A DNA stretch of 61,591 nt, filler included, from Squatina squatina (GCA_031763465.1; 4 parts of 4 records of this genome joined end to end with filler, not necessarily neighbours in it); one strand, 5' to 3'. Positions 1 through 61,591 are shown, numbered from the whole stretch's first letter. Notes: generated from the letters alone by a model not told the origin. Program-made: numbers and translations.

Positions 1-70
1 AAAAATGCTGGAAAAACTCAGCAGGTCAGTCAGTATCTGTGGAGAGAACAGGTGAGTTAAGGATTCAGTG
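1..70. repeat. Fragment of a short interspersed repeat (AAATGCTGGAAA.ACTCAGCAGGTCAG.CAG.ATCTGTGGAGAG family)
   Basis: The same motif recurs, diverged, at ~1015-1130 and ~58930-59060. I recognise it as a common elasmobranch repeat but cannot name the family. Confidence 0.55.
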
Positions 71-2003
71 CAGACCTTAGGTGATCTCTACCCCCACCCC
101 ACACACACACACACACACATTTAACTTTGGTGCCTTGGTCTAATCCAAATGAAAACCAGTAACTTTGCAACAATGGTGAGGTCTTTATTTATATTTAAAA
201 ATATAAAAGCCACGTGATTACTTAGCGATATTAAGCCATTTCTTGGATAGCTCTTTCAAAGAGCTGGCAGAAGTATGATAAGCCAAATGGCCTCTTTCTG
301 TACTGTAAGATTCTATGACTCATTTTACAGACTGCAAAGTCCTGTTTTGCTGAGTGCGACTTGTACACCAATGATTTGAGCTATTCACTACCACAAGTGT
401 CTGCAGTACCTCTGGTGAATTAAATGCAGGTTAATTCAATTCAATCTACCAGAATTGCAACCAATATTAAAAGGGATTTCGAATACATTTGATTGTGTTT
501 TATATACATATTTTAGACCTCTCCACTCCAGAAAATGCATTGTCAGTTGAGCAGGACTGTACCATCAGTGTGCTATTTGTTTTTACACTGTTTGTTACGA
601 CGAATATGCAAATAAATGTTACTTTAAACTTACAGCATATACATTTGTTTTTAAAGATAAAATGCAATTGTTCCTAAAGTGCAAACCAATGACTAGGGCT
701 ATACATTCTTCATGGTCTTTACACAATCAAACAAGACAAATTTCACAAGTTATATGTGGTATTCATTAAAAGAATATAATGACAGAAACATTTACAACGT
801 TAATTAAAATAAGCTTGGGAGAGGGATGAAGAAATTAGCACAAAATTCAAGATCCAACAAATACAATTTTATTCACCAAGGTCATAGAGCTCAAAATGAA
901 GATGTCGGACCAGTACCAAACATGTCACTGCTCAGCAGTAATTTAAAAAGAGACCAAAATAGGCAACAAAAATTGAAACCACAACTGTCAGATATTTGAC
1001 ATAATCCCCCACCCAGAATTGCTGAAAATGCACAACAGATCAATTAGCAGCTGAAAGGGAAAGACAGTGTGTGATCTTAATGCCCAAATCTTTCTCTTTC
1101 AGATACTGATTTTCTGAGTGCATTTCTAATGTTGNNNNNNNNNNNNNNNNNNNNNNNNNNNNNNNNNNNNNNNNNNNNNNNNNNNNNNNNNNNNNNNNNN
1201 NNNNNNNNNNNNNNNNNNNNNNNNNNNNNNNNNNNNNNNNNNNNNNNNNNNNNNNNNNNNNNNNNNNNNNNNNNNNNNNNNNNNNNNNNNNNNNNNNNNN
1301 NNNNNNNNNNNNNNNNNNNNNNNNNNNNNNNNNNNNNNNNNNNNNNNNNNNNNNNNNNNNNNNNNNNNNNNNNNNNNNNNNNNNNNNNNNNNNNNNNNNN
1401 NNNNNNNNNNNNNNNNNNNNNNNNNNNNNNNNNNNNNNNNNNNNNNNNNNNNNNNNNNNNNNNNNNNNNNNNNNNNNNNNNNNNNNNNNNNNNNNNNNNN
1501 NNNNNNNNNNNNNNNNNNNNNNNNNNNNNNNNNNNNNNNNNNNNNNNNNNNNNNNNNNNNNNNNNNNNNNNNNNNNNNNNNNNNNNNNNNNNNNNNNNNN
1601 NNNNNNNNNNNNNNNNNNNNNNNNNNNNNNNNNNNNNNNNNNNNNNNNNNNNNNNNNNNNNNNNNNNNNNNNNNNNNNNNNNNNNNNNNNNNNNNNNNNN
1701 NNNNNNNNNNNNNNNNNNNNNNNNNNNNNNNNNNNNNNNNNNNNNNNNNNNNNNNNNNNNNNNNNNNNNNNNNNNNNNNNNNNNNNNNNNNNNNNNNNNN
1801 NNNNNNNNNNNNNNNNNNNNNNNNNNNNNNNNNNNNNNNNNNNNNNNNNNNNNNNNNNNNNNNNNNNNNNNNNNNNNNNNNNNNNNNNNNNNNNNNNNNN
1901 NNNNNNNNNNNNNNNNNNNNNNNNNNNNNNNNNNNNNNNNNNNNNNNNNNNNNNNNNNNNNNNNNNNNNNNNNNNNNNNNNNNNNNNNNNNNNNNNNNNN
2001 NNN

Positions 2004-2250
2004 TGTTGGTCCAGGACACTGGGGAGAACTTGCCTGCTCTTCGAATAGTGCTGTGGGATTTTTTACATCCACCTGAGAGGGCAGACAGTTTATCATCTCA
2101 TCGGAAAGACGGCACCTCCAACAGTGCAGCACTCCCTAAGTACTGCACTGGGAGTGCCAGCCTAGATTTTAGGCTCAAGTTGCTGGAGTAGGACTTGAAC
2201 CCGCAACCTTCTGACTCAGAGACAAGAGAGCTACCCACTGATCGATGGCT
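2004..2250 (-). mobile_element. tRNA-headed DeuSINE (SacSINE1-like)
   Basis: The minus strand reads TCAGTGGGTAGCTCTCTTGTCTCTGAGTCAGAAGGTTGCGGGTTCAAGTCC (tRNA-like A/B boxes, B box GTTCAAGTCC), then a Deu-like core (GTGCAGTACT.AGGGAGTGCTGCACTGTTGGAGGTGCCGTCTTTC). Homologous copies at 7473-7760 and 10205-10600. Confidence 0.8.
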
Positions 2251-2907
2251 AATATTTTAATTTGTTTGCCGATGACTAGAATATAAAAAAAAGTTTTTGA
2301 ACTGTTATACTGAAGTATAAATTCCCACACTGATAGAGAATTATGCTGCTGGATAAAGATATAAAATATAAATCGATTCACTCTGGTGTCCAGTTTTTTA
2401 ATCATAATGTATCAAAACTGAGTTAGGTACAGATTGATTTTACATCGTTCTTTAATATTTCAAGTTGAGATCACCGCTTGTTTTGAACATTACTCTACAA
2501 AATATTTTCTGATCAACATCTGTTCACATTCACGGGTAATGTTGGTTTTGTAATTTACAACTTCTTTTTTACAAAGTATGCATGAACAGATGAGATATTT
2601 TACTGTCTGATTTACAAGCACAAAGCTGTGTTTCTGTGATGGATTGTCTGAGCATCACATACGCGTAGGTTTATGGTACCGACAGATGTTCAAGCCAACC
2701 TTTCTGGGGATAATGCAATGGGATATTCTGCCAGTCAGCATATTTTCATCACTTTGATATCTAAATTGCATTGTATAAAATGGTCATCATAAATAATATA
2801 TCAAATAAAATAACAGTCCCAGCACATAGGATACTGCTTCTTTTACAGCGAGAGAGTCACGCTGCTCTGTTCTATTGAAATGCTGTTCTGTACTGGTTAA
2901 CTCATTG

Positions 2908-4195
2908 AGGGAAAATTTGCAGTCGGAGGCTTCGCGTGGGCTGATGCCTCCAACATGCAAAAAATCTACAAATTTACTTGGTTCATAGATTCACGCTCCT
3001 GGGCCTCTCCGGCAAGAGGCCCATGTATCCCAGGGACGCATGCAGTTCACAAGCGCCCCTGGGATCATGTGGGCTTGCTCAACCAATCAAAGAAGGGAAT
3101 CCCCATTCACACTTTTGAGGATTCTGTTAGTACGGAACTCCCATAAAATATGAATCAGGATCACTTAAAAAATGATATAAATTTTTAAAAAATTACTTAT
3201 TTAAGTTTAATTAAAATTCAATTTCTTTGACTATTTTAAACAAAATAAAATTTTTTGAAAAGAAAATTTATGGGGGCAAAATTCAGCTCAGGTTTTGCCC
3301 TGTTAGCACCTCTGAGAGGCGTTAATGGGACGAAACTGGATAAAATGGTGCCGGGAGGCGGCCATCTTGCCTCCCAGGAAATTCACCTGGGCCGTGTGCC
3401 TGGCCTGGTGAAGTTGGCTGCGGGTCAGTGCGCGATGTCATAAAAATGTGCTCCGACCCTCACTGCACAGCCGCGGCCCCCTTAGCAGCCTGTTTCCATA
3501 CTGCGGGCGGAATTCACCAGTGGGATGTGGCCACAGCGCCGGTCGGTTGTAGTGACAGGGAAACCTATCGCTGCATCGGCCCTCTTAAAGTTGGGGGTCT
3601 GAGCGCCTGCAGCCACCATTTTATTTGGCGGCCTACTCTGTGATCGGCCAACTGATGGTGNNNNNNNNNNNNNNNNNNNNNNNNNNNNNNNNNNNNNNNN
3701 NNNNNNNNNNNNNNNNNNNNNNNNNNNNNNNNNNNNNNNNNNNNNNNNNNNNNNNNNNNNCCCCGGTGCCGGGGATCGGACCACCCTGGCATCAGAGATT
3801 GGACATCCCCCCCGAGATCGGAACCCCCTGGTATCGGAGATCAGACCTCCAGGATCGGAACCCCTGGGGTCGGGGGTTGGACCCCTCCAGGGGTCGGAAC
3901 CCCCGGGATCAAGGATCGGACACCCTTGGGATCAGAACCCCACCCCCGGGTCAGGAATCGGACCCACCTGGACCTGCGGCCTCCTTTGGCGTGGCCGCCC
4001 CCCACCCCTGCCCAACTGGAAGCCAAGCCTGTCAAATCAGGCTGACTTCTGGGTGGGGAACCTGTCAGGGCCAAGGGTCGCATACAGTGGAGTTAAATCT
4101 CCACAACGTGCGGGGAAACCCAGACTGTCAGACCGGAACCCAAGCACCCACTCCACCCCCGGCTCCAAGCACGTCAGGAAGTAAAAACTTTCCCT
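2908..4195. mobile_element. Non-autonomous DNA transposon/MITE-like element(s), probably nested; spans a gap
   Basis: Ends AGGGAAAATTT ... AAAACTTTCCCT form imperfect TIRs. Subterminal hairpin GGAGGC...GCCTCC. The left end matches the reverse complement of 24120-24200. A second GGGGCAAAATT start sits at ~3273. Confidence 0.45.
3761..3975. repeat. GC-rich short degenerate tandem repeat (GGATCGGA(A/C)CCC.. units)
   Basis: Repeated GATCGGAACCCC / GATCGGACC motifs. Explains the spurious ORFs at 3625-4197. Confidence 0.7.
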
Positions 4196-4277
4196 AATGT
4201 GTAGGTTTGCCAAACGTTTTATTTTAAAGACAGCACTCCTTCACATCTATCACTGCTCAAATCTATTTTTGCTCCTG

Positions 4278-4293
4278 CCACTAGATGGAAGCA
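4278..4293 (+). promoter_or_regulatory. Candidate CTCF motif
   Basis: CCACTAGATGGAAGCA resembles the CTCF core CCACYAGRKGGCRSYR with one core mismatch. Motif match only. Confidence 0.3.
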
Positions 4294-6417
4294 AAAATGT
4301 CACATAGCTGCATCTGGTCCATGTTCCAATTGGCTTCCATCCACAAAACCAGAAAACAGCTGATACTTTGTCCAAAATCACGTGCACATTTAAAACTGGG
4401 AATTGTAGGTTGACACAATGTTTTAATTTAAAACATGTCAAGCAAATATTTACTCTGCAGTATGAAATTGTTCATGCTGCTGGTTTGAATAAAGAGAAGA
4501 GCACCTCGTAGAACTGTGATGCACAGCAGGTCAGCATCTACGCTGATGCAAAACCTGTTAAAAAGAATTCAACCCACAGTGTACTTATGCAGATTTTTTA
4601 CAACACAAGTTTCAGGGCAGAGATTTAATATTGAGGTTGCCAATAAAGCAAAACAGGCAGCTGAGCAACCTTCACAGATTTTAGATTTCATAGGCCAAAT
4701 TATTGTTTTGGTTACTGTGAATTTCAATTATGGGCATTATACATAAATTTGAGAACACTCAGTAAAAACATGAAGGCAACTCGACAAAGAACAGGCATCT
4801 CACTAATGTCCAGTCTCTGTTCTTGTGTTTTACATTTAAACTGTAGATTATGCAATAATCCTTTATCAGATTATAGCATTTAAAAGTTATTTGGGCGAAG
4901 TTAAATCAAATACTTCATTAGACAATGCCAATTGTAATATATGTTTGTCTACAAATTAAAATAACTGTCTCACACAATAATAATGCTCCTCTATAAAACA
5001 GAATTACAATGCAGAGTTTCTGTAGCATGCTACATAACTAATATAATTACTCTCATATGTCGGAAGTATCAGCCTTAAATCACACTAAATTACATTTCTT
5101 CGCATTTCAAAAGAAAAAAAAGTCAACATTTTTAAAAGTCTGACAAATCTTCATATCCTTAGCAGAGTCACCTTACTGAGCACTGAAGTTAGTTCTTGGC
5201 TGCGTCATTCAGTAAGGTATCCCACCACTGGGCTGCTGTCAAATGAAATGTACCCTATTGCCTCTCCAATTTCTGCCCCTTTCTCTCCTCTTTTGGAAAC
5301 TTTTACTCATTCTGGGCCACTTTGCCATGATGCCAGCAGCACTGTTTCCTTGCCCAAATGGCTACTTTTCATTCACAAGTCCAGGGTCTGAGGGTCACCA
5401 AACTGTTTGACTACAGGGCATCACAGTCGCACCCAACACTGTTCACCCAACATTCACACACACGAGTGACTGGGTGCCAATGAAAAACAGGATTTTTTTG
5501 AATCATAGTCTAGGGACACCAGGGTAACTATAGACTCCCCACCACCATTCAGTACGGATCAGGATCGAACCTGGAATATTCCTGGTTTGTGTTGAGCTCA
5601 GAGCCACACCACACAGTGCATTCAGTCACTTCGCCATCAGGAAAGCCTCAATGCATCTTCTTCACTCAGCAACATTTATGTTCAATCACGAGAAGTATGT
5701 TATGTGAAAGGATTGCACTCAGATGAGGAGTAATGAAAAAAATAAGAAAACACTGAATTAAAAATAAACTAGCTCAATTCCTTTGGACTTTTGCTCTAAA
5801 TTTAAAAGGTAAATGTGCTTCTGTAAAATATTTCAAATTGATTTAATGGTTCTCCCATTTTTTTTTAGATAAATGAACACAACTGCAAAAATTATAGATG
5901 GGTAAACTGTGTCTAAATGATACAATGTAACCTATACTTCGATAGATAAAATCAGACTGTCTTCCATTGATTACTTTATTATTACCCCTGTGATTTAAAC
6001 GCCTTGGCTCAGCTCAGCAACATAAAATATGCACTCTCAGCTGGTATATGTCATCACAGCAACTCCACACTAGTACTATTTTACCATGATTTTAAAAGTT
6101 ATAATTTGGCAATATTATAAATGGCTGGGAGTCATGAAAAGCACCATTAACACTGTGTTCTAATTGCCTGCACAATATAGAATTTCAGGTGAATTCCTTA
6201 CCAATACACAAAGTATGGGAAACTGTTAGAGACAAGCAGTTTAGTGATAGATTCTTTCAAACTTCTCTGAAATGTTGCAGATTTTGTTGCAAAGTAGATT
6301 AGATTATGGAGAGATCAATGTGTCTATTTTGATTGGCTGGGGTAGCACTGTGAAGCCATTAGTATGCTTACCTCAGAAGATGGTACTAGAATCACTGATG
6401 GTTTCGATAGTACTCAT

Positions 6418-7147
6418 GGCTCGGATTTTGCGTTAAGAATAATGGTGAGGCCATCAGCGCTCACCATTATTATGGAGTAAATCAGACAGCAACTTCCAGT
6501 GTTTGCACATGCACAGTTAAACACGGAAGTCTGGAAGTTGCTATCTGATTTGCTCTGCTCCTCCACAAGCTCCACTACTCCGGTACCTCACTGAGAGATT
6601 CGGTATTAAAATATGAAGGACACAAAGTTGCTGTACTTACCCAACAGTCACCTATTTAACATGTCAGAAAAAGCTAGGGCTTGTGCATTCAGGTGGAAGT
6701 GAAATTTTAACAGTGCAATAAATCTTAATAACTGCCAAACAAGCTCTCTGGTCCTGAAAATTTACTTTTCCATGTGGGGAGTCTCATTCCTTCAGATCTT
6801 AGTTATTATTAGAGATTTGAAAAAAATATATATATTTTTAAAACTTTTTCATTGTCTCACGATCCTATATTTCTTTCCCTCACTTTATTTTGAATTAAAT
6901 ATTCTAATTTATATTTCCTGGTTTAGACTCTTTGAATCTTGATTCTTCAATCTGACTTGTTGAAAAGACACGCTGTTACTTGCCCTGCTCACACATGTCA
7001 CAGATCCCCTGCAGAGTGTGCCACATTGAAAAGGATCTCCAGTAATGGTAAATTGCCACTTAAGAGCCCACAAAAAGTCTGTGGGCAACTGTATGCGTAA
7101 CCAACGGCGAGCACAGTTCCTTCACTGCTGACCGCAAAATACAGGCC
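6418..7147. mobile_element. MITE-like non-autonomous DNA transposon
   Basis: Left end GGCTCGGATTTTGCG versus reverse-complemented right end GGCCTGTATTTTGCG (12/15 match). Subterminal perfect 12-bp stem AATAATGGTGAG...CTCACCATTATT. AT-rich centre, no ORF. Confidence 0.6.
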
Positions 7148-7472
7148 AATGTGTTTTCATGCTGCTGATCTATATTTTCAAGCTCGGAGTCGCAATCGCA
7201 TTAGGAGCAAACGTTTTTTCCCCAATAGTATTTATTTATCAACAGATCATTAGTAAACAAGCATAATATTAAAGACCCCCTAACCTGATGGTAATAATGA
7301 GCTTGCAGCTATGTAGATGTCAGGGGGGTCGAATTGGTCTGTTTTAGTGCCATTGCAGCGCCGAAAAGTGGTNNNNNNNNNNNNNNNNNNNNNNNNNNNN
7401 NNNNNNNNNNNNNNNNNNNNNNNNNNNNNNNNNNNNNNNNNNNNNNNNNNNNNNNNNNNNNNNNNNNNNNNN

Positions 7473-7760
7473 CTGACACTCCAGTGCAGTGGTGAGGGAG
7501 TGCTGCACTGTCGGAGGTGCCATCTTTCAGGTGAGATGTTAAACCAAGGCCCCTTCCACCCTCTCAGGTGGCTGTAAAAGATCACGTGGCACTATTTTGA
7601 AGATCAGCAAGTTATCACCGGTGTCTTGGCCAATATTTATCCCTCAATTAACGTCATTAAAAAACAGACTCTTAGCTCATTTATCTCATTGCTCTTTGTG
7701 GAACCTTGCTGTGCACAATTTGGCTGCTGTATTTCCTACAATTAATATAATTACAGTATT
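7473..7760 (+). mobile_element. DeuSINE (SacSINE1-like), 5' end lost in gap
   Basis: CTGACACTCCAGTGCAGTGGTGAGGGAGTGCTGCACTGTCGGAGGTGCCATCTTTCAGGTGAGATGTTAAACC is homologous to the 2004-2250 copy. Confidence 0.75.
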
Positions 7761-8159
7761 ACAATGTGGTCTATGTTCCAGGCGTTTGGTGCTGGCTCGC
7801 TGTGTTACCAGTCGTGCCTGCCATTTTTCATTGGCAAGCTGTGAATAGGACATAGGAGTCTATGAGCTTGATTTTACAGTCTGCCCTTGCCCCCTGCAAG
7901 GCTCCATAACAACAATGATAAGAGCCTTGCAAAAGGGCTGTGAGCACTATATCGAGTTTTGGTCACTGATACACAAAGGTGACATTCAAGCCCTGAAAAT
8001 GAATGAGACATTATCTTACAGAGGTATATAAGGTATGGAAAAGGTAAATCTGGAATATCTTTCAAATTAAACCATATCTCTAGGGCAAAGGGGTTCAGAT
8101 TCAACTGAACAGCCGACAAATTTAATACAAATTCAGGAAGTTTACTTCACATAAAACAG

Positions 8160-8440
8160 CAACAATAACTTACATTCATATAGCGCTTTTAATGTAGTAA
8201 AACGTGTCAAAATGCTTCACAGGAGTGTTATCAAAAAAATTGACACCGAGCCACATAAGGAGATATTAGGACAGAAGTTTGGTCAAAGAGGCAATGTTTC
8301 CAGCAGCATCTGAAAGGAGAGAGAGGTAGAGAGGCAGAAAGGTTCAGGCAGGAATTCCAGAGGGCCTAAGCAACAGAAGGCCAATGATGGAGCATTTAAA
8401 ATTGGGGATGCGCAAGAGACCAGAACTGGACGAGTGATAA
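8160..8440 (-). mobile_element. L2-type LINE 3' fragment
   Basis: ACTTACATTCATATAGCGCTTT...GCTTCACAGGAG...GACACCGAGCCACATAAGGAGATATTAGGACAG. The same sequence occurs at 8698-9070 and, reverse-complemented, at 31880-32293 and 39074-39292. Confidence 0.65.
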
Positions 8441-8697
8441 GTGTAGCCAATACATGGAATGGACTTCTGGATATAGTGGTGGAGATGAAAACGCTTGAAT
8501 CATTTAATACACTGTTAGGTACAGCAATGGAAGGACCTTAGGGTCTTTCTTGATGGATGAGCACAAATGGATCAGCCTTCTTCATCTCTAATTTGANNNN
8601 NNNNNNNNNNNNNNNNNNNNNNNNNNNNNNNNNNNNNNNNNNNNNNNNNNNNNNNNNNNNNNNNNNNNNNNNNNNNNNNNNNNNNNNNNNNNNNNNC

Positions 8698-9075
8698 CCG
8701 AGACACTTCACAGGAGAGATTATCAGACAAAAATTGACCCCGAGCCACATAAGGAGATATTAGGACAGGTGACCAAGAACCTAGGCAATGAGGTAGGTTT
8801 GAAGGAGCGTAATCAAGGAGGAAAGAGGGGTAGAGAGGTTTCGGGTGGGAATTCCAGAGCTTAGGGCCTTGGAAGCTGAAGGCACGGCCACCAAATATGG
8901 AGCGATTAAAATTGGGGGATGCTCAAGAGGCCAGCATTGNNNNNNNNNNAGGAGCGCAGACGTCTCGGAGGGTTGCAGGGGCTGGAGGAGGTCACAGAGA
9001 AAGGGATTTTAAATCAGGGACGAGGATTTTAAGTTTGAGGTGCTGGGGACCGGGAGCTAATGTTGGTCTGCAAGC
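8698..9075 (-). mobile_element. L2-type LINE 3' fragment
   Basis: Homologous to 8160-8440 and 39074-39292. Confidence 0.65.
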
Positions 9076-9094
9076 GGAGGTTGTGATGGATAAG

Positions 9095-9269
9095 TGCAGC
9101 AGGAAATAGGGAAGGCTAATGGAATGATGGCCTTTATTTCAATGGGGTTGGAGTATAGAGCTCAAGAACTATACAAGGCACTGGGGAGACCACATCTGGA
9201 GTACAGTGAGCAATTTTGGCCCCCGTATTTAAGGAAGGATATAAATTCATTGGAGGCGGTTCAGAGAAG
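9095..9269 (+). mobile_element. CR1 LINE ORF2 C-terminal fragment
   Basis: Translates KANGMMAFISMGLEY..LYKALGRPHLEYSEQFWPPYLRKDINSLEAVQR, the canonical CR1 RPHLEY/QFW/VQRR motif. Confidence 0.85.
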
Positions 9270-10204
9270 NNNNNNNNNNNNNNNNNNNNNNNNNNNNNNN
9301 NNNNNNNNNNNNNNNNNNNNNNNNNNNNNNNNNNNNNNNNNNNNNNNNNNNNNNNNNNNNNNNNNNNNNAATTTCATCGGTTTGTCCCACTCACATATTT
9401 TGTTTGGCTCAGTCCGAAGTTTCCTCCTTCAATTTCTGTTGAGGGGCCCGTCAGGCTGAAGGCACTCACCATTGTATAATGTGGCGGAAAGCTCGGACAC
9501 TTGAGCTAACATTTGGAGGTCAGACAGCAGCTTTATAGAACATTCCTTCAAACAATAAACAAATGTCAGATTGAGCATATGATGGTGCAATTTATGCGTG
9601 GTCTGTATAGCTTTCTCTTATTCTCCCTTGCGTGTCATGTGTATGCCTTTCAATGAGAAACTCTCTCTCTCTCAAGCAGTCAACCTCTTTTCCAAATTCA
9701 CTACCAATAGGCTTCTAGACAAGGCAGACACTTGTCTTTGTCAATGTTGTTGCAGGGAACAAACTGCTTTTTAAGGAGGTTTTTAAGCTACAATTAACTG
9801 GGAAATGATTGATGGTTATGATCAATGATGGCATGTTTAATCTGTGAATTGAATTCTCCCTAGCTGTGCAGAGTACCAGGTGAGTTTGACTCTGGTACAA
9901 ATTACATGGTTGATATCAGCAATGAAGAGCTTATTTGCTGTGAAATGTCGTACATGAAAGGAATGAGCTATGGACTATTAACGCAAAGTTTACACTTGCT
10001 TTCTCCCACTTAATCATCTCATCTGTTCCTCAGCTCAAGCAGAGCATCAAGAGGAAGGAATTGGAACAGGGAAGGAGTAAAAACCCAACAGACAAGCCGT
10101 TAACACTCACCTCCTAGTGCCTGGTTGAAAAGTAGTATTGGATGAGGCCTGAGAGTAGGTCTGCCATGTACCTTCACACCCATGCAAGGGTACGTGGCAT
10201 GGTA

Positions 10205-10600
10205 AAAGAAAGATCTTACATTTATACAGTGCCTACCATCCCAAAGCACTTCACTTTTGAATTACTTTTGAAGTTAGTCACACAAACACAACAACCAATT
10301 TTGCACAAATGTCATTAAGATAAATTAGCAGATAATCTGTTTCAGTGATGTTGGTTGAGGGGAGAACTGCCCTTCTCTTCTTCGAAATAGTACCATGGGA
10401 TCTTTTACATCCACCTGAGCAAATAGTCTGGGCTTTGGTTTAACATTTCATCTTAAAAAAAGGCACCTCCAACAATGCAGCACTCCCTCAGTACTACACT
10501 GGAGTGTCAGCCTGGATTATGTGCTCAAGTCTTTGGAGTGGGGCTTGAACCCACAACCTTCTGACTCAGAGGCAAGTGTGTTACCCACTGAGCCATGGCT
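10205..10600 (-). mobile_element. DeuSINE (SacSINE1-like), near full length
   Basis: tRNA-like head (minus strand GGCTCAGTGGGTAACACACTTGCCTCTGAGTCAGAAGGTTGTGGGTTCAAGCCC), Deu-like core and L2-like tail (plus strand CTTACATTTATACAGTGCCT). Confidence 0.8.
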
Positions 10601-11845
10601 GATAGACAGAGCAGAGGGACTTTATAAAATATGCTTTTTTTTGTCGCTCATCTGGTGTCACACTTTGTCACCCATTTGAAATGATCTCTGGGAGGTTTTT
10701 AACAAATCTCCATTTTTTTCCCAGTCTGGATAGTCACTTTGTGTGATGGGGGTAGGGCACCTACAATCAAGGCACAGACCTGTTCCTCCAGACTCCATCA
10801 GTGAGCCCAATGACTAGTTGTGACAATGATATGATAAATGAACATAAATATAATAGTGTAAAGGTGCCCAATTCGGGTTTTTTGCGTTGGTGTCAAGAAC
10901 AGGAAAGCAGATTATTATCTGNNNNNNNNNNNNNNNNNNNNNNNNNNNNNNNNNNNNNNNNNNNNNNNNNNNNNNNNNNNNNNNNNNNNNNNNNNNNNNN
11001 NNNNNNNNNNNNNNNNNNNNNTGATTATCAAAGATCCAATTACAGCATTAGCATTTAAAGCAGGAATCAAACTATTAAGTGTGTCACAACTGTATTTCTT
11101 GACATCGGCCACTATAGCTCCCTAAAATGCAACTTTCATGGAGGGACAGGAGGGGGAAACTAGCATAAGCTATGATGAAGTAAACTGTCGACACATTAAG
11201 GTGCTTACATGTACAGTAAATAAGTTTATTATGGGTAGACTCAGCACTGTGTACATGCCGGTCAAGCAACGAGGAGATATTCATTGCCTGTAGTTATACA
11301 GTTACAGCCTTTAAAGCATTTTATTTCAGCGACTGTCAATAGAACCCGTGCTGAGGATTACATACATTGTAGCTCTGGATGTAGTCATACATCATGGGGA
11401 CGGTCTTTCTGGAGTGTACGGTAAAAGAAAACACACACAAAAAAAACACCTTAAATGAACAGTCCTTTTTCTGTATTAGAATGTCTTCTTTCATATAAAT
11501 AGACAGAACATGTCCCATTCTCCACACATTTCTGCAGCTATTCAAGCAGGGATTTATGTTATTTTTTTTCCATGGTGTTTTTTTATTATTATTACTTTAA
11601 TGCCAGCTTGTTGGGCCAAACTATCCTCAACGGCCTTTATAAAAGTCATCGACACACCGAACTCATTCCATTCAGGTCAAATGGGGGACAACAAAACAAA
11701 TGAAGTATAAATAAAACAAAGCTTGTGGACAGTCTCTCTCGTTACTTGCCACCAATATTGTCAAAAGCAGCACAACTGCCAAGTGTGTGGTGTGTAGGAG
11801 GGTGGAGCAGCTTGATGCACTTTGCGCAATAAATGGTTTGTTCTG

Positions 11846-11955
11846 TTACTGGTCAGTGCTCTCTGTAGCTTGGAGGATGTTGTGATCCTTTGGTCTGGTT
11901 CTCTTTCTCTTCCTTTTCTTGGCGCCCTTGCTTTTTGTTTTCTTCTGCTTTTTTT
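11846..11955 (-). CDS. RSPO2: R-spondin 2 terminal coding exon (basic C-terminal tail)
   Basis: Acceptor ttttttttccAG. The phase-1 join to the TSP1 exon gives EKKQKKTKSKGAKKRKRKRTRPKDHNILQATESTDQ* (TAA at 11848-11846), paralleling the human RSPO2 tail ...KKKKRKLIERAQEQHSVFLATDRANQ*. The ORF track shows the wrong frame here. Confidence 0.88.
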
Positions 11956-12452
11956 CTGGAAAAAAAAAGGGGAAAAAAGAAAAACAATTAGATGGGTTAC
12001 TGTTTCTTGCAGGCAACATTTGAGCTCCAGACCTTCATGCAAAAAGAAAGCTAGAGTNNNNNNNNNNNNNNNNNNNNNNNNNNNNNNNNNNNNNNNNNNN
12101 NNNNNNNNNNNNNNNNNNNNNNNNNNNNNNNNNNNNNNNNNNNNNNNNNNNNNNNNNCTACAAGCAATCACAAATTCTGAATACGGCAGTAAGGTTGTGC
12201 AGCTTTGCACTGAGCCACGGTGACGCTGTGACACAAGGACACATCTAGGATTAATTCATTCACGGGATGGGTATTGCCCATTCCCTAGCTGCCCCTTGCC
12301 AAGGCAGTGGTGGTGAGACTTCTTGAACCGCTGCAGTACTACTGTGCGATGCACAGTGCTCGTCACTCTTCACAATTATTTCCTGCCAAATTTTCAAATG
12401 TCACTGTGTACGGAAGATTTCACATTTTCTAGATTTTCAGATAATATCTTAC

Positions 12453-12641
12453 CTCCTGGACAGTGCCTTTTTGCCATTTTACATCTTCTGGATTCTGCAA
12501 TAGTTGGACAGGGTATCGTGTCCTTTGCTGGCTTCTTCACGATTTGTCGTGTCCTGGTTTCAAGTCCCCATTTGTAGCCACACGTTTTGTTGTTCTTTAT
12601 GCACGTTCCCCAGTTGCTCCATGGTCCGACCTCACAACCCT
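12453..12641 (-). CDS. RSPO2: R-spondin 2 thrombospondin type-1 repeat exon (189 nt, phase 1-1)
   Basis: Acceptor tgtgtgctcAG, donor G|GTAAGA. Encodes (E)GCEVGPWSNWGTCIKNNKTCGYKWGLETRTRQIVKKPAKDTIPCPTIAESRRCKMAKRHCPG. KWGLETRTRQIVKKP..DTI.CPTIAESRRCKM is diagnostic of RSPO2 among the RSPOs. Confidence 0.95.
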
Positions 12642-13609
12642 CTGAGCACACACATACACAAACACACAAACAGATTATTAGGATTTGAATGCAGTCGTGG
12701 AAGAAAACACACCCACGCACAAATTTCAAACAAAATCAGTTGAACAGCAACTTAGCTTGGCTCGCTAACTGATAATCCTCCCAACACAAAAGTTAATACA
12801 TGTGTTGGTCTGCACNNNNNNNNNNNNNNNNNNNNNNNNNNNNNNNNNNNNNNNNNNNNNNNNNNNNNNNNNNNNNNNNNNNNNNNNNNNNNNNNNNNNN
12901 NNNNNNNNNNNNNNNCGTCAATAAATCAGTTTCAACTCAATTACCTCAGGAAGTAATCTGAGCAACATACATACATTCTCACTCCTGTGAGCTGCTCAAA
13001 TCAGCCAGCACATGGGGCGTGCGTGACAGACACAAGACTCCAGAACACGGTCCTAGGAAATATAACTTGCTTATTGCTGCCCCCTCCTCTCTGTGTTGAG
13101 TGTAGTCCAGTGGCTGCGGGATGGGATGTGACTGTAGCCTGGTACCTCTGTGCACAACTGATGCTCTCAGTCCCTCCTTCCTGTAACCGTTTCATGGATG
13201 ACGCTCAGAGCTGTGATACTACAAGGAGCTCAGGGGGGAGAGAAACGCATTGCTTTTTTTGCAAGGTGCAAACAGGATTGAGAACTAACAGGGGGTGCTG
13301 TGCTCCCGTCTCACACCAACTCGAATCAGACATTCCCACTGCCTTCCGCAGGGTCCTACCACCTAAAATAGCAAAATTCAAACACCCCACCCCCGCACCA
13401 TACGTCGCTTCACCAAACAGCACTTCCACAGCCACAGAACCTTCACACAGCAACCCAGCCCACGTCTTCGTAAAGTTATTTTTCTCTAATCAAATGTCAC
13501 AGTGTTAAGAGAGCACCACCCGCGAGCATATGCAATATATTCCAACAGCTGGATAAAAATCTATTTTAAATTAATTTGTATTTAACAGGCTGGCAGGAGA
13601 TTAATTAGC

Positions 13610-14465
13610 AAATCTGGATCTGAGTACAGACCAAGTAGAATGAACTAGAACTATGTGTACAGATCAGTACTAGAATAATATGGAACTGTCTGTACTGATC
13701 AGTACTAGCGTAATCTAGACCTGTTTGTACACGTCAATCCTAGAATAATGTAGAAGTCTATGTACAGATGAGGATCAGAATTAACTCGGACTGGGTGTAA
13801 AGATCGGCACTGGACTAATCTGGAACTGTGTGTACCAATCTTTGCCATTGTAATCTAGAACTGTGTGCACAGATCAGGATACAATAACCTGCAGCTGTGT
13901 CTACCAATCAAGCCAGAATAATCTAGAAATGTGAGTACAGATTAGTACTAGAATAACCTATAAATGTGTTTACTGATAAGGATCAGAACAGTCTAGAACC
14001 GTGTGCAACAATCAGGTCCTGAATAATCTGTGTGTANNNNNNNNNNTCCATATGAGAATCACCCAGAACTGTGTATACAAATCAGAATAGAATATACTAG
14101 AATTGTGTTTACAGATTGGGACTAGAATAATGCAGAAGTGTGTGTACAGATCCATACTAGAATCACCTAGAAATGTGTAAACAAATCAGGATAGAGTAAA
14201 CTAGAACTCAGATAATTTAGAACTGTGTCCATGTCAGTACTTGAATAATCTAGAACTGTGTGAGCGGATCAGGGTCAGAATAAACTAGAACCAAATGTAC
14301 AGATCAGTAGTAGAATAATCTACAACTGGGTGTACTGATCAGTAATCTAGAACTGTGCTTAGAGATCAGTACTAGAATAATCTAGACCTGTTTGTACACA
14401 TCATTTCTAGAACAATGTAGAAGTCTGTATACAGATGAGGATCAGTATTAGAGTTTGGTGTAAAG
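13610..14465. repeat. 35-bp satellite/minisatellite (consensus ~TAGAATAATCTAGAACTGTGTGTACAGATCAGTAC)
   Basis: TAGAATAAT recurs at 35-nt multiples (e.g. 13671, 13741). The array runs to the scaffold end. Confidence 0.9.
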
Positions 14466-14565
14466 NNNNNNNNNNNNNNNNNNNNNNNNNNNNNNNNNNN
14501 NNNNNNNNNTTAATTAATTAANNNNNNNNNNNNNNNNNNNNNNNNNNNNNNNNNNNNNNNNNNNN
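14466..14565. other. Artificial scaffold-concatenation linker
   Basis: 44 N + TTAATTAATTAA (14510-14521; palindromic, stop codons in all six frames) + 44 N. Confidence 0.97.
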
Positions 14566-14732
14566 TGTCATGTAAGAATTTAGATGAAGCTATTCTGTGG
14601 TGTTATTTGCCAGTCATGCTGGAAATGTGTCTTTTGTGGCTTCTTTAATTACTTCTCCCTTAATTACTATTACTGTTATCACTCCTTCACGCAAGAATTT
14701 GATAAAAGTAGGATTATAGGCTGCACTCTCTA

Positions 14733-14883
14733 TTCATGATGTCACTGGAATAGAACTTCATGATGTCACTGAAGGGGGCGGAGTATTCTATTCCAAATAT
14801 CTTTTCCTAGGCTGTCTCTAAGCAGCAGTTTCACAACTTTTAAAGCACATAAACTGAGAGTTTACTTAGAAATACCAGTAAGT
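14733..14883 (+). promoter_or_regulatory. Candidate promoter and non-coding first exon of MFSD6
   Basis: Two direct copies of TTCATGATGTCACTG (CRE/ATF-like TGATGTCA), a GC box GGGGCGGAG at ~14775 and a donor CCA|GTAAGT at 14878. The MFSD6 ATG exon has a splice acceptor, so an upstream exon must exist. Confidence 0.35.
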
Positions 14884-15902
14884 GTTAAATGTTTTCATTT
14901 GTTTTGTTTAGGATCATTTGGCAATTGAGATAGCAGCACTGCCCTTTAACTATTTTGTTTTAAACTGTTCTGATCTATTTTGTAACTCTTAAATCCCAAT
15001 CTCCTGACAGTAGTCACTTGATAGACTTTTTTTCTGAAAATAGTCACCTCAGATTCTTTATAATTCATTGTAAATGTATGACGAAGTTGCCTTTGTAACA
15101 GACTTTCTTTGTTTCTGTGGAGCATAAGATCTTTGTCTACAGTGCCAGTATCAGGAAGACCTGATTGGTGTGGCACTGAATCGACTTTGATGTTTATCCA
15201 ATGTTTGTCAAAAAGTACTGATGTGGCAGATGTCGCTTTTTATTGCAATTGAAGAGCAACCAGGATAGCCGCTGTTATTAGTTGTCATGGCTGGTAATGC
15301 AGGGAGTGATAATGAACAAACAGGTTTGATGTGAACTGACAGTGACAGCCACAGTGAGGTCATGATTTATGTAAATATATCCGTTCCTGTTTCATGGCTT
15401 ACATTTCAAGCTCAATAAGTACTGAACATCACAGCTATCACTTTGGAAGATAAGTAACTATTTGGTAGAAAACCTTTTTTCAATTCTATTTATTTTGCAA
15501 TTGCACTGTTTGATCCACTTAATTTCTCACAAGGTTTGGCTCTTCTCCATCTGAGTTCTCTTAGCCTTCATGGCGTAATGAAATTTCAAACAGAATTACA
15601 TGGCAAAAGCCTGCTTGATATGAAATGCTGCAATCATGTGAAATTCATGAACAAGAGTTATTAATTGTTGATGTGGTCAGATGATGATTTGGCTCTGTGC
15701 ATTATTGAACTATTCCAAAGCAAATCCAGCTGTTTGGATCCATGGCAATCATCAGACAATCTACTGTTACAGGCGATTTTTAAAGAGCTGGTGAAGTAGC
15801 AGNNNNNNNNNNNNNNNNNNNNNNNNNNNNNNNNNNNNNNNNNNNNNNNNNNNNNNNNNNNNNNNNNNNNNNNNNNNNNNNNNNNNNNNNNNNNNNNNNN
15901 NN

Positions 15903-16002
15903 CGGAAGCTCGGGGTCACGCATACAGACCAAATGGAGGTGTTCTACAAAGCGGTCACCCAACCTGCATTTGGTCTCCCCAATGTAGAGGAGACCACATC
16001 CC
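15903..16002 (-). mobile_element. Penelope-like element fragment (GIY-YIG endonuclease)
   Basis: The minus strand translates GCGLLYIGETKCRLGDRFVEHLHLVCMRDPELP, the YIGET..RL..RF.EH motif of the PLE GIY-YIG domain. Confidence 0.85.
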
Positions 16003-17092
16003 TCTAGTTTGGCCTAAACCAGCCTAAGGGGAGCAGCCCCTGCATCAGTGTCCCACGTGAGCTGTCCTGTGGCTATTCTGAGGGCCACGTTAGTGACAAA
16101 TTAGGGGCAGTTTTGTGTTGGATCCCCATATCCTGCTCGGAACCAGACTGAGACTGGCTAAAGCATTTCACATATGATACCTACTGCCAGCAAATAAAAG
16201 AAAGGCTTTCATCTTAGTAGTGTAGGCTAGCTTTACACTCAGTTCCCAGAGAAAGGCCTGTGTGTCTAACCGACTGCACCGACCACTTTCATAGGGCGCA
16301 TTTATACACTTATAGGGATGTTCCTACTTATGTTCCATGGAATGCAAAAATAAGGCTCTATTGTATTAAACGTGTGGGGCGAAGTGAAACATGTAATGAA
16401 AAGCCTGTTTTTCTCTTTAATTAGTAGCCCGAAAACAAAATCATTTTTTTGAGAAACACATGCTGTGAAGCTGTGCATTTCTGAAATTTCATTGGCAGAT
16501 CATTAATTATTGAGAAACCAGCAAATCTCCTGTTCATTGCAAAGAAGAGGAATTTCATCCACTCCTCCATTTCACGATGAATAATTTGATGCCCCTGGTC
16601 CTGATGAACAGTTACAAGCACTGTCTTTGAATTTTAAAATTGATTGAAAAGGTTTTGTGACTACATTTGAATTCAGTTGTATCATTAAATGAGGAATTTC
16701 AACCCTAGTTGGGAAATTTAAAGTGCTAATTGTGTTTCCCCTTACGGCTCAACTGGCTTGGACAGAGAGAAGCTGCGTTATGCATGCCAGGCAGGTCCCA
16801 GGTTAGATCCCAGTCTGAACTGAGTATATTTAAAACAAAGCACTTTTGATTTGAATAAAAATGAAAGAAATGCAAGAAAGGCCTCTTCTCAACAAATGGA
16901 ATGAGGTGTGCCATTTATTTAGCTACTTGACTAATCTAATCCATCCTACTCGATGCCACAAATTGAGAACAAGACAGCTTTTCCTGGAATTCATTAGAAA
17001 TACTAAGTGGAATTTAAGGCTTTATTTTTATAGACGCATAGAGAATATGCTAAATGTTTCCTTCTTCTTTGTATTTCCTTGTAGGAATCTGA

Positions 17093-18528
<1,436 letters not shown>

Positions 18529-19102
18529 NNNNNNNNNNNNNNNNNNNNNNNNNNNNNNNNNNNNNNNNNNNNNNNNNNNNNNNNNNNNNNNNNNNNNNNN
18601 NNNNNNNNNNNNNNNNNNNNNNNNNNNNCATGACACACATCTCTCGGCCTCTATGTGCTGGAACCCATGTACATCCTCCTGCATGTATCATAACTCACAT
18701 GTAGTCCCACATTCATAGGCCCAATGTAAAGGTAAAACATAATTGTTCTGTAGCCACTCTATGGTTAGGGTCCAGTGACTCTTTCTCTGGGATTGTTGTT
18801 TGAAGGTATGTTTGCTGAGGAGAAAAAGAAAAAATGATGAATTAAGAGGAAAGAGGGATAGCGAGCACAGGAAAATTAAAGGGACAAACAGGAGAGAGAA
18901 ATAAGGAGCAGAAGTGAAACAGAAGAGTAATAAGGGGAAGGAGAAAAAGGGAAAACTAAAAGTCAGAACTTAGTGGGCTCATATATCCTTCGAGTTACTA
19001 CGAGCAACGCCACAGGAGATCGATTAGCCTTTTGGAATTTCACAAACATTAGGGTTCAACACACTTAGATTATTTTCAAAGAATCTCTGGCTCTGTGCTT
19101 AA

Positions 19103-19255
<153 letters not shown>

Positions 19256-19449
19256 TAACATATGGCAAAAAAATTGTAATGATTGTTCCCAGAAATATCA
19301 ACACCAAAACTATCAATTAAAGTGGATCCTCCACTTGCTGTCTATAAGATGAGGAACTGAGTGGAAAGAGGTAAATTGAGCCTTTATCTGCTTAATCGCG
19401 ATGTAAAAAGCTTCTCATCTCGCCTCTTGTAAATTGAATATCTTTCATG

Positions 19450-19885
19450 TACTTTTTTCACACAGCGAGTAGGTCTGGAATGCACTACCTCAAAGGGTGG
19501 TGGAAGGAGATTCAAATATAACATTAAGTGAGGAATTGGATAAATATTTGAAGGGGACAAATTTACAGGGCTGTGGNNNNNNNNNNNNNNNNNNNNNNNN
19601 NNNNNNNNNNNNNNNNNNNNNNNNNNNNNNNNNNNNNNNNNNNNNNNNNNNNNNNNNNNNNNNNNNNNNNNNNNNNAACTATTACATATTACATACCATC
19701 TACAGCACAGGAACAGAACATTTGGTCCAACTGGTCTATGCCAGTGTTTATACTCAACCAAGTCTCCTCCCACTCGAATGACCTCTTTCCACTCTGTCCC
19801 ATATCCCACCATTCCCTTCTCCCTCCTCCCTCATGTATGCATCAAGCCTCCCCTTAAATGCATCAATATTATCTACTTCAACCAC
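19450..19885. mobile_element. CR1 LINE 3' fragments (plus before the gap, minus after it)
   Basis: TTTTTCACACAGCGAGT..TGGAATGCACTACC...GGATAAATATTTGAAGGG, and the reverse-oriented tail ACAGCACAGGAACAG..CATTTGGTCC. Confidence 0.65.
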
Positions 19886-20067
19886 TCCATTCGTAAAGAA
19901 ATTCCTCTTAAATTTGTTATTTGATCCATCAGTGGTTATCTTGTATTAAAAGCATATTGTATTAAATGTAATTATTTACTTCACAGTTGATGGTACTCCT
20001 ATATTACGTTGCTCATAAATGATGAGTTTCTGCTCTATCTTATTGTGTTAAATATTCTATTTTCTAA

Positions 20068-20406
<339 letters not shown>

Positions 20407-21489
20407 TGACACTTTTATATTTCAAATCTCACTCTGGCTATACATTATGATTTTATGGTCTCATGATTTTCTAGTTTATGTTTCTGAATTTGAGTCAAAA
20501 CAGTGAATGAAATTAGCTGAGAGACAATCTGCTCTGCCAAAATAAAACCGTGTTTTTAATCAGTAAACATTGGGTTTGGTTAGCAGCAAGTAATACTTTA
20601 ATTGTGACTGTCCTCCTAAAGTATAATGCTAGAGGTTGGCAGACATCATTAGCTGTATGCTCAGTACCTCTTCCAAACTTAATTTGCCCATTTCAACATG
20701 ACGATGGCAACTGAAGCTGTGCTCGCTGATGGAAACTGCTGCCTGCCTCAAACTGGGCAAGTGGCTCTTTGTGCCGCATCTTAACGCAGCATTTAGATGT
20801 TGACATTTCTGCAGTTTCAGGTTGAACCCTAAAATAAAAAGTTTTACAATAGTAAATTTATAAATATACTTCAATTTAAAAATGCACCCCACGGTTCTAT
20901 GTGCTTTAGGTTTCCTGAACTTTGGTTGTGCCATGCACTTTGTTTGGATGGGATGATGTGGAGCTGTTGGGGGTGGCGGGGCGGGGGTGCCATTCTAAAG
21001 AATGAGCATCATTTCCGATTCAAAAGGGAGGATCCTGCCAGAAATTTAGATTATTTACTTGGTTATATTCATCATATTTTGTCATAGGTGGAACCTCCGT
21101 AGGGGATGAAGGAGCCATGGCTCATCTCTTAATGAGGCAAATGCATGTTTTAATTTTTCTTCACTTGGGACAGGAGCTGAATTATATTGTGAACTATTTT
21201 TGCTTCCACCCCTCCCTACAGCAAGGAAAGTATCCACCTTTGAGCACCAACAAGCATCACTTCTCAAAACAGTTGGGATTTGATTTAACTTTGTAGCAGA
21301 AATGTTAACATCTGGACCTAGGCTTCCGCCTCCCGTTGCCGATTTTTGATGGATCTGGGCTGGCTGGAGGTGGAAAGTAACCCAGCAACACACTCCCCTG
21401 CGCCTCCATCTCTTTGCCTTTTTCCAGCAGTTGTTTTTGTCAGGGGAAACTGCACTCAACCATGTGTCATGGGTTTATGGTAAATACAT

Positions 21490-21676
21490 GCAGGGATCAG
21501 TGCTTGGGTCCCAGCTATTCATAATATACATCAATGATTTGGATGAGCGAACCAAATGTAATATTTCCAAGTTTGCTGACGACACAAAACTAGATACGAA
21601 TGCGAGATGTGAAGCGAATGTAAAGAGGCTTCAAGGCAGCTTAGACAAGTTGAGTGAGTGGGCAAAAACATGGCAG
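21490..21676 (+). mobile_element. CR1 LINE RT fragment
   Basis: [34 protein letters not shown] contains RT motifs B and C (FADD). Confidence 0.9.
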
Positions 21677-23668
21677 NNNNNNNNNNNNNNNNNNNNNNNN
21701 NNNNNNNNNNNNNNNNNNNNNNNNNNNNNNNNNNNNNNNNNNNNNNNNNNNNNNNNNNNNNNNNNNNNNNNNNNNNATCTGATCATTAGTGTTTACAGCG
21801 TTAGGTATATAATCTGCATCAAAGCCAAGCAGGAGAATGCAAACAACTGAGATTTGCTATCACGCTCCTTTTAACCCAGTACCGTCACGACTGTGAACAT
21901 GTTCAGGTTGAATAATCTTCCAGCGCCGTGTCTTGTCGAGAGCCTATCCTGCCTGTCCAGACTGCAGGAAAAGAGCTTTGCCCTTCAAACCTATGTTTAA
22001 TCTCTCCGGTCGCGTTGTTGATAAACCAACAACTGTCCCAATAAATATGTTAAAGGATTATTTTATATTTACTTTTCAATCGACGTTATAGCTGATTAAT
22101 TGTGTTTTTTTTAACCAGCTTTCCGAACGTGCCGAGACCTTCACGGTTACGCACAATATTTCTCAGCCACAACGTAAAGGTGGTCTGTCAAGGTCGAATA
22201 ATAATCCTTTTGGGATTCGGTGGATGATAAAGCTGCCCGGGAGCGCCAACAGACTAGTTGCCTCGTCACTTGAGTACACATATATGCAATTGAAATAACT
22301 TATATGCACCTTCGAAAGAATAAATCCGCACATACCTTTGTATTACTTAGCATATATAAACCTAAGTGAAGATTCCAAATTAAAAGCAACGTTGGAGAAT
22401 AAATAATGTACCGGTTTCTTGTGCTGTTTTTTAAATCGTTTACTGCATACTGCCAAATTCTAATAGCATACTGGGTTATTGTAGATATAAAATAACATCA
22501 AGCTGACAGTAAATCAATCAGAGCCGAACACTGTTTAAAAATAAGACTTCATTTTAAGTTAGAAGAGGTCTTTACAACGTTTCTGGTGTCAATCCACAAG
22601 AGTATTGACCAGGAATTGTGTTTAATGCTAACTTAACACGAGTTCCCAGATCCCATTTCAGCGGGCTGGAACTTACATTGAGGCTGTGGCCGTGTACTGA
22701 AGGTACAGCATATACGAAATAATAGCACTGACAGGAGACTTTCACCTGGTAGCTCGTTTCCTAGAGAATTACTTTCCCTCTCCCTATTCTGGCTCGGGTG
22801 AAAATTAAAACGCCAATTTTTTTTTTTAGCAAGATACTATTATAATGGTGGATCTTGAGAAATTGGACATTTAAAAAAAACTGATGAGATGTAAAACTGC
22901 TCGAGGGTGATTACATTCAAAGAGTTTGGTGTGTTGCAGATACAGTGGAGTGTCCTCCACGCCTGGTTTAACCTGAATAATAAATCATCTGTCCCCTCGG
23001 GACCCTTAGATCCATTCATTTCATCTATTGACTACGTGCCAATCTGAGTGGCAAAGACACGCCTTGAAGAAAAGTAAACTCTGCAGTTCTTCAAACTAAG
23101 TGTAATGTTTTCATTAGCTCCACGCTCTTCAACAAATTTACTGCCAATTAAATTACTTTGAACAAGAAATTAGCACGAGGTCCAAACTAAACTTTGACCG
23201 CGACCTAAAATCCTTCTGACATTGCATTCTTTCTTTATAGCTGGCCTCTTTTTATTATGGGGAATGATTGGATTAAAACACTTGTAACCTTGAAAACTTC
23301 AGGCGCAGAGTTGTGAAACCATCAAATTGTGGAGGTGGTGCTCCTCTTTCCTCATCAAACGCACGCAAGAAAATTGAGAGACGGATCATGCCCTCTCACT
23401 ACACCCTCCCACCCCCGCAGCTTCCTGCACCTGTCTGGGGGAACTGGTTCTCAACAGATTACTAATGCAATATTGCACCACATGCGTTTAGCAACATTTA
23501 CTGTGACCCAGCAACAGAGACAAAACACAGGCACTGCTGCTATCTATTAGACAGGCACACTGGAACACATGTATGGTCTTTATATGTAGTATATGTAGTA
23601 GCTCGGACTCAAATCACGGCATGAACGAGTTTCTGTGACGGTGTAAGGCGTTCATTCAGCCCTCTACT

Positions 23669-23733
23669 CCAATCCGCCCCGATTGATTGCTGTTACGTGA
23701 ACTGCTGAGCCTTGCTTTTGGAAACAGGTAAGA
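23669..23733 (+). promoter_or_regulatory. Candidate promoter/short first exon (CCAAT + GC box + donor)
   Basis: CCAAT at 23669 directly followed by CCGCCCC at 23674; strong donor CAG|GTAAGA at 23728. Confidence 0.3.
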
Positions 23734-23938
23734 TATTGCTAACTGATTCCTTAGTAAGCTCCAGAGCTTCAGAATCTTGATACTTTGGAGAAAGGAGTCA
23801 AGCTGTACAGTATTATCCCAACGAGTGCTACATCTGAANNNNNNNNNNNNNNNNNNNNNNNNNNNNNNNNNNNNNNNNNNNNNNNNNNNNNNNNNNNNNN
23901 NNNNNNNNNNNNNNNNNNNNNNNNNNNNNNNNNNNNNN

Positions 23939-24202
23939 CAGATCGCTGAGAACTGTCAAAACTTCATTGAAAGATACACCTACCTGATTGGCTGGGACCT
24001 CCCATGTGACCTCTCAGGCTCTTCGGTTTGACTTGCTCGGGAACCGAGGCAGCCCCGCTCCGAATCTCCAACTCAAGGTGGGTGGGGGGTTGCTGAAGGT
24101 CGCAAACTCTCGTGGATCCAGGACCCTTAGGTAAGCACGTAATTTTTTTTGCGATTGGAGGTATCCACACGCAGGAAGCCTCCAATCGCAATTTCAGGCC
24201 CA
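23939..24202. mobile_element. MITE-like element end, same family as 2908
   Basis: Terminal GCAATTTCAGGCCC with subterminal hairpin GATTGGAGG...CCTCCAATC; its reverse complement aligns to 2910-2995. Confidence 0.55.
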
Positions 24203-26054
24203 TTAAAGCCTGATTTAATATGTGGGGAGATTTAACTCTAATGCATTGTGCAAATATTGATGAAACTCCAAGGTTTAACATTAAATGATGATCCTAAGTA
24301 TTTTAGGAGTGGCCAAATACGTTAAATTGCCCAACCCAAAAGTAGAAAGAATTATTGTGCACACATGTTCACTTCTGTAACCTTCATTAATAGTTTGTGA
24401 CCTCAGTTCACAACTGTCAATATTTCCATGATATTATATATTTATATGTGCATATTAGAATAATGGGTAGTTAGCAGGGAGTTAAAATTTGTGATTGCAT
24501 TGGGTGAGTCATGTTCCATCATGACCAAGTAGTCGCGAATTAAAACACTATCTACCTGTTAATTATTTTGCAATGCTCCTCATGCATTTGTTTTTTGAAG
24601 AATATTTAATTAGGATACATACTTACATTGCATACTTAATCTGAAATGTAGTTCTATATACAGCACAGCCTTCAAGTTCAAATCAAAGATAAATTATAAC
24701 TGAATTACTTTAATGCAAGAACAATATGTATTTCATTTAATCAGAAACACTTTGTAGATGTAATAGTTTGGTTAACTCTTATACAAACATCATTCAAAGC
24801 AAAATGCAACCTACAAGATTAACACTGTATATTTAATTAATTTACTGGGGACATACACCAGTGCCTGATGTGCAAAGTCATGAGATCCTATCAGCACATT
24901 GACTAAATTACTGTATCTTGGTACATTCTAAGCAGTAATTTTACAGAGAAAAGGCGGCCCAATTGGTCTCCTGAAATCTCCAGGAAAATGGCACTAAAAT
25001 GGCACCAAGCNNNNNNNNNNNNNNNNNNNNNNNNNNNNNNNNNNNNNNNNNNNNNNNNNNNNNNNNNNNNNNNNNNNNNNNNNNNNNNNNNNNNNNNNNN
25101 NNNNNNNNNNAACTACAGAGAGTTTGCCAAGTTGGCTTCAACTTTCTGTTTTAAAAAAAAGCTTAAAAAAGAAATAGTCTGTGCAGTAATGCGAGAGGAG
25201 GTGGTTTTCCCCAGTGCTGTGAAACTAAATAAGGTCGTTTATATTTTCTAGCGCTATTTTTGTGATGTGTTCTTCACCTGTCGAATGATAAATGGCAAGA
25301 AAGCTGAGGCAATACATATTGAAAGAGTTTTTAGTGATGACTTGCATTAGGCTAACAGGCTTAAGTCACATTACGCTGGTTAATATGGAAGCGAGTGTAA
25401 CACAGATGTGCTCAATGGCTTCTGGACTGAGAGACAAAATTCATCTGGTCAGTGACAATTTACTTTTTTACACCATCAAGTTTGCAGCAGAGTAAATTGG
25501 AGATGAATTTCTTGCAGAATTCCCATGATGTCTTGTTCCAACCTTCAAATTATGGCATTGTCAATGTCAGGCAAGTCTTATTCCGGATGCATTGCATTTT
25601 AAGGGTCCCAGGGTCTGCAGCTGTGTCCTGCCTTTGGGTGTTTACCAACACAAACGTGGCATGATACACCAACATCTGTTTCAAAGTAGCCTTTGACAAC
25701 AACTGTAAAGGGAACTATAGGAGTAGTTAATAAGCACACACACGCAGAGCTCCAGAACTGTACATTTTGTGTCAATCACTAGGGGTCCCCCCACCCATCT
25801 TCTGAGAGCAGACCTCCCTCTCATTGCGAGGTGTTACCTTCACATGTGCACTGTTACCAGGTCGACCATGAGGGAGAGAGAAAAACAGACACACACACAT
25901 ACCGCACGACAAAAGAAAATCTATATTATTTTCACGGAAAGGGAGACTTATATAAATAGAAGTGATGTACAGTCCGTGCAGCTAATGCTCAGCTGGTGAG
26001 AAGCTGACTTCATTGCAGTTGGCCGCTCCACTCGTTATGTTTGGTATTCCTTCC

Positions 26055-26577
26055 ACCATCCTCCCACGGACTGCGCCCTCCCACGCCAGGATCTGCGTCA
26101 CGCTGGCCGTGTGGGAGTGAGTATGAGCNNNNNNNNNNNNNNNNNNNNNNNNNNNNNNNNNNNNNNNNNNNNNNNNNNNNNNNNNNNNNNNNNNNNNNNN
26201 NNNNNNNNNNNNNNNNNNNNNNNNNNNNNNNNNNNNNNNNNNNNNNNNNNNNNNNNNNNNNNNNNNNNNNNNNNNNNNNNNNNNNNNNNNNNNNNNNNNN
26301 NNNNNNNNNNNNNNNNNNNNNNNNNNNNNNNNNNNNNNNNNNNNNNNNNNNNNNNNNNNNNNNNNGGCGAAGGCGAGCGTGTGCTCCAACCAAATGCAAG
26401 CGTAGAGCACTTGGCTGCTCCTCCCCCGCTCGGCGCGGTCAGAGAGCAGCGGCAGCCCCTCTCCAGGCTGGGACAGCAAGCCATAAAGTTCTCACTTGGC
26501 GACAGCTCACCAAAGAGAGAGAGAGAGGGGGAAGCGAAACTCTGGGAGCCCGGCAGCGTACATTGCACCAGGTAGGC
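26055..26577 (+). promoter_or_regulatory. CpG-rich candidate promoter and non-coding first exon with clustered EGR-type sites (possibly NAB1)
   Basis: EGR-like sites CTCCCACGC (26078), GTGTGGGAG (26109), CTCCCCCGC (26421) and a weaker one at 26061; TGCGTCA at 26094; locally raised CpG; donor CAG|GTAGGC at 26572. The gene identity rests only on MFSD6-NEMP2-NAB1 synteny. Confidence 0.45.
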
Positions 26578-27698
26578 ACGGCCATCAGTTCTGCAGCAAG
26601 CTCGCTGCACATGGGGGTTCTTTCTGTCACTTGTCCTAAATACACACGGTAATGTTAATACAAACAATGTTAATACACGCCGCCAGATAAGTATTTTTTC
26701 CTGGTGGGGTGGTGTTTAAGATTGTTCCTTTTTCTTTTAATCCCGGTTTGTGCGGTCCTTTATGCCGGAAGGAGAGGGTGGATTTCATATTTTGTGTGGG
26801 TGATTCCCAAAGAGCTCCAATACTATGGGCTTAAGTAGGCGTGAAAGCTGCAGTAGTGCGAGAGAGAAAAAAGAGATTTGATGGAAGAATCGACTGGATT
26901 GTATTCAATTGAAACCTTTATTTACCAAATACAGTATTCGTGCGTGAGATTTAAAATGTGTCATGTTGGGCATGTGTTTCATCTGTGCAGTACTTTTAAA
27001 CAAGTGGTTACATTACTACTGCAAACCCGTATAATGGGCACAGACATTTCCCTCTTTTCAGTTAGATTTTTTTTTAAATCACTCTTTGCAGAACGATAGA
27101 AGTTACTCGGTACATTAAACCCAATCCAAATCCCACCGCTTAACATTTCCCAGTCCAGCGAGTAAAGCTGGGATAAAGGTTTGATAAGAGGGAATTTAAA
27201 GAACTCTATCTGGAATGTTTCTTTCAATTTAATCCTGGTTTGTTTGAAATTGGTTAGAAAACATTTGGACTTCAGGGGGGGAAAGTGTGGGAGAGGCTGA
27301 TGTCCGGACCGGTGACTGCAGGCTCTGCCTCTCAAAGTGAGTGTCGGGTCCAGCTGAGGACAAGAGATGCACAGTAACCACTGCATCTGTGTGTGGGCAG
27401 CGACTTAGTGTTATTTTGCCGAAGACTCTTTATTCACTGGTCTCCCAAGTTGCTGCAATAACTTGAAATTAGACGTTGGTTAACCTGTATCTCCATCACC
27501 TGCCAATTCTCTCTTTTCCCCCACCCCCTTAACTGTATTGTAAATATTGTACCGTGATGGGGCTGGTACTCCAAATAAAGTGGCAAGAGAAAAGATTGCT
27601 TGTACAATTTGGATCTGAATATGCCTGCGTGTTTGAATATCTCTATCAGGGAAATGGAATTAGAGTGGATAGCTCCAGTTGAAGAATTGGGACTGGTA

Positions 27699-27798
27699 NN
27701 NNNNNNNNNNNNNNNNNNNNNNNNNNNNNNNNNNNNNNNNNNTTAATTAATTAANNNNNNNNNNNNNNNNNNNNNNNNNNNNNNNNNNNNNNNNNNNN
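27699..27798. other. Artificial scaffold-concatenation linker
   Basis: 44 N + TTAATTAATTAA (27743-27754) + 44 N. Confidence 0.97.
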
Positions 27799-30700
27799 GC
27801 TAGACGCGGACTGGGCCCAGCCAGTACATACACTCTTTGGTGGGACATCCCACTCCTGGCTCCTCCAGGCATTGTCCTCCTGATCTCAGGGCGGAGTTCT
27901 CTTTATATACACAGGCAGGAAGGGGTTACAACACCAAGCGACTACAGTGGCTGGTACACACCCAGCTCAACTCTCAATGTGCACTCTCAATGTCAATACA
28001 TAACACTTATCTCCATGAAAGTACATAATCTCAGTTAACCTTCAACAGTCTAAAGCAATAATCATGCCTTTTGAACTTGGTCAACCTTCTCAGAATGCCT
28101 TCTAAACAGTAACCGTTCTGTGTTCTATTCTTTGTTGTTCATACTTTTACCCAAATGCTGCTCTTTTCACAAGTAATCCAGGGTTTCTAGCCCATACTTT
28201 TAGTTTCCTTAAAACGGTTACTTTTATTTTATATTGAAAATCCCAAATCCTTCAGTTGCCACTGGAGCCAGTCGGATTGGAGAAGGTAATGGATCCCCTC
28301 CAGGATCGAAGGTTGGAGGCCTGCTAAAGTCCTCAAGCCTCAGGAGGGGTGACCTGCTCATTGTTCGAAACTGATGTCTATGCAACATGTTCCTAATTTT
28401 CAGGCAACAAATGGCTTTGCTTCATTTTCTGATAGAATGATCTACTCGGCCAGTCAAATGCAAGACATGGGGTTCAGGTTTCCCTGTGTTTCCGCTAGTT
28501 AAATCAGCGCAATCTGGGCGGAATCGGCCGAACCAGCGCAAATGATCAGGGTATTGCAAATGTAGGTGAATTAAGCCCAAAACCACTTACTTTTTAATGA
28601 AAAGGGGAAAAAAGAAACAATTATGTTCTATTACACTGCCCAATTGCGCTGGTTCATGGAAGGTTTGATGTTTGTGATTATGCAAATCAATTTTAGTAGA
28701 AACTTGAACTGTAACCTAACCAGCGGAATTTCAAGGCATTTTGGGTGCAATTTCCTGATTACACCCAAAGCAGAAACTCGATCCCGTGTACATATTTGCA
28801 TCCCCCAACAATAGCTCTGTTTTGAGTTTGGGTGATTGGTGGACTATATTAAGTGACATCAATCCTTTGCTGAATTAGTGAGACCCCAAGATGCCTCTCC
28901 ACTGCTGCAGGATGAATTGAATGTCAACATCATTCTCCCAGATTGACTTCAGTGTCAATAATAATTTGGCACTGCTAGCAGGAAGGTTGTTATACATCCA
29001 TGTCTCTTGGAATTATTCTGAATAAAGTGGTAGATGGTGTGCCTGAGTCATTACAGCAAGCTTTAAATGGGAGCAATTCATAAAATTAGTCGATCTGCAG
29101 GCATGTTTCTGTTTGATCAGTAAGAAGGGGTTTGAACCCTTAAAATAAACCTTTTATTCAACAGATTTGATAAAGGATAGGCCTACCTGAAACCTTGTGA
29201 AGATAGAAGTATTCATGCACGTGCATATCCAATTGATTACAACTATTCTGTCATCACAGCAGAAGCTTATTGGGTATAGCTGTAGAATATAAATGACTCA
29301 TTGTGAAATGTGTGTCAATGCTCTTCCCCATGAAGGAGTAGAGTACAAAGAGGCCTGTATATGTTGTTGACTTTTTACTCCTTAAATGATCAATTAAATG
29401 TTAACATAAGAATCAGCCCTGTTATTTCAAGGGGAAGGATATTCTATGGTGAAGTGCCTTCCATGTAAAGCACTTCCCAGTTTTTGTCCCAGCAAATCTA
29501 GTTTATGAAAAGTCAGTTAGGAAAAATGTTAATGCATAACATGGTACTGCACCCAAATGAGACCTGACAGATCAGGTCTTCGAGAGGTCATGATTCAAAC
29601 CTAGCGAAGGTCAGCACCAGTAAACTCCCCTACTGAAACAATGGTGACCAACATCTTTGCCATCCCTAAATTCCAATCTGAAACTGTCAATCATTAAATT
29701 ACCCTGTACCAATGGGATACATAGCAACGATCCAAGTATTTAGAAAATGATTGCCATGTTACAGATTGCCATCCACAAATGAAACTGATTAACAATCTTC
29801 ATTCTTTCAGTGAAAACTCATTGGCTGCGTCCAAGGCTGTCATCTGGAGGGGAAACAGCCTCAATTTGACCTGAAGCGCATCCCTGGGGATGTGGTGCTG
29901 TGCTGTAAGTAATATTAGCTGAACACACAGCAGTTTTTTGATGAATTATGTCCCTGAGACATACAAGAGGAAATAACTTGCATTGAATGTGCTTTGGAAT
30001 CTCCCTTCTCTTGATAGTGTTAGATCAATTATTGTGCTTTTTATTCCTATTATTTTTTAGTTAGAATTGAATGGTCTTGCTGCNNNNNNNNNNNNNNNNN
30101 NNNNNNNNNNNNNNNNNNNNNNNNNNNNNNNNNNNNNNNNNNNNNNNNNNNNNNNNNNNNNNNNNNNNNNNNNNNNNNNNNNNATAACTGAACTGACTTG
30201 TTTGATCTTAGCTGGTATGGCAGTGAACATGACAGTGAACAGTGTCCCAGGCTGGCAAGAAGAAAGACTGGCCAGGGTTCTGCTCCTAAGAGCTATCCAG
30301 TAACCCTTAATAAACAGTGCATGTGTGCAGGCTTTGTATGAGGACCTAATCTGGGTTGGTTGTAATGCTCCCAAAAGCCTGCTGACACTCGTCGTTTAGG
30401 CTCACATATGGAGAGCAATTACTGAGGCAAGATAATAAAGGACAGCAGCTGCCTGCAGATTTCCACAGGAGAGAGGAGAAAGTTAGAAAACGAAGGGGAA
30501 AAAAATTATGTATGTGCTTTTGGTTTGTAATCAATTTTAATTTGCAACCGAAGTCCAAATGATTATATCCTTCACCTCATATGTTATTTTTTCCCCCTTA
30601 TAGACTGACTCTTATTGTCACATGATTGAATTACTTTGCCCCATTAGTCTGACTGGGATTGTTAGTTGGTGAGATGATAGTCCATCTTTGACTGACAGGC

Positions 30701-31879
30701 AGATTACCTTTCTAGGCTAAATCACCAATTGCTCTTTTCTTCAATTCCCAGACGAGCCTCATGAGAGGCTTAACAAGCCGCAGTGGTGGTGCTGACAGAG
30801 TTGACATATCAGGTAGAGTACCTCCTGTGCGTTTCATTGACTACAAGCATTGTGAGCTAGCTCCATCAGATTGAATTAAGTCCTTATGTAGTCAATATAA
30901 AGGTCAGGAGTTTGATACCGGCAACAACCCGTCTATTTGAAATGGATTACCACCAACGTTGAAAATCTAGGATAAAATGCTCTGTTCCATTCTGGGAAGA
31001 GACCAGAAATTTATATAACCACTGTGGATGAAGTCCCCAACAAATAGTAACAGGCACCTCAAAACCTGCTTGATTTTAGGCAGAAGGAATCATCTAATGT
31101 GTTTTGGTTGTGGCGGGGAGTGTATACAGTGTGACACACAAGGTGTCACAATTGTGTGGAACAGGCTGGATGGGTCTTTTCCTGTCTGTCATTGTTTGTA
31201 CATTTATTAGGCTGTTCCAAGCTGCTGAGTGGCGTTTCTTTTATGGCTTGTTCTAGGTACCCATCCCTATGGATAGTCAACTGTGGAAAGTATGATAATC
31301 TAAGTCTGAAAGATAAATATGCTTTGCTTCTTCCTTCTACTGAAGGCAAGACCTGTGGGTCTTATAATTCATCCATTATTGCCTGAGTGTAGAGCCAGAT
31401 TGAGAAAGAAACAGTAGCACAAAGGTTACTGGTGTACTAGCTGATGACCCAAATGCTTTGCTTCCATATGTTGGGAATCAAATAAAAAGAACATTATCAT
31501 TCACAGATTTGCCTGTTCATTAACCTTTGAATTAAATTACTGTTGATAACAATTTTCTCAGTGACAAACATGTCAAAGATGAAACACAACTGTTATTTAT
31601 GATTCAACAATGCATACTAATGTGTTGCATGTGTCTATTTTATTAATTAGTTCTTAATATGCATTGTAAAATTCCTTTTTAATTTAACAGATTTGACCGT
31701 GTGGCATTAGGCTGCATGAATAATCCATTAATCTCCACTATGATTTTGTTCACTCAGGACTGATTATGCTTAACACTTTGAGAACTACAGTGAAGTTTAT
31801 TCCCCCAATTTCTTATTTTAAAAAGATTTTTAAACCTATTCCAAGACGCTCATGAATGCAACTTTTCTTTAGTAGCCCA

Positions 31880-32293
31880 CATTTCTTTTCATGCTGATCC
31901 AAAACTCGGCAGCCCATATCCTAACTCGTGCCAAGTCCCACTCACCCATCATCCCTGTGCTCGCTGACCTACACTGGCTCCCAGTCTAGCAATGCTTCGA
32001 TTTTAAAATTCTCATCTTCCTTTTGAAACCCCTCCATGGCCTCGCGCCTCCCTACCTCTGTAATCTCCCCCAACCCCACAACCCTCCGAGATCTCTGCGC
32101 TACTCTAATTCGGCCCTCTTGAGTATCCCCAATTTTAATCGCTTCACCTAGGACCTAAACTCTGAATTTCCATCCCTCTCCTCCTCACCACCTCTATCTC
32201 CTCCTTTAAAATGCACTTTAATACCTCCCTCTTTGACCAAGCTTCTAGGCACCTGTCTCAATACCTCCGTATGTGGCTCGTTGTCAGAGTTTG
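31880..32293 (+). mobile_element. L2-type LINE ORF2 3' fragment
   Basis: CCCATCATCCCTGTGCTCGCTGACCTACACTGGCTCCCAGTC...GATTTTAAAATTCTC encodes the L2 motif I.PVLADLHWLPV...DFKIL. Confidence 0.85.
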
Positions 32294-33638
32294 NNNNNNN
32301 NNNNNNNNNNNNNNNNNNNNNNNNNNNNNNNNNNNNNNNNNNNNNNNNNNNNNNNNNNNNNNNNNNNNNNNNNNNNNNNNNNNNNNNNNNNNNCTTTCTT
32401 TCTTTTCTTTCATATGGCATTATCAGGCCTTGACTTCCAAATTTCAATGCGGCCCTTGCCTGCCTGGCGTGAGGGCCTTGAAGACTGGCCGGAATGCGCC
32501 TGTTAAAATTGGTGCTTGTCAAGAGTCCAGTCGGCATGAAGGGGGGACCCTAATTCCCCACAACGTGACGTTGGCCTCGCTGTAGAGTTAGGGAATTGAC
32601 TAGGCGATATGCCTAGTTAAGAGGACTTGCTCGGGCTACGCCCCGAGACCAACGGCGCCATGGCAGAAATTTTGGTCGAGACGGAACAGCCCCTATGGAA
32701 AGTCATTGACACAACCCTTTTCTCTGATGATGAGTTTTGAAATGAGATTAATGTTCCAAAAATTGTGTGAATTTAGGTTTTGAAAAGAACATGAAAACCA
32801 AACAAAGAGGGCCTAAAACGGTAAGAAGGCTGAAGTGAGAGGACCACAAGGCCTGATGGAAAAATTGTTGGTCAACCCTGGACTGTGGGAAACTGCAAAC
32901 GATGGGACAAAGAGACATTCATGTAATGCTGAGTTTGAAATTAATGTTTGAAACCTGCAAATCTCGGCCAGACAATTTGAGATAACACAGCTGCAAGCAG
33001 CAATCAAGAGAATAAAACTATTGTTCGCTGCCTGTGAGATTTTTGTCACGTGATGAGAAGTCTGCAATGTTTTTAAAAATAAATAAGCGGAACTTACATT
33101 TAAAAGAATTCACTTGGGGTCTAACATACTGCTTGTGCTGAGAACTAGACGTAACAACGCTGTCAGGTGCACACAAATCCCATCTGTATATCGGCCCTTA
33201 CTTTAAATGGATAAACCATAAAACCAGGTTCAGTATCATTTACAATCTATCAATTGATGCCAACCACAAATTCCTTTCCCTGTCTGGCTAGCAGGGAGTG
33301 AACATGCCCTTCCAGGAGGAGCCAAGATAGAGATTGGGATCCAAAGTCAGGAGCCAAAACAGTCCAGCATTGTCGGCATTGGATCACCTTCGACACTACT
33401 GATATAATTATATGAATAAGCCCATTTAAGTAAACTATGTTATCAACTTTGTTTTCATTTTACCTTTTTAGTAAAGAAACAACCCCAGTCTTTAAAGTGT
33501 TAACACAAATGCTTCAACCAATCTGTCTTGATAATCTTCACATGTAAAGTGAGCCGGGTCATTTAATGTAAGCAAATCTGTAGAAAGTTCATGACAGTTG
33601 CATCTAACAAGTCTGAATAATTACTAGTGTATCTCTTC

Positions 33639-33670
33639 TGCTACCATCTAGTGATCAAGTTCGCATTACA
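33639..33670 (-). promoter_or_regulatory. Candidate CTCF site with upstream module
   Basis: Minus strand TGTAATGCG-aacttga-TCACTAGATGGTAGCA: a core resembling CCACTAGATGGCAGCA plus a TGCAGT-like upstream motif at roughly the usual spacing. Confidence 0.35.
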
Positions 33671-34624
33671 GGTAGTTAATATCACTAAAGCCTTTTAATT
33701 ATTAGCCATCTGTGTATGGAGCAGAAAGATATTCAAGAACGTGTACATTTATATCCTTTGTACATGTGCACTGTTTGACAAAGGATATCAACAGCTTCAT
33801 GAAGTTTAAGTTCCTGTATTACTGAGGCGATGAATTCTCATGCACCACTGAATGTTTCTGAAAGTTCCACCAACCTTGTTGAATGCAGGTGGTGAATGCA
33901 CTTCCCTAGGATTGGAGGAGTTGGTAAAATTAAACTCAAAAAGAGCTGAGATTGTTTCTTTACTTTTGTATTGAAACAAGAAGATCCATACGAATCCTGA
34001 ATCTTTGACTTGACAGCCTATGCTCTTTGCTAGTCTTCAATTGGTTTCTGGGATCTTGAATAGACAAGGCTATGTGCTTTATTTACACTTTGCTTACATT
34101 CAGGGCTGTTTTATCATTGCTGTTCATTTGCCACTTGTTAAAATGTTGCTGGTATTTTGACACCTTGATGTGTTCTTTTCTTCAAAGGCAGGCACGTAAT
34201 GAGGTAATCTATAAAAACAGGAAACTGCAGTCTGTAAAAGCTTAGCAGTTGCTGGCATTTAAGACTACGTACACCAGACTGCTCTAAAATTTCCAGCTAC
34301 TGACTTATTGATTATACACACGGAATGTGTACTTAAAAACTTAGCGAGGGAGTCGTAAAGCACCTAGTTACCTATTTATCAATTAGTAACTGCAGAACCT
34401 CAAGCTCCATTCACTGGCCACCTGGGGCTGGACTTATTCGGGGTTGGGACCAGATCCAAGCTGGTTTACATAGAATTCATGGACTTGGGAGTCAGGTGCA
34501 AGCAAGGATTGAGTGTTAAATANNNNNNNNNNNNNNNNNNNNNNNNNNNNNNNNNNNNNNNNNNNNNNNNNNNNNNNNNNNNNNNNNNNNNNNNNNNNNN
34601 NNNNNNNNNNNNNNNNNNNNNNAA

Positions 34625-34998
34625 CTGATCCAGAATCTAGAGAATTTTGGTTTCGATAGGATAGATGTAGCGAAAATGTTTCCACTGGTGGGGGAGACCA
34701 AAACTATGGGCCATAAATATAAGACAGCCACCAATAAATCAGATAAGGAATTCAGGGGAAACTCCTTTACCCAAAAAGTGGTAAGAATGCGAAACTTGCT
34801 ACCACAAGGAGTAGTTGAGACAAATAGCTTCTATGCATTTAAGGGCAGCGAGATAAACACACGCGGGAGAAAGGAATATAAAGGAAGGATATGCTGATAG
34901 GATGAGATGAAGAGGGGTGGGAGGAGGTTCATGTGGAGCATGGACCAGTTGGGTCAAATGGCCTGTTTCTGTGCTGTAGATTCAATGTAATTCTATGC
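34625..34998 (+). mobile_element. CR1 LINE 3' end
   Basis: MFPLVGETKTMGHKYK...FRGNSFTQKVVRMRNLLPQGVVE, followed by the CR1 3' UTR GGACCAGTTGGGTCAAATGGCCTGTTTCTGTGCTGTA and an ATTCTATG tail. Confidence 0.85.
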
Positions 34999-37900
34999 AA
35001 TATTTGAAAACAGATAATAGCTTCATTTACAAATTTGTACACTCATCTCAGATTACATAATTAATATCAGAGGAGGAGATCGGAGCAAAGCTGTTTGATC
35101 CTCTTCTAGTCAATGAAGTTCACAAGAAGACAAACAGGGACCTTTTTTTCTGACTTATCTTTTCCATTGCAATCTCCTTTGCATTCTTTTCAAAATCTAC
35201 ATCATGCCGCTAAGGTTGTTTTGTTCTCCTGTGGCCAGAATTTGTATACTTAATAATCAATGAAAATCTGTTCTTCAAAACCCATTTCCTTCAGTCCTAA
35301 TTGTTCGCACTTCCTCCTGTATTTCTCAAGCTGTCACTTATAAACTGCTGTGAAATATTAAACATTTTAATAACATATTTAAATCTTATTTGCAGTTCAC
35401 TTAAGCTTCTGTGCGCCTGTGAAGTAATTAAGTTAGCACTTTCTGGAAAACTGCTACAACAACTTAAATAGAAANNNNNNNNNNTTCAGTTACTACTCAT
35501 ACTATTCCAGTGAGAAAATATTTCCTCTCTTGTAGGCAGTATAATAATCCCTTATTTTCCTTGGAGCCTTTTTTTTTGTCTTTAGCTTTTGATGCCTCGT
35601 CGTGTTGTCCAGAATTTGATAGGGATCTTTGTTGAAGAATTGCTGCATCGGTGAATTATACAAGAGTGCTGAAGTGCCCTTGCCAGACTGGCTGGGATTC
35701 ACCTGCATGGATCGATGGAGACAGCTGCTCATGTTGCTTTATAATTCACAGTGAGCTTGACTGCGGAGTAAAGGACAAACAGTGGCAAACAAAAGAAAGA
35801 CTTGCATTTTTATAGTGCCCATCACAACCTCAGGACGGCTTAAAACACTTTACAGCCAACGNNNNNNNNNNNNNNNNNNNNNNNNNNNNNNNNNNNNNNN
35901 NNNNNNNNNNNNNNNNNNNNNNNNNNNNNNNNNNNNNNNNNNNNNNNNNNNNNNNNNNNNNGGTCAGCTTCATGGGTTGGCATAATCAAACACCAGAGGG
36001 ACAAAATAGCAGTGGAACTTCATCAAAAGCTGCATATGCGGCAGAAGTGACAATCAATTGAACTGAACTCTACTAGCTATTTGCAGGAAATCTAGTAAAT
36101 GCATACTGTTCAATACAATGGTGAAATGAAGTTAATTGAGAAACTTGAAATTGTCAGTAAGTTGTATTGATGAGCACATCTAGCAAGCATCCACCTCAAA
36201 TGGTTTTTATTGAATTTTCTTGGTTAAGAAGGAATATGTCCAATCAGCTATTTCTGATTTTAAACTCCTTTCTAAAACAGGAAAATGTTTCCAGATTATG
36301 CCATAGAAGCATTTGTGTCAATCAAGCAATTACAGTGCATCTGTGGCATGCTTAGTGTCATGAGTCGATAGTGGAAGTGATATCTGGATTTCTTTAACAT
36401 TTCACACACTCACGTGAGCAGTGCCTTGGTGATCTACATCAGAGAAAGCGACATACTGGAGTAAAGTTTCCATTAAATCGCTCTACCAGTGCACTTTGCC
36501 TGAAATCGGCCAACCCAGCATAAAAGATGGAGGAATCTCAAGTGCACAGTGCAAATAGAGTTCCTGCGATCTTCTTTGCTGGCTTAAAAAACATCGTGCT
36601 GGAAGCCGACACCAACCACAAAACTGGCCACCCTTAGATCGAATTAATCAGCATGGCAAGTTTCTGCCAATTGTGCTATTTGCAGCCCTTCGAGGAGACT
36701 CTTCAGATTAAGCTGGGGTTTTTTTTAAAGTGTAAAAGTTTTTAAATATTAAAAAATATTTAATGTACAAAGGAACTGACTAGTGAAATTAGTAAATAGT
36801 TCTGTATAATTCTTAAGTCATTGAGTTATTTAAAATCGGGTTACTTACAAGTGGTGAACCAGACACACTTACTAAAAATGCTTATTTTTTGCGATAAACC
36901 TAATTTTAGCTGTATTAATTTTTTTTTAAAAATGCACCAGGTTGACACTCTTAAATACATCAAGCAATATGCAAGTAAAAAAAATAGAATTAAGTTCTAA
37001 AAAGCTGCCTGATTGCACTAGTTCCTGTTTGTAATTAAGCAAATGAGTTTGAGCAGAAACTTGAACCATAATATCACTTTGGAAAACCAGCTCAATTCCG
37101 AGTGCAATTTGCACCCAGATTGCCGATTGCACCCAAAAGGGAAACTTCGCCGCTGTGTGTTTAATACAGGGCTGTCTTCTGATGGAATAGTTGGATGACT
37201 TGCACTAAAGCTTGATCATCTCTTTTCTCCACCTTGGACGACTGGGGATTTCCAAGGGCAGGAAGCTCCCGGAATCAAATCCTGAGTAAATGGAAAGGTC
37301 AAGCTAACGGTCAAGTTACAAAATCGACATACCTGCCAGATGGGATGAGAGACAATAGTTTCTTTAGCTTTGCAAGGCAGCTTCTTGGCTGATGCCCAGA
37401 TGATTGAGCAACTGAGTCAAACCACTGTAGATGTTGACAAAACCATCCTCCTGTTGACGCATGAACACATGAAGAATGTTTGCTGAGTTTTGGCAACTTC
37501 AGACCAGATGAGATATGTGAACAATGAATCTGGAGTGCTTATTTATTTGGTCGTGACTGATTCTGCTTAATTTTCACTCAATACTTGTCATAATTTGGCC
37601 CCTCATTCTTACCAAAGCTGTTATCCTTCATACCTGCATTTAGCTAGCATGAGAATGGTTTGAATAGCCACAACCACTGCATAGTCACTGCTCATATGAA
37701 GGATTTAGGATGGGAGAATTCATGTCTTCAAACTGGTGACCGTCAGCTGTACAAGAGCACCGAACATGTTAGAAATGGACAAAAAGTGTTGAAACATTTT
37801 CTAAGAAAATCATAGCATTCAGTGAAACAGGTTTTCCAGTATCTGCAATCTTTTGTTTGAATTGTGGGGATTTTGAGTACCCAATTAGACTGCCCTGAGT

Positions 37901-38639
37901 TTCTGGCACTTAGGGACGAATTGGGGAGCGCAAGGTTCAGGTCTGTGAAATTTCACTTTAAGGCCTGCAATTTGACACTTTGAAAAAAAAGTTTCAGACA
38001 GCTTTAAAACCATCCTAATTTCNNNNNNNNNNNNNNNNNNNNNNNNNNNNNNNNNNNNNNNNNNNNNNNNNNNNNNNNNNNNNNNNNNNNNNNNNNNNNN
38101 NNNNNNNNNNNNNNNNNNNNNNATGATGGCTATTTGGCAGGTTTCCCATTTTTAATTACTTTTTTGATTGTACTCTTTCTATAATAGATCAATTAATGTT
38201 ACGGGGTAAGCTTGATTGTTATACTTGTTCTGCAATAAAAGGATTCCAGGTGGGAGATATTAACCAAATATTTAATTAGCGGATACTCTTAATACGATTG
38301 TGGGTCAGAATTTTGCCACTAATGGGGCAATTTGGTTAACATCTCCCACCTGGAACCTTTTTTGTTATTAAACCAGCGCCACAATGAGAGGAGAGGGGGA
38401 GGAGAGAGGAACTTGCCCACTCATATGAATTTTTCTGTTAAAAGAGAGCCAAATGGAACATAGCAGGGAAATGTGAATTAGATAAAATGAGGAAAAAAAT
38501 GAATACAGCTTTTGAAGTCCTCGAAGCAAGAATTTCTCCATCAGGACATTTTTAAAAACAAATGGAAACAGTTACAAAAACTTCTGATCATCACAAAGAT
38601 CCTGTGATTCATTCAGCTTTTGTTGATTTATTTTCATAT

Positions 38640-38973
38640 CATAGAATCGTAGAATGGTTACGGCACAGAAGAAGGCCATTTGGCCCGTTGAGCCTGTGCC
38701 GGCTCTCNNNNNNNNNNCCGCCCTTTCCCCGTAGCCCTGCAATTTTTTTTCTTTCAGGTACTTATCCAACTCCCTTTTGAAAGCCACGACTGAATCTGCC
38801 GCCACCACCCTTTCAGGCAGTGCATTCCAGATCCCAACCACTCACTGCATAAAAATTATTTTTCTTTTGCCAATCACCTGTGTCCTCTGGTTCTCGACCC
38901 TTCGTCCAATGGGAACAGTTTCTCTCGATCTACTCTGTCTGGCCCCCTCATGATTTTGAACACCTCGATCAAA
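38640..38973 (-). mobile_element. CR1 LINE 3' end
   Basis: Minus strand VVGIWNALPERVVAADSVVAFKRELDKYL plus the 3' UTR hairpin and an (ATTCTAYG) tail. Confidence 0.85.
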
Positions 38974-39073
38974 NNNNNNNNNNNNNNNNNNNNNNNNNNN
39001 NNNNNNNNNNNNNNNNNNNNNNNNNNNNNNNNNNNNNNNNNNNNNNNNNNNNNNNNNNNNNNNNNNNNNNNNN

Positions 39074-39292
39074 CTGCGCTCCTCCAATTCTGGCCTCTTG
39101 CGCATCCCCAGTTTTAATCGTTCCACCATTGGCTGCCAAGGTCCGAAGCCTCCTTTACGACACTTCTTAAAACCTACCTCTTTGACCGAGCTTTTGGTCA
39201 TCTGCCCTAATGTCCCCTTATGTGGCTCGGTGTCAAATTTTATTTGATAACGCTCCTGTGAAGTGCCTTGGGACATTTTAGTACGTTAAAGG
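39074..39292 (+). mobile_element. L2-type LINE 3' end
   Basis: CTCCTGTGAAGTGCCTTGGGACATTTTAGTACGTTAAAGG tail; homologous to 8160-8440 and 31880-32293. Confidence 0.75.
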
Positions 39293-40007
39293 TTTATGGT
39301 GGTTATTTTGGGGTGACTAATTCTTCAAGATTCTCTCTTCCCCTCTAAGGAAGTATCAGCGTTGGCCTCTGCTGATAACTTACCCTGACTGGCCTGGCAA
39401 GATCAGTAACTCCTCATGAGGGATCTGTTACATCTCTTACTCCTTAGTATGGCAGCACACTACATTGCATTACAATTAGAGAATTGAATTCTTTGCAAAC
39501 ATGTTTGTCAATGTGTTGCAACACCTCAACAAGCTGACAGCCACAAACTATATTGAAGTTGACACAGATTATATGTAATAATGGAAAACATATTTGATCA
39601 AGAGAGATTATATAAAAATGAGGTTTTTTTATAGCTTGAATGCATTCTACGTGAGTTACATATTTTAGTGCATGGTTATTTGGAAATGTAAAATCAGAGC
39701 TCATTCTGCAAGGACCCTGAGCAACAAGAAAAAATAGATAGGATGAATAATGACTTTCATTCGTATCTTGCATTTTTGGAAGGGATTGGCAATGCATAAA
39801 GGTACCAGAAACCAGTCCAGGGTTGATGCTCAAACTGCATATGTGTAGTTTTGTGCTATGCTGTCCCTTATGTGCATAAAAATTTAATTTTGTTATGTTT
39901 AATCCCTTTGTGATTTAACACTGTCATACTCCTCATTTATATGCTAATTTCATGCAAATTACATTTAAGACTCTTGCATCATTAGCATCATTTCCTCTGC
40001 CACCTGG

Positions 40008-40107
40008 NNNNNNNNNNNNNNNNNNNNNNNNNNNNNNNNNNNNNNNNNNNNTTAATTAATTAANNNNNNNNNNNNNNNNNNNNNNNNNNNNNNNNNNNNN
40101 NNNNNNN
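40008..40107. other. Artificial scaffold-concatenation linker
   Basis: 44 N + TTAATTAATTAA (40052-40063) + 44 N. Confidence 0.97.
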
Positions 40108-40124
40108 AAACCCATTTCATGCCG

Positions 40125-40870
40125 TGGGTTTTTAAGTGATGTTCTCTCAGTCCTGGATCATCCTTTGTTGTTAAAATTGATATTGCTCTCAGTCCCGGAT
40201 CATTATGTGTTTCACAAAGCGAAATGCTGTTGGTCCCGTGTCATTCTTTGTGTTTAAAGTTATATGATCTCAGTCCCAGATCATTCTGTGTGTAAAAGTG
40301 AAGTTCTGTCATTCGCGGCTCATGGTGTGTCTTTTCAAGTGATGTGCTCTCAGACCCGGATCATTCTGTGTCTCTTCAAGTTATGTTCTCCCAGCCGCGG
40401 ATCATTCTGTGATTTAAAATATGATGTGCTCCCAGTCCAGTGTCATCCTTTGTTGAACAGTGATATCCTGTTTGTCTGTTTTTTCAAAATTGACTGTGCT
40501 CTCAGTCCAGCATCATTCTGCGTGTTTTCAAGTAATGCACTGTTGGTCTCAGTTTATTCTTAGTTTTTAAATGTGCTGTGCACACAGTCCCGGATCATTC
40601 TGTGTGTTTAAATCTGATGCTCTCTCAATCCTGGAACAATCTATGTGTTTAACATTGTTCAAATATCATACCGGATCCTTCTGTCTCTGTTTATCAGTGT
40701 TGTGCTGTCAGTCCCGGATCATTCTGTGCCAGTTGAAAGGGATATGTTACTGCCATTATATTCTGTTCCTGGTCGAATTACGTTGTTTTCAGGATCGGAT
40801 CAATCTTTATCTCTTTGAACCCTTTATGCTCACAATACCGGATCATTCTGCCTGTTTGGGGTTTTTAAAC
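40125..40870. repeat. Degenerate ~41-bp tandem repeat (consensus ~CTCTCAGTCCCGGATCATTCTGTGTGTTTAAAGTGATGTG)
   Basis: GGATCA anchors at 40155, 40197, 40358 and 40399, i.e. 40-42 nt period. Confidence 0.85.
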
Positions 40871-41054
40871 CTCGTGCAATTTCACTTGTGATACCCGAGT
40901 TGGGAAGCGCTGTGTTCAACGTTGCATTCGATTTCTCTGTGCAGGTATGGAGCCAGCTCACAGAGCATTCTGACCTTTAGTTGTAATACTATCATATTCT
41001 TGGAAAGCCAACTCTGTGAAGGATCTGATGCCCTGAATTATTTGGTTCCATTTT

Positions 41055-42640
41055 ATTGTTATTCGCTGCTGGGATGTGCGTGTTGCTGGCACGGCCATCA
41101 TTTATTTCCCATCCCGAATTCCCCTTGGAAAGGTAGTGATGAGAATCCTTCTTGACCAACTGCAGTCCTTGCTGTGAAGGAACTCCCACAGTGTTCTTCG
41201 GAAGAGAGTTCCAAGGATTTGAGCCAGTGATGAGTAAGGACCAGCAGTAACCTTCCAATTCAGGATGGCATGTGCCTGGAATGGTAACTCAGTGGTGGTG
41301 CTGTTCCCAGGCATCTGTTGCCTTTGTTCTATTAGTTGGTAGGTGCCGTGAATTTGGAGAGTTGCTGTAGTGCATCTTGCAGTTGGCACTCACTGCAGCC
41401 ACAGTGTGCCAGAGGTGCAGGGAGTGAATGTTTAAGGTCACGGAAGTGGTGCCCATCAATACTGCTTTTTCCAGGATGCTGTCGAGATTCTTGTGTATTG
41501 ATGCAGCTGCACTGATCCAGCAAATTGGAAAAATGTCATCATGTTCCTGACTTTTGCCTTGTCGATGATGGACAGGCTTTGATGAATTAGAAGATAAGAC
41601 ACTCGCCGCAGGATACCCAGCCTTTGAACTACTCTCGCAGCCACAGTGTTTATACGAGTGTTCCAGTTAAGTTTAAGGGCAAGGTTGACACCAAGGATGT
41701 AGATGGTTTGGGGATTCAGCGATAGAATTGCAAATGAATATCGAGGGGCGGTGGTAAGACTCTCGCTTGTTGGATACAGTAATTGGCTGGCACTTTGTGA
41801 CGTGAATATTAATTGCCACTTACCATCCCATCCTGGATGTTGTCCAGGTCTTGCTGCATGCGGGCATGGACTGCTTCATTATCTGAGGAGTTGCCAATGG
41901 CACTGAACAATGGGCAGTCATCAGTGAACATTCCCATTTCTGAACGTATGATGGAAGGTAAGTCATTGATGAAGCAGGTGAAGATGTTTGGCCCTGGGGC
42001 ACTGCCCTGAGGAACTCCTGCAAAAATGCCCGGGGGCTCTCATGAATAACCTCCAAACACAAAAACGATCTTCTTTTGTGCGAGGTATGTACCCAGTCAC
42101 TGGTGAGTTTCCCCCTGATTCCCATTACCTTCAGGTTTAACAGGGCTCCCTGAGTCCGCACTCGATCAAATGCTGCTTTGATGTCAAGAGCATTTACTCT
42201 GACCTCACATGTGGAATTCTGTCCAAGTTTGGAACAAGGATGTAATGAGGTCGGGGGCTAAGTTGACGTAGCGGAACCCAAACTGGGGACTGCTGAGCAG
42301 TTTATTGGTGAGAAACTGGAGCTTAATAGCACTGTCTATGAAAAGTTCCGTCATATTGCTGATGATTGAGAGAGGACTGACGGGGCAGTAATTAGCTGGA
42401 TTGGATTTGACCTGTTTTTTGTGGACAGGACATACCTGGTCTGGTTTCACATTGTTGAATGGATGCCAGTGTTGTAGCTGTATTGGAAGATCTTAGCAAG
42501 AAGCACGGCTAAATCTGGGGTACTTGCCTTGTGGACGATAACTTGGATGTTGCCAGGGCACATTGCATTTGCTGCATCCAGTTTGCTCAGCCGTTTCTTG
42601 ATGCCATGTGGAGTGAATTGAATTTGCTCGAGACGAGCTT
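41055..42640 (-). mobile_element. Decayed non-LTR retrotransposon (CR1/L2-group, second family): RT and 3' end
   Basis: Minus-strand pieces QVCPVHKKQVKSNPANYCPVSPLSIIS, QGALLNLKVMGIRGK, GVPQGSAPGP..F.CFINDL....GMFTDDC and QRLGILRRV; many stops and frameshifts. Confidence 0.8.
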
Positions 42641-42644
42641 CTGC

Positions 42645-42790
42645 GATAGAAACAAATAAACATAGATAATAGAAGCAGTATTAGGGTAATCGATTCCTCG
42701 GGCCGACCCCGCCATTCAATATGATCATGGCTGATCCACTGGCTCAATAACATAGTCCTGCTTTCTCACACATATAGCGTGATGCCTTTA
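42645..42790 (-). mobile_element. CR1 3' UTR fragment
   Basis: CCGCCATTCAATATGATCATGGCTGATC with an ATAGAAAC-type tail in reverse orientation. Confidence 0.7.
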
Positions 42791-42944
42791 TATCATCAAA
42801 TATATTATTTCTCCTTCTGACTATGATGGGGACCCCAGTAGGAGACAAATGGGGATCAGCTCCTCGACCTTTCTCGCTGAAGTTGTTCGCAAATTCTTCA
42901 GACTTGTCATTTCAATCCACGTCACTGATGATGGGGATATGCAT

Positions 42945-43945
42945 TAAACAAAACAAGAAAAACTCCCAAAGAAAAAAGTAAACAAAGAATGGCAAAAAAA
43001 ATCAAGTAAGAAAAATCAGAAAGACAAAATGGCCAGAAATATACAAACAAAGAACAAATCCAAGAAAGCATGAACGAAAGAAAAGAAAGATCATGTAAGA
43101 AATACAGAGAAAAGAAGTAGGAGAGAAAGAAAAATAGAAAATAAACATAGAAAGTAAGCAAAAATGAAGAGAGAAAGAAAGAAACAAGAAAAACGAAGTA
43201 ATAATTAAAGCAAGCAGGAAAAAAAGATATAAAGAATGAATAAGAATGAAGGAACGATTGAAAGCAAACAGAGAGATAGAATGGAAAAAGTAAAAAAAAG
43301 AATAATAAAATAAACAATCGAGAAAGATCGAAAAAAAATGAGAGAAAGAAAAATGGAAGAAAGATGAAAGAAAGAAACTAAGCAAGAAACAAATGAAATT
43401 AACAAAAAAATAACCAACATTGATAGAAAGGAGAGAAGCAACAAAAGAAAGAAACTGGGAGAGAAAGAAAGAACAAATGATCGAAAAAAGAAACAAAACG
43501 AAGGATATGAAAAGGCAAGAAAGCAGGAAAGAGAAAAATAAGGAGAGAATGAAACAAAGGTAGAAATAAAGCTCGACTGAAAGAAGGAACGAATGTAAGT
43601 AAAAAAGAAAGAAGGAAAGACGGAAGGAAAAAAAGATAAAAGCAATCAAGAAAAAATGCAAAAGGAAAAAGAAGGAAAGAAAAGGAATCAATAAAAAAAG
43701 GCAAAAAATGACGTACCTTGGAAAAAGAAAGAGAGAACGAAGGAAGGATAGATAAAAGGAAGAATGGAAGGAAGAAAAGAGCGGAAAGGTTGGAATAGGA
43801 AAAGAAAGAAGGATAAAAGTTAGAAAAAAGGAATGAAAGAGCAAACAAAGGAAGAAAGAATGGAAGAAGGAAAGAAAAGAATAGGAAAGAAAGAATGGAG
43901 GGAAAAAAGAAAGAAAGAACACAATATAAAAAGGAAAGAAGTGAA
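42945..43945. repeat. Long degenerate GA-rich (GAAA-type) low-complexity block
   Basis: Strongly purine-rich on the plus strand. Produces the F/L/S-rich pseudo-ORFs on the minus strand. Confidence 0.95.
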
Positions 43946-44199
43946 GTGTAAGAATCGGGCCAAAATGGTGTGTTTTAAGATCAGAAAACCGGAACCACGC
44001 AACAAGGGACCAATGGGTGGACATGGGTCAGGAATTTAAAAACACAGACCACTAACCGGCAGGCACTGAATTACTGCAAAACTCTGTCAATCAAAGAGAC
44101 AATTCAATTAACTGTCAATCAATTAGACATTCCAGCTCCGGGGGCTGGAGGCACCTGTACTTTTAAACGACCAAGGAATTCCCCCACCTCACATTCCAC

Positions 44200-45695
44200 G
44201 GTGTCCTCAGGGGACACCTCAGCGTATTCGCCAAACACAAGCACAGTTGCTGGGGGACTGACTGGGGTGGAGGTCCGGATAGAGGGGGAGCCGATCTCCA
44301 GACCTATCTGGGAGTATAGTTTCCCCCGAGAGGCCGAAGCAGATTTGGCCACCACCCTCGGGTCCCTGACCAGGCAGAGGGTTGTCAGGCCGATAGCAAC
44401 CCAGGTCAATTCCCCTCTCTGGCCGGTCCCAAAATGTCTCGTGGCGAGCAACCGCGGACTATCGGGTCCTGAATAAGAACCTCCCGGCTTGTGCACCCAC
44501 CGTGGCCCTTGTGGCCGATTTGATAGGGACCATCCCCGACACCACCACAGTCTTTTCGGTACTGGATATCTCTAACGGGTTTTGGTTCAACCCGCTGCGC
44601 CGAGAAGACCAGTCGAAATTTGCAATTACGTTCCAGGGCCAACAGTCTACATGGAGGTGCCGTCCACGAGGCTTCCACAACAGTCCGTCCATATTTCGGC
44701 AGAGTATGGTGAACACGTTAATGTCATTCAGCCAGCCTGCCCAGCTGGTGATGAATGTGGACGAACTCTTGTTGTTCACTGAATCCGAGGCGGAGCCTGT
44801 GCTATGCTGGAGGAGCTGCTGGAGTTGATCTCACAGAGTGTGTTGAACGTGAATGCTCAGAAGGCCCAACTGGTCAGAGGGAGGTGAAATTCCCGTTGCT
44901 GACGGTACGGGGAGGGGAGAGAGCAAACGATGAAGCCAGATGGGAAACTGTACAGCAGTTACCCAAACGCAGGGATGTGATGTGGATTAGGTCCTTCCTG
45001 TGGCTGACTTCATCCAGGGCTATGCGGCAACAGTCGCACCTGTGCACTGCCTTCTGCATAAAGGTGTCGCCTGGTAATGGGATACATCCTGCCAGGACGC
45101 TTTTGAGCAATTGAATCGCGACCTGCAGAACGTCCCAGCCCTGGGAGCCATAAATGCAAAGGAGGAGGTCTTAGAGGTGGCTGCCAGTGAGGACAGCTTA
45201 GGAGCCGTGCTGATGCAGGAATGCCACAGCAAGTTGCCTCACGGCTAGTCACAGAAGCTGAGAAGAGTTAGTCGTACTGTGAATGGCACCTCCTCGCCAC
45301 GTACTGGGCAGTCAAGCGCCTTCAACCATTCCCGAGCCTTTCCTCCATCACCCTGCTCACCAAGCACAATTCGACAGCAATGTTGGTGGATGGGCGGATC
45401 AAGGAAGGGACCGTGAGCAGTGTGCACATAATGCGCTGGACCCTGCTCTTGGCCCAATACCCCATCCATGTCCAGGTGCTTGCGGAACTCCGGCTAGCTT
45501 TAAATTTATTGTATGTCGCAGACACACACACGTGTACAGTGGAGGGAGTGTGGGATCAAAATCTGGGATTTATTGCCGGATTATGTCCAAGGGGATGGGA
45601 CACATACATCGATGGGTCGAGCTCCGCATTTGAACGGAAGAGGCTCACTGGCTGCAGAATTTATGACCCTCAGGCCGGAGTGTCCAAGGCGATAA
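44200..45695 (+). mobile_element. Decayed endogenous retroviral pol fragment (RT, tether/first RNase H, start of second RNase H)
   Basis: Across frameshifts: VFAKHKHSC..; EYSFPREAEADLATTLGSLTRQRVVRPIATQVNSPLWPVPK; SWRATADYRVLNK; FSVLDISNGFW; FAITFQGQQSTW..RPRGFHNSPSIF; NVDELL (decayed YVDD); LEVAASEDSLGAVLMQ; SSVHIMRWTLLL; YIDGSS. Cut at the 3' end by a CR1 fragment. Confidence 0.85.
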
Positions 45696-45699
45696 TTAA

Positions 45700-46515
45700 T
45701 GACTTGGCCTCAACGGGCTTCTGAGGTCGAGAGTTCCACAGGTTGGCCAACGTCTGAGTGAAGAAATGTCTCCTCATCTCAGTTATAAATGGCATGCCCT
45801 ATATGCTGAAACTATGATCCCTGGTTCCAGGCTCACCAGCCAGGTGAAACATCCTCCCTGCATCAAATCTGTCCAGTCCTGTCAGAAGTTTATAAGTATC
45901 AGTAATTTCCCTCTGATTCTTCTGAACTCTCGAGGATACAGGCCCAGTCGACCTAATTTCACCTCACACGACAGTCCTGCCATCCCAGGAATGAGTCTGC
46001 TGAACATTCGCTGCAATCCCTCCATCATAAGAATAAGCTTCCTCAGATAATGAGATAAAAACTGCACGCAATGCTTCAGGTATCGTCTCGCCAAGACCCT
46101 ATATAATTGCAGGAAGACATCATTGCTCTTGTCGTCAAATTCTCTCGCAATGAAGGGCAGCACACTTTTTGCCTTCCTGACTGCTTGCTACAGCTGTCAG
46201 TTTAATTTCTGTGACTGGCGTACAAGGACACCCAGGTCGCTTTGTTCCGCCACATTTCCCAATCTATCACCATGCAGAAAATAACCGGCATTTCTGTTAT
46301 TCTTACCAAAGTGGGTAACCTCACATTTTTCCCCGTTATACTGCATGTATTTGCCCACTCACACAAGTTGTCTAAATGGCCTTGTAACCTCTTTGCATCC
46401 TCCTCACTACACATATTCCCACACAATTAACTGGCTTCTGCAAACTTGGAAATATTACATTTAGTTTCATCAACCAAAATATTGACACATATTGTGAATA
46501 GCTGGAGCCCAAGCA
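45700..46515 (-). mobile_element. CR1 LINE ORF2 fragment
   Basis: Minus strand CSEEDAKRLQGHLDNLCEWAN; LQLYRVLARRYLKHCVQF..LIPGMAGLS.EVKLGRLGLY..EFRRIRG. Confidence 0.85.
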
Positions 46516-46519
46516 ATGA

Positions 46520-47270
46520 TCCTACTTGTTCCAGATGATGATGGGAATCTCAGGCGTCGACTGATATGGAACATCCACTCGGCATTTCTGGCTGAAGATT
46601 GTTACAAATACATCAGCCTTGTCTCTCACACTCATCTGCTAGGCCCATCGAGGAAGGGGATATTCATGGAGCCTCCTCCTCCTCTTAGTTGTTTAATAGT
46701 CCACCACCATTCACAACTGGATGTGACATGGCTGCAGAACATTGACCTGATCCATTGATTCTGTGAATGTATGCTTCTTCCACTTTTTAGCATGAATATT
46801 GTCCTGTCTTGCATCTTCCCTAGGTGGGCTCTTCATATTTTGGTAGGCCTGGTGCTGTTCCTGCCATGCTCTTCTCCATTCCTTCTATCGGTAGACTGGT
46901 GAGGACGAGATGAAGCAGGCTTTTCCATCGTGTTGGCTATCTCACCATCTGTACAATGCGCCAACAGGCAGCAACATCAATCAGGACACGGCCAGCTCAG
47001 TCAGTTATGCTGCTATCGAGCCACTCTTGGTGATGGACATTGAAGTCCCACACCAAAGTACATTCTGTGCCGTTGCTCAACTTAATTCTTATTCCAAGTG
47101 GTGTTCAACATAGACGAATACTGGTTCATTAGCTGAGGGAGGATGGTAGGAGGTAATCAGGAAGTGGTTTCCTTGCCAATGTTTGATCTGAACCCAGGAG
47201 AATTCTTGGTGGGCGGAGTCCATGTTGATGACTCGCACGGCTACACGTTTCAGATTATAATGGACCCGGC
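46520..47270 (-). mobile_element. Non-LTR retrotransposon fragment, probably the family of 41055-42640 (EN/linker region)
   Basis: Minus strand QNQWIRSMFCSHVTSSCEWWWTIKQLRGGGGSMNIPFLDG, and a WGT-SMS/GDFN-like endonuclease motif near 47040-47055. Confidence 0.6.
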
Positions 47271-47314
47271 GACATGTGCTTTATGTTTGCTCACGAATCT
47301 CTTGTGTGGGATCG

Positions 47315-47490
47315 TCTGAAAATCCAAATACGCTACATCTACTGGTTCCGCTCAATACAATCTACTAGTTACTTCCTCCAAAAATTCCAAAACAGTTGTC
47401 AAACAGGATTTCCCTTTCATAAATCCATGCTGACTTTGACAAATCATGGCACTGCTTTCCAAATTTGCTGCTATTACATCTTTAATAAAC
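47315..47490 (-). mobile_element. CR1 RT fragment, paralogous to 48885-49062
   Basis: IKDVIAANLESSAMICQSQHGFMKGKSCLTTVLEFLEEVTSRL. Confidence 0.85.
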
Positions 47491-47497
47491 GACAACT

Positions 47498-47737
47498 GCA
47501 GCAGCAAGAGCAGGAGGGGCAGTGGCGAGCAGTATAACCAGCACGGGGCCCACAGAGAGGCCTCAGACACGGCGACAGCAGCAGCGAGCGGAGGAGGGGC
47601 AGCAGAGAGCAGTAAAAACAGCGCGAGAACCACAGAGAGGCCTCAGACACGGAAACAGCAGCAGCGAGAGGACGAGGGGCAGTGGCGAGCAGTATAACCA
47701 GCGCAGTGCCCACAGAGAGGCCTCAGCACCGGCAACA
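47498..47737 (+). repeat. 80-bp monomer array, 3 copies
   Basis: CCTCAG anchors at 47561, 47641 and 47721. Unit GCAGCAGCGAGAGGAGGAGGGGCAGTGGCGAGCAGTATAACCAGCACGGGGCCCACAGAGAGGCCTCAGACACGGCGACA. Confidence 0.92.
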
Positions 47738-49062
47738 CAGAAACATAGAACATAGCAAATAGGTGCAGAAGTAGGCCATTCGGCCCTTCGAGCCTCCACC
47801 GATATTCAACACGATTATGGCTGATCTTTCAACTCAGCTTCATGTACCTTCTTTCTCTCCATACCCGCTGATCCCCCTAGCCATAAGGGCGACACCTAAC
47901 TCCCTTTTGAACATAGCTAATGAACTGGCCTCAACAGCTTCCTGTTGTAGAGAGTTCCACCGGTTCAACACTCTCTGGGTGAAAAAGTTTTTCCTTATCT
48001 CGGTCCTAAATGGCTTCCCCATTATGTTCATACTGCGACCCATGTTTCTGGACGTTCCCAACATCGAGAACATTCTTCCTGCATCCAGCCTGTCCAATCC
48101 CTTAAAAATGTTACAGATTTCTATTTGATCCCCTCTCATTCTTCTAAATTCCAGTGAAAATAAGCCCAGTCGATCCAATCTTTCTTCATATGTCAGTCCT
48201 GCCATCAGAGGAATCAATCTGGTGGACGTTCACTGCACGTCTCAATAGCAAGAATGTCCTTCCTCAGAATAGCAGAACAAAACTGCACACAATATTACAG
48301 GTGTGGTCTGACCAAGGCCTTGTACAACTGCAGTCGGACCTCCCTGCTCCTTTACTCAACTCCTCTTGCTATGAATGCCAACATGCCATTTGCTTTATGC
48401 TGTACCTCCAAAACTACTTTAAATGACTGATGTACAACGACACCAAGGTCTCGTTGCACGTCCCCTTTTCATAATCAGTCAAAATTCAGATAATTATCTG
48501 CCTTCTTGTTCTTGCCACCAAAGTGGATAATCTCACGTTTATCCACATGTTACTGCATCTGCCATCTATCTGCCTACTCACCTAAACGATCCAAGTCACC
48601 CTGCAGCCTCATTGCATCCTCCTCGCCCTGCCACCCCGCTTCGTGTCATCCGCAAACTTGGAAATATTACATTCAATTCCTTTGTCCAAATCAGTAATAT
48701 ATATTGTAAATAACTGGGGTCCCAGCACTGAGCCTTGCGGCACCCAACTAGTCACTGCCTGCCGTTCTGAAAAGGACCTGTTTGCAAACCAGTCTTCCTG
48801 TCTGCAAACCAGTTCGCTATCCACGTCAATACATTATCCCCAATACCATGTGCTTTAGGTTTGCACACTAATCTCTTTTGTGAGACCTTCTGAAAATCCA
48901 AAAACACCACATCCACTGGTTCCCCACTATCCAATCTACTAGTTACATCCTCAAAAAATTCCAAAACATTTGTCAAACAGGATTTCCCTTTCATAAATCC
49001 ATGCTGACTTTGACAGATCATGGCACTGCTTTCCAAATGTGCGGCTATTACATCTTTAACAA
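47738..49062 (-). mobile_element. 5'-truncated CR1 LINE (RT to 3' tail)
   Basis: QHGFMKGKSCLTNVLEFFEDVT..VDVVFLDFQK; [23 protein letters not shown]; FFTQRVLNRWNSL; 3' UTR and TTCTATG-type tail at 47740-47760. Confidence 0.92.
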
Positions 49063-49067
49063 CTGAC

Positions 49068-49500
49068 ACCAGCAGCAGCGAGAGGAGGAGGGGCAGTGGC
49101 AAGCAGTATAACCAGCACGGTGCACACACAGATAAGCCTCAGACACAGCGACAGCTGCAGGGAGAGGAGGAGGGGCAGCGGCGAGCAATAAAAACAGTCC
49201 GGGGCCCACATAGAGGCCTCAGCCCCAAAGACAGCTGCAGGGTGAGGGGGAGGGTCATCAGCGAGCAGTATAAACTGTGCAGAGCCCACAGAGAGGCCTC
49301 AGACTTGGCGACAGCAGCAGCGAGTGGAGGAGGGGCAGCGGCGAGCAATTTACACAGCCCGGGTCCTACAGAGATGGCTCAGTCACGGCGACAACATCAG
49401 TGAGAGGAGGAGGGACAGCAGCGAGCATTATCAATAGTGTGGGGCTCACAGAGATGCCTCAGACCCAGCGACAATAGCAGCGAGCAGACACAGGGCAGCG
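49068..49500 (+). repeat. 80-bp monomer array, ~5.3 copies, in the putative CR1 5' UTR
   Basis: Anchors at 49137, 49217, 49297, 49377 and 49457 give an exact 80-nt period. Same unit as 47498-47737. Confidence 0.92.
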
Positions 49501-52500
49501 GCTAAACCCCACCATAGACCAGCGGCGCATTCCAGACCGACATCATGATTCAATAATTGACACGGGCATGAGGAGGCAGCTTATTGATGAGTGCCATCTG
49601 GTGAGTATTTATACTGCTCTTTAGTTTGACAGTTAAGGCTAATAGTTGATAAGTTGCAGAATGTCTTTAATTTGTGGTTGTGATTGTGGTGCGAAGGGCC
49701 ATTAATTAATTAATACAACTTAATTGATGGTAATTAGTGGGCCTTGATTTCAGTTAATTAAAGGGTAATTCATGTCAGGAGAGCTCGGCCCAGTAGCATG
49801 CTCCTCCTGTGCTTTGTGGGAAATCAGGGACACTTCCAGTGCCCCTGACGACCATGTGTGCAGGAAGTGTATCCAGCTGCAGCTCCTGGCAGACGAGTTG
49901 GCACAGATGGAGCTGTGGATGGATTCACTCTGGAGAATCCGCGAAGCTGAGGATGTCGTGGATAGCACGTTTAGGGAGTTGGTCACACCGCAGTTGAAGG
50001 TTACACGGGCAGAAGGGCAATGGGTGACCGTTAGGCAGTGTGGAAGAAGGCAGGTAGCACAGGAGTCCCCTGCGGTCATCTCCCTCCAAAACAGATATAC
50101 CACTTTGGACCGTGTTGGGGGAGATGGCTGATCAGGGGAAGGTAGCAGCAGCCAAGCTCCTGGCACCATGGGTGGCTCTGCTGCACAAGAGGGGCAGAAA
50201 AAGAGCAGGAGAGCTACAGTGGTCGGGGATTCGATTGTAAGGGGAATAGATAGGCATATCTGTGGCCGCAAACGCGACTCCAGGATGGTATATTGCCTCA
50301 CTGATCCAAGGATCTAGGATTTCTCGGAGTGGCTGCAGGGCATTCCGGAGGGGGAGGGTGAACAGCCAGTTGACGTGGTGCACATAGGTACAAATGATAT
50401 AGGCAAAAAACGGGATGAGATCATACAAGATGAATTTAGGGAGTTATGAGATAAATTAAAAAGTAGGACCTCAAAGTTAATAATCTCTGGTTTACTACCA
50501 GTGCAACGAACTTGTCAGAGTAGAACGAGCAGGATATTTCACGAGAATTTGTGGCTTGAGAACTGTTGCAAGTGGGAGGTATTCAAATTCCTGGGACATT
50601 GGAACCGGTTCTAGGGGACGTGGAACCAGTACAAACCGGATGGTCTGCACCTGGGCAGGACTGGAACTTGTGTCCTCGGGGGAGTGTTCGCCAGTGCTTT
50701 AGGGGGAGGGTTTAAACTAATATGGCAGGGGGATGAGAAGAAATGCAGGGAGACAGAGGCACATAAACAGGTTGCAGATGCAAAAAGTAGGGAGCAGAAA
50801 AGGAGACTAAGAAGGAGAGGGATAGAGTTAATACAGAGACAAGTGTCCTGAATTTAAAGAAAGGTAACTTCGATGGAATGAGACGTGGTTTCGCTGGGAT
50901 AGACTAGCGAATGACACTTGAAGGGCTGATGTTGGATATGCAATGGCAAACATTTAAAGATCACGTTGATGAACTGCAACAATTGTTCATCCCTGTCTGG
51001 CGTAGAAAATAAAATAGGGAAAATGGCTCATATTTGGATAAAAAGGGAAATTAGGGACAGTATCATATCCAAGGAAGAGCCATACAAATTGGCCAGAAAA
51101 TGCAGCAAACCTGGGGACTGGGAGAAGATTAGAGTTCAGCAGAGGAGGACGCAGGATTTAATTAGGAGGGAGAAAATAGAGCATGAGAGTAAGCTTGCAG
51201 GGAACATAAAAACGGACTATGAAAGCTTCCATAGATATGTGAAGATAAAAAGATTAATGGAGACAAATGTAGTTCCCTTGCATTCAGAAACAGGTGAAAA
51301 CTTAATGGGGAACAAAGAAGTGGCAGACAAATTGAACAATGACTTTGGTTCTGTCTTCAACAAGGATGATACAAATAACTTCCTGGAGATATTAGAGGAC
51401 CGAGCGTCTTGCGAGATTGAGAACGGAAAGAAATCCACAATAGTCAGGAAATGGTGTTTGGTAAATTGTTGGGATTGAAGGCAGATAAGTCCCCAGGACC
51501 TGATGGTCTGCATCCCAGAGTATTGAAGGAAGCAGCCCCAGAAATAGTGGATGCATTGGTGAAAATTTTGCAGCAATCTATTGCTTCTAGATCATTTCCT
51601 GTGGATTGGAGGGTAGCTAATGTCACCCCACTTTTTTAAAAAAGGAGGGAGTGAGAAAATAGGGAATTATTGAGCAGTTAGCCTGACATCGGTAGTGTGG
51701 AAGATGCTGGAGACGATTATTAAAGATGTAATAGCAGCGCGTTTGGAAAGCAGTGAGAGGATCAGTCAAAGACAGCATCAATTTATGAAAGGGAATCAGG
51801 TTTGACAAAACTTCTTGAAAATTTTGAGGATGTAACGAGTAGAGCGGATAAAGGAGAGTCAGTGGATGTGGTGTATTGACTGCCAGACGGCTTTTGACAA
51901 GGTCCCACACAAGAGATTAGTGTGCAAACTTAAAGCGCATGATATAGGTGGTAATGTATTGACGTGGATAGAGAACGGGTTGGCAGACAGGAAGCAAAGA
52001 ATAGGTATAAACAGATCTTTTTTTCAGAATGGCAGGCAGGGCCTAGTGGGGTACCGCAATGCTCAGTGCTGGGACCCCAGTTACTTACAATATATATTAA
52101 TGATTTAGATAAAGAAATTTAAAGTAACATCTCCACGTTTGCGGATGACTGGATGCTGGGTGGCAGTGTAAGCTGCGAGGAGGATCCTATGAGGCTGCAT
52201 GAGTAACTTGCATAGGTTAGGTGATTGGGCAGATGCATGGCAGATGTAGTAGAACGTGGATACATGTGAGGTTATCCACTTTGGTAGCAAAAACAGGAAA
52301 GCAGATTATTATCTGAATGGTGACACATTCGGAAAAGCGGAGGTGCAACGAGACCTGGGTGTCATTATTCAGCAGTTGTTGAAAGTAGGCATGCAGATAC
52401 AGCAGGCAGTGAAGAAAGCAAATGGCATGTTGGTCTTCAAAGCGACAGGTTTTGAGTTTTGGAGCAGGGAGTTCATACTGCAGCTGTGCACATACTATTT

Positions 52501-53078
52501 GAGTCCACTCCTGGAGTAGTGTTTGCAGTTCTGGTCTCCTCATCTGAGGAAGGACATTCTTGCTATTGAGGGATTGCAGCAAATGTTCCCCAATTTGATT
52601 CCTGGGATGGCAAAACTGAAATATGAAGAAATAATTGATCGACTAGGCTTATATTCACTGGCATTTAGAAGAATGAGAGAGGATCTTATAGAACCATAGA
52701 GAATTCTTAAAGGATTGGATAGGCTAGATGCAGGAAGAATGTTCCCGATGTTGGCGAAGTTTAGAACCAGGGTCCATAGTCTAAGAATAAGGGGAAAGCC
52801 GATTTGGAATGAGATGAGGAAAAATGTTTTCACCCAGAGAGTTGTGAATCTGTGGAATTCTCTACCACAAGAAGCTGTTGAGGCCAGTTCATTAGCTATA
52901 TTGAAAAGGGAGTTTGATGTGGCCCTTATGGCTAAATTGCTCAGGGGGTACGGATTGAAAGCAGGTACGGCGTACTGAGTTGAATGATCAGCCATGATCA
53001 TACTGAATGGCGGTGCAGTCTCGAAGGGCCGAATGGCCTATGCCTTCACCTATTTTCCACGGTTCTCTGCTTCTGTGT
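49068..53078 (+). mobile_element. Near full-length decayed CR1 LINE (zinc-finger/esterase ORF1; ORF2 RT; endonuclease deleted)
   Basis: ORF1 from ATG 49772: CSSC..WE..HVCRKC zinc finger and coiled coil, then SGNH esterase motifs VVGDSIVRG (~50220), HIGTNDI (~50381) and DGLHL (~50639). ORF2: KSPGPDGLHPRVLKE, DWRVANVTPLF, AFDKVPHKRL, FADD-like site, FTQRVVNLWNSLP. 3' UTR GGCCGAATGGCCTA. Many stops. Confidence 0.93.
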
Positions 53079-53334
53079 ACACCACTGTGCCGCCACCTCA
53101 GCTGTGTCTATCCTGGTAGTGGGAACGGAAACACCCAGAGATGGTAATGGAGGTGTCTGGGACATTAGGTGAAAGGTATAAATCTGTGAATATGACTATG
53201 CCAGGCTGTTGCTTGACTAGTCTGTGGGACAGCTCTCCCAATTTTGACGGAATATCCCAGAAGTTGTTGAGGAGGAATTTGCAGGGTCGACTGGGCTGAG
53301 TGTGCCTTTTTCGAATCCATTGCTGGTGCCAAAA

Positions 53335-54950
53335 AAGAATAAATCAGAATGATAGAAAGAAGGAAATGCAACAAAAGAAAGAACACAGGAGAAAAAGAAT
53401 GGATGAATGAAAGATAAAAAAGGAAAGAACGAAGAATGCAAAAAAGCAAGGAAGCAGGAAAGACGGAAAAAATGAAGACGTTTCGAAAGAAAGAAACAAA
53501 TAAAGATTGAAATAAGGAAAGAATGAAAGTAAGAAAGAAAGAAATAAAGAAAAAAGATAAAAAAACAAAAACAGCAATCAAGAAACAAAATTGCAAGAAA
53601 AAAGAAGGAAAGAAAAGAAAGAAGGAAACAAAGCAAGAAAAAAACACAGACCATGGAAAAGAATAATAGAATGAAGGAAGGATAGAGTAACGCAAGAAAG
53701 GAAGGAAGAAAAAGTGGAAAGTTAGCAATAGAAACAGAAAGAAGGGAACAACGTTAAAAAGTAAGAGTGAAAGAAAGAGAAATGCAAGAACGAATGCCAG
53801 AAGGAAAGAAAAAAGCAGAAATGAAAGAATGAATGAAAGAAAGAGGGAAATAACACAATATAAGGACGGAAACAATTGAAATAGAAAATGCATAAAAAAT
53901 AAGTTTAAAACTAGGATAGATAAAGAAAAAAGGAAAAAAACGCAAGCATGATGGAAAGAAAGAAAGAAAAATTAAGGAAAGGAAGGACATAATGAAATAG
54001 ACAAGCAAAGAGTAAAGAAAGAAGGTGAGAACGAAAGAAAGGATGAAAGAAAGAAGCAAAGAAAGAAAGCATGAATTTAAGTTAGAAGGAAAGAGAGAAA
54101 GAAATAAAGAAAGTAAAAAGCAAACGAGAAATAAGAGAAAGAAGGATGGAAAGAGAGTGGAATGGTAGAAAGATGGAAAAAAGCAAGAAAGAAGCAATGA
54201 AAATGGGAAGAAAGAAAGGAATAAAGCAAAGAAGAATGAAAACAGCAATATAGGAAGAAAGAAGGAAAGAAACAGAACAAGAATGAAAGATGTGCAGAGA
54301 AAAGGATGGAAAAAAACAAAAAAAAACACAAGAATATAGAAAGATTGAATGAAAGGAATCAAGAAAGAGAGAAATAGAGAAATCAGGAAAGAAAAAAAGT
54401 TAGAAAGAAAGAAGGAATTAAAAAAAGGTTTAAAAATAATTAAAAATGCAGGAAAGATAGTAAGACTGAAACAATGGAGTAAAGAGAAAGACTGAAAGAA
54501 CAAAAGGAAAGAAAGACCAATGGAACATCACCAAAGAAAACAAAGAACAAATGACGCAAACAAGGAAAAAACGAGGTGAAAGAAAGAAGCAAAGAAGGAA
54601 AAAAGAAAGATTAAACCAGGACAGATAAAAGGAAATGAAGAAAGATAGAAAATGAGAGAGAAAGAAAGAAAAAAAGAAAGAAAACAGAAAAACTCAAAAA
54701 AGAAAAAAAATAAGGAAACAAGGAAACAACACAAAAAAGTAACAGAAAGAAATCGATGGAAGAATGATAGAAAGAAAGAAAGTAAGAAAGCAAAAAGGAA
54801 GGAAAGAAATAAGAAAGAAAATAGTAACAAAAAAGCAGCAAAGATCTTTAGAAATAAATCAAATAAGACAGAACATTGGAAAGAAAGAATGAATAAAAGA
54901 AAGATAGAAGAAAGGGAAGAAAGAAAGAAAAAAGCACAAAGGAAGCAAAA
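53335..54950. repeat. Long degenerate GA-rich block
   Basis: Purine-rich GAAA/GGAA-derived sequence; its first ~300 nt align colinearly with 43420-43700. Confidence 0.95.
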
Positions 54951-54964
54951 CGATCTTTTTCCAA

Positions 54965-56003
54965 GGGGCAGGCAGTGACATATGGTTACCGCAGGTTTCA
55001 GTGCTTGGAACCCAGCTAATCACCGCATATATCAATGATATAGACAAGGGAATTGAATGTAATATCTTAATATCTGTGGAGGACACAACGCTGGGTGGGA
55101 GTGTAAGCCGTGAGGAGGATGCAGAGAGGCTCCAGGGTGCTTTGGACAGTTTGGGTGAGTGGGCAAACGCATGGCAGATGCAGTATCATGAGAATAAATG
55201 TCAGGTTTTGCACTTTGGTGGCAAAGAACATGAAGACAGGTTATTATCTGAAGGGCGATAGATTAGCAAAGGGGAGTTGCAACGAGACCTGGATGTCCTT
55301 GTACAACTGTTGATGAAAGTAAGCATGCAGGTGCAGCAGGCGGTTAAGAACGCAAATGATATTTTGGGCGTCATAGCGAGAGGATTTGATTACAGGAGCA
55401 GGAATGTCTGACTGCAATTGTGCAAGGCTTTGGTGAGACAACACCTTGAGTATTATCTGCAGTTTTGGTCTCCTTACGTGAGGAAAGATGTTCTTGTTAT
55501 GGAGGGAGTGCAGTGAAGGTAGAACAGACTGACTCCTGGGATGGCAGGACTGACGTATGAAGAGAGATTGGGATGCTTTGGCTTATAATCACGAGAGTTT
55601 AAAAGAACGAGAGGGTATCTCATTGAAAGTTTACTAGCCTGACGGCAGTGGACAGATTAGATGCAGGAGGGATGTTCCCGATGGTGTCACGTCCAGAACC
55701 AGGGGTCACAGCCTAAGGATATGGGGTGGGCCATTTAGGACTGTCATGAGGAGAAATGTCTTTACCCAGAGAGTTGTGGACCTGTGAAATTCGCTGCCAA
55801 AGAAGGTAGTTCAGGACATATCATTAAATATATTCAAGATGGAGTTAGATATAGTTCTCATGGCTGAACAGATCAAGTGATATGGGAAGAAAGCAGGAAC
55901 AGGGGACTGAATTTCGATGATGAACCTGATCATATTGAATGGCGGAGCAGGCTCGATGGGCAGAATGGTCTACTCCTGCTCACATTTCCTATGTTTCTAT
56001 GAC
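54965..56003 (+). mobile_element. 5'-truncated CR1 LINE (RT to 3' tail)
   Basis: [53 protein letters not shown]; 3' UTR GGCGGAGCAGGCTCGATGGGCAGAATGGTCTACTCCTGCTC and tail TTTCCTATGTTTCTATG. Lies between two GA blocks. Confidence 0.9.
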
Positions 56004-57772
56004 AGAACAAAATGAGAAATGCAGAAATTAAAGAAGTCAGAAATGAATAAAAAGGAAAAAACGAAAGCAAGTCAGTAAGAACAAAGACAGAGAGAGAAAG
56101 AACAATAAAAAGGAAGAACCAAAGAAAGCAGGAAAGAGCGAAGGGAAAAAGCAAGAATGACAGTAAGAAAAAAGAAAGAAAGAAGAGAGAAAAAGGATGA
56201 ACGATAGAAAGAACGAAATCAAGAAATAAAGAACAGTGAACAGGACGAAAGAAAGTAAAAGGGAGCAAAAAAGAAGGCCTGGAGTATATAGTGAAAAAAA
56301 AGAAAGAACTAAGTTGAAAGGCAAGATACGAAGACAGAAGCTATGAATGAAAATAGAAGGAAATGCTAAAAAAGCATTGACGATAGACTTAAGGAAAAAA
56401 TAATTAAACCTGGAAAGATGGTAAAAAGAATGGATCACAGAAAGAAACAAGGAGAGAAGGAAACCCAGAAAGAAAGAAAGGGAGAATGAAGGGAAAAAAG
56501 AAAAAAAGCAAGAAACATTGAGGTTAGTAACATATAAAGATTTACAACGAAAGAAAAAAGGAAGAAATTAAGCTAGAAAGAAACAACAAGCAAGAAAGAA
56601 AAGAAAAAGGAAAGAAAAAAGATTGAAAGAACAAACAGAAAAAAGAAAAAAAGCAGAAAAGATCGAAAATAATAGAGAAAAAATAATAAAACAAAGAGAA
56701 AATGAAGAAACATGAAAGAAAGAAGGAAACAAAAAAGAAAAAAGGCAAGAAATACAGAAAGAAAAAAGAAAGAATGCAAAACAGAAACAAATAAAAAATC
56801 AAGACTGAAAGAAAGAAAAAAAGAAGTATGGAAAGAAGGAAGGACACAGTAAAGAAAGAAGGGAAGGTAAAAAGAAGGAAATAAAGAAAAATGCTGGAAT
56901 AAAAGAGAAACCAATAGCAACAAAGAAAGATGGAAAGCAAGAAAAGAAGAAGAAAAGACCCGAGTGGGAGAATAAAGACATGGAACCAAAGAAAGACAAA
57001 ATGCAAGAATGAAAGAAAAAACGAGTAGAGGAAACAGAGAAAAGTGCAAGAATAGAAAACAGAGGAAGATTAGAAAGAAAGACAAATGAAATTAAGAAAA
57101 AGGAAAGAAAGAAAGAAGAGGAAAAAGCAAGCAAGAGAGCAAAAAAAAAGAATGAAGGAAATAAGGAAAGAAAAAATCTATAAAGAACACCAGAAAGAAA
57201 AAAAAACACGTCAGAAAGATAGAAAGAAGGGAAGAAAGAAAGAAAAAAATGAGAGGTAGAAAGAAGAAAAGCAAGAAAATATTCAGGAAAGAAACTGAAG
57301 AAATCAAGGAAGATAGAAGGAGAGAAACAATAAGAAGAAAACAAAAATAAAGGAAAGAAGGAACGGAGGAAAGAAAGTTGGATAAACACAGGAATGAAAC
57401 AAAGGAAGAAGCAGAGAAAGATAGAAGGGTAAGAAAGAATGCGAGGGAGAAAAAAGAGAAAGAACGAACAAAAGACAAGGATGACAGAAAGAAAAAAGCG
57501 AGTCAGAAAATAAAGAAAGACAGAGAGAAAAAGGATAAACGCAAGAAAGATAGAAAGAATGAAACGATATATGAAAGAAAGAAGGACGGAAAGAAAGAAG
57601 GAAAGAAAGAACAGAAAACTCTTTGGAGAAAGAAGAGAAGAAACAAAGAAAAAAGCAAGAAAGATTGAATGAGAAAAGCAAGAAAAAACGACGGGAAGAA
57701 TGATAACGAGATAGAAAGGAAGAATGCAAGGAGAGTGAAACAAAAAAAAACAAGAATGATAGAAAGAAGAAT
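56004..57772. repeat. Long degenerate GA-rich block
   Basis: Same composition as 53335-54950; probably the same block split by the CR1 insertion. Confidence 0.95.
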
Positions 57773-57775
57773 CTG

Positions 57776-58465
57776 GTGATTCGACCCCTCGAGCCTGCTC
57801 CATCAGTCAATAAGATCATGGCTGATCCCACCTTGCCCTCAGTCCACTTTCCTCCTGTTCCCCATAAATCTTGATTGCCCTGCCAATCAAAAATCTGTCT
57901 ATTTCAACTTTGATTTTATTCCATGAATCGGCATATTCAGCTCCATGGAGATGAGAATTGCAAGGTTTCCGGACCCTCTAAAAGAAAAAAAAATCTCCTT
58001 ATCTCTGTCTTAAAAGGCTGATCCCTTCCACCTAAAATCTATCCCTTGGTTCTATATTCCCCAGTAAGTTGAAACATGCTCTCAACATGTAAGCTGTCAA
58101 GCTCCACTCAGAATCTTATATATTTCAGAAAGAATATTAAGATCACCTCTCATTTTTGGAAACTTAAATGGGTGAGGACCATAATTGCTGCACCACTCCT
58201 CACAACAGAATCCCTTCATCCTAAGAATCAATCGAGTTAACTTTTTCTGAATTGCCTTCAATTCAAGTACATCCATCCTTAAATAAGGAAAGGAAGCATG
58301 TCTGCAGTATTGTAGCTGTGCTGTTAACATCGCCCTATACCCTTATAGCAAGACTTCCGTAATTTTACACTACAATCCCCTTGCAATAAATGCTAATATA
58401 TCACCTTCCTGCATAAATATTGCAGTACCTGCAGGCTAACTTTCTTTGTTTCATGTTTGAGGACA
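57776..58465 (-). mobile_element. CR1 LINE 3' fragment
   Basis: Minus strand PYLRMDVLELKAIQKKLTRLI..MRGDL..EIYKILSG; 3' UTR GATCATGGCTGATC. Confidence 0.8.
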
Positions 58466-58469
58466 TCGT

Positions 58470-58690
58470 CTGTGCCACAGAATGCCGAGGTAGCTGAACT
58501 TCGTCGAATATATTCAGTACAGATCAATAGATTTTTCGACAAGAAATTCATCAAGGTGTATAGGGATAGTGCAGGAAAATAGCGTTGAGGTTAGATGTTA
58601 TTGAATGATCTTATTGAATGGCGGAGCTGACTCGACTGGACGAGTAACCCATTCCTCCTCCTTTATCTTGTGTTCCGATGTTCTTACTCC
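58470..58690 (+). mobile_element. CR1 3' end fragment
   Basis: TGATCTTATTGAATGGCGGAGC..ACTCGA.TGG.CGA.T..CC.A.TCCT.CTCCT.TATCTTGTGTTC matches the CR1 3' UTR. Confidence 0.7.
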
Positions 58691-59664
58691 GAGAATCCGA
58701 CATAAAAATTGGGAAATTGGGGAAAAAGGGAATGAAAGAAAGGAAGTGAGGGAACACAATTGGAGAATGGAGAGAGAAGGATGGAGGGAATGTCTTAGAG
58801 AGTGAACAGTGCAGAGCAAATCAGAGAGGTGGGGAATCAACCCCAGAAATGAAGAAAAATGGCGAGAAAGAGTAAAACGGAAGGAAAGAAAGGGAAAGTT
58901 TAAAACAAAATGCTCTGGATGATGGAAATCTGACATATAAAGAGTAAACACTGCACATACTCAGCAGGTCAGGGAGTGTCTATGGAGGGAGAAACAGAGT
59001 TAACCTGTTCAGGTCGATGGCCTTCCCTCAGGTGCTGACTGAACTGCGGAGGATTTCCATCCTTCTCTCTCTTTATATTATGTCCGGGAGAGATGGAGTT
59101 GGGGAGAAGAATGGAATAAAATATGAAGAGAGAATGAGAGACGAGTGAATGTGAGAAACAAGGGTGGAGAGGCATGAAGAGATAAGATTTGAGTCACTGA
59201 AGGAGATGGGGCGAGGAGCTCACAATAATAACGTGGAATGTGGAAGGAGAATTATGAGAGACGAGATATGCGACAGACAGAGATAATCGAAGAATAGTCT
59301 CCAAATTTCAAGTAAAAATAGCCCATTGATAGGCTCGGTTTCAAAATGGCCTTCTTTGTTCAGCTCCCGTTGAGTCAGAATCTATTGTGATAATCTTTCA
59401 ACTTGTAGCTGTTGTTCCCAAAGGTGACCCCATCTGGTACATGTTAATTGTCTTCTTGTCTGGTGTGTTTCACAATAAAAATCCAGATGGTTTCCCACCT
59501 TGTTTGTTCAACAACCTGGAACAATTAACCTTAGGGAGACAATCTAACAGCATCATTGGGGATTCATGTCATTATAAATAAACCTCTCATTTCTCTTCAT
59601 TGTCTCATTATTCCTTTCAGATCGCTCGCCTCCAACATCCGCAGGATTCCTCAACTCACAGACA

Positions 59665-59734
59665 ATGCGCTGGATATTAATTTATCAGATAGAGGCTGTA
59701 TACTTCCCTGTTCTCGCAGCAGTTGGAGTCCCTG
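59665..59734 (+). CDS. GPR139/GPR142-like class A GPCR, first coding exon (short N-terminus and start of TM1)
   Basis: Acceptor ttcctttcAG at 59620; ACAATGC start at 59665; MRWILIYQIEAVYFPVLAAVGVP followed by a phase-1 donor G|GTAAGT. The Y.P.LA..GVP|xN split matches the GPR139-type intron position in TM1. Confidence 0.85.
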
Positions 59735-60269
59735 GTAAGTTATTGTCAGGACCTCTTGTGGCCATCATTGAGGCTGTCTTCACTCCTATAACTTTTCATC
59801 CACAGTGCTCTCTTCTCTCCTGCTACATTTCATCCTTCACATTGAATTTTAGCAACCGCCTTTTGTCTGTGAAATTTTCCACCCCTCCACTCGCTTTCAA
59901 TCTTCCTGTTGTCGTCTCTCCTTTCGCGTTCATCCTTGTTGTTTTCTCAACTGATCTCTTTCTTTGCTGCTGTTGTCTTCTCTCACACTCCATATTTTGT
60001 TCTTCTTGTCTTCTCTCTCTCTCTCACTTTTAACGGTGCCATTGTCTGCTCTCCCAACCACTTTCATTCTTGGTTCCATCTGTTCTCTCACTCGCTTTTA
60101 ATGCTGCCATTGTCTGCTATCGGACTCACTTTCATCCTTGGTTCAATCTTCTCTCCCACTCGCTTTGACCCCTGGGGATTTCTTCTCCAATCCTGTGCTA
60201 CTATCAAAGTTTTTTTTTTCTCTCTGATTCACTTTCACCTGTCGTGTTTACTGCTTTACATCTGCCATT

Positions 60270-60670
60270 CATCCGCAGTGTTGCGTTCTCTCCAGTCCAC
60301 TTTATCCTCGGAGTTGTCTTCACAGCATTCCTTTTTAACTTCAGTGTTTTCTTCTCTCCAATCCCTTTTATACTCTGTGTTGTCTTCTCTCCAGTCTCTT
60401 TTATCCTCAGTTTTGCCTTCTCTCCAGTCCCTTTTATCCTCGGTGTTGTCTTCACTGCAGTCCCTTTTAACTTCAGTGTTGTCTTCTCTCCAGTTCCTAT
60501 CATCCTCGGTGTTGTGTTCTCTCCAGTTCACTTAATCCTCAGTGTTGTCTTCTCTCCAGTCCCTTTGATCCTGAGTGTCGTCTGCTCACCTGTCCCTTTT
60601 ACCCTCAGTGTTGTCTTCTCATCTGTCCCTTTTACCCTCAGTGTTTTCTTCTCTCCAGTTCCTTCTTATC
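60270..60670. repeat. 33-bp intronic tandem repeat (~12 copies; CTCAGTGTTGTCTTCTCTCCAGTCCCTTTTATC)
   Basis: Clear 33-nt period. It explains the 11-aa-repeat ORFs in several frames (60204, 60244, 60256, 59909). Confidence 0.92.
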
Positions 60671-61275
60671 TTCTGATTGTTTCATCTCTCCCGATCCAAT
60701 TTGCACTTTGTATATTCTTCTCTCTATTTCCTCATATCCTTCTGTTTCTTGATCTCTGCGACCATTTTATCCTTCATATTTTCTTGTGCTCCGCTCCCTT
60801 TCAACAACTCTGTTGTCTTCTCACCTTACAAGTTTTTCCTTATGTATTATTCGCTCGTCAGCTCGCTTTGTTTTTGGGATTGATTTCTTCAAACTCCCCA
60901 GTCTTTATTCTCCATGCTGTCTTATTTCCCACTTCCTCTCTCTACTATTCTTGGTGATGTCTGCTACTCTGACCCGCTCTATCCTTGGTTTATTCTCTTA
61001 TAACGCAGCTCATTTTAATTTTGTTATGTTGATTCTCTCACACTTGGTTTACGCTGTTTCTCGCTTTTTCTTCTGCTCAAGTTTAATCGGGATGTTTTCA
61101 TTATTATCTCTGCTACTTGTTTTATCCTCGTTATTTCCAAGTTTTCGAATCCTCATAGGGGAGGAGATTGGAACACAGGGGTCCGCGTTTAACAAGGAAT
61201 GGCCATGAATTAAGCTGCTTCTTTCCATTTGACTCCGGCTGGTTATTTTACTGTTTTCTTTTCAATTCCTCACAG

Positions 61276-61591
61276 TTAACTTGGTGGCGATTGTGATCCT
61301 GTCCCGGGGAAAGTGCGGACTCTCCAAATGCATCACTCGCTACCTGGTCGCCATGGCGATGGCGGATCTCATGGTGATTGTCTGTAATGTGATATTATAT
61401 CGGATTGCTGATCTTTATTGGGGGATTTCTTTCCTGATTTACACCCCCGTGTGTAGATTCATTCTCTTCCTGTCTCCTACTGCCATAGACTGTTCTGTCT
61501 GGTTAACTGTCGCGTTTACCTTTGATCGGTTTGTTGCTATTTGCTGTCAGAAGCTGAAAAGAAAATATTGCACCGAACAAACCGCTGCTGC
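61276..61591 (+). CDS. GPR139/GPR142-like class A GPCR, second coding exon (TM1-TM3, ICL2; runs off the window)
   Basis: Acceptor ttcaattcctcacAG, phase 1. Open frame VNLVAIVILSRGKCGLSKCITRYLVAMAMADLMVIVCNVILYRIADLYWGISFLIYTPVCRFILFLSPTAIDCSVWLTVAFTFDRFVAICCQKLKRKYCTEQTAA, with TM1 N, TM2 (L)A.AD, extracellular Cys, and SVW.TV..T.DRF.AIC as in the GPR139/142 TM3. Confidence 0.9.

Follow-up and report, generated by a model that had tools for sequence, protein, structure and literature searches.

What kind of receptor is encoded at the end of this Squatina squatina DNA, and is it the aromatic amino acid sensor that its likeness to GPR139 suggests? The window, by which we mean the whole stretch of 61,591 nucleotides that was analysed, closes with a contig on which the first-pass annotation had placed an intact-looking, spliced and stop-free class A GPCR of a divergent, GPR139-like shark subfamily. 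The splice sites and the phase-1 join of the two exons (Table 1) are confirmed, the match of the window piece to Pfam 7tm_1 (34.8 bits; curated cut-off 30.5) marks a class A (rhodopsin-like) GPCR, and the motifs claimed for ICL1, ICL2 and DRF are present in the spliced translation. The spliced frame comprises 128 codons without a stop, from the N-terminus of the product (24 residues) to the start of TM4, and about 190 of the roughly 320 codons lie beyond the contig end. The frame is open as far as it goes, but with the contig ending at the start of TM4 the intactness of the gene is not confirmed.

Two contigs are candidate continuations: C714912 shares 30 nt exactly with the window end and C575140 shares 16 nt, and both are open to the stop codon. 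The rest of exon 2, in which a stop or frameshift would mark a pseudogene, is stop-free in both candidates, within a join at 61591 that is ambiguous because the paralogue contig C331653 ends at the same base. At the other end of the gene, the same GT donor was found in 12 paralogous exon-1 stretches, and the pattern at the end of exon 1 gave 122 genome matches (control: 0). An AG at 59619-59620 was considered as the acceptor of an upstream exon and rejected; it is absent in distant subfamilies in which the TATA box is kept, and for this reason the gene more likely begins with exon 1. Among named proteins, shark ones come closest (80% over 127 aa). Comparison with 13 close paralogues gave pairwise dN/dS values of 0.10 to 0.57, which would suit a gene functional now or until recently, and this substitution pattern shows purifying selection on the window copy.

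Table 1. Features on the last contig of the window, in order of position.
Feature	Position	Strand	Remarks
Contig C1049289	40108-61591		whole contig is the window's last stretch; ends inside exon 2
41-bp tandem array	40134-40466		start of contig C1049289
LTR-retroelement pol remnant, broken	43979..45721	+	RT and RNase H-like pieces in differing frames; outside the gene
80-bp tandem repeat	47494-47726 and 49070-49484		5' end of LINE-like elements
LINE-like RT fragments, several	47735..56001	both	with GAAA-type simple repeats; outside the gene
Forkhead-type site TGTTTGTT	59501..59508	+	72 nt before TATA box
Homeodomain-like CAATTA, then O/E(EBF)-like site	59522..59537	+	O/E-like site with 2 mismatches
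Second O/E(EBF)-like site	59553..59562	+	2 mismatches; immediately before TATA box
TATA box TATAAAT	59573..59579	+	92 nt before ATG; kept in all close paralogues shown
Transcription start, predicted	~59600-59607		
Coding exon 1	59665..59734	+	70 nt, 23 codons and one base; ATG at 59665; short N-terminus, first half of TM1
Intron	59735..61275	+	phase-1, GT-AG (GT donor after 59734, AG acceptor before 61276); directly before Asn1.50; position as in Squatina squatina GPR142
Intronic minisatellite	60271..60670	.	33-bp unit, ~12 copies; similar sequence in introns of paralogues
Exon 2	61276..61591	+	TM1 to TM4 start; without stops; truncated by contig end

The repeat-rich surroundings of the gene had also been said to fit a birth-and-death cluster. 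Retroelement and GAAA-repeat debris is indeed present upstream of it and broken copies exist in the family, but no second family copy was found within the window, and the repeat-rich surroundings of the gene are no evidence for such a cluster.

Both true orthologues are found elsewhere in the genome: GPR139 lies on C168, where it matches the GPR139 of a ray at 96%, and GPR142 on C232 (85% identity), and the window protein is only about 30% identical to them. Phylogenetic trees were built from 67 rows (a quick one) and from 30 and 29 rows (careful ones). In these, the window protein falls outside GPR139 and GPR142 and among many paralogues, and GPR139 and GPR142 form a clade separate from this family; an AU test on a careful tree rejected the grouping of the family with GPR139 (p=0.0003). 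By these trees, the family is a lineage separate from both receptors and mislabelled in databases, in line with the doubt that the first-pass annotation had raised about orthology. An orthologue sensing Trp or Phe could be argued from the best sequence match among solved structures (human GPR139, 38 bits), the database labels and an intron in common. With both orthologues elsewhere, ~30% identity, the AU result and the loss of the binding residues described below, this reading is refuted, and we give it practically no chance.

The family groups with a clade of amphibian and sturgeon receptors at 100/100 support, and its monophyly without this bony sister has moderate support (84/66). Coelacanth, teleost and amphioxus relatives form the next branches beside the two. 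The sister receptor occurs in salamanders, frogs, caecilians and sturgeon with one match per species, and no amniote was among the 25 matches to it. Because amphibians and sturgeon hold this receptor, the lineage is not of shark origin; the quick 67-row tree further showed that the subfamily of the window gene is common to sharks and rays. On both counts, the designation as a 'shark' subfamily needs correction. The amphibian and sturgeon proteins, likewise named 'probable GPR139' (XP_069092602.1 of Pleurodeles; Xenopus, caecilian, Acipenser), resemble the family in their short N-terminus and ICL motifs, and their best matches in Squatina squatina are family members, at most 38% identical. In contrast to the family, the amphibian receptor is 66-74% conserved among amphibians with its single match per species, and the amphibian/sturgeon pocket is near-invariant (five rows) and carries Lys6x51. 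The coelacanth and teleost clades are probably the 'GPR210A/B' receptors, orphans from fish and coelacanth that are related to GPR139/142 (PMC6504862). These are low copy, unlike the family, and the accessible text of that paper makes no mention of sharks.

GPR139 (PDB 7VUG) is the best sequence match in the PDB, and the family keeps the residues Asn1.50, Asp2.50, Asp-Arg3.50, Trp6.48, Asn7.49 and Tyr7.53 of GPR139/GPR142. A phase-1 intron before Asn1.50 is present in GPR142 and in the family loci, the corresponding stretch being unreadable in the GPR139 locus on C168, and this common position indicates common descent. By contrast, GPR139 and GPR142 exist in one copy each and the family in 150 or more, and the family lacks their Glu3x32, Phe3x33, His5x43, Pro6x50, Arg6x51 and Asn7x38. 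It has cysteines in TM3 and ECL2 and cysteine-rich ICL1 and ICL2, which GPR139 does not have. Five cysteines of ICL1 and ICL2 (61295-61575 in the window), with a conservation of 85-100% across the family, are possible lipid anchors or a possible metal site. Two further loci deserve a remark. The GPR139 orthologue on C168 (L053) contains one in-frame TAA in ICL1 as well as assembly gaps, and the TAA may be an artefact of the assembly or a sign that this GPR139 is broken. Another low-copy receptor related to GPR139, at C531514:1-837 (L061), groups with an anchovy protein at 100/99 and keeps Pro6x50 and Arg6x51.

How large is the family? An exact TM3 motif gave 153 matches in the Squatina squatina genome (control: 0). 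As this motif recovers 60-85% of known members (23 of 27 own members, 50 of 83 representative ones), we estimate ~180-250 copies, a number that takes in pseudogenes, fragments and possibly alleles. The proposal of a large, lineage-expanded and uncharacterised family is thus borne out, with at least 153 copies in this genome and broken ones among them. At the DNA level, exon 2 of the window gene found 15 places with 86-100% identity (40 scored of 237 candidates), and a full exon-2 paralogue as query had 676 candidates, of which 128 were scored, each with E<1e-61. According to a hand tally, 94 of these 128 have no stop inside the match and 34 have one, some of which may be natural gene ends. Copies can lie close together, with three within ~65 kb on scaffold C42 and two within 1.5 kb on C4. 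The latter (C4:6327948-6330261, L085) are two exon-2 copies arranged head to tail, 1.4 kb apart, and no exon 1 was found between them. Close copies have at least 3 kb of upstream DNA in common, indicating that they spread by segmental duplication.

The window gene is nested in the clade of this family and has its motifs, its two-exon plan and its promoter. Likewise, DRF in place of DRY is present as described, but it is no special mark of this gene, since 89% of the family carry it. A protein database search returned 2,537 clusters at 1e-10 or better. All 118 named clusters among the 120 listed were 'probable' or 'putative GPR139' of sharks or rays, and no chimaera was among the named matches examined. 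In Pfam, the family matches 7tm_1 only, and true GPR139 proteins carry precomputed Srw/Srx matches. The family proteins are already in the databases, under a wrong name. Some members (P0299, P0271, P0266) go by 'vasopressin V2 receptor-like', 'capa receptor-like' or 'uncharacterized', and owing to such differing names, counts based on names are too low. The exon-1 motif is found in only 36 of 120 database models (P0005-P0124), and most have odd N-termini, which may reflect little RNA support in the annotated tissues.

GPR139 is activated by L-Trp and L-Phe (PMC5430874; PMC8807744), and mutagenesis and structures place the binding site at Phe3x33, His5x43, Trp6x48, Arg6x51 and Asn7x38 (PMC5430874, PMC8807744). 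All of 49 GPR139 and 18 GPR142 sequences carry these residues. Of the five, only Trp6x48 persists across 138 family members (120 from the database and 18 of our own); Arg or Lys at 6x51 occurs in 3 of the 138, and the window protein has Pro3x33. As the residues are gone, sensing of amino acids in the manner of GPR139 cannot be transferred to the family, and the suggestion of an amino acid repertoire is not supported in this form. We compared the entropy of pocket and helix positions, with pocket positions taken from the alignment to GPR139 at ~30% identity rather than from model coordinates and with TM2 left out for its unsure register. The 14 pocket positions reached 2.39 bits against 1.10 for 188 positions elsewhere in the helices (p=1e-5), and the extracellular side 2.08 against 0.87 on the intracellular side. 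GPR139/142 show the reverse pattern, with the pocket as the more conserved part.

Acidic residues recur in the pocket, at 3x37 in 122 and at 5.42 in 86 of the 138 members. A lysine in TM4 is conserved in 97 of the 138 and, judged from the alignment, may neutralise or pair with one of these acids. The subfamily of the window gene has Asp3x37, Glu or Asp at 5.42 in 32 of 33 members and no Arg6x51, and fish TAARs use Asp5.42 for binding amines (PMC4695389). The model of a relative (P0006) has seven helices (pLDDT 83) and matches class A structures; in the fold search with it, GPR139 was not separable from other peptide receptors.

The window subfamily conserves its deep pocket and varies in ECL2 and ECL3. 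Omega was 0.98-1.03 in the loops versus 0.38-0.40 elsewhere for the 3' half and 0.78 versus 0.26 for the 5' half, with the C42 copy that contains a stop excluded from the codon models. By these estimates the outer loops evolve near neutrally, and since their omega is not above 1, the values fit relaxed constraint. Site models gave p=0.058 (M1a/M2a), p=0.044 (M7/M8) and p=0.019 (M8a/M8) with a single site and gene conversion uncontrolled, so that positive selection is weakly supported.

These values bear on the idea that the copies are largely neutral segmental duplicates of a peptide receptor from the brain or neuroendocrine system, having no function as a repertoire. The duplicated units do carry at least 3 kb of flank, omega in the loops is about 1, the fold matches are generic peptide receptors, and Atlas neighbours include FMRFamide-receptor-like clusters. 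However, about three quarters of the scored matches are open, omega of the core is 0.26-0.40, the window subfamily is common to sharks and rays, and the promoter is kept among copies that are only ~50% identical in protein. We therefore consider neutral duplication improbable.

The promoter of the window gene consists of a distal site, TGTTTGTT, which we take to be of the forkhead class from its consensus, two O/E-like sites, the first of them preceded by a homeodomain-like element, and a TATA box (Table 1). For the family, 86 exon-1 regions were reduced to 68 with enough upstream DNA and to 32 non-redundant promoters, 23 of which were anchored and 9 not anchorable. The forkhead-type site was found in 23/32 promoters (shuffle mean 1.7), a TAAYTAAT-type site in 14/32 (1.2) and TATA in 20/32 (3.8), comparisons that overstate the motifs because these had been selected by visual inspection of the sequences tested. 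In 16 of 19 cases, the forkhead-type site and TATA are spaced by 72-73 nt, and TATA lies at ~78-100 nt before the ATG in most distant subfamilies examined. The family element TGTAAYTAAT is degenerate in the window subfamily.

O/E sites were not enriched by plain presence (11/32 versus 11.4 in shuffles). They stand out by position only, and with mismatches: the first EBF-like match occurs at its offset in 7 and the second in 9 of the 23 anchored promoters, against 0.44 expected for each. In other copies, the second site can also be read as CTNNAG or as a kB-like element. A homeodomain and O/E composite resembling the Lhx2-Ebf type was seen in 5 of the 23. We rejected the exact composite as a trait of the window copy, its CAATTA being absent from three sister copies. 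A search with the forkhead-homeodomain pattern returned 63 genome matches (control: 0); 22 of 30 fetched matches precede a family exon 1, and 6 of the other 8 are cut by contig ends. The pattern is nearly exclusive to the family. In some copies (L191, L218, C648066), the forkhead-homeodomain block is present in tandem with a 51-nt spacing. It is a safe conclusion from these counts and positions that the family shares one predicted regulatory programme. EBF, homeodomain and forkhead factors are active in many cell types, and the same elements can be read in different ways, an NKX2-type reading suiting the promoters about equally well and a kB-like one suiting a few.

FoxA and NKX2-type factors control foregut genes, and under their control the family could serve as nutrient or metabolite sensors in endocrine cells of gut, gill or pharynx, extending the role of GPR142. 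The forkhead-type site is the strongest promoter element, the NKX2-type CTNNAG is found at the proximal site in 11/23 and the exact CACTKGA in 6/23 anchored promoters, and the intron is shared with GPR142. On the other hand, hundreds of variable copies would exceed what such sensing needs, EBF-like sites recur at two fixed offsets, and the amino-acid-binding residues are lost, leaving this reading a small but appreciable chance. A sensor of innate immunity or tissue damage on leukocytes or barrier epithelia, comparable to MRGPRs or formyl-peptide receptors, would suit the birth-and-death pattern (34/128 matches with stops) and the fast change of the outer loops over a deep pocket kept within the subfamily. 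EBF1 acts in B cells, and a kB-like GGRRRHTTCC stands beside TATA in 4/32 promoters (shuffle 0.1). However, strict kB (1/32) and ISRE (0/32) were not enriched in the 32 promoters, nor were octamer and E-box, and we regard an immune function as quite unlikely.

The reading that we favour, with about an even chance of being right, is that the window gene is a recent copy within a two-exon GPCR family of more than 150 copies, which would detect environmental chemicals as a receptor repertoire of sensory neurons or sensory epithelia. The family has many copies with gains and losses, and a variable pocket is joined to a conserved signalling face. Odorant receptors, TAARs and V2Rs share with it the many and broken copies, the variable pocket above a conserved intracellular face and the short N-terminus. 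The O/E-like, homeodomain and TATA elements predicted in the promoter would also recall those of odorant receptors, and the acid at 5.42 is found as in teleost TAARs. In the mouse, O/E, homeodomain and TATA sites are enriched in odorant-receptor promoters (PMC3247239), and an Lhx2-Ebf composite is present in the enhancers of these receptors (PMC5608512). In contrast to these receptors, the family has an unrelated ancestry within class A, a coding intron and a strong forkhead-type site, an element absent from the accessible text of PMC3247239. The nematode srw genes and the candidate chemoreceptors of Aplysia are chemosensory expansions that likewise came from peptide-receptor-like stock (PMC3963977), but independent of the one in sharks. 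Against the favoured reading, no GPCR appears in the top 50 brain-and-nose genes in the accessible part of a catshark study, although V2Rs are likewise absent there (PMC11979771).

For a chemosensory repertoire, we envisage that an ancestral receptor whose ligand was fixed, and which persists in amphibians and sturgeon, would have been multiplied together with its promoter by segmental duplication. The module of forkhead, homeodomain, O/E-like and TATA elements would drive all copies in one cell class. Each receptor, with a predicted disulfide between TM3 and ECL2 and a conserved intracellular face, would signal via one G protein shared by all copies, which by analogy with GPR139 is probably Gq or Gi/o, and different copies would detect different ligands. 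With Asp3x37, Glu or Asp at 5.42 and Arg6x51 missing, the window subfamily would favour positively charged ligands, for instance an amine or a basic peptide, over Trp or Phe. More tentatively, and with less than an even chance as judged from gene sequences, the family may be a fifth chemosensory family of sharks and rays that is larger than their known olfactory families, derives from a GPR139-related receptor kept as a single gene in amphibians and sturgeon, has a promoter like that of smell receptors, and is partly tuned to amines via the acid at 5.42.

No account of the expansion was found in the open literature; subscription papers or supplements could hold one. A recent survey of chordate GPCRs reportedly named a receptor family of cartilaginous fishes in innervated epithelia. 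The expansion is not discussed in the accessible parts of PMC12294341, PMC11886862 and PMC11979771. A term search did not find the family in the supplements of PMC11372145, PMC13188829 and PMC10115646, whose tables may list locus numbers only, and found only the true orthologues in that of PMC9605692. The present analysis adds both true orthologues in one genome, a formal tree test, the sister gene of amphibians and sturgeon, promoter counts across the whole family and greater caution about selection.

Cartilaginous fishes are reported to have few olfactory receptors (PMC10116579) despite their reputed sense of smell, and the family would change these counts if it is sensory. If it is not, it would represent a large unknown system of immune or gut sensing. 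The sister gene in Xenopus and axolotl and the shared 100-bp promoter offer cheap and direct handles on the function of the family.
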